A DNA stretch of 52,173 nucleotides, from the NCBI GenBank assembly GCA_040220235.1, contig JAVJTO010000020.1. One strand, 5' to 3'. This document shows, in pieces, positions 1 to 52,173 of the stretch. The stretch's first letter is position 1. Each line of letters begins with the position of its first letter. Below the pieces are notes generated by a model that was given only the letters and a program-made list of their open reading frames with translations, searched no databases and was not told the DNA's origin. The DNA comes from Coleofasciculus sp. B1-GNL1-01 (lineage in GTDB: Bacteria > Cyanobacteriota > Cyanobacteriia > Cyanobacteriales > Coleofasciculaceae). A program made the position numbers and the translations under genes.

Positions 1-131
1 TAAGTAGTCGGACAAAAGAAAACGGTACTGTGTTAAGTTTTGCAAATTGCCCTCAAACCCTTACTGTTCCCTGTTCCCTGTTCCCTGTTCCCTAATCTCA
101 ACCGTTCACTTTAATTGTGTCCACCTACTTA
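1..131. mobile_element. MITE-like element, TAAGTRGGTGGAC family
   Basis: Imperfect terminal inverted repeats TAAGTAGTCGGACA / TGTCCACCTACTTA, TA at both ends, internal TGTTCCC heptamer run. Related copies occur elsewhere in the window. Confidence 0.75.
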
Positions 132-231
132 TGACTAATAAAGGCTTTCTTGCATTATTTTATATTATAAATAATGGGACTATTATAAACGCCTCTTGGT
201 GTTTAATGCATCATCGGCAACTCCTCACTTG

Positions 232-260
232 GTAAGGGCACGGCAATGCCGTGCCCCTAC
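232..260. repeat. REP-like palindrome
   Basis: GTAAGGGCACGGCA-A-TGCCGTGCCCCTAC. Confidence 0.6.
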
Positions 261-775
261 AGGGATACATTTCTTACAGAGTTAAGCGAGTTTGAGAAGC
301 GTAACGCACCTTAACCAGTATATCTGGTGTGGCTGCGTAAGTCCTGTTATTAATAATTATTCCTTCTTGCTCCCCTCTCCCCTGGTGGGAGAGGGGCTGG
401 GGGTGAGGGGGTTGTGGCTTAAGTTAACACCTTGCGTTGCCTCTACAGGGATACATTTATTACAGAATTGATCAAGTTTGAGGGTAGGATTTGTATCATC
501 ACCGACAAACGCCTTGATCCCATTTCCCTAGACTATTTTGTATCAAGTCAGCTAATCGCAGATGTAGTCGATTGGATACGTGCGATCGCGGCAATAAATT
601 CAAGTCTTTTAACTGAACTCAGACACGATCACACTCACCAAACTTATGGCTAAAATTCGCTGAGTTTTATCCTTGGATATACCCTAATGAATTCCTGGGT
701 TCTCGCGCAATACTGCTTGGATAAGCGGTAATTTTGAATAGTTTACTCTAGCTTGCCTCAACTGAACCGTTATGG

Positions 776-817
776 GGTACTTAGACAAAAAATTGTGCCA
801 GAAACTGTCTAAGTACC
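776..817 (-). terminator. Hairpin downstream of pfkA
   Basis: 12-bp stem GGTACTTAGACA...TGTCTAAGTACC just past the pfkA stop codon. Confidence 0.5.
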
Positions 818-833
818 GCCGTGATGGTGTCAA

Positions 834-1910
834 TTACAAATCTCCAACGTAGGTGTCGAGGGCTTTAGCGGTTTCCACTAGAGGATGATGACTATCCACT
901 AAAATCGGACTGTTGCCAGTCACCTCATCAATGGGAATGTTGACAACCACTCCATTTTGCCAAGCGACCATTTTTTGATAGTCATCCTTGGCAATTAAAT
1001 CGACAGCCGCTTTGCCAAAGGAGGTAGCCAGCAAACGGTCTAATGCAGAGGGCGCACCACCCCGTTGAACGTGACCTAATACCGTCACCCGCGCTTCAAT
1101 TGTATCCCCACTGAAGTGAGAAATCTGATCCGCGACATAATCTCCGATACCCCGCAGCCTGACTTCACCGAGGGCGTCTGTGTAGTAGCGTTCTTGACCC
1201 TCAATGGTTTTCGCCCCCTCAGCCACAACAACGATCGCAAAGCGGCGATTCCAGCGATCGCGCAGGTCGGTGATATGCTTACAAACACCACTAATAGAAT
1301 AGGGAATCTCCGGGATCAGGATTACATCAGCACCGCCAGCAATCCCGGCATTTAGAGCGAGATGTCCGGCTTCGCGCCCCATCACCTCAACCACCATTAC
1401 GCGATCGTGACTGGCGGCTGTATAGGAGAGGCGCGATAGGGCATCAACAATGGTGTTCACCGCCGTATCGAAACCAACGGCTAAATTGGTGAACGCCACA
1501 TCATTATCAATCGTCTTGGGGACGCCCACAATATTCATATTCCCTTTATGGGCAAGCTGATTCATAATCGCCAGACTCCCATCACCCCCGATGACAATTA
1601 AGGCGTCCAGACCTAATTTCTGATAACCAGCAATAATCTGTTCGGCTTGAGCCTCGGTATCCCCTTTATTAACTGAACCGAGGATAGTACCGCCCGTACT
1701 GAGGAGTGGGTCGATCCCCCGACTATCTAGACCATGAACATTCAGTGAGACTGATTTGCCCTCCAATAACCCTTGGGTGGCGTAGGGAATGCCTAAAACT
1801 TCCCAATCATAGCTCAGGGTAGCATGTCTAACGGCAGCGCGAATGACCGCGTTTAATCCGGGACAGTCACCGCCACTGGTGAGTAGACCAATCCGTTTGC
1901 GAGTTTCCAT
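834..1910 (-). CDS. pfkA: ATP-dependent 6-phosphofructokinase
   Basis: Motifs TSGGDCPGLN, GGDGS, PKTIDND, EVMGR, LGHVQRGG. Confidence 0.95.
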   Translation of the reverse strand: METRKRIGLLTSGGDCPGLNAVIRAAVRHATLSYDWEVLGIPYATQGLLEGKSVSLNVHGLDSRGIDPLLSTGGTILGSVNKGDTEAQAEQIIAGYQKLGLDALIVIGGDGSLAIMNQLAHKGNMNIVGVPKTIDNDVAFTNLAVGFDTAVNTIVDALSRLSYTAASHDRVMVVEVMGREAGHLALNAGIAGGADVILIPEIPYSISGVCKHITDLRDRWNRRFAIVVVAEGAKTIEGQERYYTDALGEVRLRGIGDYVADQISHFSGDTIEARVTVLGHVQRGGAPSALDRLLATSFGKAAVDLIAKDDYQKMVAWQNGVVVNIPIDEVTGNSPILVDSHHPLVETAKALDTYVGDL

Positions 1911-2525
1911 AGGTCAATCTCAAGTTGTGTTCTATTGTGGATGTGAATCGTTTGAACGAAGGCTGTTTGATGCATCAAATCCAGATTTACTCCCCAGACA
2001 GTCTGACGACACCCTAGAACCACAACCACAGTTTTACTGTTTGGGATTAGAATCAAGCTGAATTAGGATTGAGTGCAAGTCCGCTTGAGTGGTGCAGTTG
2101 TGGCACTCGTCTTTTGAGAGTCGTTTGCCTCAAAAATGCTTGATCAGTGGTACGTCTAGGGTAGTCAGCGTTAACCCATATTGGCAAACAGGGTTCTAAA
2201 TCCCTTCATGGCAAAAACCTCAACCTTTCCTGTGTTTGTGAACATCTAGTCCAAGATAGCCAATTTTCTGTGAGCTGAGAGTATCAAGCAGCACTGTGAT
2301 TAAGACAATGATGATTAGAAAGCCCTGCTTCAATCCAAAACATGGCTCAACCAGGTCTTAGAGGAATTTCCTTTGTCATTAGATTAGAACCGCTTTCTTG
2401 ACAAATGCACTTTATTGTGCATACATAAATACTCAAACTTTCTTCAAGAGATTTATGACTTGACAAAATTATCGGGCTTGTGTATTTTCTAGAGATTGAA
2501 AGAAAAACAAAAAGCAAAGACGTTA

Positions 2526-3071
2526 ATGGCTTTCAGTACAACGACTAAGTGGAGAATAGTGATAGCCACAGGAATGGCTATTCTTACCTCCTCCATTAAT
2601 TTAGGTGAAGCAAAGGCTCAATCCATCCCTAATCCCCAAACTGTTTTGCTCGCCCAAACCTTTGGCGGAATTGAACGACAAATAGCCCTTGAGGACGTAC
2701 CCCTTCCAGTTATGGCGGCTGCGCGAACGGTAACGGGTGGTGAACCCACAGCGGCAAATATTGAAATGAAGCCGGATGGGTCTATTGTTTATGAATTAAG
2801 AGGTCAAAACCAGCAAGGCTTTGAATTCGTTGCTGATGTGACTCCCAATGGACAAATTATTGAGGTAGACGAAGAAATTGAGCGGAGTGCGGTTCCCGAA
2901 GATGTGATCAAAGCACTCAAACGGTGGGAACCCAACGCCTCCATAGTCAGTACGTGGCGCAGTACCCGTCTAGGACAATTTGTCTATGAAATTGTGCTTG
3001 ATAATGATTTCTGGTTTGAAATTCCGGCGGATACGCAGCAAATCACTATTCATAGAGTACAGCGTTCATAA
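2526..3071 (+). CDS. Secreted PepSY-like domain protein
   Basis: Signal peptide ending AKA; two repeats of the xVPxxV...YE pattern. ATG 2526 preferred over TTG 2496. Confidence 0.6.
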   Translation: MAFSTTTKWRIVIATGMAILTSSINLGEAKAQSIPNPQTVLLAQTFGGIERQIALEDVPLPVMAAARTVTGGEPTAANIEMKPDGSIVYELRGQNQQGFEFVADVTPNGQIIEVDEEIERSAVPEDVIKALKRWEPNASIVSTWRSTRLGQFVYEIVLDNDFWFEIPADTQQITIHRVQRS

Positions 3072-3205
3072 GTCGGCGGGAAACATTAACGTTAAAGGCT
3101 GGGGAGTGTCATTTATTCTTTCTCCTTTGTCCTGGGTAAGGATTTGAGGAGTATTGACTTTCCCCTACTTCGGTGAAAAATTGTTGCTCACGACACCAGA
3201 GACCT

Positions 3206-4225
3206 ATGAAGACATTTACATTTGCGAATTGGTCGAAATTTATAGCTGTGACATTAACCGCAACGACTATTCCTTTGACGATAAGTGCTGTTTCTGCTCA
3301 AGTTCTTAAAGGGTTTGGCGCTTCGTTTCCTGAACCCCTTTACCAACGCTATAGCACTGAATACGAAAAGGAAACTGGCAAAACGTTTGAATACACAGCC
3401 ATTGGCAGTGGCGGTGGGATTCGCAAATTTATGGAGCGAGCCGTAGACTTTGGGGCAACCACATTAATTCCCACTCCGATTGAGGAAAATCAAGTGGAAG
3501 ATGGATTGCTGATGGTACCGACTGGGGGAGGGGCGGTTGCTATTGTTTATAATCTTAAAGATGTCCCCACGAATATTAAACTCTCTCGCGAACAACTTGC
3601 CAAGATTTTCACGGGTCAAATTGGTAATTGGAAACAGGTGAATCCCCGCTTTCCGAATAAAGAAATTCAAGTTATCGTGCGCTCAGACAGTAGCGGTGCT
3701 ACCTTTGTTTTGACGAAATACTTGAATAAAATTAGTGGGGGAAAGATAGAAGCCAGCCGAGAACCCGATTGGGGATTTGATATTTTCGCGGCGCGTCCCC
3801 AAGATAGTGGTGTGGCGGCAGAAGTGCGGCGCATTGATGGGGCAATTGGGTATGTTCAATCGGGTGTTGCCCAGAGAAATAATCTGCCTGTGGCTCGGTT
3901 GGAAAACCAAGCGGGTCGTTATGTTAAACCGACGTTAGCAGAAACCAAGAAAGCTCTGGCAAATGTCACGTTTAACCAGGATTTTACTACGGACAATATT
4001 AATGATCCAGAGGAGGGTTATCCTTTAGTCAGTTTAACCTGGCTACTTATCTATAAAAGATATCCAAATCAAACCCTTGTCCAAGACACTCAAGACGTGT
4101 TGAGATGGATCATGACGCGGGGACAAGAGTTGAATCAAGAGCTAGAATACACCAGAATTCCAGAAGATGTCGCCCAAAAGGTGATCGAAAGAGTGAATAC
4201 AGAATTGAAGGTTCGCCCCTATTAA
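3206..4225 (+). CDS. pstS: PstS-family periplasmic binding protein with atypical binding site
   Basis: GASFP, IGSGGG, VDFGA, RSDSSG, GAIGYV and GYPLVSLTW motifs plus a signal peptide. Confidence 0.85.
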   Translation: MKTFTFANWSKFIAVTLTATTIPLTISAVSAQVLKGFGASFPEPLYQRYSTEYEKETGKTFEYTAIGSGGGIRKFMERAVDFGATTLIPTPIEENQVEDGLLMVPTGGGAVAIVYNLKDVPTNIKLSREQLAKIFTGQIGNWKQVNPRFPNKEIQVIVRSDSSGATFVLTKYLNKISGGKIEASREPDWGFDIFAARPQDSGVAAEVRRIDGAIGYVQSGVAQRNNLPVARLENQAGRYVKPTLAETKKALANVTFNQDFTTDNINDPEEGYPLVSLTWLLIYKRYPNQTLVQDTQDVLRWIMTRGQELNQELEYTRIPEDVAQKVIERVNTELKVRPY

Positions 4226-4439
4226 AAACCTGACTTTTCAGCAGAATAAATTAGGGAAATGGAGAAGGTAGGGGCGGGTTTTACTACTATCTTTTCGGTT
4301 GCACCCAGATGGAATTAAACCCGCCCGACACAGGCGCCAAGTTCCCTCGATAAGCGCCAAGTGTCTGGCATTATAGGCAGTGAGTGAAACGTCAGATGAA
4401 AAACTCGGGTTGGGGATGAGGAGGACTAAAGGAAAAATC

Positions 4440-6086
4440 ATGAACAAACAGAGTGCGCTATTGCCAGTAACATCAGCAATACTGGGTTATCATCTCCTAA
4501 TTGTATCCCCAGTTTCAGCACAAGCTGATCCGATTAATCTGCCATTTCCTGATCCGCCGACAGCCTCAACACTTGGGTTGCCCATTGAAGACGATCGCCA
4601 ACCGGATTCTTCCCTGGCTCAAATTACCCCAGTGAGTGAGTTGCGGGATGTGAGTCCGAGAGATTGGGCGTATGAGGCATTGCGGAGTTTGGTGGAAAAA
4701 TACCGTTGTTTAAGGGGTTCAACTGACCAAACCTTTGAGGGCAATCGGGCGTTAACCCGTTATGAATTTGCGGCGACACTGAACCTTTGTTTGAGTCGGA
4801 TTGAAGGGTTAATTAATGACGCCAAAACCAGTGGAATTACTGAAGACGATTTAGCCACGGTGCAACGGTTACAAGCCGACTTTGCCACAGAATTAGAGAC
4901 AGTGATTACAGAAGTAGATACTCTAGATGCAGCCGTTATGCGTCTGGAGGATCAGACATTCAGTACGACAACAATTTTACGCGGCAGTGTAAATTTTAAT
5001 ATAGCCGGAGCGTTTGGCGATCGCCAGGCGGTTCCTAGGGGCGAAAAACCCTCAGCAGACTTGGATGAAACGCTCACCCTCTCATCCCGTGTTAGCCTTA
5101 GCTTCGATACCAGCTTTACGGGTAGAGATCGATTGCGAACCCGGATACAAGCTGGGAATGTGAATAATTTTGGCAGTAGCGTGACGGGAACCGATATGAC
5201 TCGTCTGATTGGTGCGACAAATACGGGCAATGATGTGAGCATTGGTACCCTATTTTACGAATTCCCCCTCGGCGATCGCGGCATCGTGGCGATCGCGCCA
5301 GCGGCTGATTTTCCGACTCGGATTTTTCCGGCGCTGAATCCGGTTTCCTCTATTTCTAATTTTGGTGCGGAAAGCCCGATTTACTCCTTTGCCTTTGGTG
5401 CAGGAACCGTCGCCTACTACCAATTTACCGATGAACTTGCTGCTGGGGTGAGCTATTTAACCACGTCGGGTAGCAATCCAGATGAGGGACTTTTCAATGG
5501 TCAATATACGGCTTTAGGTCAGGTAACGTTTACCCCATCAGACGAGTTAAGCATGGCGTTAACCTATGGTCGATATTATGCCCCTGAACCCGGTTCAACG
5601 GTTAATATAACCGCGTCGAAGGGCAGTGAATTGGCTCAGTTACCTTTTGGTGAAAGTACCGCTACTTCCTCCAACGCTTTGGGCTTACAATCGACCTATA
5701 AGTTAAACGATCAGATGATTCTAGGTGGTTGGCTGAGCTACTTTCAGGCAAATGCGGAAGGTTCACCGACTGTGAGTGGTTTGAGTGGTTCATCCGGCGT
5801 CGATGCAGAGATCTGGAGTTGGGCAATTACACTGGCTGTGCTGGATGTGGGGAAATTAGGTAGTCAATTAAATTTTGTGGTGGGGATGCCGCCGAAAGTG
5901 ACCGATAATGATATTGTTGAGCGAGAAGATGAGGATACCTCGTTGCATTTTGAATTATCCTATACTTATCCTCTAAGTGATCGAATTTCGATAACTCCCG
6001 GCTTGGTGATGATTACCAATCCTGAACATAATGCAAATAATGATACCCTTTGGGTGGGATTGATGCGAACCAGTTTTAGTTTTTAG
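4440..6086 (+). CDS. Cyanobacterial SLH-domain outer-membrane porin (OprB/Som type)
   Basis: DVSPRDWAYEALRSLVEKY SLH motif, coiled coil, FSTTT, TSFTGRDRLRTR, C-terminal RTSFSF. Confidence 0.9.
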   Translation: MNKQSALLPVTSAILGYHLLIVSPVSAQADPINLPFPDPPTASTLGLPIEDDRQPDSSLAQITPVSELRDVSPRDWAYEALRSLVEKYRCLRGSTDQTFEGNRALTRYEFAATLNLCLSRIEGLINDAKTSGITEDDLATVQRLQADFATELETVITEVDTLDAAVMRLEDQTFSTTTILRGSVNFNIAGAFGDRQAVPRGEKPSADLDETLTLSSRVSLSFDTSFTGRDRLRTRIQAGNVNNFGSSVTGTDMTRLIGATNTGNDVSIGTLFYEFPLGDRGIVAIAPAADFPTRIFPALNPVSSISNFGAESPIYSFAFGAGTVAYYQFTDELAAGVSYLTTSGSNPDEGLFNGQYTALGQVTFTPSDELSMALTYGRYYAPEPGSTVNITASKGSELAQLPFGESTATSSNALGLQSTYKLNDQMILGGWLSYFQANAEGSPTVSGLSGSSGVDAEIWSWAITLAVLDVGKLGSQLNFVVGMPPKVTDNDIVEREDEDTSLHFELSYTYPLSDRISITPGLVMITNPEHNANNDTLWVGLMRTSFSF

Positions 6087-6132
6087 GTTGACGGGGTGAT
6101 ATTTAGTCCAGAATTGTTAAGACTAGCAGTAG

Positions 6133-6906
6133 ATGAATGAGCTACGCGGCAAACAGGCATTTATCTGTGATATGGATGGCGTGATTTATCACGGCAACCG
6201 CTTACTACCAGGAGTAGAGGAATTTGTGGACTGGTTGAAAGCGTCGGACAAGAAATTTCTGTTTCTCACCAATAGTAGCGAGCGATCGCCTCGGGAGTTG
6301 CGGGAGAAGCTGAAACGACTCGGTGTCGAAGTCCCAGAGGAGAATTTCTACACCAGCGCCTTAGCAACGGCGGCATTTTTGGCTCAACAATGTCCCGGTG
6401 GAAGTGCCTTTGTGATTGGGGAAGCGGGGTTGACAAATGCGCTGTATGATGCTGGCTTTTCCATGAATGATACCAACCCCGATTATGTAGTAGTCGGCGA
6501 GACACGCAGTTATAGCTTTGAGAAATTAGAACAGGCGGCGCGGTTAGTGATGAAAGGGGCAAAACTCATTGGTACCAATTCTGACTTAACTGGACCGAGT
6601 GAGAAAGGAATTGTCCCTGCGACAGGGGCGTTAATTTCCCCTTTGGAATTATCGACGAGGGCAAAAGCTTACTTTGTCGGCAAACCAAATCCCTTGATGA
6701 TGCGTCACGCCCTGAAAAAGTTAGGCTGTCGTCGCGAAGATACAGCCATCATTGGCGATCGCATGGATACTGACATTATTGCCGGAATTGAGTCAGAAAT
6801 TGAGACGGCGTTAGTATTGTCTGGAGTCACCCGCCATGAGGATTTAATCCATTTCGCCTATCGTCCCCATTATGTTTTGGCGGGAGTAGGAGATTTAGTC
6901 CCTTGA
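6133..6906 (+). CDS. HAD-IIA (NagD-like) phosphatase
   Basis: DMDGV, LTN, GKP and IGDRMDTDI motifs. Confidence 0.9.
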   Translation: MNELRGKQAFICDMDGVIYHGNRLLPGVEEFVDWLKASDKKFLFLTNSSERSPRELREKLKRLGVEVPEENFYTSALATAAFLAQQCPGGSAFVIGEAGLTNALYDAGFSMNDTNPDYVVVGETRSYSFEKLEQAARLVMKGAKLIGTNSDLTGPSEKGIVPATGALISPLELSTRAKAYFVGKPNPLMMRHALKKLGCRREDTAIIGDRMDTDIIAGIESEIETALVLSGVTRHEDLIHFAYRPHYVLAGVGDLVP

Positions 6907-7056
6907 TTAGCTATATCGCAAGTGATCAACCGGACACGATATAATGCCCAATCAGGGTTAACTATCCCCGTTATAATCCAGTCCGCGCAGGCGGACTACC
7001 CTTCGGGAAGGCTTCGCATACATTTGTGTAGCAGCGATTTCAATCGCTTACTGCAT

Positions 7057-8175
7057 TCAGGTTGAACTTAATCCCATCACATCAGCGACAGCAGTTGTCG
7101 TTGGCTCAATTCCTCGCTGTAATTGGTTGTTGCAATGTTTAATCGCCGTATCCGGATCTTTTAGCCCATTCCCGGTTAGCACACAAACCACCGTTGCTCC
7201 CGTGGGAACTTGATCTTTCACTTTCAATAACCCCGCCACCGATGCAGCGCTAGCGGGTTCACAAAATATTCCTTCTTTTGATGCTAAGAGGCGATAGGCT
7301 GCCAGAATTTCCTCATCAGTAACGCTATTAAACTGTCCCTGACTGGCATCTTTTACCGCAACAGCTTTCTCCCAACTGGCTGGATTACCAATCCGAATCG
7401 CGGTGGCGATTGTTTCCGGATGCGCCACGGGTTCACCCAGAATCAACGGTGACGCGCCAGCCGCTTGGAATCCCATCATCCGAGGTAAGCGATCGCACTT
7501 CCCATGTTGATGATACTGGCAAAAGCCCATCCAGTACGCGGTAATATTTCCGGCATTTCCCACCGGAATACACAACCAATCAGGAGCATTCCCTAAATTA
7601 TCAACAATTTCAAACGCGCCCGTTTTTTGACCTTCCAATCGATAGGGATTGACCGAATTCACCAACGTTACCGGATAATTTGCCGCTAACTCCTGGACAA
7701 TTCGCAAGCAGTCGTCAAAATTTCCCTCAATTGCCAATACCTGCGCCCCATACACCAAGGCTTGCGCCAATTTCCCCAAGGCGACATACCCATCCGGAAT
7801 TAACACAAACGCTTGCATATTACCCCGAGTCGCATAAGCCGCAGCCGAGGCAGAGGTATTCCCAGTACTGGCACAAATAACCGCCTTTGCCCCGGCTTCC
7901 TTTGCCTTAGAAATCGCCATGGTCATACCCCGGTCTTTAAAGCTACCTGTAGGATTAAGACCATCATATTTAACCAATACCTTGACTCCTTTGCCTACCG
8001 CTTCTGAAAGGGCAGGGGTGGGGATTAGAGGCGTATTTCCCTCCAAGAGAGTCACTACGGGAGTTGAGGCGGTGACGGGTAAATAAGACCGATACGTCTC
8101 AATTAGACCCGACCATTGACTAGGTTTAGTAAAAGTATCTGTAGTTTGAGGGGTATTGGTAGCAGACAGAGTCAT
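7057..8175 (-). CDS. thrC: Threonine synthase
   Basis: [13 protein letters not shown] lysine motif, [23 protein letters not shown]. Confidence 0.95.
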
Positions 8176-8396
8176 GGGTAATTTTTTACTTGATGTTGGT
8201 CATATAATACAAATGACCCGAAAAAACGTTTGAGTGACCAGACATGCCATAGCACATCTGTAGGGGCGGGTTTCACCATTATCGCTGCTTGCCACCCAGA
8301 TGTCACTAAACCCGCCCTAACTAAGTGCAAGAACTCTTCGACATAAGACGTAGCTTGCTTCTCGCGAAGCGAGTATGACATAAGACAAATGACAAA

Positions 8397-8427
8397 TTCA
8401 TCCCACGCCTATTGGTCATGGGATGAA
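8397..8427 (-). terminator. Hairpin downstream of crhR
   Basis: TTCATCCCA...TGGGATGAA stem about 10 nt past the stop codon. Confidence 0.5.
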
Positions 8428-8436
8428 CTCAATCAA

Positions 8437-9831
8437 TTACCGAGAACGGTTATGAGTGACCGATTCTTTGGATTTGTTATTCCGACGCTTCACCAGTTTC
8501 GGACGTTCTACTTTATGTTCAATCTCGATGGCGGCTAACTCCGGTTGCGTGTGATCGTAGACCATTTGCAAAGCGGCGGCAGCGATCGCGTGAGGGTCGT
8601 ATTCTTCACTCAACTCCCGCACAATCGGCAGGAATGATGCCATACGTTCTCCGGTGAGTGCCTCGCGTAACTCATCTTGCAATTTCTCCAAGCGCCGCGC
8701 TTCGATCTGCGATCGCGTGGGAATCCGAGACACTTGTAAGTTCTGCCGGACTTTCCGTTCAATCTGGTGCAGTTTGCGCCGTTCAAAGGGTTGAATCAAG
8801 GAAATCGCGGTTCCGGTTTTCCCAGCACGTCCGGTACGACCAATCCGGTGAATATAACTTTCCACCTGATCTGGCAGGTCATAATTAATCACATGAGTGA
8901 GGTGGTCTACATCCAGACCGCGTGCGGCAATATCCGTCGCCACCACCCAGCGCACCTGACTCTGGCGGAATCGGGACAACAAACGCTCCCGTTGGCTTTG
9001 GCTGAGGTCGCCGTGATACTCATCCACACTATGACCAGCCGCTTGTAACTGGCTAGTGAGTTCCGCTGCTGACCGCCGCGTCCGCACAAAAATTAATGCT
9101 GCTTCCGGGTCTTCCAGTGCCAAAATCGGCTGTAGGGCTTTGGACTTTGAACAGCCCCGGGGGATCATATAAACCCGTTGCTCAATCCGTGCTGGGGTGG
9201 CTTTGGGTAGTTCTACAGTTACCGTCACCGGGGATTTGAGGAACTGATTGACTAAATCCCGAATCGCCTTCGGCATTGTTGCCGAAAAACAGGCAGTCTG
9301 GCGTTCTTTGGGGGCTTGCTTGAGGATTTTCTTGACATCATCGATAAAGCCCATGCTCAACATTTCATCGGCTTCATCTAAGACCACCCATTTGACTTGA
9401 TCTAATTTCAGATCTCCTCGATCCAGCAAATCAATCACTCGCCCTGGCGTCCCGACAACCATTTGAGCATTACGTTGTAACAGACGAATTTGGCGATCAA
9501 TGGATTGTCCTCCGTAGACGGTGACTATACCGACACGGCGCTTGCTGGTCAAGTCCCGAATGGCATCTGCCACTTGTCGGGCTAATTCTCGTGTTGGGGC
9601 AAGAATTAAGGCTTGTACGCCTCGGGCATTAGGATCAAGCTGTTCCAAAATCGGCAAAGAAAAGGCAGCGGTTTTCCCTGTACCGGTTTGAGATTGAGCG
9701 ACCACATCTCGCCCTGCCAACAGTTCCGGAATGGCTTGAGATTGAATTTCCGTTGGTGTATCAAAACCTAATTTTTCCAGTTGATGGAGGCACTCTTCAG
9801 ATAAGCCCAGATTATTGAATGAAAGGGTCAT
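8437..9831 (-). CDS. crhR: DEAD-box RNA helicase (CrhR type)
   Basis: Q motif, GTGKT, PTRELA, DEAD, SAT and HRIGRTGR; lies downstream of rimO as in the known cyanobacterial rimO-crhR operon. Confidence 0.9.
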   Translation of the reverse strand: MTLSFNNLGLSEECLHQLEKLGFDTPTEIQSQAIPELLAGRDVVAQSQTGTGKTAAFSLPILEQLDPNARGVQALILAPTRELARQVADAIRDLTSKRRVGIVTVYGGQSIDRQIRLLQRNAQMVVGTPGRVIDLLDRGDLKLDQVKWVVLDEADEMLSMGFIDDVKKILKQAPKERQTACFSATMPKAIRDLVNQFLKSPVTVTVELPKATPARIEQRVYMIPRGCSKSKALQPILALEDPEAALIFVRTRRSAAELTSQLQAAGHSVDEYHGDLSQSQRERLLSRFRQSQVRWVVATDIAARGLDVDHLTHVINYDLPDQVESYIHRIGRTGRAGKTGTAISLIQPFERRKLHQIERKVRQNLQVSRIPTRSQIEARRLEKLQDELREALTGERMASFLPIVRELSEEYDPHAIAAAALQMVYDHTQPELAAIEIEHKVERPKLVKRRNNKSKESVTHNRSR

Positions 9832-9946
9832 AATTTAACGGTTGTTGTGAGTTTTTCGTGATGGTTAAGGTCAGTCGTCAGTGATCAAGAATCTGGGTTA
9901 AGCCGTTGGCAATCGCCAACATTCCCTTACCCTGAATCGACTCTAG

Positions 9947-11284
9947 TTAACCGACAACTAACAGTGGACTAGGGACTACAGAACCATAGAGGTCATAGAT
10001 GCCAGCATCGGTGATTTCTACTTCCACGATGGTCCCCAAGGGGGCTTCGCCTTGGACGTAGACTAATCCATCGACCTCGGGGGCAAATCGAGCTGAGCGA
10101 CCGATCTGTTTTCCGGTTGAGGGGTTCTCTTGCTCAATCAGAACCTCAACGATCTTGCCCACTTCACCTTGGTTTTTCTTCAACGTAATCGGCTGTTGAA
10201 CTGCCATCAGCGTCTGGCGACGCTCCTCCATGACGGCTTGGGGGACTGGATTGGGCAAGTTGTAGGCTGGTGTACCCTCTTCGGGAGAAAAAGTAAAGAC
10301 ACCAACGTGGTCAAACTCGTGATGCTGGACAAATTGCAGCAAATGGTTAAAGTGCTGCTCTGTCTCGCCAGGAAACCCGACGATAAAGGTAGTCCTCAGC
10401 ACCGCATTTGGCAAGGCGGCTTTAATCTGATCAATAATCTGATCATTCACTCGCCCCTGCCAAGGACGGTTCATTGCACGCAGGACTTCTGGATGGGAAT
10501 GCTGTAGGGGTAAATCCAAGTAAGGCAGAACATTAGGCGTTTCCTGAATTGCTGCTATCACTGGCTCGGTTAAACCCGTCGGATAGGCATAGTGCATCCG
10601 AATCCAGGGGATATCCACCTTACCTAATGCTCGCAAGAGTTCAGCTAACTTGGGTTCTCCATACAGATCGACGCCATAGTTGGTTGTGATTTGAGAAATG
10701 AGGATTAATTCTTGCACGCCTTGGGACGCCAATTGTTCAGCTTCCGCCACAATTGATTCAATCGTGCGCGATCGCTGGTTTCCCCTCAGATACGGAATGA
10801 TGCAGAAGGCGCACCGATAGTTACATCCTTCTGCTACGCGCAGGTAAGCGACTCCTTCTGAGGTTGTGCGATAGCGCGGCGTTGTTTCATCCGCAATATA
10901 GCTGGGTTCGGCTGAAACGGCTTTGACCCGTTCTCCTGCTTCTACCCGTTCTATCACTTCGACGATGTTCTGATAATCGCCCGTTCCGACTACAGCTACA
11001 GCTTCTGGCAATTCTGCCAACAATTTCTCTTGGAAATGTTGTGCCATGCAGCCAGCAATAACAATTTTCTTATTGGCTTCTGCTAGCTCGACTAACGTGC
11101 GAACCGATTCTGCCCGCGCTGCCTCTATGAAGCTACAGGTATTTACAATAACATATTCGGCTAAATCTTCGTTGCTATCGACTGGGTAGCCCGCTTGAAC
11201 CAGCAGACCCAGGATATGCTCCGTATCAATACGATTTTTTTCACAGCCTAAATGAGAAATGGCAATGGTTGGCTTGTTGCCCAT
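9947..11284 (-). CDS. rimO: Ribosomal protein S12 methylthiotransferase
   Basis: LGCEKN, NTCSFI, radical-SAM CxxxCxxC (CNYRCAFC), C-terminal TRAM domain with APEVDG. Confidence 0.95.
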
Positions 11285-11821
11285 GCGGTTATCTACTACA
11301 ATCGGCACTAGAGTGGAGTAGCGCTTGATTTCCAGCGCTCCTAATCAGTAAGCATGAGTCGTGAGCAGTTCCCTGTAACCCTTGTGGAGAGAACCTCTCC
11401 TGAGTTCAGGCTGATTCAATCCTGATCACTTTATTTTTTCCCAGCTTTACTTGATTCATAGGGGCATAGTCTTAGAGTTTACCCACGCTCCACCAGTCCG
11501 GATGTTCTTTGGTTGCTCTAGTTTAACCCCGTTACTTATTTATATAAAATTTTATTAATATATGCAATACACTCGGTAACTTAATCTAACTTGACGCTTG
11601 ACTGGGGGAAGGGCGACTATTAGCGAGCGTCTGCTGACGTTACCCTACTGAGCGGTTGGTGCTTAAGAATTAGGCGATGGTTAGGATTCTGAGAGATTTA
11701 TGCTGTCATTTACCATGGTATATTTCATTTGTCAATCCATCGAATTAGTTAGATAGAGAATCTCTGTGGTTGTCAAACCTGAGTATATTCAAATTCTTGT
11801 GAACGGTTTTCAGGTAGATAC

Positions 11822-12673
11822 GTGAACTTACAACAAATTTTCAAGACACCCAATCCCATCATTGGCGTTGTGCATCTGTTACCCCTGCCAACGTCTCCCC
11901 GTTGGGGAGGGAGTTTAAAAGCGGTGATTGATCGAGCCGAACAAGAGGCGACAGCACTGGCATCAGGGGGAGTTGATGGGGTAATCGTGGAGAATTTTTT
12001 TGATGCTCCCTTCACCAAAAACCAAGTCGATCCCGCTGTCGTCAGTGCGATGACCTTAATTATGGGACGGTTGATGAATTTGGTCACATTACCTGTGGGG
12101 ATCAACGTGTTACGTAATGACGCCCAAAGCGCGATCGCGATCGCCAGTTGTGTCCAAGCCCAGTTTATCCGGGTGAATGTTCTCACTGGCGTCATGGCAA
12201 CGGATCAAGGGTTGATCGAAGGACAGGCTTATGAACTGTTGCGGTATCGCCGAGAACTCGGTAGTGATGTACAAATTTTAGCCGATGTCCTAGTCAAGCA
12301 TGGACGTCCCTTGGGATCACCCAATTTGACCACAGCGGTACAAGAAACCATTGAACGAGGGTTAGCCGATGGCGTCATCCTCTCCGGATGGGCAACGGGG
12401 AGTCCTCCCAGTCTAGAAGACTTAGAACTCGCCTCAGCCGCCGCCAATGGAACGCCCGTGTTTATCGGTAGTGGTGCTAACTGGGAAAATATTCCCACCT
12501 TAATGCAAGCCGCCGACGGAGTAATTGTCTCCAGTTCCCTGAAACGACGGGGACGAATTGAGCAACCCATTGACCCGATTCGCGTCAGTCAATTTGTAGA
12601 AGCGGCACGACGTAGTGTTAACACGAAAGCATCGCCGCAACCCATGTCTTCGGTCAAGTTACATTCTAAGTAA
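11822..12673 (+). CDS. btpA: Photosystem I biogenesis protein BtpA
   Basis: IGVVHLLPLP, ENFFDAPF, GINVLRND, ADVLVKH. Confidence 0.92.
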   Translation: MNLQQIFKTPNPIIGVVHLLPLPTSPRWGGSLKAVIDRAEQEATALASGGVDGVIVENFFDAPFTKNQVDPAVVSAMTLIMGRLMNLVTLPVGINVLRNDAQSAIAIASCVQAQFIRVNVLTGVMATDQGLIEGQAYELLRYRRELGSDVQILADVLVKHGRPLGSPNLTTAVQETIERGLADGVILSGWATGSPPSLEDLELASAAANGTPVFIGSGANWENIPTLMQAADGVIVSSSLKRRGRIEQPIDPIRVSQFVEAARRSVNTKASPQPMSSVKLHSK

Positions 12674-12729
12674 GAGTGAATCGTAACCTTTTCGATTGCT
12701 CCTGAAATTCCTAGTGCTGATTGATAAAT

Positions 12730-13704
12730 ATGAGACGCCGACGTTCTGCTCCCTGGATTCATCGCCAGTCTCGCCCGCTTATTGGTGCGATCGCGATTCT
12801 TGGTGCTTTAGATACGGCTTACCTTACCTTGGTGGAAACTGGGGTATTTAAAGAAGCCGTATGTCCCACAGGCGGTGTAATCAACTGTCAAGCTGTCTTA
12901 AGTAGTAGTTATGCTTGGCTTTTTGGTGTTCCCCTAAGCTTGTTTGGCTTTTTAGCCTACACTGCGATCGCGGTATTTGCCTTTGCGCCCCAACTTGTCA
13001 AATCCTCAGATAACAAAGACTTTCGCCGACAAGTAGACGATGGGAGTTGGCTGCTGATGTTTGCTGGCTCAACCGCCATGGTTGTCTTCAGTGGCTACCT
13101 TGTCTATCTCATGTCCGTTGTCATTGGAGCATTTTGTATCTATTGCCTGGTATCCGCCTTCTGCTCAATTGCCTTATTTGTGCTGACGATTATTGGGCGT
13201 GAGTGGGAAGATGTGGGACAACTGTTTTTCACAGGCATTGTTGTCGGTATGGTAGCGCTGATTGGCACCTTGGGTGTTTATGGCATGAGTGGTGAACAGA
13301 CAACGGCTAGCGGAGTAGACAGCGGCGTGATTCCTCAGATATCCACTGCGCCTAAAGCCCCCTACGGCTGGAAAATAACCACCACCTCTGGCGAAGCGGA
13401 AATGGAACTCGCTCGTCATCTTACCGCCGTTGGTGCTAAAAAATATGGTGCGTTTACTTGTCCCCATTGCCACGATCAAAAGGAGTTATTTGGCAAAGAA
13501 GCCTTTAGCGAAATCGATTATATCGAGTGTAATTCGGCTGGGAAAAATCCGCAGCCTAAACTGTGCCAAGCCGCAGGAATAAAAGGGTATCCGACTTGGG
13601 AAATTAATGGTCAGTTGTATCCTGGGGTTCAGAGTTTGGAAACATTGGCAGATTTAACGGACTACCAAGGAAAACGCGACTTTAAGTATCGATTGCCTCG
13701 GTGA
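12730..13704 (+). CDS. VKOR-thioredoxin fusion (thiol oxidase)
   Basis: VKOR cysteines, CIYC, transmembrane helices, C-terminal CPHC and YPTW. Confidence 0.9.
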   Translation: MRRRRSAPWIHRQSRPLIGAIAILGALDTAYLTLVETGVFKEAVCPTGGVINCQAVLSSSYAWLFGVPLSLFGFLAYTAIAVFAFAPQLVKSSDNKDFRRQVDDGSWLLMFAGSTAMVVFSGYLVYLMSVVIGAFCIYCLVSAFCSIALFVLTIIGREWEDVGQLFFTGIVVGMVALIGTLGVYGMSGEQTTASGVDSGVIPQISTAPKAPYGWKITTTSGEAEMELARHLTAVGAKKYGAFTCPHCHDQKELFGKEAFSEIDYIECNSAGKNPQPKLCQAAGIKGYPTWEINGQLYPGVQSLETLADLTDYQGKRDFKYRLPR

Positions 13705-13793
13705 GACACATCCTCGTTCCCAGGCTCAGCCTGGGAACAGTCCTCTTGAGGCTCTGCCTCCCCTACTGGCTCAGGTGATATGATACAAATCGA

Positions 13794-14219
13794 TTAATCT
13801 GATGACGCAAATAAATCGAGGGGGAGATGACCGTACATGTCATTAATACCCCCTTCAAAAGAAGATTGGCAGGAAACTAAAACACCACGATGCTCACCCG
13901 TATAGGAATCGATATAACACAATCCTGAATTGCCGTTATATTTGATATACACCGCTCCCTCAATCGGAGTCAGGTCAAGATTCGGTTGATACCCTAAAGC
14001 TTGAGCATAGGTTTTGAGCGCCGATAAACCCTGAGCCGCTGTATTCGCGCAAATACCAAAAATTTGATAATCTGAATGTTCGGCAAGTAACCCTAAGGCT
14101 TGCCGCAGTTTCTCTTTTTCGGAGTCTGACACCACAGGTTGACTCTCAATACAGTTGAAGGGTTCGAGGAGTGCTTGAGCGTCTGAGATGGTGAGAGGGG
14201 TAGAGTTTTGGGTAGACAT
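13794..14219 (-). CDS. DUF1824-family protein
   Basis: GICA, GAVYIKYN, RGVLVSCQ and YGHLPLDLF are typical of the family. Confidence 0.75.
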   Translation of the reverse strand: MSTQNSTPLTISDAQALLEPFNCIESQPVVSDSEKEKLRQALGLLAEHSDYQIFGICANTAAQGLSALKTYAQALGYQPNLDLTPIEGAVYIKYNGNSGLCYIDSYTGEHRGVLVSCQSSFEGGINDMYGHLPLDLFASSD

Positions 14220-14480
14220 AACTGGCGATGACACTAACGTGATCGATGATATAGCAAAAGGCTTCAAGGCAGAGGGTTCCCAGGCAGAAAGGGTGACAAA
14301 AGCGGATTTGGTATCACTTCAACATGATATTGATCACTCAATTTATGTAAAACCAATCACATATTTTTTGATTTATTATCACAAGTTATCAGAGATATCG
14401 ATCAAGATTTAGTAAACATTTTTACGTAAAAATAATATTTATACATAAAAAAACATCAAAAGAAAAAATCTGCAAGATTT

Positions 14481-14675
14481 ATGAATACTTGTCCCTGCTG
14501 CTCCCATCCCTTACTCCGGCACATTAGCCACCATCGCCTCTACTGGTTCTGTTCACACTGCTGGCAGGAAATGCCCAGCGTTGATACCACTCATCGTCAA
14601 CCTGTCCAAGAACTAGAGCGGCTATTTAATCTGCCGACTGTCTCCAGTAAGACTAAATTAGTCAGTCACCTGTAG
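14481..14675 (+). CDS. Small Cys/His zinc-ribbon-like protein
   Basis: CPCC-x(16)-CSHC-WQEMP pattern after an AT-rich promoter region. Confidence 0.65.
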   Translation: MNTCPCCSHPLLRHISHHRLYWFCSHCWQEMPSVDTTHRQPVQELERLFNLPTVSSKTKLVSHL

Positions 14676-14783
14676 TACATATTTACTGAATTTATGCCCA
14701 TTAGTCCAGGTAATATTTACTGTTCATGGCGTATTACCAGGAAACCTTGAGGGTATAGATCTCCCCAGAGGAGTTCTTGAATT

Positions 14784-15671
14784 ATGGATTACCTACCCAT
14801 CTGTTCATCAATTGCCGAAAACCTAACCACTTTTTTAGACAATCTTTCTTACCAAAATCAGTCAATCATCAATGGAAAAGCTGAACATGAAATTAATCAC
14901 CAAGCGGGTGAAATTATCTGTTCTTGTTTAGCCGACTATCCCATCAACCTTTATCTCCAAGGAGAACACCCGAAGCTAAATCCTTACGCTGGCTATTCTA
15001 TATTTGTCGATCCGATCGACGGGACATCCAACTGGTTACGTCAAGTGGGTGACCCGTCTTTAGTGATTGCCATCACATCAAAAACATTGGATGTGACTTT
15101 AGGAGATTTAGAATTTGCTTATGTACAAGGATTACGCACCGGAGACTGCTACTATGGAACCCGGAGCGCTGCCTATTTCAGAAGCGCTCACAGTCAAGAC
15201 TACACTCAGATTTACTGTCACTCTCAAATCTCCCTAGAGGATGCGATCGCCTATTTGCGTCCCGGCTATCATCGGGCAAAAGAAGCATTGAGCGGCAGTT
15301 TCCCCTTGTGGATATGCTGTCGGGATATTCGCTCAATCGATAACTCAGCCATGGAATTTTGTGAAATCGCCCGAGGCGCTGCTGATTTCATGGTCGAATG
15401 TCGTCATGTTTCAGATAATTATAGTTTGCTCGCCTATCCAATTTTAAAATTAGCCGGCGGTTATCTGGTTGATTTTCGTGGCAATTCTCTGGCATCTCTC
15501 AGTCTGGAATCGGAATATATTGTCGATTATGTTGCCTGTGGTTCCGGCTATCTATTACGAGAAATTCTTCATATTATTCAGCGTTGGGAGCAAAACCACG
15601 AAAAAACGTTTTGTAACTTCTTGGGGGAAATTGAGCGAGAAAACCAAGTGTGGGGAAGTCAAATTGCTTGA
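14784..15671 (+). CDS. Divergent inositol monophosphatase-family protein
   Basis: VDPIDGTSN motif and AGG near the C-terminus. Confidence 0.75.
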   Translation: MDYLPICSSIAENLTTFLDNLSYQNQSIINGKAEHEINHQAGEIICSCLADYPINLYLQGEHPKLNPYAGYSIFVDPIDGTSNWLRQVGDPSLVIAITSKTLDVTLGDLEFAYVQGLRTGDCYYGTRSAAYFRSAHSQDYTQIYCHSQISLEDAIAYLRPGYHRAKEALSGSFPLWICCRDIRSIDNSAMEFCEIARGAADFMVECRHVSDNYSLLAYPILKLAGGYLVDFRGNSLASLSLESEYIVDYVACGSGYLLREILHIIQRWEQNHEKTFCNFLGEIERENQVWGSQIA

Positions 15672-15801
15672 TTAGTCATTAGTCATTAGTCATTGGGCGC
15701 TGTAGGGGCACCATCCTTGCGCCCTGCCCCCCACATAAGATGAGAAACGCTATAGTACAGTCTAGATTGGGAAATCATAATCCGTAATTCGTATAATTCC
15801 A

Positions 15802-17163
15802 ATGCTCAAACCCCTGTCCTTGACGACTGCACTATCCCTAACCCTGCTAACCTTTACCGCCGGATGTTCTCCTCAATCTAATCCCTCCCAACCTTCCGCC
15901 AACGAAAACGAGATCGATAGTGTCTCAGTCACCGAAAGTCCACCAGAAGCGGAATTGACACAAAAACCAGCGATTCCCTCACTCGCTTCCCCGGATAATC
16001 CTAATCCGGCGATTCAAGCGCAAATTGAGCAGTACATGAATGGTTTAGCCGCCAAAGGATTTGCCAAGGAAAATCATGGGATCTGGATTCAAGCGGGGGA
16101 TACTCTGCTAGCGAATTATCAAGGTACGGTTCCCTTACCTGCGGCTTCTATCACCAAAGTCGCCACCTCCCTGGCTGCATTGCAAACCTTTGGTCCTGAT
16201 CACCAATTCATTACCCTGATTGGCGCAACGGGTGCGGTGGAAAACGGCGTTCTCCAGGGAGACTTAGTGATTGAAGGGGGAGACGATCCATTCTTTGTCT
16301 GGGAAGAAGCGATCGCACTCGGTAATCTCCTGAATCAGATGGGTATTCAGCAGATAGCGGGGAATTTAATCATCACAGGCAAATTTTACATGAACTTTGA
16401 GTTTGACCCATTCAAATCAGGGACACTCCTCAGACAAGGGTTAAATGCTCAACTGTGGACACCTGAAGCCCAAACTCAGTATCAAACCCTACCCCCAGAC
16501 ACCCCCAAACCTGAAGTTGCGATCGCGGGTTCGGTACAAGTCTCCCCCACCCCTCCTAGCAACGTCCAACCCCTGATTCGCCACTATTCCTTCCCCCTGG
16601 CTGAACTGATCAAAAAAATGAATCAATATAGTAATAATAAAATGGCGGACATGCTCGCCAACTCCGTCGGGGGAGCGAATGTTGTTGCCCAACAAGCCGC
16701 CGCCGCCGCAGGCGTTCCTCAAGCGGAAATTACATTAGTTAATGGTTCTGGATTAAGCGATCAAAATAAGATTTCTCCCCGTGCAGCTTCCGGTTTATTT
16801 CTCGCCATTTCCCGATATCTTCAACCTTATAACATGAGCCTTGGCGATGTCTTGGCGGTTGTTGGACAAGATGAAGGTATTTTAAACGAACGTCCACTTC
16901 CCCCATTTGCTATTGTTAAATCCGGAAGTTTAAATAATGTCAGCGCTTTAGGCGGAGCTTTACCCACGCAGCAGCAGGGAATTATCTGGTTTTCGACGAT
17001 GAATAGGGGTTACAACTTAGAAGGATTTCGCAACCAACAAGAAGCACTGCTGCAAAGTTTTATTAGCCAGTGGGGAGGCGTTCAATCATTGCCCGAAACC
17101 TTACAACCAAATCCAGAACGAGTCAATAAAACCTCTAGCAATGAAATTGTCAATGAATTATGA
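15802..17163 (+). CDS. D-Ala-D-Ala carboxypeptidase (peptidase S13/PBP4), lipoprotein
   Basis: Lipobox TAGC; SxxK (SITK), SxN (SNN), NGSGLS and KSG. Confidence 0.88.
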   Translation: MLKPLSLTTALSLTLLTFTAGCSPQSNPSQPSANENEIDSVSVTESPPEAELTQKPAIPSLASPDNPNPAIQAQIEQYMNGLAAKGFAKENHGIWIQAGDTLLANYQGTVPLPAASITKVATSLAALQTFGPDHQFITLIGATGAVENGVLQGDLVIEGGDDPFFVWEEAIALGNLLNQMGIQQIAGNLIITGKFYMNFEFDPFKSGTLLRQGLNAQLWTPEAQTQYQTLPPDTPKPEVAIAGSVQVSPTPPSNVQPLIRHYSFPLAELIKKMNQYSNNKMADMLANSVGGANVVAQQAAAAAGVPQAEITLVNGSGLSDQNKISPRAASGLFLAISRYLQPYNMSLGDVLAVVGQDEGILNERPLPPFAIVKSGSLNNVSALGGALPTQQQGIIWFSTMNRGYNLEGFRNQQEALLQSFISQWGGVQSLPETLQPNPERVNKTSSNEIVNEL

Positions 17164-17222
17164 GCAAATAGAGAATGGGAAACAGTGACAAAGGACAAAT
17201 AACAAATGGCAAATGACTAACT

Positions 17223-17444
17223 ATGACATCCCAGCAACTTGACAACCGCTCTCAAGGTCTCGAAGCGCGAGTTGCAGCCTTAGAGTCAGAGCTAGCCCAG
17301 TTGAAGCAACTACTTGCTGGCTTGCTTGAGCAGGAAGAGCAGGAAACTCCTTGGTGGATGAAAGTGGCAGGCAGCTTTGAAAATGATCCCACCTTTGATG
17401 AAGCCGTTCGTCTGGGTCAAGAATGGCGGCAATCTATTGAGTAG
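17223..17444 (+). CDS. Small hypothetical protein, antitoxin-like
   Basis: N-terminal coiled coil plus PWWxxxAGSFENDPTFDEAVRLGQEWR. Confidence 0.6.
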   Translation: MTSQQLDNRSQGLEARVAALESELAQLKQLLAGLLEQEEQETPWWMKVAGSFENDPTFDEAVRLGQEWRQSIE

Positions 17445-17459
17445 CGAACGGGTAAACGG

Positions 17460-17511
17460 TAACAAAGGACAAATGACGAATGACAAATGACGAATGACGA
17501 ATGACAAATGA
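17460..17511. repeat. Heptameric short tandem repeat (ATGACRA)
   Basis: Tandem ATGACGA/ATGACAA units between convergent genes. Confidence 0.7.
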
Positions 17512-19827
17512 CTAATTTTCAGATTGGTTCGGCAATAGGGAAGAAGGAGAATCTGGGGGAAGGGGATGTTTCCAGACATTGCGATCGCGAGATTGTAGCT
17601 TGCTCACCTCAACCGTAGCCCCTCGCTGTTCTAATTCTCGCCCCTGAGCCGCCGACAACCCCGCATTTTGCTTAAATATTGCTCCCTCAACCTTCGCACC
17701 ACTCAGATTAGCATTGAAAAGATTTGCGCCTGTGAGATTCGCTTGTCTTAAATCTGCATTCGTCAAATTGACATGACGCAAAAACGTCTGACTCAAATCG
17801 GCTCCCCTGAGATTTAAATGACTTAAATCAGCACGACTCAAATCAGCGCGGCTCAGATTTGCCCCTTCTAAATTAGCATGACTGAGGATAGCACGACGCA
17901 ATCGCACCTCCTTTAAATTAGCTCCCCTTAACATCGCCTGATTCAATTGAGCATTGTTAAGATTAGCTTGGCTTAAATCAGCTCTGAATAGACTGGCTTC
18001 GCTTAGATTCGCCTGTTCTAAAATTGCTCCCTCTAAAGTGGCTTGATCCAACTGGCTGTGCTGTAAATCTGCACCCGTTAAATTCGCCTGACTTAGGTTC
18101 GCCTCACTCAAGTCAACCTCACTTAAATCCCCTTCCCGGAGGCTAGTTTGTCGTAAATTGGCATTTTTGAGATTGGCACCCGTGAGAATTGCCTGATTCA
18201 AATTTCCATGGCTGAGATCCGCCTGTTGGAGGTTGGTATGTCGCAGTTTCGCCCCCATCAGACTGGCGCGACGCAGATTAATGTTTTGCAAATTGGAACG
18301 ACTCAAATTGGCGTTATTTAAGTTAGCGCCATTGAGATTGGCAGAATTCAAGTCAGTAACCGTTAAATCAGCCCCCATGAGTATGGCACTACTTAAATTA
18401 GCGCCTCCCAATTTAGCTAGACTCAAATTTGCCTCACTCAGATCCGCACTGCTCAGATTCGCTTCCCGTAGATCCGCCGCACTCAAATCACTATTGCGAA
18501 TGTCGGCTCCCTTGAGATCACTCCCCCGTAAATCAGCGCCTTTCAACTGGCAAAAAATACGGTATGCCTCCAACTCAGAAACCTCAGATTCGCCCTTCTT
18601 AATTTTGACAACATCAAATTGCACGTTCTCGGTATAAATGGCAAATACAACATTAAAAATGTCCAAAAAATGAATAAACAAGCGACATTCTGTTTCCGGA
18701 TATTTTTCGTAATAGCGAATTAGATTGGCAATACAATTATCTAAATGAGTGCGAACATAATTACACAATAAAATAATTTTGAGCAGGAGAATTACAATTG
18801 TCAGAGGACTACCTTGGCTGGTGAGAGTGATAAAGAGCGGGGAGGGTTCCTGCCCATTTTCTGTGGTTAAAAATTCCAAGGTGCGCCGACAGGTTCGCAG
18901 TAATAACTCCATGGTCGTCGTTTCCTCATTGTATGACTCATAGAGGATCTCAAGTTTTTCAGTCAGGGTCTTTTTGAAAAAATCAATCGACTGGTGAGGA
19001 CTCGTTGAACTGAGTAAATAGTCGATTAATTTCTGCTTAAAGTCTCGATAAGTAAGCGTTTTGCTCTGCTGAACAAACAAATCAGCCGTATGAGAATAAC
19101 TGTGCAGAAACTTACGCGATATCAGTTGTTTGAGCAGGCGAATGATTCCATTGCCCAGTCGAGTAGGATTCGGCGGCGGTTCCTTTTTAAAGGTTGGCGA
19201 ATTACAATGCACGGTGTACATTGCTAGCTCAAATTTAAACTTCTCTTTTAACCGTTTTGCAGTTTTCTTAGCTAATTCCCGCTGCTCAACTGGATTTTGA
19301 GAATCTAAATATTGCGGTAATAATAAATAATAAGCATAGCGATGACTCCACCCTCGACGTTCGGTACGGCTTGAGGTAAAGACTTTAAGTTCTTGATAGT
19401 CCTGGCTTTCAATAAAATTAGCAATCCACGTTCTCAAACGATTCAGGATCTGAGATACAGTAGATTTAACTGAGTCCACCTTAGCCAGCGTTTGAATCAA
19501 CTCCTCTATCGAGTCTGAGCGCCGACTTGCCAACCAATTGTTAATTAAAATATAGCAAGACCGTTTCAGAGTATTTCTGAATTCTTGCTCATTCTTTTGC
19601 TCAAGCAGCTCATACATTGAGCGAGCAACGTCTGGATTTTGTGTACACTCACTGGAAAAAAATAACTGCTTAAAGTCCTGCAAAACAGTTTCAGGAGGGT
19701 CATTTTCCACTCGTTCGAGTAGGAATTGAAAAATAACCTCCTGAGCTTGCTGAATCCGTTGCTGCTTTGATTCTCCATCAGCCGAAGAATCGATTTGCTG
19801 ATTGTCTGGTATGATGCGCCCCTCCAT
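17512..19827 (-). CDS. Pentapeptide-repeat protein with about 430-aa unknown N-terminal domain
   Basis: Long run of A(D/N)Lxx repeats in the C-terminal part. Confidence 0.9.
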   Translation of the reverse strand: MEGRIIPDNQQIDSSADGESKQQRIQQAQEVIFQFLLERVENDPPETVLQDFKQLFFSSECTQNPDVARSMYELLEQKNEQEFRNTLKRSCYILINNWLASRRSDSIEELIQTLAKVDSVKSTVSQILNRLRTWIANFIESQDYQELKVFTSSRTERRGWSHRYAYYLLLPQYLDSQNPVEQRELAKKTAKRLKEKFKFELAMYTVHCNSPTFKKEPPPNPTRLGNGIIRLLKQLISRKFLHSYSHTADLFVQQSKTLTYRDFKQKLIDYLLSSTSPHQSIDFFKKTLTEKLEILYESYNEETTTMELLLRTCRRTLEFLTTENGQEPSPLFITLTSQGSPLTIVILLLKIILLCNYVRTHLDNCIANLIRYYEKYPETECRLFIHFLDIFNVVFAIYTENVQFDVVKIKKGESEVSELEAYRIFCQLKGADLRGSDLKGADIRNSDLSAADLREANLSSADLSEANLSLAKLGGANLSSAILMGADLTVTDLNSANLNGANLNNANLSRSNLQNINLRRASLMGAKLRHTNLQQADLSHGNLNQAILTGANLKNANLRQTSLREGDLSEVDLSEANLSQANLTGADLQHSQLDQATLEGAILEQANLSEASLFRADLSQANLNNAQLNQAMLRGANLKEVRLRRAILSHANLEGANLSRADLSRADLSHLNLRGADLSQTFLRHVNLTNADLRQANLTGANLFNANLSGAKVEGAIFKQNAGLSAAQGRELEQRGATVEVSKLQSRDRNVWKHPLPPDSPSSLLPNQSEN

Positions 19828-20103
19828 AAAATAGGCAAAATCTGAGTTGGCTAATCCTGGTGGTTATTTGTCTCTACTCCTCCATAGCGGCGACAGTCTC
19901 TGCCTCTAGTTTAACCTTTTCCCCAAATATCCTTTATCGGAAATATTTATTCTAACCAAAATCCGTAGCATCTTGGGGAGCAGGCGTACAGGGGAGATGG
20001 GGGAGATGGGGAAGATGGGGAAGATGGGACAGAGAATTTACAAAGGATGAATGACCAATGACCAATGACGTCCTCACCGTTAACTTTAAATTTTCCCACC
20101 TAC

Positions 20104-22239
20104 TTACCCAATAATTGCACCCTGTTGTTTGAGTTCTCGCTTCATTGGCTCAGAGAGTCCAGAATTATTTCCAAATCGAGTTCCCTTAACCTTCACATCC
20201 GTGAGATTTGCATTAAACAGGTTGGCACCAATAAGATTAGCATGATTGAGATTTGCCCCCGTCAAATTAACGTGACGTAGCAAAGCTTTACTCATATCGC
20301 TTCTACTGAGGTTACTATTGCTCAAATCTGTGCGAGTTAAGTTCGTTTTCTGAAGATTAGCATGACACAAACTGGCATAACTGAGATCCGCCCGATCCAA
20401 GTTAGCACTACTTAAATTGGCGTGGTTTAGCTGAGTCCAATTGAGTTGAGCGCATCTAAGATTAGCATCCCTGAGATCTACATCCTTAAGATTGGCTTTA
20501 CTGAGATCAGCATTGCTCAGATCAGCATAGCGCAGGTTGGCATTCACTAGATTCGCAGAATTCAAGCTAGCATTACTTAAGTCAGCACTACTCAGATCGG
20601 CTTGCTGGAGATTAGCACGACGTAGTTTAGCACTTTTTAAAGTTGCACAGCATAGATTAGCTTGTCGCAAGTCAGAACAACGTAGATTGGCTTCACTGAG
20701 ACTCGCACCGCTCAAATTAGCCTCTTGAAGCATCGCACCGCTTAACTCCGTGCGATCAAGCATCGCACCGCTTAAGTTTGTCTGACTGAGTTTGGCAAGA
20801 CTCAAGTCGGCTTTGCTCAAATCAGCCCCCGCCAAATCAGCCTCCCGTAAATCTGCTGCTCTCAGATCCATATAACGGATATCTGTTCCTCTTAAATCAG
20901 CGCTCCGCAGATCCGTTCCTTTCAATTGAGAAAAGACGCGATAGTTATCAAGATCCATAACATAAGCATCTGGCTCATCGTCATGATCACTAAGTTTAAC
21001 GATGTTATATTGAGTGTCTTCGGTACAAATAGCAAAAATAATCTTGAAAACTTCCAAGAAATTAATCAGCCACTGACAGTCTTTTTCAGTAGAATTTTCG
21101 TAATATCGGATTAATTGAGCAATACAAACATCAAGATGCGTTTGAGCATATTTACAAATTAAAATGATTTTTAGGAGAATCACGACTAAGGTTAAAGGGT
21201 TGCCACGATTCGTTAACAAAATAAATAGAGTCGAAGGTTCTCGACCATCTTCAGTTGTTAGAACCTCAATCATTCGCCGACATGTTCGTAGTAGTAAGTC
21301 ACCACTAATCGGTTTAAGATGATGATTTTCATAAAGACTATCTAATCGAGCAAATAAATACTGATCGAGTATTTCCGAATAAACAGGAGTATTAATTAAA
21401 AACAACAAATACTTTTTTAAATCCTGTTTAAAGTCTTGGTAGCTTTGATTTTCAACGTATTGGTTTAAATGATCAGCATAACTTCGGCAATTAACCAAGA
21501 GTTGCCGAGAGCTTATTTTTTTAATCAGTTGGATGACGTGAGGACCTAGACGAGTTGGATTACTAATTTTTTTATCGGAGTTAAAATTAGGAGAATCATA
21601 TCGAGCCGTATACATGGCTAGATCAAACTTAAATTTTTTCCTCAGCCGTCTAGACAAATTTTTGGCAGTTTCTCGCTGTTCAATTGGATTGCGAGAGTCC
21701 AGATATTGAGGAACTAATAAATAAGATGTATACCGATGACTCCAGTGCTGTTGTTCGGCTTCAGATTCAGCCGTATAGGGAGCCGAAAATAATTTCAGTT
21801 CTTGATAATCGTGGCTATCAACAAAATTAGCAACATACCCTTTTAGCCGACTCATGGAAGGGGATAGAGTTGTCGGCTTAAGCGGAGGCTCACCAACTAA
21901 GTGAATCAGGTTTTGAATAAAATCATAACGGCGTTTTGAAGACCAGTTATTGATTAAAATATAACAAGATCGTTTTAAAGTATTCCTGAATTCTTGGTCA
22001 TTTTTACTGGCAACAATTGTATCAAGTGCCGTTTTTACATGAGATTCACTCGGCTCTTTACCAAATACAAATAATTGGCGAAACTCTTGTAATACAGTTT
22101 CTGGAGGATTGTGATGAACAATTTTGATCAAAAATTGATAAATAACCTCCTGAGCCTGCTGAATATTGAAGTCAGACCCAGAAATGTCCTCACCTGATAC
22201 ATTCAATTGTTCGCCTTCTGGCAAGATGCGCCCCGTCAT
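20104..22239 (-). CDS. Pentapeptide-repeat protein, paralog of 17512..19827
   Basis: Shared blocks FRNTLKRSCYILINNW, WSHRY, NPTRLG and LLLRTCRR. Start MTGRILP chosen by analogy to MEGRIIP. Confidence 0.9.
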   Translation of the reverse strand: MTGRILPEGEQLNVSGEDISGSDFNIQQAQEVIYQFLIKIVHHNPPETVLQEFRQLFVFGKEPSESHVKTALDTIVASKNDQEFRNTLKRSCYILINNWSSKRRYDFIQNLIHLVGEPPLKPTTLSPSMSRLKGYVANFVDSHDYQELKLFSAPYTAESEAEQQHWSHRYTSYLLVPQYLDSRNPIEQRETAKNLSRRLRKKFKFDLAMYTARYDSPNFNSDKKISNPTRLGPHVIQLIKKISSRQLLVNCRSYADHLNQYVENQSYQDFKQDLKKYLLFLINTPVYSEILDQYLFARLDSLYENHHLKPISGDLLLRTCRRMIEVLTTEDGREPSTLFILLTNRGNPLTLVVILLKIILICKYAQTHLDVCIAQLIRYYENSTEKDCQWLINFLEVFKIIFAICTEDTQYNIVKLSDHDDEPDAYVMDLDNYRVFSQLKGTDLRSADLRGTDIRYMDLRAADLREADLAGADLSKADLSLAKLSQTNLSGAMLDRTELSGAMLQEANLSGASLSEANLRCSDLRQANLCCATLKSAKLRRANLQQADLSSADLSNASLNSANLVNANLRYADLSNADLSKANLKDVDLRDANLRCAQLNWTQLNHANLSSANLDRADLSYASLCHANLQKTNLTRTDLSNSNLSRSDMSKALLRHVNLTGANLNHANLIGANLFNANLTDVKVKGTRFGNNSGLSEPMKRELKQQGAIIG

Positions 22240-22749
22240 GATCCAAAAAAATGTTGACAATAATTATAGGATTAAAATTTTGTCATCGTTATAGTTTAGT
22301 AGCATACGGAATAGACAATACAGCTCGGATCAGCTCTAATTCTTCTCCCTCTCCTCCTCTAGTGCAAGAAGATAGAAATAACTGAACAGCTACTAGCTCC
22401 CCCAGCGTCTTAGAACTCTCTTCTTAGCCGAGCAGTATAGGGGCGTGCAAGGGAGATTTTCGCGGGTCAGTACTGACCACCCCACTGCACTAGCCAAATT
22501 TTGCCGACGGGAGAAGGAGCAACTGCGATCGCATAAGTAAGTTAGCTAACCCTTGCTAAGACAAGTCTATTCTTCATCATACCTTAGTCTAGCTTTCTGG
22601 AACGTCGCCCAAAAGCGGCTATCCCTCCCACCGTCTTGGCTGGGGTAGTAAGGATAGCCATTGTGTACTGTCTTCACCGTTGATGGTTCAGACCAGATTC
22701 TTCGCTTCGATATCATACGACAGGTTAGAACGCAACTTGGTATCAAATC

Positions 22750-23397
22750 CTATAGCCCGGATGAAAACTGTTGCTTGGGCCACTGATACTTCGTTCTTGA
22801 CTTCAGGGATTCAGCTTGACGACTACCTCCCACATTTCCCAAGGCGGTATTTCCTTTGCTCTTACTACTTTGTAACAACTGGTGAGCCATTAACACCATT
22901 AATGATTCAAAAACTGACGTTTTTTCATTCGGATTTAGTGTAACAATGGGCGGTCGGTTTTTGTCATTCATAAAGCCGAGGGCAAAGGCAACATGCTCTT
23001 GTCCCAAAGCGCCAGGTAAATCCATACAAGTTAGACCGATTATCATCGGAATTTGGACTCGGCTGTTCATAAACGAGATAATTTCGCGAGCATCATTAAA
23101 AGAGCTAGAACGATTGGCTGCTACCAGTAAAATATAGGCATGAGCGCGACGAATCAATAAATCCCACATAAAATCAAAGCGCGATTGACCGGGAGTCCCA
23201 TAAACTTGTAACTCCATATCCCGACCTAAAATTCGCGTACCAAAATCGAAAGCAACAGTTGTGCGTTTCTTCATTAACGATGTGTTATCTGTCGCTTTGC
23301 GTTCTGTGTCAATTACTGTCGTTTGACTAAAAGTTCGCACAAACGTCGATTTACCAGCACCTACTGTTCCGGTTACGACAAGACGCATTGTTTCCAT
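22750..23397 (-). CDS. MglA/CvnD-like small GTPase
   Basis: GTVGAGKST P-loop, TTVAFDFG, YGTPGQxRF; GGAG ribosome-binding site before ATG 23397. Confidence 0.9.
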   Translation of the reverse strand: METMRLVVTGTVGAGKSTFVRTFSQTTVIDTERKATDNTSLMKKRTTVAFDFGTRILGRDMELQVYGTPGQSRFDFMWDLLIRRAHAYILLVAANRSSSFNDAREIISFMNSRVQIPMIIGLTCMDLPGALGQEHVAFALGFMNDKNRPPIVTLNPNEKTSVFESLMVLMAHQLLQSSKSKGNTALGNVGGSRQAESLKSRTKYQWPKQQFSSGL

Positions 23398-23553
23398 TAT
23401 ATTTTCTCCGCAGTATTTCACCTAAGTTTATGAACGTCAGATCCGTTAAGCGAGTAACTTCCTTACAGCACACCACTGTAAAAACATATAAAATTACCCG
23501 GAATTGCACTACAGCCGAAATTAATTAGCTAACCTTTAGTGTTGTCTAACCAT

Positions 23554-24108
23554 TTAAACGGAACTGGCTCCGGCGGCAATGAGTCGCTTAAATAGACGTT
23601 CAGTCCAGCCTGTTTCTTGAAGTACGGCGGCTGCACTGACTTCAATGTAGGCTTGCTCAATGAAGGCTAAATCGATCATACAAATTCGACTGAGTGCTTC
23701 TTGCAATTCAGCAGGTTTGTCATTGGCTTTGAGTCGTTTGTCTATATCTCGTATCACCGTTGCCATCGCCGGAACAACATGTTGAGGTCCAATGCCAATT
23801 CGCACATGCACTAAGCCAATCCGCCAACGACGTTCAGCATAAGCATTCCCCCAGTCATCCATACCCGTAAACATTTCGTAAAACCACTGAACAAAGGTTT
23901 CCCGGAGCCGATGGATGCGATCAGGTGTGTGATTTAAAATTGCATTCATTTCTGGATCGCTGCCTAAGTAAGCGTAGAACTGTTCGGCTACCTCTGGTGC
24001 AATTTCTTTTCCCCAATCAGCATGGGATTTCAAGAGGGATTTATCGGTTTCAGTGAAATGAATCCGAAATTCCATCTTTTGCAAAAAATCATAAGCGTTC
24101 AGGGTCAT
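23554..24108 (-). CDS. Stand-alone protoglobin (sensor globin)
   Basis: FYAYL (B10 Tyr) and RRWRIGLVHVRIG (proximal His). Confidence 0.88.
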   Translation of the reverse strand: MTLNAYDFLQKMEFRIHFTETDKSLLKSHADWGKEIAPEVAEQFYAYLGSDPEMNAILNHTPDRIHRLRETFVQWFYEMFTGMDDWGNAYAERRWRIGLVHVRIGIGPQHVVPAMATVIRDIDKRLKANDKPAELQEALSRICMIDLAFIEQAYIEVSAAAVLQETGWTERLFKRLIAAGASSV

Positions 24109-24334
24109 ATTTTTCTCTGATCTGGAGTTTAGGGTAAGTCTCAAAATAGAGTCTTCTCTAGTTTTAGCAATTTTTCTAGAGTATTGTCTGCTTGGTTTAT
24201 GATAAAACTATGAATATTTTGAATGAATGGTAAAAGGCAGATAGCATCAGGTTTATTATGTGTACGTGCTTGTTTAAGCCGTTCAATCTATCCTACTCTT
24301 TATGGCGACAGCTATCCCATTCATGCTATTCAAG

Positions 24335-24363
24335 CTTTTCCATAATTTTCTCCCAAATCCGGA
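24335..24363 (-). promoter_or_regulatory. DIF1-like promoter candidate
   Basis: TCCGGA at 24358-24363, N17, then GAAAAG, upstream of the protoglobin. Confidence 0.4.
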
Positions 24364-24459
24364 CGATCTGGTAATTTTTTGGCGTTAAGCCTGTATAGTT
24401 TTATGAAGCTAATTTTTAGAGTTGTGTAGCTCTAAAAACGAGCCAGTAGATTAGATGTT

Positions 24460-26454
24460 TCACCCTGTTAACATAATGATAGACAGAATTAAACTCATTA
24501 TCAGGATAAATGCGCCCCCCCAATAAAGAATGAGACGCTGAGGCTGAGGCGTCTGAGTAGAAGAAGAAGTTTCAACGCTTTGTCCTTTAATCGACTGTAA
24601 CCATTCAGCGACTCGTTGAAACTTGGGCAAGTTTGGATGAAGTTTTGTTAGCGAGTCTTGCCATAACTGAATAGCTTGTTCTGGCTGATTATTTTGAGCA
24701 GAGAAAATACCCATATTGGCTAACGTCTGACCTTCTCGGTAGCGATCGCGTAACTCTTGGAACATGGACAGACTCTGCTGATAGCAATCGATCGCGTCCT
24801 GGTTCTGCTGCTGCTGAAAATACACATTCCCCAGATTACTGAACGTCTTTGCCATTCCGGGGCGATCGCTCAACTCGTTAAAAATACCCAAACTCTGCTG
24901 ATAACATTGGTTCGCCTTTTCCCACTGACTGGCTAACGAATACACATTTCCCAAATTAATCAGTGTCTGCGCCTCTTTGTCGCGATCGCCTAATTCTCGG
25001 CTGGCTGCCAAAGCCAATCCATGAGTGCGTTCCCAGTCTCCCCAGTACCCATGGGTATTAAAGAAATTAACCAAATTCTGAGCTAGAGACACCACCACAT
25101 CCCACGCCTCCGCTTGATGCGCCCACTCCACCGAGGCTAATATATTCGGTCGCTCGATTTCAAACCAGTATAGAGCCGTCAACAACCAACGACGCTCCGT
25201 AGGTACTTGCTCTTTACCCTTAACCACAGATTGAACCAACTGGCGACGAGTTTCTGGATTAATCGCCAAATCCACCATTTCAGCCGTCTCCAGATACCAG
25301 CGACTCAGGCGTAATCGAGCCGCTTGTCGCACATCCGCAGGTTCTTGCTGCGCCAACTGTCCTCGGGCAAACAAGCGCACCACATCATGGAAACGGTAAC
25401 GCCCTGGACTCACTGGGGTGACAAGCTGCCATGCCACTAACGTATCAAAAGAGTGCTGCGCGATCGCAGATTCCACCTCTAACAACCTTGGCGCAACTTC
25501 TGCCTTAAAATTGACACCGACTAAAAGTCCCAGTAAACGGAACAAACGCGCCGATGCTTCATCCAGTGACTGATAACTGAGGATAAGGCTAGGGCGCACC
25601 GACAAATCACTCAGGTGCATTTGTGCCAGTCGCCGTTTTTCATGCTTAAGTTTACTAGCATAATCAGCCAGTTGCCAGTGGGGGGATTGGCGCAGAAAAC
25701 CCCCTGTAATCCGTAGCGCCAACGGCAGATAATCGCACTGAGCCATAATCTGTTGAGTGGCGTCTGGTTCAGCCGCGATTACCTCTGCACCAATAAGATT
25801 TTCCAGGAGCGATCGCGCCTCGGGTTCACTCATCATCGGTAACTCGACAATCGTCGCCTCCTCCAACCCGTTAATCTGGCGGCGAGTCGTAATTAAAACC
25901 GCACAAGTGGAACATTTAGGGAGTAAAGGACGAATCTGAAACTCATCGCGGGCGTTGTCCAGGATAATTAATACCCGTTTCCCTGCTATCACAGAATGAT
26001 ACAGTTGAGAACGTTCACTCAAACTTTGAGGCATCGACTGATCCTCCACACCCCAAACCCGCAGAAACCCCGCAAGTACGTCTAAGGGGTCGAGAGGTTG
26101 TCCTTCACTTCCACGCAGGTTGATATAGAGTTGAGCATCGGGAAACTCAGATTGTAACTCATGGGCAACTTGCACTGCTAAAGCCGACTTGCCCACACCT
26201 GCGACACCCGTGACGAGTGCGATCGCCGCCTGGGATTCTTGACCCAATGTTGCCTGTCTTAGCACCTGGGTTATGCGTTCGAGTTCCCCTTGGCGACCTG
26301 TAAAATCAGCCAGTGGCAGCGGTAACTGATAGATCGAAGTCGGGTGAGTCAACGTTTGCTGATAAATCTGTTTTGCTTGACTGGGGTCAACCGTCACCGC
26401 ATCTTGCACTAAACCATGAAAGTGCAATTCATATCTTGATTTATTTCCACTCAT
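24460..26454 (-). CDS. STAND NB-ARC NTPase with TPR repeats and a C-terminal membrane anchor
   Basis: DFTGR, GVAGVGKS, ILDNA, LITTR, LPLAL, RFHD; TPRs with NLGNVY; hydrophobic tail. Confidence 0.9.
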   Translation of the reverse strand: MSGNKSRYELHFHGLVQDAVTVDPSQAKQIYQQTLTHPTSIYQLPLPLADFTGRQGELERITQVLRQATLGQESQAAIALVTGVAGVGKSALAVQVAHELQSEFPDAQLYINLRGSEGQPLDPLDVLAGFLRVWGVEDQSMPQSLSERSQLYHSVIAGKRVLIILDNARDEFQIRPLLPKCSTCAVLITTRRQINGLEEATIVELPMMSEPEARSLLENLIGAEVIAAEPDATQQIMAQCDYLPLALRITGGFLRQSPHWQLADYASKLKHEKRRLAQMHLSDLSVRPSLILSYQSLDEASARLFRLLGLLVGVNFKAEVAPRLLEVESAIAQHSFDTLVAWQLVTPVSPGRYRFHDVVRLFARGQLAQQEPADVRQAARLRLSRWYLETAEMVDLAINPETRRQLVQSVVKGKEQVPTERRWLLTALYWFEIERPNILASVEWAHQAEAWDVVVSLAQNLVNFFNTHGYWGDWERTHGLALAASRELGDRDKEAQTLINLGNVYSLASQWEKANQCYQQSLGIFNELSDRPGMAKTFSNLGNVYFQQQQNQDAIDCYQQSLSMFQELRDRYREGQTLANMGIFSAQNNQPEQAIQLWQDSLTKLHPNLPKFQRVAEWLQSIKGQSVETSSSTQTPQPQRLILYWGGAFILIMSLILSIIMLTG

Positions 26455-26795
26455 CGATTGCTGCTATATAAAACTAACAATGACCCTCATACTTCAGCCT
26501 AGTCACCCTAACCTAAGCTGGAAATTGGTTTGGTCTTACCGATAATACAGACTGACAACGACCTGTTATCACCTGCCATATCCTCAGTTTTTTCTCCGGG
26601 CAAAAATATAGACATTCCCCTAAATCTATCCTGACTCAATTTTTTATAAAACGCCAGATATAAGTGTTACATCACTCAAATTGGTTTGATTTTTATCTTC
26701 AATCAAATAAAATTAGCGGACGACCCGGTAAGATTAATGACCAACTGAAGTCTACTCAATTTACTCGGATCGCCCGATACTAAAGCTGGCAAGTT

Positions 26796-27461
26796 TTAAT
26801 GTTTTGCCAACGTTAATTCGTAGAGTAAAGCCGCCGCAGCACCTCCTAACAATGGACCAACCCAATACACCCAAATATTACTGAGTCCTCCCCCTAATAA
26901 AGCCGGTCCTAAGTGTCGTGCGGGATTCATTGCCCCCCCACTAATCGGACCGCCAGCGAGGATATCTAGAGCTACCGTTAATCCGATAAATAATCCCCCA
27001 ATTTGGGGGGCGCGTGGATCAATAGCTGTGCCGAAAATAACAAAGACTAAGAAAAACGTCAGAAAAAACTCCATCGTTACTCCACCAATCGGACTGACTC
27101 CCGATCCCAAAGCTGGCGTACCCATACTGACAGCATTGAGAACCTGGTTGGGAATACTCAGCTTGATCAAACTAGCGGCGAAAATCGCGCCTAAACACTG
27201 GCAGAGAACATATCCACCTGCATTCTTGGGATCAATTTTACCGGTTAGCCATGCTCCAAATGTCACGGCGGGATTGAGATGTCCACCACTGACGGCGGCT
27301 GTGGCGGTAACCATTACAGCGATGGTTAAGCCATGGGCTAAAGCAATACCCGTTAGTCCGGCGGCTCCTTTAGTGATATGGTTCGCTGCGATCGCGCCAA
27401 CTCCAATGAAGATTAAGGCAAACGTACCAATAAATTCTGCAATGAATGCTTTTCCTTTCAT
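26796..27461 (-). CDS. MIP-family aquaporin
   Basis: SGGHLNPAVT and MNPAR motifs, six hydrophobic helices. Confidence 0.93.
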   Translation of the reverse strand: MKGKAFIAEFIGTFALIFIGVGAIAANHITKGAAGLTGIALAHGLTIAVMVTATAAVSGGHLNPAVTFGAWLTGKIDPKNAGGYVLCQCLGAIFAASLIKLSIPNQVLNAVSMGTPALGSGVSPIGGVTMEFFLTFFLVFVIFGTAIDPRAPQIGGLFIGLTVALDILAGGPISGGAMNPARHLGPALLGGGLSNIWVYWVGPLLGGAAAALLYELTLAKH

Positions 27462-27932
27462 CGCTTTAATTTCTCCTACAGTACATCGTGTTAGCTGGCT
27501 GATCAACGTTGGCTTGATTTGATGATGCCAACGAGAACGTATCTAGTCATAGATGTTTTGTGATTGATGTCCCTGTAATGGAGATGTAACACCTCGATTG
27601 TTTTCGCAACTGAGTGGGTGAACCGATGTTCAACTCAGGTTAAAACCCATCGTGTAAAGCTTGAAACTGGATTGGTACACGGGTTTAGGTAAAATCGAAA
27701 GAAAAACGAATATCCTCCTAATTGGTTAATTTTCAAGAGAGAGACGCTGATTTTTTGCGTCCCACTCGGAAAATAGTTGTACCGATTCACCTGGAAACTT
27801 ACTGTAATTTTTATCGACATCCCACTCATGAATTGAGTTGTAAGACTAACTCAGGCTACATCTTAGCTTAAGATTGGGGTGATAATAAATTACAGTTCCT
27901 TTTTAAAAGTCATCGACTTATAACGGAATAGA

Positions 27933-28304
27933 CTACCTCATCGCCACTTTCAAGTCATCAACGATACGCTGAATCTCTAACTGTAAAACACCCTGTTTGG
28001 CATCTTTCCCGGCGAGGACGATTAAAACAGCATCGTTACCACAATTGGTCAAAATGCTAAACCCTTCACCACTGGCAACGCTGATTTGATCCATGCCGCC
28101 TTTAGCGAGTTCAGCTCCAACTTTCTCACCCAGAGACAGCATCGTAGCTGACATGGCAGATACCCGCACATCATCAATACCACCGGGTAAACTGGATGCA
28201 AGTGGCAAACCATCTGGAGTTACCACGGCAGCTCCCTCAACATCAGAGACTTTATAGACAAAGTTTTGGAGGATACGAGTCATTTTGTCAGCATCAATCG
28301 GCAT
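27933..28304 (-). CDS. Roadblock/LC7 (MglB-like) protein
   Basis: VVTPDGLPLAS and VSAMSATMLSLGE. Confidence 0.9.
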   Translation of the reverse strand: MPIDADKMTRILQNFVYKVSDVEGAAVVTPDGLPLASSLPGGIDDVRVSAMSATMLSLGEKVGAELAKGGMDQISVASGEGFSILTNCGNDAVLIVLAGKDAKQGVLQLEIQRIVDDLKVAMR

Positions 28305-28398
28305 TTTTTTGCTCCTACGTATTTTCAGAGATTTAAGTTCAGTAACTTATTAGTCTTTGATTGACTGAAACAAACTGACAATGTTTATTTCTATTAAG

Positions 28399-28427
28399 TT
28401 CTTCATTAAAACAATCTTAATTCCGGA
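28399..28427 (-). promoter_or_regulatory. DIF1-like promoter candidate
   Basis: TCCGGA at 28422-28427, N17, then GAAGAA, about 120 nt upstream of the roadblock gene. Confidence 0.45.
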
Positions 28428-28707
28428 TGTTTTTTGTTAATTTACAAGTTCTTTAAAGATAGTTTTTTAGCAGTAATTAACGCCCAAGTGAGTCTATCAT
28501 TGGCAATTTTTATTGCCAATAATAACCTTGTATTAAATACTACAATTAAGCTAATTAAAATCAGTAGTTTGAAATTTTTATCGGCATAACACTAAGACGT
28601 TTAAGAACTTCTGAGTGAGAATTACAGCACTTTCCGCTCTTATGGGATACGTTTGATCCCCCTAAATCCCCCTTAAAAAGGGGGACTTGAACGGTAGCAG
28701 GGTGTGT

Positions 28708-28868
28708 TAAGTGGGTGGACACAATTAAGGTTAACGGTTGAGATGAGGGAACAGGGAACACCTCGACCCTTCGACAGGCTCAGGGCATCGCTTACCTCGA
28801 CTCCGCTCGGTAACACGCTCGGTGTGTCACAGGGAACAGAGAACAGTAGGGTGATTTACTTGCACTTA
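28708..28868. mobile_element. Partial MITE, same family as 1..131, reverse orientation
   Basis: TAAGTGGGTGGACACAATT end and GGGAACA repeats. Confidence 0.65.
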
Positions 28869-29001
28869 ATACAGCCATTACCCCTGTATTTTGCCGATTG
28901 AGTCGTTCAAATTCAATTGATCATTCCATAAGTAAGCGAGGGTAATTTGGGCAGAGAGAACAGTTCCGTAGTATTCACCCTGAAAAAATTGACGAGACAA
29001 A

Positions 29002-29150
29002 GCTAACCTCAGCGCAAGTCGGTGAGGTTGGCGTAAGGGAAGCCTACCGTTCAAACAAATAAGCTTAACTTAGTCATGACAAAAGACGTTTGGCTTTTAT
29101 CGTGACGTGAAATAGAACATCTTTACTGATGTTTTACTTCCGCGTAGCGG
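29002..29150 (+). ncRNA. Candidate structured non-coding RNA
   Basis: Five consecutive hairpins, G-U wobbles on the + strand, no sizeable ORF. Confidence 0.3.
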
Positions 29151-29466
29151 TACTTGTTAAGTGACCTAGAAGCTAAAAACTATTTGGTCAATAAGTGGGT
29201 CGTTTATGTTTGCCAATTTACACTAGCGAACAAATTTTATTACCTGAGAAGTTTAGGTTTGTACTACATGTGTATAACATGTTTTACGTTATCTAAACCC
29301 TAGTGCGATCGCTAAACAATTGTCAATACAGTTAAGTATTCTTTTTTTACTTAAAGCCATAATTTTTTTTTATTTATAAGTGTTGTCATAAAGCTTACTC
29401 CCCTCCCCGTAGAAGATTACCTATTTTTATCTCCCCCAACTCTCCAGACGCTTCTTGCATCGCGAA

Positions 29467-29673
29467 GGGAACAGGGAACACCTCGACTTACCTCGACTTA
29501 CTTCGGACTTCGGCGTGAGGCTTCGACGGTGAGCGCTCAGCCGAACCGCGCTCAGTCGAACGCTTCGCTCAGTAACACGCTCGGTGTGTCACAGGGAACA
29601 GGGAACAGTAAGGGTTTGAGGGTCATTTACAAAACTTGTCGGAGCGTGCTGTTTTCTTTTGTCCGACCACTTA
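29467..29673. mobile_element. Partial MITE, same family as 1..131
   Basis: GGGAACA repeats and TTTTGTCCGACCACTTA end. Confidence 0.65.
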
Positions 29674-29809
29674 GCGCTCCCCAAATGCTCCCCGTTCTCT
29701 AACCAACCCATGAAAAAACCCGGTTAAAACCGGGCAACACTACCATTTGATGGAAAACTTATCCAGTCATTAAGCTATGTTGACAAATTTTTGAATACCA
29801 AGTGGAGTA

Positions 29810-30193
29810 CTACTTTGTAAGTTCATAGTCACAGGTGAGTGGGCAAGCTGCAAAAATTGACTTATGAAGAATATTCTGCTCACCATGTAACCAGCTTAAC
29901 CAACGGACTTCCTTCGGATTGACGCCCTTAAAGGTTAATACAGCAGCGCCGAACAAAATACCAAAAACATTCGCGCCAATCAAACCAACGGCGACAAGCA
30001 AAACGGCACTAATTGGCAAAAGTGATTGTAAGGAAATCGCCATAATTGCTCCAAGCGCCACCATTAAGACAATCAGCGGAAACCCTGCCACTAAGAGACT
30101 TACGGTTAGGGTAAATGTCCAAATTAAGAAGCCTGTGACCTTTTCGTTGAGTGAATACGTCTTTGTTAAGTTTTCACGGGTTGTCATTTCCAT
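29810..30193 (-). CDS. Small hypothetical membrane protein
   Basis: AGGAGG ribosome-binding site before ATG 30193; long hydrophobic segment; C-terminal ACPLTC. Confidence 0.7.
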   Translation of the reverse strand: MEMTTRENLTKTYSLNEKVTGFLIWTFTLTVSLLVAGFPLIVLMVALGAIMAISLQSLLPISAVLLVAVGLIGANVFGILFGAAVLTFKGVNPKEVRWLSWLHGEQNILHKSIFAACPLTCDYELTK

Positions 30194-30658
30194 GGACGTT
30201 CCTCCTATCGGGGGTAAAAAATGGTCTTTATGTAACAAACCTTTAATCAATTTCTGTAATGTAAGAAATTACGAAGGTAAAAACCAGTATAGTGAACTTC
30301 TCCGGAGAAATGAGCTTTTTTTTAAAAAAATTTACAATCAGGGTAGACTATTTATGGATCGCTGAGAAGATCAGACCGACAAGTGAGTTCAAGCCTTGAT
30401 TCCAGTTCATCTCTGCCTATAGATAGATATTACTGAGCTGTTTAGCCTCCAAACCCTTCAAGGGTATGCCCTTAGCGCCTTCATAACTTGAATATGACCA
30501 ATCCCCTAGATTGATTTTGTTAACATTTCTTATGGTTTTGTGCCATGCTTCTCATAAACGCTCGGCTAACTTCAAAATTAAGTATCTGGACATACAATTC
30601 TGTACACTGTACTAAGAAATGTTAATCAGCGTCTACTTCCCCTCAATCCAAATAAGCA

Positions 30659-30691
30659 AGATCCCCGACTTCTCCAAGAAGTCGGGGATCT
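30659..30691. repeat. Palindromic repeat or terminator-like hairpin
   Basis: AGATCCCCGACTTCT-CCA-AGAAGTCGGGGATCT downstream of the last tandem unit. Confidence 0.6.
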
Positions 30692-30718
30692 GTATAACTA
30701 CCTAGATAGGCGAATCCA

Positions 30719-31090
30719 TTAAGACAGAACCATCCGCAATTCACCCAGAGTGCGCTTGATGTCCAGCATCAACAGTCCTTGCTTCGCCGTTTTCGTCGCC
30801 AGGACTAGAAACACGGTATCTTCACCACAACTGGTGAGGATACTTAAGCCCAGATCACCCTCGACATAGATACGATCAATTGCACCGCGAACTAATTCTT
30901 TACCAATCCGTTCCCCTAAGGAAAGCATCGCCGCCGACATTGCAGAGACTCGTTCGTCATCCATACCACTGGGTAACGTTGTCGCCAGAGGTAAACCATC
31001 AGGGGTGACAATCGCAGCCCCTTCCACATCAGACGCGGCGGAAGCAAAGTCTTTGATGATCATTCCTAGTTTTTCGGCGTTAATCGCCAT
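30719..31090 (-). CDS. Roadblock/LC7 (MglB-like) protein, tandem unit 1
   Basis: TPDGLPLA and DERVSAMSAAMLSLGERIG; AAGGAG 7 nt before ATG. Confidence 0.92.
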   Translation of the reverse strand: MAINAEKLGMIIKDFASAASDVEGAAIVTPDGLPLATTLPSGMDDERVSAMSAAMLSLGERIGKELVRGAIDRIYVEGDLGLSILTSCGEDTVFLVLATKTAKQGLLMLDIKRTLGELRMVLS

Positions 31091-31174
31091 TTGCATACTC
31101 CTTATTAAATTTCCAACAGTCTTTGCAGTAATAGATACTGAAAGCTGAGACGGCTCCCGTTCCTCCCGACACTG

Positions 31175-31696
31175 TTACTCTTTGAGTTCAGGACGAACAT
31201 TCCTGTTGATTTCACCCATAATGGTGTACTCAAACAGATCACAGCTACCACCTTGTAAGAGTGATTCAATTTGATTTCCCTGCAAGCGCTGATCTAAAAA
31301 GGCTTCGAGAAATCCTTGAATCGCCCCCATGGTGAAAGAAGCTACCCGGGTTGAGCCTTGAAGTTCACCGACGGAGTCAAAGGTTTCGCGAGTATAGACT
31401 TAGTAGACATCGCCGTCTTTGATTATCTTGTCAATGACGCACAAACGAGATCCCTCTTTGCCCAAGGCTAGCTGGGCTTTTTCCGTAATGTCTTCCAGGG
31501 ACACGGAGGCATCCTTGTCTACCAAATTGAGCTTTTCGGCTAGCTCTTTACCCCGTTGGCGACCTGCAGAAAGCATGGCGATCGCCGCCGCTTTGTCACC
31601 TAGGGCATCCTCGATACCACTAACGATCGCCTTCATTTCTCCAATACTGCCAAAGTCTCCCAGTTCTTGACGTGGATCTTTCGCTGAATCTGCCAT
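31175..31696 (-). pseudogene. V4R-domain gene with in-frame nonsense codon, tandem unit 1
   Basis: Colinear with 32821..33342 (both 522 nt), but AAA is TAA at 31400-31402. Confidence 0.85.
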
Positions 31697-31979
31697 AGTA
31701 TTTTCCTCATTTGATGTTCAATTTTCGTTGTAATTAAGAGTTCAACTGTTCAGACAAAAATATGTTTCAACAGCCAAATTCTGGGAGGGGTCTTAGGAAA
31801 TAATTCCTGTTCTTGTTATAGCAGTTAATTACCGAAATATCTGAAGAATAAATGGTTTCTTAATTAATTTATGCAAATAATTTAATTGTAAATAAACTCC
31901 CTAAATAAAAACAAATAAAACAAAAAAATAGCAAACAATCGAAAATACACCAAAAACAAATTAAGCAACAGAAAGATAA

Positions 31980-32216
31980 TATAGCAATCCTATTTAGGTC
32001 GTGGCAATTTTCAAAAATGAAACCCTTGCTATACCTGGGTTTCGAGCATTTTGCTTGTTGCATCCTATTTAGGATTGCTATATAGCAATTCTAAATAGGT
32101 CTTGAAAAAGAAGAAAATAGAAAAAAGCTTTGAAACTCTTTCCCATTGCCCATTCCCCATTCCCCATTCCCGAAAATTATCAGATTTTTGGACACGACTC
32201 AAATAGGATTGCTATA
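31980..32216. mobile_element. Two adjacent TATAGCAATCC-family MITEs
   Basis: 31980-32082 and 32081-32216, each bounded by TATAGCAAT...ATTGCTATA and sharing a TA. Confidence 0.75.
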
Positions 32217-32265
32217 CCCGATTCAATGGTAAAATCTATTCCATGATTTTAGCTGTGTCACACCA

Positions 32266-32293
32266 GTAGGGACACGACATGTCGTGTCCCTAC
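32266..32293. repeat. GTAG-type REP palindrome
   Basis: GTAGGGACACGACATGTCGTGTCCCTAC. Confidence 0.7.
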
Positions 32294-32364
32294 TAATGGT
32301 GATTGAGAGGCTAAGATAGGCTTGCAGCCTTATGCTTTTCTTGGTTAGCTAGGTGATCAATCAA

Positions 32365-32736
32365 TCACGATAGAACCATCCGCAATTCACCAACGGTGCG
32401 CTTGATGTTCAGCATCAACAGTCCTTGCTTCGCCTCTTTCGTCGCCAGAACCAGAAACACGGTATCTTCACCACAACTGGTCAAGACACTAAAGCCCTTT
32501 TCACCCTCGACATAGATACGATCAATTGCACCGCGAACTAATTCTTTACCAATCCGTTCCCCTAAGGAAAGCATCGCCGCCGACATTGCAGAAACCCGTT
32601 CGTCATCCATACCACTGGGTAACGTTGTCGCCAGAGGTAAACCATCTGGAGTGACAACCGCTGCTCCTTCGACGTCAGACGCGGCGGAAGCAAAGTCTTT
32701 GATGATCATACCTAGTTTTTCGGCGTTAATCGCCAT
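32365..32736 (-). CDS. Roadblock/LC7 protein, tandem unit 2
   Basis: Near-identical to the unit 1 roadblock. Confidence 0.92.
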   Translation of the reverse strand: MAINAEKLGMIIKDFASAASDVEGAAVVTPDGLPLATTLPSGMDDERVSAMSAAMLSLGERIGKELVRGAIDRIYVEGEKGFSVLTSCGEDTVFLVLATKEAKQGLLMLNIKRTVGELRMVLS

Positions 32737-32820
32737 TTGCATACTCCTTGTTAAATTTCCAACAGTCTTTGCAGTAATAGATACTGAAAGCTGAGATTTT
32801 TTTGGTTCCCCCCAACGCTG

Positions 32821-33342
32821 TTACTCTTTGAGTTCAGGACGAACATTCCTGTTGATTTCACCCATAATGGTGTACTCGAACAGATCGCAGCTACCACCTT
32901 GTAAGAGTGATTCAATTTGATTTCCCTGCAAGCGCTGATCTAAAAAGGCTTCGAGAAACCCTTGAATCGCCCCCATGGTGAAAGAAGCTACTCGGGTTGA
33001 GCCTTGAAGTTCACCGACGGAGTCAAAGGTTTCGCGAGTATAGACTTTGTAGACATCGCCGTCTTTGATTATCTTGTCAATGACGCACAAACGAGTTCCC
33101 TCTTTGCCCAAGGCTAGCTGGGCTTTTTCCGTAATTTCTTCCAGGGACACGGAGGCATCCTTGTCTACCAAATTGAGTTGTGTTGCTAGCTCTTTACCCC
33201 GTTGGCGACCTGCAGAAAGCATGGCGATCGCAGCGGCTTTTTCACCCAGCGCATCCTCGATACCGCTAACGATTGCCTTCATTTCTCCAATGCTGCCAAA
33301 GTTTCCCAATTCGTGACGTGGATCTTTCGCTGAATCTGCCAT
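32821..33342 (-). CDS. Stand-alone V4R-domain protein, tandem unit 2
   Basis: AGRQRG helix, FTMGAIQGFLE, and terminal strand-G-strand typical of V4R; the family call is by pattern recognition. Confidence 0.78.
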   Translation of the reverse strand: MADSAKDPRHELGNFGSIGEMKAIVSGIEDALGEKAAAIAMLSAGRQRGKELATQLNLVDKDASVSLEEITEKAQLALGKEGTRLCVIDKIIKDGDVYKVYTRETFDSVGELQGSTRVASFTMGAIQGFLEAFLDQRLQGNQIESLLQGGSCDLFEYTIMGEINRNVRPELKE

Positions 33343-33820
33343 AGTAATTTCCTCATGTAATGATCAAAATTTGTTGGCATTAAGAGTTTAGCTGTTCAGA
33401 TACGAACAGGTTTCAACAGCCAAATGCTGGCAGGGGTCTTAGGAAATAATTGCTTTTTTTGTTTTAGCAGTTCATTTTCAATATGTCTGCATACTAAACA
33501 TTTTTTAAATTAATTAAATAAAGAATTTATGGTCAAATTAACTCTCGCTGTGATCCCCAAATATTTAAGGTATTCATTTTATTAAAAACAACTATAAAAA
33601 CAGTGTTTTTTATCCATATTCTCTCATAATACAATCATTATAAATTAATTTTAGCGATAGTTTGTTTAATTTGTAATCTCAACAGTGGAATAGCTGATCG
33701 GTTGAGTTGACGTCTGTTAAGTCATTGGACAAAAGAAAACAGCATGCTCACTAAGTTTTGTAAACAAGGCTTCCCCATCTCCCCCAGCTCCCCCAGCTCC
33801 TCTTAACCGAGAAGTATTGG

Positions 33821-33845
33821 GTAGGGTGGGCAATGCCCACCCTAC
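33821..33845. repeat. GTAG-type REP palindrome
   Basis: GTAGGGTGGGCAATGCCCACCCTAC. Confidence 0.7.
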
Positions 33846-33887
33846 ATTCCTGGAGCCTTCTGCCTTGCTGCGGTCAGCTAGGGTCAA

Positions 33888-34259
33888 TTACGACAGAACC
33901 ATCCGCAATTCACCCAGGGTGCGCTTGATGTCCAGCATCAACAGTCCTTGCTTTGCCGTTTTCGTCGCCAGAACCAGAAACACGGTATCTTCACCACAAC
34001 TGGTGAGGATACTTAAGCCCAGATCACCTTCGACATAGATACGGTCAATGGTACCGCGAACTAATTCTTTACCAATCCGTTCCCCTAAGGAAAGCATCGC
34101 CGCCGACATGGCAGAGACTCGTTCGTCATCCATACCACTGGGTAACGTCGTCGCCAGTGGTAAACCATCAGGGGTGACAATCGCAGCGCCTTCAACGTCA
34201 GAAGCTGCTGAAGCAAAATCTTTGATGACCGTTCCTAATTTTTCGGCGTTAATCGCCAT
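33888..34259 (-). CDS. Roadblock/LC7 protein, tandem unit 3
   Basis: Near-identical to units 1, 2 and 4. Confidence 0.92.
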   Translation of the reverse strand: MAINAEKLGTVIKDFASAASDVEGAAIVTPDGLPLATTLPSGMDDERVSAMSAAMLSLGERIGKELVRGTIDRIYVEGDLGLSILTSCGEDTVFLVLATKTAKQGLLMLDIKRTLGELRMVLS

Positions 34260-34343
34260 TGTGATACTCCTTGTTAAATTTCCAACAGTCTTTGCAGTAA
34301 TAGATACTCAAAGCTGAGATTTTTCCTGTTCCCCCCGACGCTG

Positions 34344-34865
34344 TTATTCTTTGAGTTCAGGACGAACATTTCTGTTGATTTCACCCATAATGGTGTACTC
34401 GAACAGATCATAGCTGTCACCCTGTAAGAGTGATTCAATTTGAGTTCCCTTCAAGCGCTGATCCAGAAAGGCTTCGAGAAACCCTTGAATCGCCCCCATA
34501 GTAAACGTAGATTGCCGATCTGAACCTTGGGATTCACCAACAGAATCAAAGGTTTCGCGAGTATAGACTTTGTAGACATCGCCATCTTGGATAATCTTGT
34601 CAATGACGCACAAGCGAGTTCCTTCTTTACCTAAAGCTTTCCGGGCTTTTTCTGTGATTGTTTCTAGGGATACGGAGTCATCCTTGTCTACCAAGTTGAG
34701 TTTTTCGGCTAGCTCTTTACCCCGTTGACGACCCGCAGAAAGCATCGCGATCGCCGCCGCTTTTTCGCCCAGCGCTTCTTCGACACCGCTGACGATTGCC
34801 TTCATTTCTCCAACGCCGCTAAAGTTGCCCAGTTCTTGACGTGGGTCTTCTGGTGAGTTTGTCAT
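34344..34865 (-). CDS. Stand-alone V4R-domain protein, tandem unit 3
   Basis: Paralog of unit 2; ATG 34865 gives the same 522-nt length. Confidence 0.78.
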   Translation of the reverse strand: MTNSPEDPRQELGNFSGVGEMKAIVSGVEEALGEKAAAIAMLSAGRQRGKELAEKLNLVDKDDSVSLETITEKARKALGKEGTRLCVIDKIIQDGDVYKVYTRETFDSVGESQGSDRQSTFTMGAIQGFLEAFLDQRLKGTQIESLLQGDSYDLFEYTIMGEINRNVRPELKE

Positions 34866-35317
34866 AATACTTTCATTTTTTGACAGCACAATTTGTTAGC
34901 ATCCAGAGTTTAGCTATTCAGATTAATCCATGTTTACATAGCTAAATCTCGTGAGGAGTATTGCCTAACAACTTATGGTTTTACTTTAACGTAAAAACAC
35001 TGCAATTCAATGTATATGTTAGATTTTTTTAATTAATTTAATATAGATTTTATGCTTAAATATACTTTCAATATAATATTTTTTTGATTAATTTATTTTG
35101 CCTATAAACAACCATTATTTTACTGTCACACATCTCAATTACTATGACATATACGATTAACAAATAACAGTAGCCAATAATTAAATAAGATTGTTTTTGT
35201 GTACTAATGAACGATGATTTGGTTTCGTGAATGACTTAAATTACTAGAGCAAACCCCCTTTTTAATTTAAAAGAGGGGGGTTTTGGAGAGAGATTCCGAT
35301 ATTAAATTGGTGAACAG

Positions 35318-35568
35318 TAAGCTATTATGCATTTAAATGAGGTATAGGTAGTAAGCAAAATGCTTAATCTTAATGTAGTGAGCAAGATGCTCACACTACG
35401 ATAAGAATTTTGCAATTCTTGACATTAAGGTTTAAATAAGTGGTCAGACAAAAGAAAACGGCACGCTCATTAAGTGCAAGTAAATCACCCTCAAACCCTT
35501 ACTGTTCCCTGTTCTCTAATCTCCACCGTTAACTTTAATGAAAGTCCACCTACTTACCAAATAGCTTA
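35318..35568. mobile_element. Nested MITEs
   Basis: Outer TAAGCTATT...AATAGCTTA element interrupted by a complete inner element 35437-35556 of the 1..131 family. Confidence 0.7.
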
Positions 35569-35603
35569 TTACTCCTCACCTGCAAGGTGGATATGTCAAT
35601 CAA

Positions 35604-35975
35604 CTACGACAGAACCATCCGTAATTCACCCAAGGTGCGCTTGATATCCAACATTAATAATCCTTGCTTCGCCGTTTTCGTCGCCAGAACCAGAAACACG
35701 GTATCTTCACCACAACTGGTGAGAATACTTAAGCCTTGATCACCTTCGACATAAATACGGTCAATGGTACCGCGAACTAATTCTTTACCAATCCGTTCCC
35801 CTAAGGAAAGCATCGCCGCTGACATCGCAGAAACCCGTTCGTCATCCATACCACTGGGTAACGTCGTTGCTAGAGGTAAACCATCTGGGGTGACAATTGC
35901 AGCACCTTCCACATCAGACGCAGCTGCTGCAAATTCTTTGATGATCATTCCCAGTTTTTCAGCATTAATAGCCAT
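35604..35975 (-). CDS. Roadblock/LC7 protein, tandem unit 4
   Basis: Same family motifs. Confidence 0.92.
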   Translation of the reverse strand: MAINAEKLGMIIKEFAAAASDVEGAAIVTPDGLPLATTLPSGMDDERVSAMSAAMLSLGERIGKELVRGTIDRIYVEGDQGLSILTSCGEDTVFLVLATKTAKQGLLMLDIKRTLGELRMVLS

Positions 35976-36044
35976 TGTGATACTCCTTGTTCAATTTCAA
36001 ATAGTCTTTGTAGCGATAGATACTGAACGAAAACTCGAACCCTT

Positions 36045-36542
36045 TTAACGATTTAATGCAGGAAGATCCGCGTACTCTAACACATCAAAATCCCCCCCCC
36101 GTAAGACGGATTCAGATTGAGTTCCCCGTAGGCGCTTACCCAAAAATGCTTCGAGAAATCCTTGAATTGCCCCCATGGTGAATGTACATTGCCGTGATGA
36201 GCCTTGAGATTCGCCGGCTGAACAAACAGTTTCGCGAGTATAAACTTTGTAGATATCACCCTCTTGGATAACTTTATCAATGACGCATAAACGAGTTCCA
36301 TCTTTGCCCAAGGCTTCCTGCACTTTTACGGTCACATCTTCCAGGGACATCGAGGAACCCTTGCCTACTAAATCTAGGTCTTCGGCTAACTTTTTACCCC
36401 GTTGGCGACCCGCAGAAATCATCGCGATCGCGGCAGCTTTTTCGCCCAGCGCTTCTTCGACACCGACAACGATTGCCTTTAAGCAAACAATGCTGCTAAA
36501 GTCTCCAAGTTCTTGACGTAGTTCATTCTGTGCAATTGCCAT
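36045..36542 (-). CDS. Stand-alone V4R-domain protein, tandem unit 4
   Basis: ETVC...RQCTFTMGAIQG; GAGG ribosome-binding site before ATG 36542. Confidence 0.82.
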   Translation of the reverse strand: MAIAQNELRQELGDFSSIVCLKAIVVGVEEALGEKAAAIAMISAGRQRGKKLAEDLDLVGKGSSMSLEDVTVKVQEALGKDGTRLCVIDKVIQEGDIYKVYTRETVCSAGESQGSSRQCTFTMGAIQGFLEAFLGKRLRGTQSESVLRGGDFDVLEYADLPALNR

Positions 36543-36810
36543 AATATTTTCCTCGTTTGATGCTAAAAATGTTGACACCGAGAGTTTAGCTGTATAGAAA
36601 CAATGTTTTTATACAGCTAATTTTTTGGTTAGTTTTAGGTAATAATCCCTACTTCTGTTTTAGCAATTAATTCAAAAACTGTCTGTAGTTTTCTATGATA
36701 TTTTTATGAAGCATATATAAAGCCTATAGCCCAGTATATTTTTAAGTAAAAATAAATTGTATTGGCGCAATCCATCCCTACACCAATGCAACGTTGTCAA
36801 AGGATAAATC

Positions 36811-37182
36811 CTATGACAAAAATAAATTGAATTGAGTAATCGTTCGTTTAATTTCTAATTTCAACAGTCCTGGTTTAGCTGCCTTACTCGCTAAAACCAC
36901 AAAAACAGCATCTTCCCCGCAACTGGTCAAAATACTTAAGCCATGGTTACCTTCCACACAAATGCGAGCAATAGTTCCCCGAGCCAGTTCGTTACCAATC
37001 CGCTCACCCAGCGACAACATTGCTGCTGAGATTGCCGATACTCGTTCATCATCCATATCAACTGGCAAACTAGCAGCTATGGGTAAGCCATCTGGAGTAA
37101 TTATTGCTGCACCTTGCACATCAGGGGTATTGCTTACAAAGGTTTGTAAAATACGCCCTAATTTGTAAGGATTAATCGCCAT
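36811..37182 (-). CDS. Roadblock/LC7 protein
   Basis: TPDGLPIA and DERVSAISAAMLSLGERIG. Confidence 0.88.
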   Translation of the reverse strand: MAINPYKLGRILQTFVSNTPDVQGAAIITPDGLPIAASLPVDMDDERVSAISAAMLSLGERIGNELARGTIARICVEGNHGLSILTSCGEDAVFVVLASKAAKPGLLKLEIKRTITQFNLFLS

Positions 37183-37447
37183 AGCTGTGAAAATCGTCAT
37201 TCGTCATTTGTCATACTCGAAGAGCGCAAGAAGCAAGCTACGTTTTGGGTTTGATGCTTGTTTACACAACAAGCGAGAGCGTGCCGTTTTCTTTTGTCCG
37301 ACCACTTAAGTTTATATTTACTATTCCTCAATTCAAAAGATTTTTTCAGGCATTTTATATAATAAAATATTTAATATTTATTAAAAACATGAGCAATATT
37401 TCTTGACTAGGAATATGTCATGCTCTCAAAAAAACTATGAATTTTGT

Positions 37448-37978
37448 CTAAACAATTTGATCAGTCAATACTTTTAATGCCGTTAATACTGAGAATTTTA
37501 CTCGAGGATTAACCTTCAAAACAGGTGAACAATCTTGGTTGGTGGCAATGCCTAAATGTTTGACTATTTCTTCTGTCGGTATAGCCCCAAAACAATCAGT
37601 ATGAGTTAGACCAATAACCATCGGTACTTGAACGCGATCGTTCATAAAAGCTAAAATGTCTTTAGCGTAGGAAAAACTATCTGCTTGATTAGCCTTCACC
37701 AGTAGAATATAAGCATCAGCCCCTTTAATTAAAATATCCCACATAAAATCAAAACGGGTTTGACCGGGAGTCCCATATATATGCAAGTTTTTCTGGGCAT
37801 CTAAAACTAATTTGCCAAAGTCAAAGGCAACGGTAGTTTTATCCTTAAACAAGGATTCTCTTTCCGAATTACTAACCTTACGTTCTATTTCTACAACATC
37901 AATTTCACTAGCTGTACGTACAAAAGTAGACTTACCTGCTCCTACAGTTCCGGTTATAACTATACGTATATTTTCCAT
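37448..37978 (-). CDS. MglA/CvnD-like small GTPase
   Basis: GTVGAGKST, TTVAFDFG, YGTPGQTRF. Confidence 0.9.
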   Translation of the reverse strand: MENIRIVITGTVGAGKSTFVRTASEIDVVEIERKVSNSERESLFKDKTTVAFDFGKLVLDAQKNLHIYGTPGQTRFDFMWDILIKGADAYILLVKANQADSFSYAKDILAFMNDRVQVPMVIGLTHTDCFGAIPTEEIVKHLGIATNQDCSPVLKVNPRVKFSVLTALKVLTDQIV

Positions 37979-38243
37979 GAAATTTATTTGAGCATTTTTT
38001 GTTGTTACTTTTATTGGCTGGCATAACGGGAGCATAAACAATTACTACATAAACTTTGTTTTATTGACCTCCATAAATCAAAAAACAAAATTACCTTGAT
38101 CGTGATTTTGAAGACTACTCTTGTTGTTTGATGTGGAAGGAAAAACAGAAAATGCTAGAGTTGAGCAATGTCAGGATATTTCTGGCTATTATTTGCAATT
38201 CATTACAGCCTTTTAATAGTACCTGACAATTGTGTTTTACTTT

Positions 38244-38615
38244 TTACAGTAAGATAGACTTAAGGTCACCAAGAGTCCGTTTTATTTCCAACATCAAAAG
38301 TCCTTGTTTGGCTTGTTGAGTGGCTAAAACCAGAAAGACAGCATCTTCACCACAACTGGTCAAAATACTCAAGCCTTGGTTACCTTCAACATAGATGCGA
38401 TCGATTGCACCTCGAACCAGTTCTTTACCAATTCGTTCACCTAAAGATAGCATCGCCGCAGACATGGCTGATACCCGTTCATCATCCATATTACTAGGCA
38501 AAGTAGTTGCTAGAGGTAAACCATCTGGAGTGACAATAGCCGCCCCTTCAACATCATTCGTCGCCGAGACAAAATCCTTAAGAATATGTCCTAATTTTTC
38601 AGAATTGATCGCCAT
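38244..38615 (-). CDS. Roadblock/LC7 protein
   Basis: Same family motifs; GGAG ribosome-binding site. Confidence 0.92.
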   Translation of the reverse strand: MAINSEKLGHILKDFVSATNDVEGAAIVTPDGLPLATTLPSNMDDERVSAMSAAMLSLGERIGKELVRGAIDRIYVEGNQGLSILTSCGEDAVFLVLATQQAKQGLLMLEIKRTLGDLKSILL

Positions 38616-38671
38616 TGATTGTTTTACTCCTGCTGAAATTTGAGAGATTGCTAATACAGTTAAGCGTTGAG

Positions 38672-39226
38672 TTACATCGAAGCTGCACCTGTGGAAATGA
38701 GGCGCTTAAATAAGCCTTCTGTCCAGCCAGTTTCTTGAAGTACGGCGGCTGACGTGACTTCAATGTAGGCTTGTTCAATAAATGCCAGATCAATCATGCA
38801 AATTCGACTGAGGGCATCCCGTAATTCTTCATTTTTGTCTGCCTCTTTTAGCTTTTGACCTACAGCATTAACCACAATTGCCATGGCTGGAACCACATGT
38901 TGCGGTCCAATGCCAATCTGCACATGCACTAGACCAATTCGCCAGCGGCGATCGGCATAAGTATTACCCCAATCATCCATACCTGTAAACATTTCGTAAA
39001 ACCATTCAGTAAAAGTTTCACGCAGGCGATGCATCCGTCCTTCTTTGGCATTCAAAATTTCGCTCATTTCTGGATCTCGTCCCAAATAAGCATAGAAATG
39101 ATTTGCCATTTCTGGAGCGATGTCTTTGCCCCAAGTCGCGTTGGCTTTGAGGATTGCTTTGTCTTCATCGGTAAAGCTAATACGCTTTTCCATTTTTTCC
39201 ATAAATGCATGAGCATCTAAGGTCAT
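38672..39226 (-). CDS. Stand-alone protoglobin
   Basis: FYAYL and RRWRIGLVHVQIG; close paralog of 23554..24108. Confidence 0.88.
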   Translation of the reverse strand: MTLDAHAFMEKMEKRISFTDEDKAILKANATWGKDIAPEMANHFYAYLGRDPEMSEILNAKEGRMHRLRETFTEWFYEMFTGMDDWGNTYADRRWRIGLVHVQIGIGPQHVVPAMAIVVNAVGQKLKEADKNEELRDALSRICMIDLAFIEQAYIEVTSAAVLQETGWTEGLFKRLISTGAASM

Positions 39227-39622
39227 AGTTTTCTCCTACCAGCATGAATTTTTAATCTTCTTCATTAATAACAAATAATTTTTGTGTTTGTCCATGTTTT
39301 TTTGTATTGTTTTAGTAAAGAAACTTTGATATATAAAATTAAGCAGCACAATTTATTTAAATGCCCAATTAAAACTAAAGCATGGCATTTAAATAAACTG
39401 AACACACCCCCGTTTATTAGGGTGATTGAATTCAAGAGTATTCAAGTATTAGGAAATAGATGGCAAATAGAATGAATGCTATCGTACCTTGCTAGGCTCA
39501 TGCCGAACTTTATCAGCCTAAACTAATGCTGTATTAACACTAACACGCCTACACAAACTAAATCTGCCTCAAACCTTTGCCAATGACAAAGGACAAAAGA
39601 CATCACGTTCCTGACATTACCT

Positions 39623-39651
39623 TTTTTCGTGGGTTAGCAGATAAGTCCGGA
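39623..39651 (-). promoter_or_regulatory. DIF1-like promoter candidate
   Basis: TCCGGA at 39646-39651, N17, then GAAAAA. Confidence 0.4.
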
Positions 39652-39960
39652 GCGTTAGCTCAAATTAGTATTGTGGTCATCTCTAGTCTTGTCTCCAGAT
39701 ATACAGTTTCGCTTATGTATATTTTTATTATTTGTCATCATAATTTAAGGATACTTTGCTTTTATTGCACGGAAGGGGGAGAATTCAAAGCCCTGAAGGG
39801 GTGACAAGCTCGCGTCAAAGGTAGGCAGGGTGTGGGGTATGGGGTGTGGGGTGTGGGGCTTCTCGGTAAGGAACACTACACCCTACACCCAGTAGTACCT
39901 TCAAGTCCCTTGTCACTCCCTCAGTTCAAAGCCCCTCCCCGTGGTGGGGAGGGGTTTTGG

Positions 39961-39977
39961 GAGGGGTCTGACCCCTC
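39961..39977. promoter_or_regulatory. Candidate HetR-binding palindrome
   Basis: GAGGGGTCTGACCCCTC, one base from the Anabaena hetP site GAGGGGTCTAACCCCTC as I recall it. Confidence 0.5.
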
Positions 39978-40087
39978 AATGACCAGCAATATCCTTATAG
40001 GGGAGGGCGAGGGAGGGGCTGACGCCCCAGTTAATTGACCAGTAGTATCCTGGAAAAAGTCGGGGTGTGGGTAAGAGACTTACCGAA

Positions 40088-40459
40088 CTAGCCCAAACTG
40101 ACTTTAATCTGGGTAACAGTTCGACTTATATCCAAGTTGAGAGCGCCTTGTTTGGCATCTTTCCCAGCCAGAACGATGAAAACGGCTTCTGGACCGCAGT
40201 CGGTCATAATGCTGTAGCCGTCATCACCTTCGACTAAAATGCGATTCGTTTGACCTCCCAAGAGTTCTTTGGCAATCCGTTCACCCAGAGACAGCATGGT
40301 AGCAGACATGGCGGAAATCCGCTCTTCAGCCACTGAACCCGGTAAGCTAGACGCCAGGGGTAAACCATCCGGCGTGACAATCGCAGCACCGACCACATCA
40401 GCTGTTGTCGAGACAAAATTCTGAACCAGATGACTCAGTTTTTGAGTATTGATTCCCAT
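40088..40459 (-). CDS. Roadblock/LC7 protein
   Basis: TPDGLPLAS and ISAMSATMLSLGERI. Confidence 0.9.
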   Translation of the reverse strand: MGINTQKLSHLVQNFVSTTADVVGAAIVTPDGLPLASSLPGSVAEERISAMSATMLSLGERIAKELLGGQTNRILVEGDDGYSIMTDCGPEAVFIVLAGKDAKQGALNLDISRTVTQIKVSLG

Positions 40460-40675
40460 TCTTGTGTTTCTCCTTAACGTTAATAGAGGACAATGAAGTT
40501 AAGTTGTGTAACGAAAACAAGCATGGCTGACTGGTTCGATGTTATAGTTACCTACTTCTGGGTTTTAGCCCAAACGGTAAGGCTACCCAGTCAGCTCACG
40601 ATGAGCATAAGGCGGCTAAGAGAAGATTTGCTGAGTGTGATAGCAGAGCAATCCTCTTAGCTGCTTTTTGTCGAA

Positions 40676-41146
40676 TTACTCAACAGTAATAAACTCGAAC
40701 AGGTCGTAAGAGTCACCTCGAAGGACAGACTGTGTTTGTGAACCCTTCAATTTCTGCTGTAGCAGTTCGGTTAAGACGCCCCAGACCAAACCTAGGGTAA
40801 AGGTACATTTGGGAGGCTCTCCTTCAGTTCCGCCGATCGCGCAGAGGGTTTCTGTGGTGTAAACCTTGACAGTGTCGCCTTCTTGGGTAATCTTGTCAAT
40901 GATGCACAAACGAGCACCCTCTTCACCCAAAACCTCGGCAATTTGCTTAGTCGCATCTTCCAAGTTTTGGGTACTCCCTTTAAATCCCAACTTTTCCGCT
41001 AGTTCTTGTCCGTGCTTACGACCAGCAGCAGTCAGAGCAACGGCTGTCGCCTTTTCACCTAAGGCGTCAGTCATTCCTTCAACTAGAGCGCGGAACGATT
41101 CAATACTGCTGAATTGTCCTAATTGATCGCGTTTGAGTTCTAACAC
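40676..41146 (-). CDS. Stand-alone V4R-domain protein
   Basis: ETLC...KCTFTLGLVWG; AAGGAG before a GTG start. Confidence 0.8.
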   Translation of the reverse strand: MLELKRDQLGQFSSIESFRALVEGMTDALGEKATAVALTAAGRKHGQELAEKLGFKGSTQNLEDATKQIAEVLGEEGARLCIIDKITQEGDTVKVYTTETLCAIGGTEGEPPKCTFTLGLVWGVLTELLQQKLKGSQTQSVLRGDSYDLFEFITVE

Positions 41147-41320
41147 GTTGACTCCTTATTTTTGAAAATACATGAGTAGAACACTTTATCAACCAAGAAA
41201 GTGTTTGGCTAAACAATGCTTACAAGTCAAATATCCTAGTTTCAGGATTTTTTATAACTGAAATCCTAACCATAGATCTTGGCTTTTTTTAGAAGCATTG
41301 CTCCTTTGTTTCTACGAATA

Positions 41321-41349
41321 ACATACAAAATAAATCAATGTCATCCGGA
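41321..41349 (-). promoter_or_regulatory. DIF1-like promoter
   Basis: TCCGGA at 41344-41349, N17, then GTATGT. Confidence 0.55.
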
Positions 41350-41918
41350 AACTTGGGTGTTTTTTTTCACAGCCATAGACATTGCCAGAGCAATTTATTA
41401 GAATGACTATAGTCCGTTTTCTTTAATTAAATTCTTTACTTAAAGTATTTCCATTTCAAATATAAAGTAAATATAATCTTTTGCGAAAACATTTAATGTA
41501 TCCTTAAAAAATAATAACCAAGATGAATTAAAGATCCATTTAAATTACATATTACCTGTTTCCTGTTCACTGTTCCCTAATCTCAACCATCAACTTTCAT
41601 AAAAGTCCGATGACATAGTGCCATGGCAAATCTCTGGCGATTACGCCTGCCTCTGTCTCTCTGTCCCTCTTTACCAAAACGTTTCGCTCTATTGTAAAAT
41701 CGCTTCCTGTTTGATTGTATTACATGGAATACATTTGGCAAATATTGACACTGCCTCAACTCATAAACTATAATAAACGTGATAGAATTTAGAGGTTTGT
41801 ACACCCAGGGTATACCCTCTCTATTTTTCTCTGAACCAAAAATTTTAGCATCGAACTATCAAGGTTGTGTTTTAGGTTGATCAAGAAAAATTTGCTCAAA
41901 TAAATGGGTTTTTAAAAA

Positions 41919-42030
41919 TTAAAATCTGTTGCCCAGAGTGAATTAATGCTCAATTTTAAAACTGAGACAATCCTGATTAAAATCTGTTGCTCAGAGTAAA
42001 TCAACCATCAGGGCAAAAACTGAGACAATC
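41919..42030. repeat. 58-bp imperfect direct repeat, two copies
   Basis: TTAAAATCTGTTGCYCAGAGT...AAAACTGAGACAATC starting at 41919 and 41977. Confidence 0.75.
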
Positions 42031-42249
42031 GTCAAGATTTTGAGAGTCTTCAGAAATACAGCCCAGGATTTGTAGAAAAACTAGCTAGTGCAGCGTACTT
42101 GAATTTAGCCAATACCCCTGAGTTCAGCATCGCTACAGGTGTTCATTTTTCGGAAAACCCTGTAACCTGTATCCCACCTCATTACGTTATCAGCCGTTGG
42201 CATCGAACTCAGGTTAATACAACGCCGCAATTAAGCGGTAAGGTGAATT

Positions 42250-42528
42250 ATGTTTGAACTAATCGTGCAAAACGAGATTGTCGGGGAAATCGTCTTTAGT
42301 ATCGCACCCGATGGATTTGGTGTGATTAATCTCATCGAAGTTAAGCCTAACTGTCGAGGTAAAGGATTCGGAAATCAGCTTTTAAACGAAGCGATCGCTC
42401 AACTTAAATGCCAAGGCGTTAAAGGAATACGTCTGACTCCAATCAAAACCAAGAATCCTTTTATCGTAGATTGGTACAAAAAGAAAGGATTTGTCTTAAA
42501 CAGAGACAGGATGCTTTTAACGTTTTAA
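42250..42528 (+). CDS. Small GNAT-family acetyltransferase
   Basis: IEVKPNCRGKGFG (motif A) and WYKKKGF. Confidence 0.8.
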   Translation: MFELIVQNEIVGEIVFSIAPDGFGVINLIEVKPNCRGKGFGNQLLNEAIAQLKCQGVKGIRLTPIKTKNPFIVDWYKKKGFVLNRDRMLLTF

Positions 42529-42858
42529 CGGGTAATACTGAGAGTTTAATGGGCGCAAGGCTTTGCGCCCTTTCAGTTTCTGGGTGCGAGGCTAATCTCT
42601 TCAATTAGGTGTGCCATGCCTATTTAGGAGCTGCTGAATAAGTGTTGTGCTGAGGGGAAGCGGGGGAAGCCGGGGGAGATGAGGGAGATGAGGAGATGAG
42701 GGAGATGAGGGAGATGCTGCTTTTTAGGTAAAAGTGCAAGGTTTTTGACCGAAGAGACACCAAAACGAAAGCACTTATTGGGTCAAAAAATGGCTTTCCA
42801 CCCTTGTGTGGTATACCATCTACACTCATGCAGTAAGCCCTACCTATCCATAACTAAT

Positions 42859-42886
42859 GTAGAGACGTAGCATGCTACGTCTCTAC
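42859..42886. repeat. GTAG-type REP palindrome
   Basis: GTAGAGACGTAGCATGCTACGTCTCTAC. Confidence 0.7.
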
Positions 42887-42951
42887 AAATAGCGGCTTTT
42901 ATCCTTTTAGAACTCTCCTGGAAGAGAATGAAAAGCCGCCCTCTTCACAGA

Positions 42952-43422
42952 TTAGGTGAGTACAGTAAACTCAAACAAGTCGTAACTATCACCCCGGAGT
43001 ACAGATTCCGTTTGAGTTGCCTTTAGTTTCGATTGAAGTAGTTCCCCTAAGACTCCCCAAACTAGACCGAGTGTAAAAGTACACTTGGGAGGAGTTTCCT
43101 CAGTTCCACCGATAGCACAGAGGGTTTCTAAGGTGTAGACTTTGATCGAATCACCGTCCCGAACAATCCGATCAATGATGCAAAGACGAGAACCTTGTTC
43201 TCCCAAAAGTTCCGTGATTTGTTTGGCGGCATCCTCTAAGTTTTGTTCCGAACCTTTGAAGCCCAACTTTTCAGCAACTTCCTTACCGTGCTTCCGACCC
43301 GCAGAGGTCAGTGCTACGGCTGTAGCCTTGTCCCCTAAAGCGTCTGTCATGCCTTCCACAATCGCTCGGAAGGATTCAATGCTGCTGAGTTGTCCTAGTT
43401 TATCGCGTTTTAGTTCTAACAC
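42952..43422 (-). CDS. Stand-alone V4R-domain protein, paralog of 40676..41146
   Basis: Same length (156 aa) and motifs. Confidence 0.8.
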   Translation of the reverse strand: MLELKRDKLGQLSSIESFRAIVEGMTDALGDKATAVALTSAGRKHGKEVAEKLGFKGSEQNLEDAAKQITELLGEQGSRLCIIDRIVRDGDSIKVYTLETLCAIGGTEETPPKCTFTLGLVWGVLGELLQSKLKATQTESVLRGDSYDLFEFTVLT

Positions 43423-43599
43423 ATTTGCTCCTTACTTTTAGGATAGATTAATGAGATGTGTTCTTCATTTATCTAGGTGTTTAGTTATACAGAAGTAATC
43501 CTATAAGTTTCTTAATGTTCGGGCGTGATTAACAACCATGCCTAAACTAAAAAACTCTTAAGAGTTTACACTCATTTTTACATCTGTAATACTTTTAAA

Positions 43600-43628
43600 C
43601 CATACTAAGCTTAGCTTAGAACTCCGGA
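43600..43628 (-). promoter_or_regulatory. DIF1-like promoter
   Basis: TCCGGA at 43623-43628, N17, then GTATGG. Confidence 0.55.
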
Positions 43629-43767
43629 AAAAGCCCAAGATTTTCTGGTTCTATCAATCAAAAAAATAAAACGAAATATTGTTAGGTACAAAATAATAAA
43701 AATTGAATAATTCATTTCCTCGCAAGTTTCCAAAAATATATCAACTCTAACAAATAACGTTAAAGTT

Positions 43768-44880
43768 TTAGGTCAGTGGGGTCGTTTGCGAATAAATTTG
43801 GATATTTCGACGTTGCATCGCTTGTACAAATAACTCCGTTGCCAGCGCTTGTTCAACCGACCAAACACCGGGTTTACTGAGTTGACCTGCCAAGATACAC
43901 TGGGCAATGCTGCCTGTACCCGCACCAGCCGCCGCTGCCGTATTTTCATGTACCAAGGTGGAGACAATCGTGATCGGTTTGCCAGCCTGGTAACCTGTGA
44001 CTTGAGCGCGAATGGCAATTCCAATGCCACTGATGCGATCGCTAAATTGGGTCATGCGGTAGCTGAGTTGGGATAAATACTCGATATTTTCGGGTTTCCT
44101 TAACCAATTGGTGGGAAACAGATGGGCGGTGATCCAAGTGAGGTGGTTATAAATATCGGGAATTGAGCCAAACTTGGTGATCACCGTTTTCACGGGGAAG
44201 GAATTGACAAGGGTAACGGTTTCGGGTACATCAAACCAATAGACGCCAACCTTGCCATAAGGTTGAGGGAAATGAACCGTTTCGCGATCGCTATAGGGTT
44301 TTACCTGACGCCACTGGTTATCAATCCACGCTTCAAAGGGTTCTGTTAACCCTAGAAACGTGGTTCGCAGAACGGTTACGCCAGCGCCACCGGAACCCGC
44401 TACGCCATAACTCAGGTGAATGGTTTCTGGCTGATCCAATTGTTCCACCGCCTGACGCACCATGCTATTGGAGATTCCCGGAAAAACCCCAGTATTGATA
44501 ATCGCCGTGACACCCGCCGCCGCTGCTGCTTCGTGATAGGCGAAGGCTTTGTGCATAAAGGTACGATTATCACTTACATCCAGATAATTTACGCCCATCT
44601 CGATGCAGGTTTTGAGAACCGAGGCGTCGCGATAGAGAAAAGGACCCGCACAATGGATAACCAGATTATGAGACGCGATCGCATCCCTTAACCCATCGCG
44701 ATCGGCTAAATCTAGGGTGAGAAACTGCACCTGCGGTTGAACCTGTGGCGAAAATGCTGTCTCTGATGCCCTGTGACGCCCTGTAATCGTAATTTGTGCT
44801 TGGGTATGGGCAATGAGATCTTGCATAACATTGCTGCCGATACGTCCTCGTCCTCCCAGAATCAAAACTTGGTCTGTCAT
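43768..44880 (-). CDS. Saccharopine dehydrogenase-like oxidoreductase
   Basis: GGRGRIG Rossmann motif, HCAGPF, YLDVSD, GVFPGISN. Confidence 0.85.
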   Translation of the reverse strand: MTDQVLILGGRGRIGSNVMQDLIAHTQAQITITGRHRASETAFSPQVQPQVQFLTLDLADRDGLRDAIASHNLVIHCAGPFLYRDASVLKTCIEMGVNYLDVSDNRTFMHKAFAYHEAAAAAGVTAIINTGVFPGISNSMVRQAVEQLDQPETIHLSYGVAGSGGAGVTVLRTTFLGLTEPFEAWIDNQWRQVKPYSDRETVHFPQPYGKVGVYWFDVPETVTLVNSFPVKTVITKFGSIPDIYNHLTWITAHLFPTNWLRKPENIEYLSQLSYRMTQFSDRISGIGIAIRAQVTGYQAGKPITIVSTLVHENTAAAAGAGTGSIAQCILAGQLSKPGVWSVEQALATELFVQAMQRRNIQIYSQTTPLT

Positions 44881-45012
44881 TGCCCAATTTAGTAATATCC
44901 TTACTGAAGCTTACCAAGTCCTTTACCCCTGAGATCAAGGTTGTCGCTACCTTGGATGTCAAAAGTCATCTATTCAAACCTCAACAGTCTTCAGATTTGA
45001 TCTAATCCGGTA

Positions 45013-45211
45013 AGACGTCCTTCACGTTTAGTGGCGGGATGAATTGCCAGAAAAGATGGTAGTATCTGTACATACCGTCGGGCGGACGGAAATTCACGCT
45101 TGAGGAGTACGGAGCATACCGTAGACATGAGTGTATAAGACCACAGTAAGGGAAACCTGAACGGCAATATTCAGCCCAAGAATCCCTCGCTTTTAGCGAA
45201 GGGAGCGTCAA
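45013..45211 (+). mobile_element. Non-autonomous mini IS200/IS605 element with TnpB omegaRNA-like right end
   Basis: Left-end-like hairpin, TACCGTCGGGCGGACGGAAATTCACGCTTG, and right-end hairpin GAATCCCTCGCTTTTAGCGAAGGGAGCG-TCAA; no transposase ORF. Confidence 0.65.
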
Positions 45212-45498
45212 AGTAAACGTGCTTACCGAAAAAATCCGGATGGATACGGCTGGACTCGGTAAGGAGTGACGTATCTCTGCCCAAGTTGAGATACATCCCA
45301 TCCCTGACCAATGCAGATAGCTGATCCAAGGAAAACAGAATGAAGTTACTCAAGAGAGATATCTCTATAATCTCTCCAGAGGATAAAAACTGCCTAAAAA
45401 CGACATCTCTTCTCAGTCCAAAAGTTTGGCTGATTTGAATTGTCGCGGCTATACTGGCAAGGTCTGGATATTTCTGTAACGGCAGTCATAAGTAGTAT

Positions 45499-45825
45499 AT
45501 GAGTCCTGTGGTTAAAGTTGTTCAACCCTCTGGTATCTTAGATGGCACAAAAGCCGGTCAATTTCGTCAAGAGATTAGCGACCTTGTGCAATCGAATGCC
45601 GACATCGTATTGATTGATTTTCAAGACGTTACCTTTATGGATAGTTCGGGCTTAGGGGCGCTAGTTCTTGCCCTTAAGACCGTTCGTGCTGCTGGGGGAA
45701 AGCTCTTTGTTTGTTCAGTCAACGAACAGATCAAAATGTTATTTGAACTGACAAGCATGGATCGGGTGTTTGAAATCTTTCCCACACGAGAAGCGTTTGA
45801 GGAGGCTGTCTCTTCTAGTGCATAA
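45499..45825 (+). CDS. STAS anti-sigma-factor antagonist
   Basis: VTFMDSSGLGAL with the phosphoacceptor Ser. Confidence 0.93.
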   Translation: MSPVVKVVQPSGILDGTKAGQFRQEISDLVQSNADIVLIDFQDVTFMDSSGLGALVLALKTVRAAGGKLFVCSVNEQIKMLFELTSMDRVFEIFPTREAFEEAVSSSA

Positions 45826-46464
45826 TTCTCTGGGTTAGCCCAATTTGGCGAAGCCCAGTAAGAATCCCCGTGCGGAAGGGGGAGTGTTAAGCTCCTAAGT
45901 AACTGATCACCTTTTAGTAACAACCCGCCAGGAATGCAAATCCTTGGCGGGAAACTCTTCTATGCAAATATGGGGTTCTATGGCTAATACCCAATCCGTT
46001 TGGGGAATTTTGACATGGGTATTAGTAGCGAGCAAGATGCAAAGCCTGCGGCATGGCTTCGCTAAACGCACTACAAGGCTTTCGCCGTTATTGATATTAA
46101 GGTTTAAATGCCGAACAGCTTATTTACAAAACTTAATGCGAATGGCGCTGACTGGTATGCTGGTGGGTTTCGACTTCGCTCAACCCACCCTACTGGCGTG
46201 ACCCACCTAAAATAGGACTTTGTTTGTAGTGAGAACTTTAGTTCTCTCTCCGCCTATCTGGAGAGGGCTGAGGTTCCCTCACTACGAACCCAATCTATTG
46301 CACCAAATTAGCTGGGTCAAGCCACTACGGTATATCAAGGTTTTATTGAGCCAAAAATGCTGAGCGTGCCATTTTAACTTAAAGGGGAGAGTCAACCCAA
46401 ATTGAGGGCGGGAAACCCCGACGTCAGCCGTTCCTTCGCCAGCTTAGGAAGTCGGGGAGCCTAT

Positions 46465-47604
46465 CTAGTCAAAGTTAATTTCTAGCAAAGACAAATCATC
46501 ATCGAAAAAGTCTTTGGGGTTTAATATGTCAACGCCCTCTAAGATCGAGTTTAGATTACACGAGCTATCTATTCTACACTCACCCAGAAGTTTGACGAAT
46601 GAGTCAAGTCCCCAGATATTACCATCAGGTTGGTGAATCTCGTAAATCCCATCGCTGAAAATGTAAAGGGAACTGGATTCGCTGACGTCGCAGCTATCAT
46701 CAACATACTCAGCCTCAAGCAGCATACCTACAGGCAGTCCCGTTGTCTTCAAGAGATTGACCTCCCGACTAGACGATGGCTTACCCGAAAATAAGACAGC
46801 CGGTGGATGTCCAGCACTGGCATAAACAAGTTGACGCTTTGCCCGATTATAGACTCCATACCAGATAGTAAAGTATTTATCGTTGCGTGCTGTCATCTGA
46901 AAGGTTTGGTTTAACCCTCGCAGAACGTCGCTGGGTTGGTAATAGTCAATATTCGGCAGGGTGCGTGATCTCAATAGATTTAACACCGAAAGCGTTGGTA
47001 AAGCGGCTCTCAAGCCATGCCCAGCCGTATCTAACAGATAAATTGCCAGGTGTTCTGAATCCAACCAGTAGTAATCGAAGCCATCACCTCCTAATTGCCG
47101 AGATGGAATGAATCGAGACTCAATAGTCACAGGCGGTTCAGTCATCTGGTCTGGCAGAATGGAACGGACGTACTCCGCCGCTTCTGCGAGTTCCATTTCC
47201 AGCAACTGTTTTTGGTGCTGCAAATCGCGGCTTAGTTCATGCAATCTCAAGCCGGAACGTACTCGCGCCTGCAACTCAGCGATTTCGATTGGCTTACAGA
47301 TAAAGTCATCCGCCCCAGCATCCAGTCCCTTGACGCGATCCCCAACGGAACCGAGAGAGGTCAGCAGGATAAACATAGTCGTGGATAGTGCTGGGGTTGC
47401 CTTAATTTGACGACAGACTTCTAGTCCGTTCATCCTTGGCATAATCCAATCACAAATGACCAACGCCGGACGCAACTGCTGCACAAGTTCAAGACCCTCT
47501 TCGCCGTTACTAGCGATGGTGACGTCATAACCTTGGTTATGAAGCGTCCGTTTCAGCAGTATTTGAATGGCAGGGTCGTCATCAATAATTAGAATTTGGG
47601 TCAT
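46465..47604 (-). CDS. Response-regulator receiver plus PP2C/SpoIIE phosphatase (RsbU-like)
   Basis: IIDDD, CDWIMP, KP; GGDGFD, DTAGHG, SAGHPP, SDG, DDLS. Confidence 0.93.
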   Translation of the reverse strand: MTQILIIDDDPAIQILLKRTLHNQGYDVTIASNGEEGLELVQQLRPALVICDWIMPRMNGLEVCRQIKATPALSTTMFILLTSLGSVGDRVKGLDAGADDFICKPIEIAELQARVRSGLRLHELSRDLQHQKQLLEMELAEAAEYVRSILPDQMTEPPVTIESRFIPSRQLGGDGFDYYWLDSEHLAIYLLDTAGHGLRAALPTLSVLNLLRSRTLPNIDYYQPSDVLRGLNQTFQMTARNDKYFTIWYGVYNRAKRQLVYASAGHPPAVLFSGKPSSSREVNLLKTTGLPVGMLLEAEYVDDSCDVSESSSLYIFSDGIYEIHQPDGNIWGLDSFVKLLGECRIDSSCNLNSILEGVDILNPKDFFDDDLSLLEINFD

Positions 47605-47820
47605 GGCATCGAGATAATACAAGTCACTCAAGGAGATTGCAGATGCACGCGCTTACAACAAGAAGAAAGACTCGATGAAGCTATGGGTACTTTCATGAGA
47701 AAGTGATAAAGATCGCAATGTCAGTGAATAAATGGTAGAGCAAGGGATAAATCTAGGGTAGACTGGATTTTTTCACAGGGAGTATCTGTTCATTTTAATT
47801 CTGGCTTTGATGTCGTTGAT

Positions 47821-48264
47821 GTGAAAGGCTTTGAGCAGTTGAGAGAGCTTCAAACATTTAGCAAGCAATTTCCTTCCGACCTGAATGCGTTAGACCAGGT
47901 TTTATCCTGGTTTGGGGAGCTTCACCCCTCCTCAATCGAAACAAAAGTCTGGTTACAGTGCAAACTAGCGCTTGCGGAAGGATACACGAACGCGGTGAAA
48001 TATGCCCACAAAGACTTACCGCCCAGCGTTTCCATTGAGGTTGAGGTGATTTTGGCGCAATCGCCCCAACGCCTAGAGATACGGGTTTGGGACTCTGGAG
48101 CGCCTTTTGATTTTGAACGGCGACTCCGCACTCCGTCGTCCTTGCCTAATGACCAGGCTGAAGGAGGGCGAGGATTGGCTATCATGCAAAAAATTGCCGA
48201 TAAGCTCAGTTATACACGCATGGATGATAACCGCAACTGTTTGACGATTGTTAAATTTTATTAA
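47821..48264 (+). CDS. RsbW-like anti-sigma factor / Ser kinase
   Basis: EGYTNAVKYA (N box), WDSG and GGRGL. Confidence 0.9.
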   Translation: MKGFEQLRELQTFSKQFPSDLNALDQVLSWFGELHPSSIETKVWLQCKLALAEGYTNAVKYAHKDLPPSVSIEVEVILAQSPQRLEIRVWDSGAPFDFERRLRTPSSLPNDQAEGGRGLAIMQKIADKLSYTRMDDNRNCLTIVKFY

Positions 48265-48396
48265 AAATCCCGGCAGCCCGGTGTCGGGAAGCAGGGGAAC
48301 GGGGATACCAGGTGCAGGGTGCATATTTCAGCCGTAGTCGTCTACGTCTGGGGCAAAGAGACCGGGAAAAAATTGATCGGCTTTCCGATAAGCGAA

Positions 48397-48419
48397 AACC
48401 CAGCTTGAGAAGCTGGGTT
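48397..48419 (-). terminator. Rho-independent terminator for a minus-strand transcript
   Basis: AACCCAGCTT-N3-AAGCTGGGTT stem running into a short T-tract on the minus strand. Confidence 0.6.
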
Positions 48420-48533
48420 ACTGTTTAGGCTTTACCTTCAATTGCTCTATCTGCTCCGAATAACTGAATCAAACTGGGTTAAATCTAGCTTGATGCTCAC
48501 TAGAATTCAGGGGCTTACCTGGTGAATCACCAT

Positions 48534-48677
48534 TTAGCGACCGCTGCCGCGATTGTCATCGTTGCCCTTAGCATCAAACGTAAGACGCTTGGCTGATTGA
48601 TTGGATAAAATGACTACGCTTTCACGTTTTCCCCTAAAGTAGGATGCTAGTGAAAACTTGCTTCTGTTGTTGCACAT
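48534..48677 (-). CDS. 47-aa peptide ending in RGSGR (PatS-like), absent from the ORF track
   Basis: Manual translation MCNNRSKFSLASYFRGKRESVVILSNQSAKRLTFDAKGNDDNRGSGR-stop; GGAG 11 nt before ATG; terminator downstream. Confidence 0.65.
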   Translation of the reverse strand: MCNNRSKFSLASYFRGKRESVVILSNQSAKRLTFDAKGNDDNRGSGR

Positions 48678-48781
48678 CGCTTGTAGATCTCCGTGTCCAA
48701 GTTGCTACAGCCTTTTTTCCAATCGACAGCGTGCAAATCAGGACAAACCCTAAAATTGGGAGTAGGATGGGCGGGGGCTTG

Positions 48782-48843
48782 GGGAGATGAGGGAGATGAG
48801 GGAGATGAGGGAGATGAGGGAGATGAGGGAGATGAGGGAGATG
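48782..48843. repeat. 9-bp tandem repeat (GGGAGATGA, about 7 copies)
   Basis: Read directly; a similar run lies at about 42675-42717. Confidence 0.85.
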
Positions 48844-48930
48844 GGGGAGCTGGGGAAGCTGGGGCAGAAAAAATTCGATTTAGAAGTTATAGCAGCTATA
48901 GCAGCTACCTTGGCAGGGAAAGGACATTCT

Positions 48931-48995
48931 TTACTATTCCCTGTTCCCTGTTCCCTAATCTCAACCGTTAACTTTAATGAAAGTCCACCTACTTA
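48931..48995. mobile_element. MITE right-end fragment, 1..131 family
   Basis: TGTTCCC repeats followed by AATCTCAACCGTTAACTTTAATGAAAGTCCACCTACTTA. Confidence 0.65.
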
Positions 48996-49139
48996 GCGCT
49001 GTATCAGAGCAGTATTGGTATGCCAATGTCAGGAATCCATTCAGGAGGATGTCAAAATAGAACTACTGCACACTGAACCCAGTTGGGTACAGTGTTTTTC
49101 GTCCCGTCCCCCTGTCGTCACCTATTGGAAAGAGCGAGT

Positions 49140-51794
49140 GTGAACGTTTCGACCCCGAAGATAGACCTTGACCCCAAAAATCTGTTTCCGTTTCCTCTGG
49201 ATCAATTTCAGCTCCAAGCGATCGCGGCGCTGAATGCGAATCGCTCGGTTGTTGTCTGCGCCCCCACAGGTTCTGGGAAAACGTTGATTGGGGAGTATGC
49301 TATTTACCGCGCTTTGTCAAGAGGAGGGCGAGTTTTTTATACCACTCCCTTAAAAGCCCTCTCCAACCAGAAGCTGCGAGATTTTCGTGCTACGTTTGGT
49401 GCGGAAAATGTGGGTCTGGTTACGGGCGATGTTTCCATTAATCGGGACGCGCCAATCTTGGTGATGACCACGGAAATCTTCCGCAATATGCTGTACGGCA
49501 CACGCATTGGGGAAATTGGTACGTCCCTAGAAGGGGTGGAAGCGGTGGTCTTGGATGAGTGCCATTATATGAATGACCGACAACGGGGTACGGTTTGGGA
49601 AGAGTCGATTATTTATTGTCCTCCAGAAATTCAGCTTGTTGCCCTATCCGCTACGGTGGCGAATTCCGATCAACTAACGGACTGGTTGAACTTAGTTCAT
49701 GGCGCAACCGAGCGCATTTATTCCGACTTTCGACCGGTTCCCTTACAATTCAGCTTTGCCAACCCGAAGGGCATTTTTCCCCTGCTAGACTCTAGCCAAA
49801 CGAAGTTAAATCTTCGTCTCAAACCAAAACGCAAAAAAGGGAGAGGACGGGGGGGACGCCCAGAAAGCCCCAGTAATGCCTTTGTGCTGGCGCAACTCCA
49901 GCAACGGGATATGTTACCTGCGATTTATTTTATTTTCTCTCGTCGCGGTTGCGATCGCTCGGTGGAGGAGTTGGGAGAGTTGTCTCTGGTGAATGCCAAA
50001 GAAGCGGCTGAATTGAAACAGCGCATTGACGAATTTTTACGTCGGAATCCAGAAGCGGGTCGGGCGGGACAAGTAGCCCCCTTGTATCGCGGCATTGCTG
50101 CCCATCATGCGGGGATTTTACCGGCTTGGAAGGGGTTTGTAGAAGAACTGTTTCAATTAGGGTTGGTTAAGGTGGTGTTTGCCACTGAAACTCTAGCAGC
50201 GGGAATTAATATGCCCGCTCGCACGACAGTGATTTCTACCCTCTCCAAACGAACCGATCGCGGACACCGACTGCTGACAGCATCAGAATTTCTGCAAATG
50301 GCAGGTCGAGCCGGACGCCGGGGGATGGATGCCACGGGTTATGTGGTCACATTACAGACGCCGTTTGAAGGAGCAAAGGAAGCGGCGTATCTCGCCACCA
50401 GTCAGGCTGATCCCTTAGTCAGCCAGTTTACGCCCAACTACGGGATGGTGCTGAACTTACTCCAAACCCACACCCTTCCAGAAGCCAAGGAGTTGGTGGA
50501 ACGCAGTTTTGCACAATACCTGGCGACACTGTACCTCCAACCCCAGCAACAAGCGATTACGGAGTTAACCACAGAACTGGCAAAATTAGATATTCAACTA
50601 GCACCCGTTGACTTAAACGCCCTGGGGCGATACGAAAAACTCAAGGAACGGCTCAAAGAAGAACGGCGATTACTCAAAACCCTACAACGGCAAGCTCAAG
50701 CCGCACAAGTGGCGGAAATTGCCCAAATTATCCCTGAAGCGCCCTTGGGTACGCTACTTTCGCTCAAGGGCAAGTATATTCCAGTTCCGGAACCGATTCC
50801 GGCGATATTAGTCGCGAAGGAAAAAGGGCGGGGACAATCCCCTTATTTAGTCTGCTTAAGTGCCGATAATCGCTGGTATATAGCCACAACCGCCGATTTG
50901 GTTGGGGTGCATGGGTGGTTAGAAATGATTGATTTAAGTGTGCTGAACCCACCCGCTGAACTCACACTCAAGCCCGGTCAAACGAGACGGGGGACACCAG
51001 ACACCGAAGCGATCGCGGCTCAAATTCCCACTGATATAGAACCCATGGTCGCACCTGAAGTTGAGGCGCAGCAGCATCGAATGGATGCGGTAAAAGCCCA
51101 ACTCGAAGATCATCTGGTGCGACAATGGGGGAATCCGTCTCAACTGATTAAGCGTCATAAACGCCGTTTAGCTCTACAAGAGGAAATCAATGAGCGTCAA
51201 ACCCTTTACCGAGAAAATCAAGCTCAGCACTGGCAAGAATTTCTCAACCTGATCGAAATTTTAAGGACATTTGGTTGTCTGGAAGATGTTAAGCCGACAT
51301 CATTAGGGCAAGCAGCCGCAGCGATTCGCGGAGATAACGAACTGTGGTTGGGGTTAGCGTTGATGTCTAGTGCGTTTGATCAGTTAGATCCGCACCACTT
51401 AGCCGCCTGCGCCTGCGCTTTGGTGACGGAAACGCCACGTCCGGATAGCTGGACGAATTATCCCCCTTCAGAACCCGTACTGGAAGCATTAGATAGTTTA
51501 AAACAAACTCGCCGTCAGTTGTTTCAAGTCCAACGTCGTTATCAGGTGGCTCTGCCGATTTGGTTAGAACGGGATTTAATTGGGTTAGTTGAGCAATGGG
51601 CATTGGGTGTGGAATGGACACAGCTTTGTGAGGATACCAGTTTAGATGAAGGGGATATTGTCAGATTGTTGCGCCGCACGGTCGATTTTCTATCTCAAAT
51701 TCCTCATGTACCGTTCCTATCGGATGTCTTAAAACGGAATGCTATTCGAGCCATTCAGTTATTGGATCGCTTCCCGGTTAATGAATTGGGTTAG
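49140..51794 (+). CDS. Ski2/HelY-like superfamily II RNA helicase
   Basis: PTGSGKT, DECH, SAT, QMAGRAGRRG, and C-terminal DEGDIVR (DSHCT-like). Confidence 0.92.
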   Translation: MNVSTPKIDLDPKNLFPFPLDQFQLQAIAALNANRSVVVCAPTGSGKTLIGEYAIYRALSRGGRVFYTTPLKALSNQKLRDFRATFGAENVGLVTGDVSINRDAPILVMTTEIFRNMLYGTRIGEIGTSLEGVEAVVLDECHYMNDRQRGTVWEESIIYCPPEIQLVALSATVANSDQLTDWLNLVHGATERIYSDFRPVPLQFSFANPKGIFPLLDSSQTKLNLRLKPKRKKGRGRGGRPESPSNAFVLAQLQQRDMLPAIYFIFSRRGCDRSVEELGELSLVNAKEAAELKQRIDEFLRRNPEAGRAGQVAPLYRGIAAHHAGILPAWKGFVEELFQLGLVKVVFATETLAAGINMPARTTVISTLSKRTDRGHRLLTASEFLQMAGRAGRRGMDATGYVVTLQTPFEGAKEAAYLATSQADPLVSQFTPNYGMVLNLLQTHTLPEAKELVERSFAQYLATLYLQPQQQAITELTTELAKLDIQLAPVDLNALGRYEKLKERLKEERRLLKTLQRQAQAAQVAEIAQIIPEAPLGTLLSLKGKYIPVPEPIPAILVAKEKGRGQSPYLVCLSADNRWYIATTADLVGVHGWLEMIDLSVLNPPAELTLKPGQTRRGTPDTEAIAAQIPTDIEPMVAPEVEAQQHRMDAVKAQLEDHLVRQWGNPSQLIKRHKRRLALQEEINERQTLYRENQAQHWQEFLNLIEILRTFGCLEDVKPTSLGQAAAAIRGDNELWLGLALMSSAFDQLDPHHLAACACALVTETPRPDSWTNYPPSEPVLEALDSLKQTRRQLFQVQRRYQVALPIWLERDLIGLVEQWALGVEWTQLCEDTSLDEGDIVRLLRRTVDFLSQIPHVPFLSDVLKRNAIRAIQLLDRFPVNELG

Positions 51795-51867
51795 TTAGGG
51801 GCTGCTAGAGGGAGTCTTGGGGTGGGGGAAAATGGGGGAAATGGGGGAAATGGGGAAAAAGAAAGTT

Positions 51868-52173
51868 CTACATTAGACGGTAACTTGGTATTGTAAAGTT
51901 TCAATAACAAGATAGTCAGATATAGTCAGATTTGGTAATGTATAGACATGAAATTATCAGACTATGCCAAAAAAGCAGGAATCAGTTATCGAACTGCCTG
52001 GAGGTGGTGGAAACAAGGAAATTTGACAGGTTATCAATTGCCGTCTGGTACGATTATCATAACTTCGGAGGCGATTGAGGACAACTTGAAACCTGACTTG
52101 ATAGCTTGTATTTATGCAAGAGTTTCCAGCGCCCAAAACAAAGATAATCTAGATCGACAAGCAGAGCGGTTAA
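51868..52173 (+). mobile_element. IS607-family element left end (boundary approximate)
   Basis: Tandem ATAGTCAGAT repeats immediately upstream of a serine-recombinase tnpA. Confidence 0.7.
51948..52173 (+). CDS. tnpA: IS607 TnpA serine recombinase, truncated by the window edge
   Basis: MKLSDYAKKAGISYRTAWRWW (HTH) ... IYARVSSAQNKDNLDRQAERL. Confidence 0.88.
   Translation, partial: MKLSDYAKKAGISYRTAWRWWKQGNLTGYQLPSGTIIITSEAIEDNLKPDLIACIYARVSSAQNKDNLDRQAERL

What the first reader, a model, noticed from the sequence alone, without database searches (positions are those of the whole stretch)
48397..48743. Unannotated 47-aa ORF ending in the HetR-inhibitor pentapeptide RGSGR
Seen: minus-strand ORF 48677-48534 ends ...GNDDNRGSGR-stop, with GGAG upstream. 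A terminator at 48397-48419 is oriented for it and has no other gene to serve. TCCTGA-N17-GGAAAA (48738-48743) upstream has the same spacing as the island DIF1-like motifs. Known: PatS ends in ERGSGR and inhibits HetR, while PatX carries RG(S/T)GR after a signal peptide and occurs in non-heterocystous filaments. This peptide has a PatS-like terminal position, is longer than PatS, lacks an obvious hydrophobic signal peptide and has N instead of E before the motif. Inference: a distinct PatS-like morphogen, which together with the HetR box suggests cell-patterned expression of the neighbouring island.
Basis: partly seen in the sequence, partly recalled or inferred. Interest (0 to 1): 0.85.

Follow-up and report, generated by a model that had tools for sequence, protein, structure and literature searches.

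The report
Signal-less PatX paralog ending in RGSGR
A real, conserved 47-codon gene in mat-forming filamentous cyanobacteria that make no heterocysts encodes a second, non-exported source of the short peptide known to switch off the developmental regulator HetR, a design otherwise described mainly in heterocyst-forming species; its activity has not been tested.

Summary
The ORF is real. Orthologs occur in 40 of 52 genomes of the host family (Coleofasciculaceae; no heterocysts). They keep the start and D-x-RGSGR (at the stop in 39 of 40), while the middle drifts and one member is only 19 aa. All 40 have a sigma-HetZ/DIF1-type promoter 53-63 nt upstream. The genome also has a canonical signal-peptide patX beside hetR, intact HetR peptide-binding residues and hetZ. 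The 5' leader is homologous to patX's at family level (weak in this copy), so the gene is probably a patX duplicate that lost export and converged on the PatS design. It fails the PatX model and shares only the motif with classical PatS. N for E is neutral by published binding data. The link to the neighbouring island is lineage-specific (12 of 40 lie beside helY, 23 beside miaB), although the island carries similar promoters. HetR inhibition, processing, diffusion and patterning are inferred, not shown; PatX acted largely HetR-independently in Leptolyngbya. I found no description in print, but could not read Elhai & Khudyakov 2018.

The parts
48534..48677 (-). 47-aa ORF, signal-less RGSGR-peptide precursor (putative patX paralog of PatS-like design)
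   Evidence: orthologs in 40 of 52 family genomes; no Pfam or NCBIfam family
48537..48560 (-). codons for DDNRGSGR; predicted mature hexapeptide NRGSGR at 48554-48537
   Evidence: no amino-acid change, pS 0.21, in 8 genus sequences; XRGSGR as the mature form from PMC4649674
48738..48743 (-). -35 element TCCTGA (DIF1 / sigma-HetZ type)
   Evidence: TCC(T/G)GA in 40 of 40 orthologs, 53-63 nt before the ATG; consensus from PMC13342950 section 8
48717..48721 (-). -10 element: TGGA at spacer 16 or GGAA at spacer 17; predicted start site near 48708 (inferred)
   Evidence: nGnA at spacer 16 or 17 in 40 of 40
48690..48707 (-). 5' leader motif related to the patX leader
   Evidence: of 27 motif matches in the genome, the only two behind a sigma-HetZ-type promoter are this site (3 mismatches) and patX; profile tests; the patX-leader profile scores this copy poorly
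48689..48692 (-). GGAG ribosome-binding-site-like motif, 11 nt before the ATG
   Evidence: sequence; GGAG or a close variant precedes the ATG in orthologs
48397..48419 (.). 10-bp hairpin between this gene and the convergent rsbW-like gene; possible terminator for either or both
   Evidence: not called by the consensus scan
47821..48264 (+). rsbW-like HATPase_c_2 gene (neighbour, convergent)
   Evidence: PF13581 E 5e-23
49083..51794 (+). helY-like DEAD/DSHCT helicase (neighbour, divergent)

Best explanation
The gene is a duplicate of the patX cassette (promoter, leader, first codons) that lost the Sec signal peptide and the tail after the motif. Proposed mechanism: (1) HetR activates hetZ, and sigma-HetZ transcribes this gene from its DIF1-type promoter. 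The promoter is shown by conservation; the regulation is inferred from Anabaena. (2) The 47-aa product stays in the cytoplasm. Lack of an N-terminal hydrophobic segment is shown; location is inferred. (3) The disposable N-terminal 40 or so residues are trimmed, probably near the conserved acidic run, to give NRGSGR with a free C-terminus (inferred). (4) The hexapeptide binds the hood cleft of the host's HetR and releases it from DNA, in the producing cell and possibly in neighbours through septal junctions. The binding residues are shown intact; binding and transfer are inferred. This gives a non-heterocystous filament two negative-feedback routes on HetR, an exported one (PatX) and a cytoplasmic PatS-like one.
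For: Selection acts on the motif only: last 8 codons pN 0.0 / pS 0.21 in 8 genus sequences, middle dN/dS 0.75; across 38 sequences 0.03 versus 0.97. All length variants (19, 43-52 aa) keep the frame, and all three stop codons are used. A 19-aa minimal member sits in the same promoter and miaB context. Promoter in 40 of 40. Host HetR keeps R223, E253, E254, D256, D270, D278 (residues from PMC4649674). hetZ scores over the cut-off and a DUF5357 gene (FraD, name recalled) is present. A profile of 39 ortholog leaders without the -35/-10 boxes finds the patX leader as best non-self hit in the genome (E 0.048). A patX-leader profile hits 11 of 39 ortholog leaders at E <= 0.012 and none of 6 island promoters. 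The same change occurred separately at hetR: 19 of 39 carriers checked have there a 26-30-aa signal-less peptide ending PHRGSGR. One metatranscriptome has a contig over 48371-48749 at depth 97 against 3-9 for the other listed pieces (weak).
Against: No binding, processing, transfer or phenotype is shown. [quoted passage not shown] In Nostoc, PatX without its signal sequence did not inhibit differentiation and did not bind HetR in two-hybrid (PMC12756182). N-terminal extension beyond 6 residues lowers affinity, so an unknown cytoplasmic protease is required. The patX-leader profile does not find this genome's copy (not in the top 10; rank 72 of 1600, E about 100) and misses or scores weakly 28 of 39 orthologs. 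The gene was not found in 12 of 52 family genomes, including 8 near-complete ones of two genera. Three of four RNA runs showed flat, DNA-like cover, and contigs cannot show strand or level. The motif dN/dS across the family is partly circular because most members were found by the motif.
Confidence: 0.6

Rival explanations
1. The peptide is made and the motif is functional, but its main target in these filaments is not HetR. It signals through another receptor, as PatX seems to in Leptolyngbya.
For: PMC11298460: the patX-hetR double deletion resembled the patX deletion, not the hetR deletion. The conserved acidic run D(E/D)DD before the motif is not explained by the HetR-PatS6 contacts described in PMC4649674.
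Against: RGSGR is invariant, the HetR pocket is intact, and the promoter is of the HetR-HetZ circuit type in 40 of 40. PMC7377430 calls HetR the only known target of such peptides.
Confidence: 0.2
2. It inhibits HetR only inside the producing cell, as an unprocessed or slowly trimmed brake that ends a HetR/sigma-HetZ pulse. It is not a diffusing morphogen and produces no spatial pattern.
For: No export signal (N-terminal hydropathy 0.17 against 2.35 for patX). Precursors of 43-52 aa are far longer than PatS. The host makes no heterocysts (Coleofasciculus chthonoplastes is typed 'F' in Table S3 of PMC12756182).
Against: The 19-aa member and the near-neutral middle suggest that only the C-terminal piece matters, as in PatS. 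A septal-junction gene is present.
Confidence: 0.12
3. It is an ortholog of classical Nostocales patS, so PatS predates heterocysts.
For: Both end in D-x-RGSGR-stop without a signal peptide (classical-type DERGSGR ORFs seen in 3 genomes of another family).
Against: No similarity beyond the motif. The family profile finds no match in 18 genomes of that family. The patS DIF1 promoter lies about 580 nt upstream (PMC7377430), not 55-60 nt. The leader resembles patX.
Confidence: 0.05
4. It is a decaying patX duplicate or a chance ORF without function.
For: The middle evolves near neutrally, a terminal RGSGR alone is expected about 0.4 times per genome, and the gene is missing from some genera.
Against: Frame, start, promoter and motif are kept in 40 genomes of 21 of 24 genera, with many synonymous changes in the motif codons. 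79 homolog clusters all keep NRGSGR.
Confidence: 0.03

Closest known systems
PatS of Anabaena/Nostoc PCC 7120 (17 aa, ends ERGSGR)
   Same: Motif at the very C-terminus after D-x, no signal peptide, DIF1/sigma-HetZ-type promoter, dispensable N-terminal part. It works like PatS by inference.
   Different: 43-52 aa (one 19 aa); N, T or G before the motif; promoter 53-63 nt rather than about 580 nt upstream; no sequence similarity beyond the motif; host makes no heterocysts.
PatX (NCBIfam NF047413; Elhai & Khudyakov 2018, not seen, known through PMC7761841, PMC12756182, PMC11298460)
   Same: RGSGR motif, TCCTGA promoter at the same distance from the ATG, related 5' leader and first codons; occurs in non-heterocystous filaments.
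   Different: No N-terminal hydrophobic signal, no NF047413 match, not beside hetR. It coexists with the genome's true patX (88 aa, NF047413 40.1 bits, directly upstream of hetR).
HetN of Anabaena PCC 7120
   Same: Carries RGSGR and is a further HetR inhibitor alongside PatS and PatX.
   Different: HetN is a short-chain dehydrogenase-like protein with an internal motif; unrelated.
Short hetR-adjacent PHRGSGR peptides of Coleofasciculaceae (seen here; I found no description in print)
   Same: Signal-less patX-cassette duplicate, motif at the stop, same promoter and leader type.
   Different: 26-30 aa, H before the motif, in tandem with a signal-peptide copy that lacks the motif; absent at hetR in this genome.

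Membership tests
PatX | RG(S/T)GR motif | tested here: met
PatX | Hydrophobic N-terminal Sec signal peptide, needed for activity | tested here: not met
   best 11-residue hydropathy in the first 25 aa is 0.17 (at most 1.24 in 32 members) against 2.35 for host patX; hydropathy only, SignalP not run
PatX | Match to NCBIfam NF047413 above cut-off | tested here: not met
   no match for the query; 1 of 5 members tested has an 11-bit stretch (cut-off 30); host patX scores 40.1
PatX | DIF1-type promoter shortly upstream | tested here: met
   40 of 40
PatX | Position upstream of hetR (as in Leptolyngbya BL0902 and this family) | tested here: not met
   hetR and patX are on contig C51, this gene on C20
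PatX | Common descent (leader homology) | tested here: inconclusive
   supported at family level (E 0.048; 11 of 39 at E <= 0.012) but not for this copy alone (E about 100)
Classical PatS | Motif at the C-terminus of a signal-less peptide | tested here: met
   39 of 40 end at the motif, 1 has two extra residues
Classical PatS | Extended ERGSGR motif (PMC5812504) and short length | tested here: not met
   N 33, T 4, G 3, E 0 of 40; 47 aa
Classical PatS | Sequence homology and occurrence in heterocyst-forming Nostocales | tested here: not met
   profile A1 has strong hits only in the host family among 401 class genomes; closest named records are titled Coleofasciculus sp.
PatS/PatX/HetN-type HetR inhibitors (function) | Host HetR has the peptide-binding residues | tested here: met
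   R223, E253, E254, D256, D270, D278
PatS/PatX/HetN-type HetR inhibitors (function) | Peptide binds HetR, releases DNA and suppresses differentiation | not testable with these tools
   needs ITC, EMSA and genetics
PatS/PatX/HetN-type HetR inhibitors (function) | Processing to a hexapeptide and cell-to-cell transfer | not testable with these tools
   needs peptidomics and mosaic expression

The most novel reading that the evidence does not exclude
Non-heterocystous Coleofasciculaceae independently evolved a PatS-equivalent morphogen, twice, by duplicating patX and dropping its signal peptide. They run a full two-inhibitor HetR/sigma-HetZ patterning circuit (exported PatX plus cytoplasmic DNRGSGR peptide) that spaces an as yet unrecognised cell state along the filament. 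The Roadblock/GTPase/protoglobin island, with its HetR box and five sigma-HetZ promoters, is one of the circuit's outputs. This would also offer a route by which PatS itself could have arisen from PatX.
Probability: 0.3. Interest if true: 0.85.

Novelty: new variant of a known kind. Interest (0 to 1): 0.62.

Why it matters
What HetR and PatX do in filaments without heterocysts is an open question (PMC11298460 says their functions there 'remain a mystery'). [quoted passage not shown] Here 38 of 39 carriers checked in a non-heterocystous family have at least two RG(S/T)GR genes, one of PatS-like design. That points to repeated birth of cytoplasmic inhibitors from patX and gives concrete handles (peptide, promoter, candidate regulon) for finding the patterned process in mat-building cyanobacteria.

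Tried and rejected
Pfam, NCBIfam and the protein atlas gave no family for the peptide. A frameshifted or shorter product from the out-of-frame GTG inside the ORF was rejected because orthologs keep the ATG-TGC start in frame. Leader homology tested from the patX side failed for this genome's copy. Order-wide pattern scan: 32 of 366 genomes outside the family matched. I examined 15 of them: 9 signal-peptide PatX ending at the motif, 3 short classical PatS-type ORFs and 3 chance matches, none an ortholog; 17 were not examined. Class-wide profile scan: two weak outside hits (E 0.003, 0.007), not orthologs by promoter or start. Weak second profile hits in the genus were the opposite strand of a large gene. 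Four of 33 collection-wide matches were non-cyanobacterial chance hits. At least one of the 36 representatives is a long repetitive false positive (P0106, read); three more long proteins (P0108, P0109, P0113) were not read. RNA runs X4, X7 and X9 gave flat cover on multi-kb contigs and are uninformative; 4 of 18 listed runs were laid. No structure prediction of the HetR-peptide complex was obtained, and a pass would have followed from the solved hood-PatS6 structure. The absence in G001 is unresolved: sequence diverges right at the -35 element and the rsb block was not found either, but only 40 of 346 candidates were scored. G047's contig ends where the promoter would start, G052 lacks the miaB marker too, and G055 is 79% complete. 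The script stopped with an error after 14 of 15 loci. Literature searches with no description of this family.

Full report
OBSERVATION. The minus-strand ORF 48677-48534 encodes 47 aa ending in NDDNRGSGR. GGAG lies 11 nt before the ATG, TCCTGA at 48743-48738, and a 10-bp hairpin at 48397-48419. It is the only one of 54,504 ATG ORFs of 20-120 aa in the genome that ends in RG(S/T)GR, but a permutation control gives about 0.4 such endings by chance, so the case rests on conservation. The hairpin lies between this gene and the convergent rsbW-like gene (stop at 48264) and was not called by the terminator scan. It may serve either gene.

HOST. Named records whose peptides match 34-44 of the 47 residues are titled Coleofasciculus sp. 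(family Coleofasciculaceae). Table S3 of PMC12756182 types C. chthonoplastes as filamentous, not heterocystous. The genome has one hetR, a hetZ above cut-off, a DUF5357 gene (FraD by recall) and a canonical patX directly upstream of hetR: 88 aa, hydrophobic N-terminus, HRGSGR, NF047413 40.1 bits. This ORF is therefore a second RGSGR gene.

CONSERVATION. 7 of 8 same-genus relatives searched by DNA keep the ORF. A D-x-RG(S/T)GR-stop pattern hit 35 of 52 family genomes (reversed control 2). 32 of these are full orthologs; the other 3 hits were a tiny plasmid-like ORF and two non-stop matches. A profile of 23 members added 8 more: 40 of 52 genomes, 21 of 24 genera. One of the 40 (G044) is unpublished; it enters the counts (39 of 51 without it) and was left out. 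Of the 12 genomes without a hit, 4 are unresolved assembly cases and 8 (two genera, 95-100% complete) look like real absences; I checked the miaB-side position in 3 of these 8. Outside the family no ortholog was found: among 401 class genomes the only strong hits were in the family, and 15 of 32 outside pattern hits examined were PatX, PatS-type or chance. Protein collections hold 79 clusters, all with NRGSGR and, where named, called hypothetical. One ortholog is Mic7113_2281 of Allocoleopsis franciscana PCC 7113.

ANATOMY. Members are 43-52 aa, start MC in 36 of 40 and end with an acidic run plus X-RGSGR (X = N 33, T 4, G 3). One member is 19 aa in the same promoter and miaB context. In 8 genus sequences the last 8 codons show no amino-acid change with pS 0.21, while the middle has dN/dS 0.75; over 38 sequences (G044 and the 19-aa member left out) the values are 0.03 and 0.97, the former partly circular. 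No member of 32 tested has an N-terminal hydrophobic segment; some have a moderately hydrophobic middle that could be a vestige of the signal. All 40 have TCC(T/G)GA, then 16 or 17 nt, then nGnA, 53-63 nt before the ATG. This fits the sigma-HetZ promoter of PMC13342950 (sections 5 and 8 and passages read). There, G at -32 is replaceable, and the N17-GGAA reading of this copy uses tolerated bases, whereas the N16-TGGA reading has a G at -11 that is not listed as tolerated.

ORIGIN. The leader downstream of the -10 box resembles that of patX. A profile of 39 ortholog leaders, boxes excluded, finds the patX leader as best non-self hit in the genome (E 0.048). The reverse profile scores 11 of 39 ortholog leaders at E <= 0.012, but this copy only at E about 100 (rank 72), and scores none of 6 island promoters. 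Paralogy is thus supported for the family and is not provable from this copy alone. The commonest neighbour is miaB (23 of 40), helY in 12, undetermined in 5. In 10 carriers a signal-peptide PatX-like gene, mostly with a degenerate GCGRR motif, follows 0.4-4 kb downstream on the same strand. The same kind of event is seen at hetR. Of 39 carriers checked, 19 have a signal-peptide patX with the motif and 19 have a 26-30-aa signal-less peptide ending PHRGSGR, in 14 of them scored with a signal-peptide copy lacking the motif; 1 region (800 bases) showed nothing.

MECHANISM. PMC4649674 (passages) reports that XRGSGR with any X is the likely mature form, bound by E253, E254, D256, D270, D278 and R223, and that longer N-termini bind less well. 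The host HetR keeps all six residues. The simplest model is sigma-HetZ-driven negative feedback: a cytoplasmic precursor is trimmed to NRGSGR, as PatS is (PMC4133259, passages), and inhibits HetR in the producing and perhaps neighbouring cells. Against it: PatX acted largely independently of HetR in Leptolyngbya BL0902 (PMC11298460, passages), and signal-less PatX was inactive in Nostoc (PMC12756182). Expression evidence is weak. One RNA run has a contig over 48371-48749 at depth 97 against 3-9 for its other listed pieces, but the run was found with this stretch, the contig runs on 223 letters beyond the promoter, and three other runs look like DNA.

THE ISLAND. The Roadblock/GTPase/protoglobin array (about 22750-43422) has 5 strict TCCGGA-N16-nG(T/A)A sites on its coding strand against 0.12 expected, and a HetR-box-like palindrome at about 39961-39977; the cassettes are duplicated, so the sites are not independent. 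It lies within about 8 kb of the gene in 4 of 5 genomes tested and 31 kb away in the fifth. A shared regulon is plausible; adjacency is not ancestral and patterning is untested.

LITERATURE SEEN. PMC7761841: first part and passages. PMC12756182: first part, section 9, passages and Table S3 rows, which list one PatX each for PCC 7420 (88 aa) and PCC 7113 (74 aa), neither this peptide. PMC5812504: parts 2-3, heterocystous strains only. PMC7377430, PMC7476756, PMC12669612: passages. Elhai & Khudyakov 2018 is not held; Zhang et al. 2009 was seen only as a citation. Eight searches found no description of this family. Both strains were public in 2018 (recalled), so the unseen paper or its supplements may list the gene. 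The scan's notes hold other RGSGR peptides, mostly phage or plasmid, but nothing like this sequence.

VERDICT. A real gene family and a new variant of a known kind: it works like PatS by inference, probably descends from patX, and is a member of neither by the defining tests. Interest 0.62.

Noticed in passing
window 22750-43422 (-); promoter-like sites at 43628, 41349, 39651, 28427, 24363; palindrome at about 39961-39977: Roadblock/LC7, small GTPase, protoglobin and unassigned 156-184-aa repeat genes with five strict sigma-HetZ-type promoters (0.12 expected) and a HetR-box-like GGG-N5-CCC palindrome; a candidate HetR/sigma-HetZ output in a non-heterocystous filament.
   Followed up: partly
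hetR-upstream regions, e.g. L153:352-444, L137, L139, L141, L144, L160, L161: Tandem patX duplication in 19 of 39 carriers checked: a 26-30-aa signal-less peptide ending PHRGSGR, usually followed by a signal-peptide copy that has lost the motif.
   Followed up: partly
L244, L236, L243, L241, L249, L232, L237, L233, L193; L215 and L216: A further signal-peptide PatX-like family with C...(P/R)GCGRR, downstream of the ortholog at the miaB locus. In 2 of 2 g13 genomes checked, a PGSGRR version sits there without the ortholog.
   Followed up: partly
L140, L143, L268, L275; protein P0110: PatX precursors with 3-5 repeated (H/Y)RGSGR units in genus g6, and a 181-aa signal-peptide protein with four NRGSGR units.
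   Followed up: no
L117 (G019:C9), L053 (G015:C114), L118 (G014:C468), L202 (G015:C15): Tiny extra ORFs (about 9-31 aa) with D-(N/E)-RG(S/T)GR, two in plasmid-like contexts beside a shared unknown ORF; possible mobile mimics.
   Followed up: no
L211 (G668:C2, another family): An ORF with GGDEDDRGSGR plus 9 residues lies directly after a hetR-like gene; no DIF1-type promoter seen.
   Followed up: no
L099-L102 (genus g56, beside hetR) and L108-L112 (genus g79, beside clpP): Signal-peptide PatX proteins that end exactly at D(H/N)RGSGR, showing that a terminal motif is not specific to PatS.
   Followed up: partly
G000:C147:25376-26188 (L125): nifH-like gene next to a nifU-like gene; looks like the cluster III type reported for this genus (recalled, not tested).
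   Followed up: no
G000:C168:51281-52324 and C63:109573-110391: Two further hetZ-like genes below the NF037963 cut-off (508 and 88 bits).
   Followed up: no
window about 48780-48860: Short tandem repeats of the GGGAGATGA type just upstream of the promoter, dispersed in many copies through genomes of the genus.
   Followed up: no
window 17512-22260 (-): Two adjacent 771- and 718-aa proteins with a shared unassigned N-terminal domain and C-terminal pentapeptide repeats (PF00805 confirmed for the first), next to the island; HetL, the HetR immunity factor, is also a pentapeptide-repeat protein.
   Followed up: no
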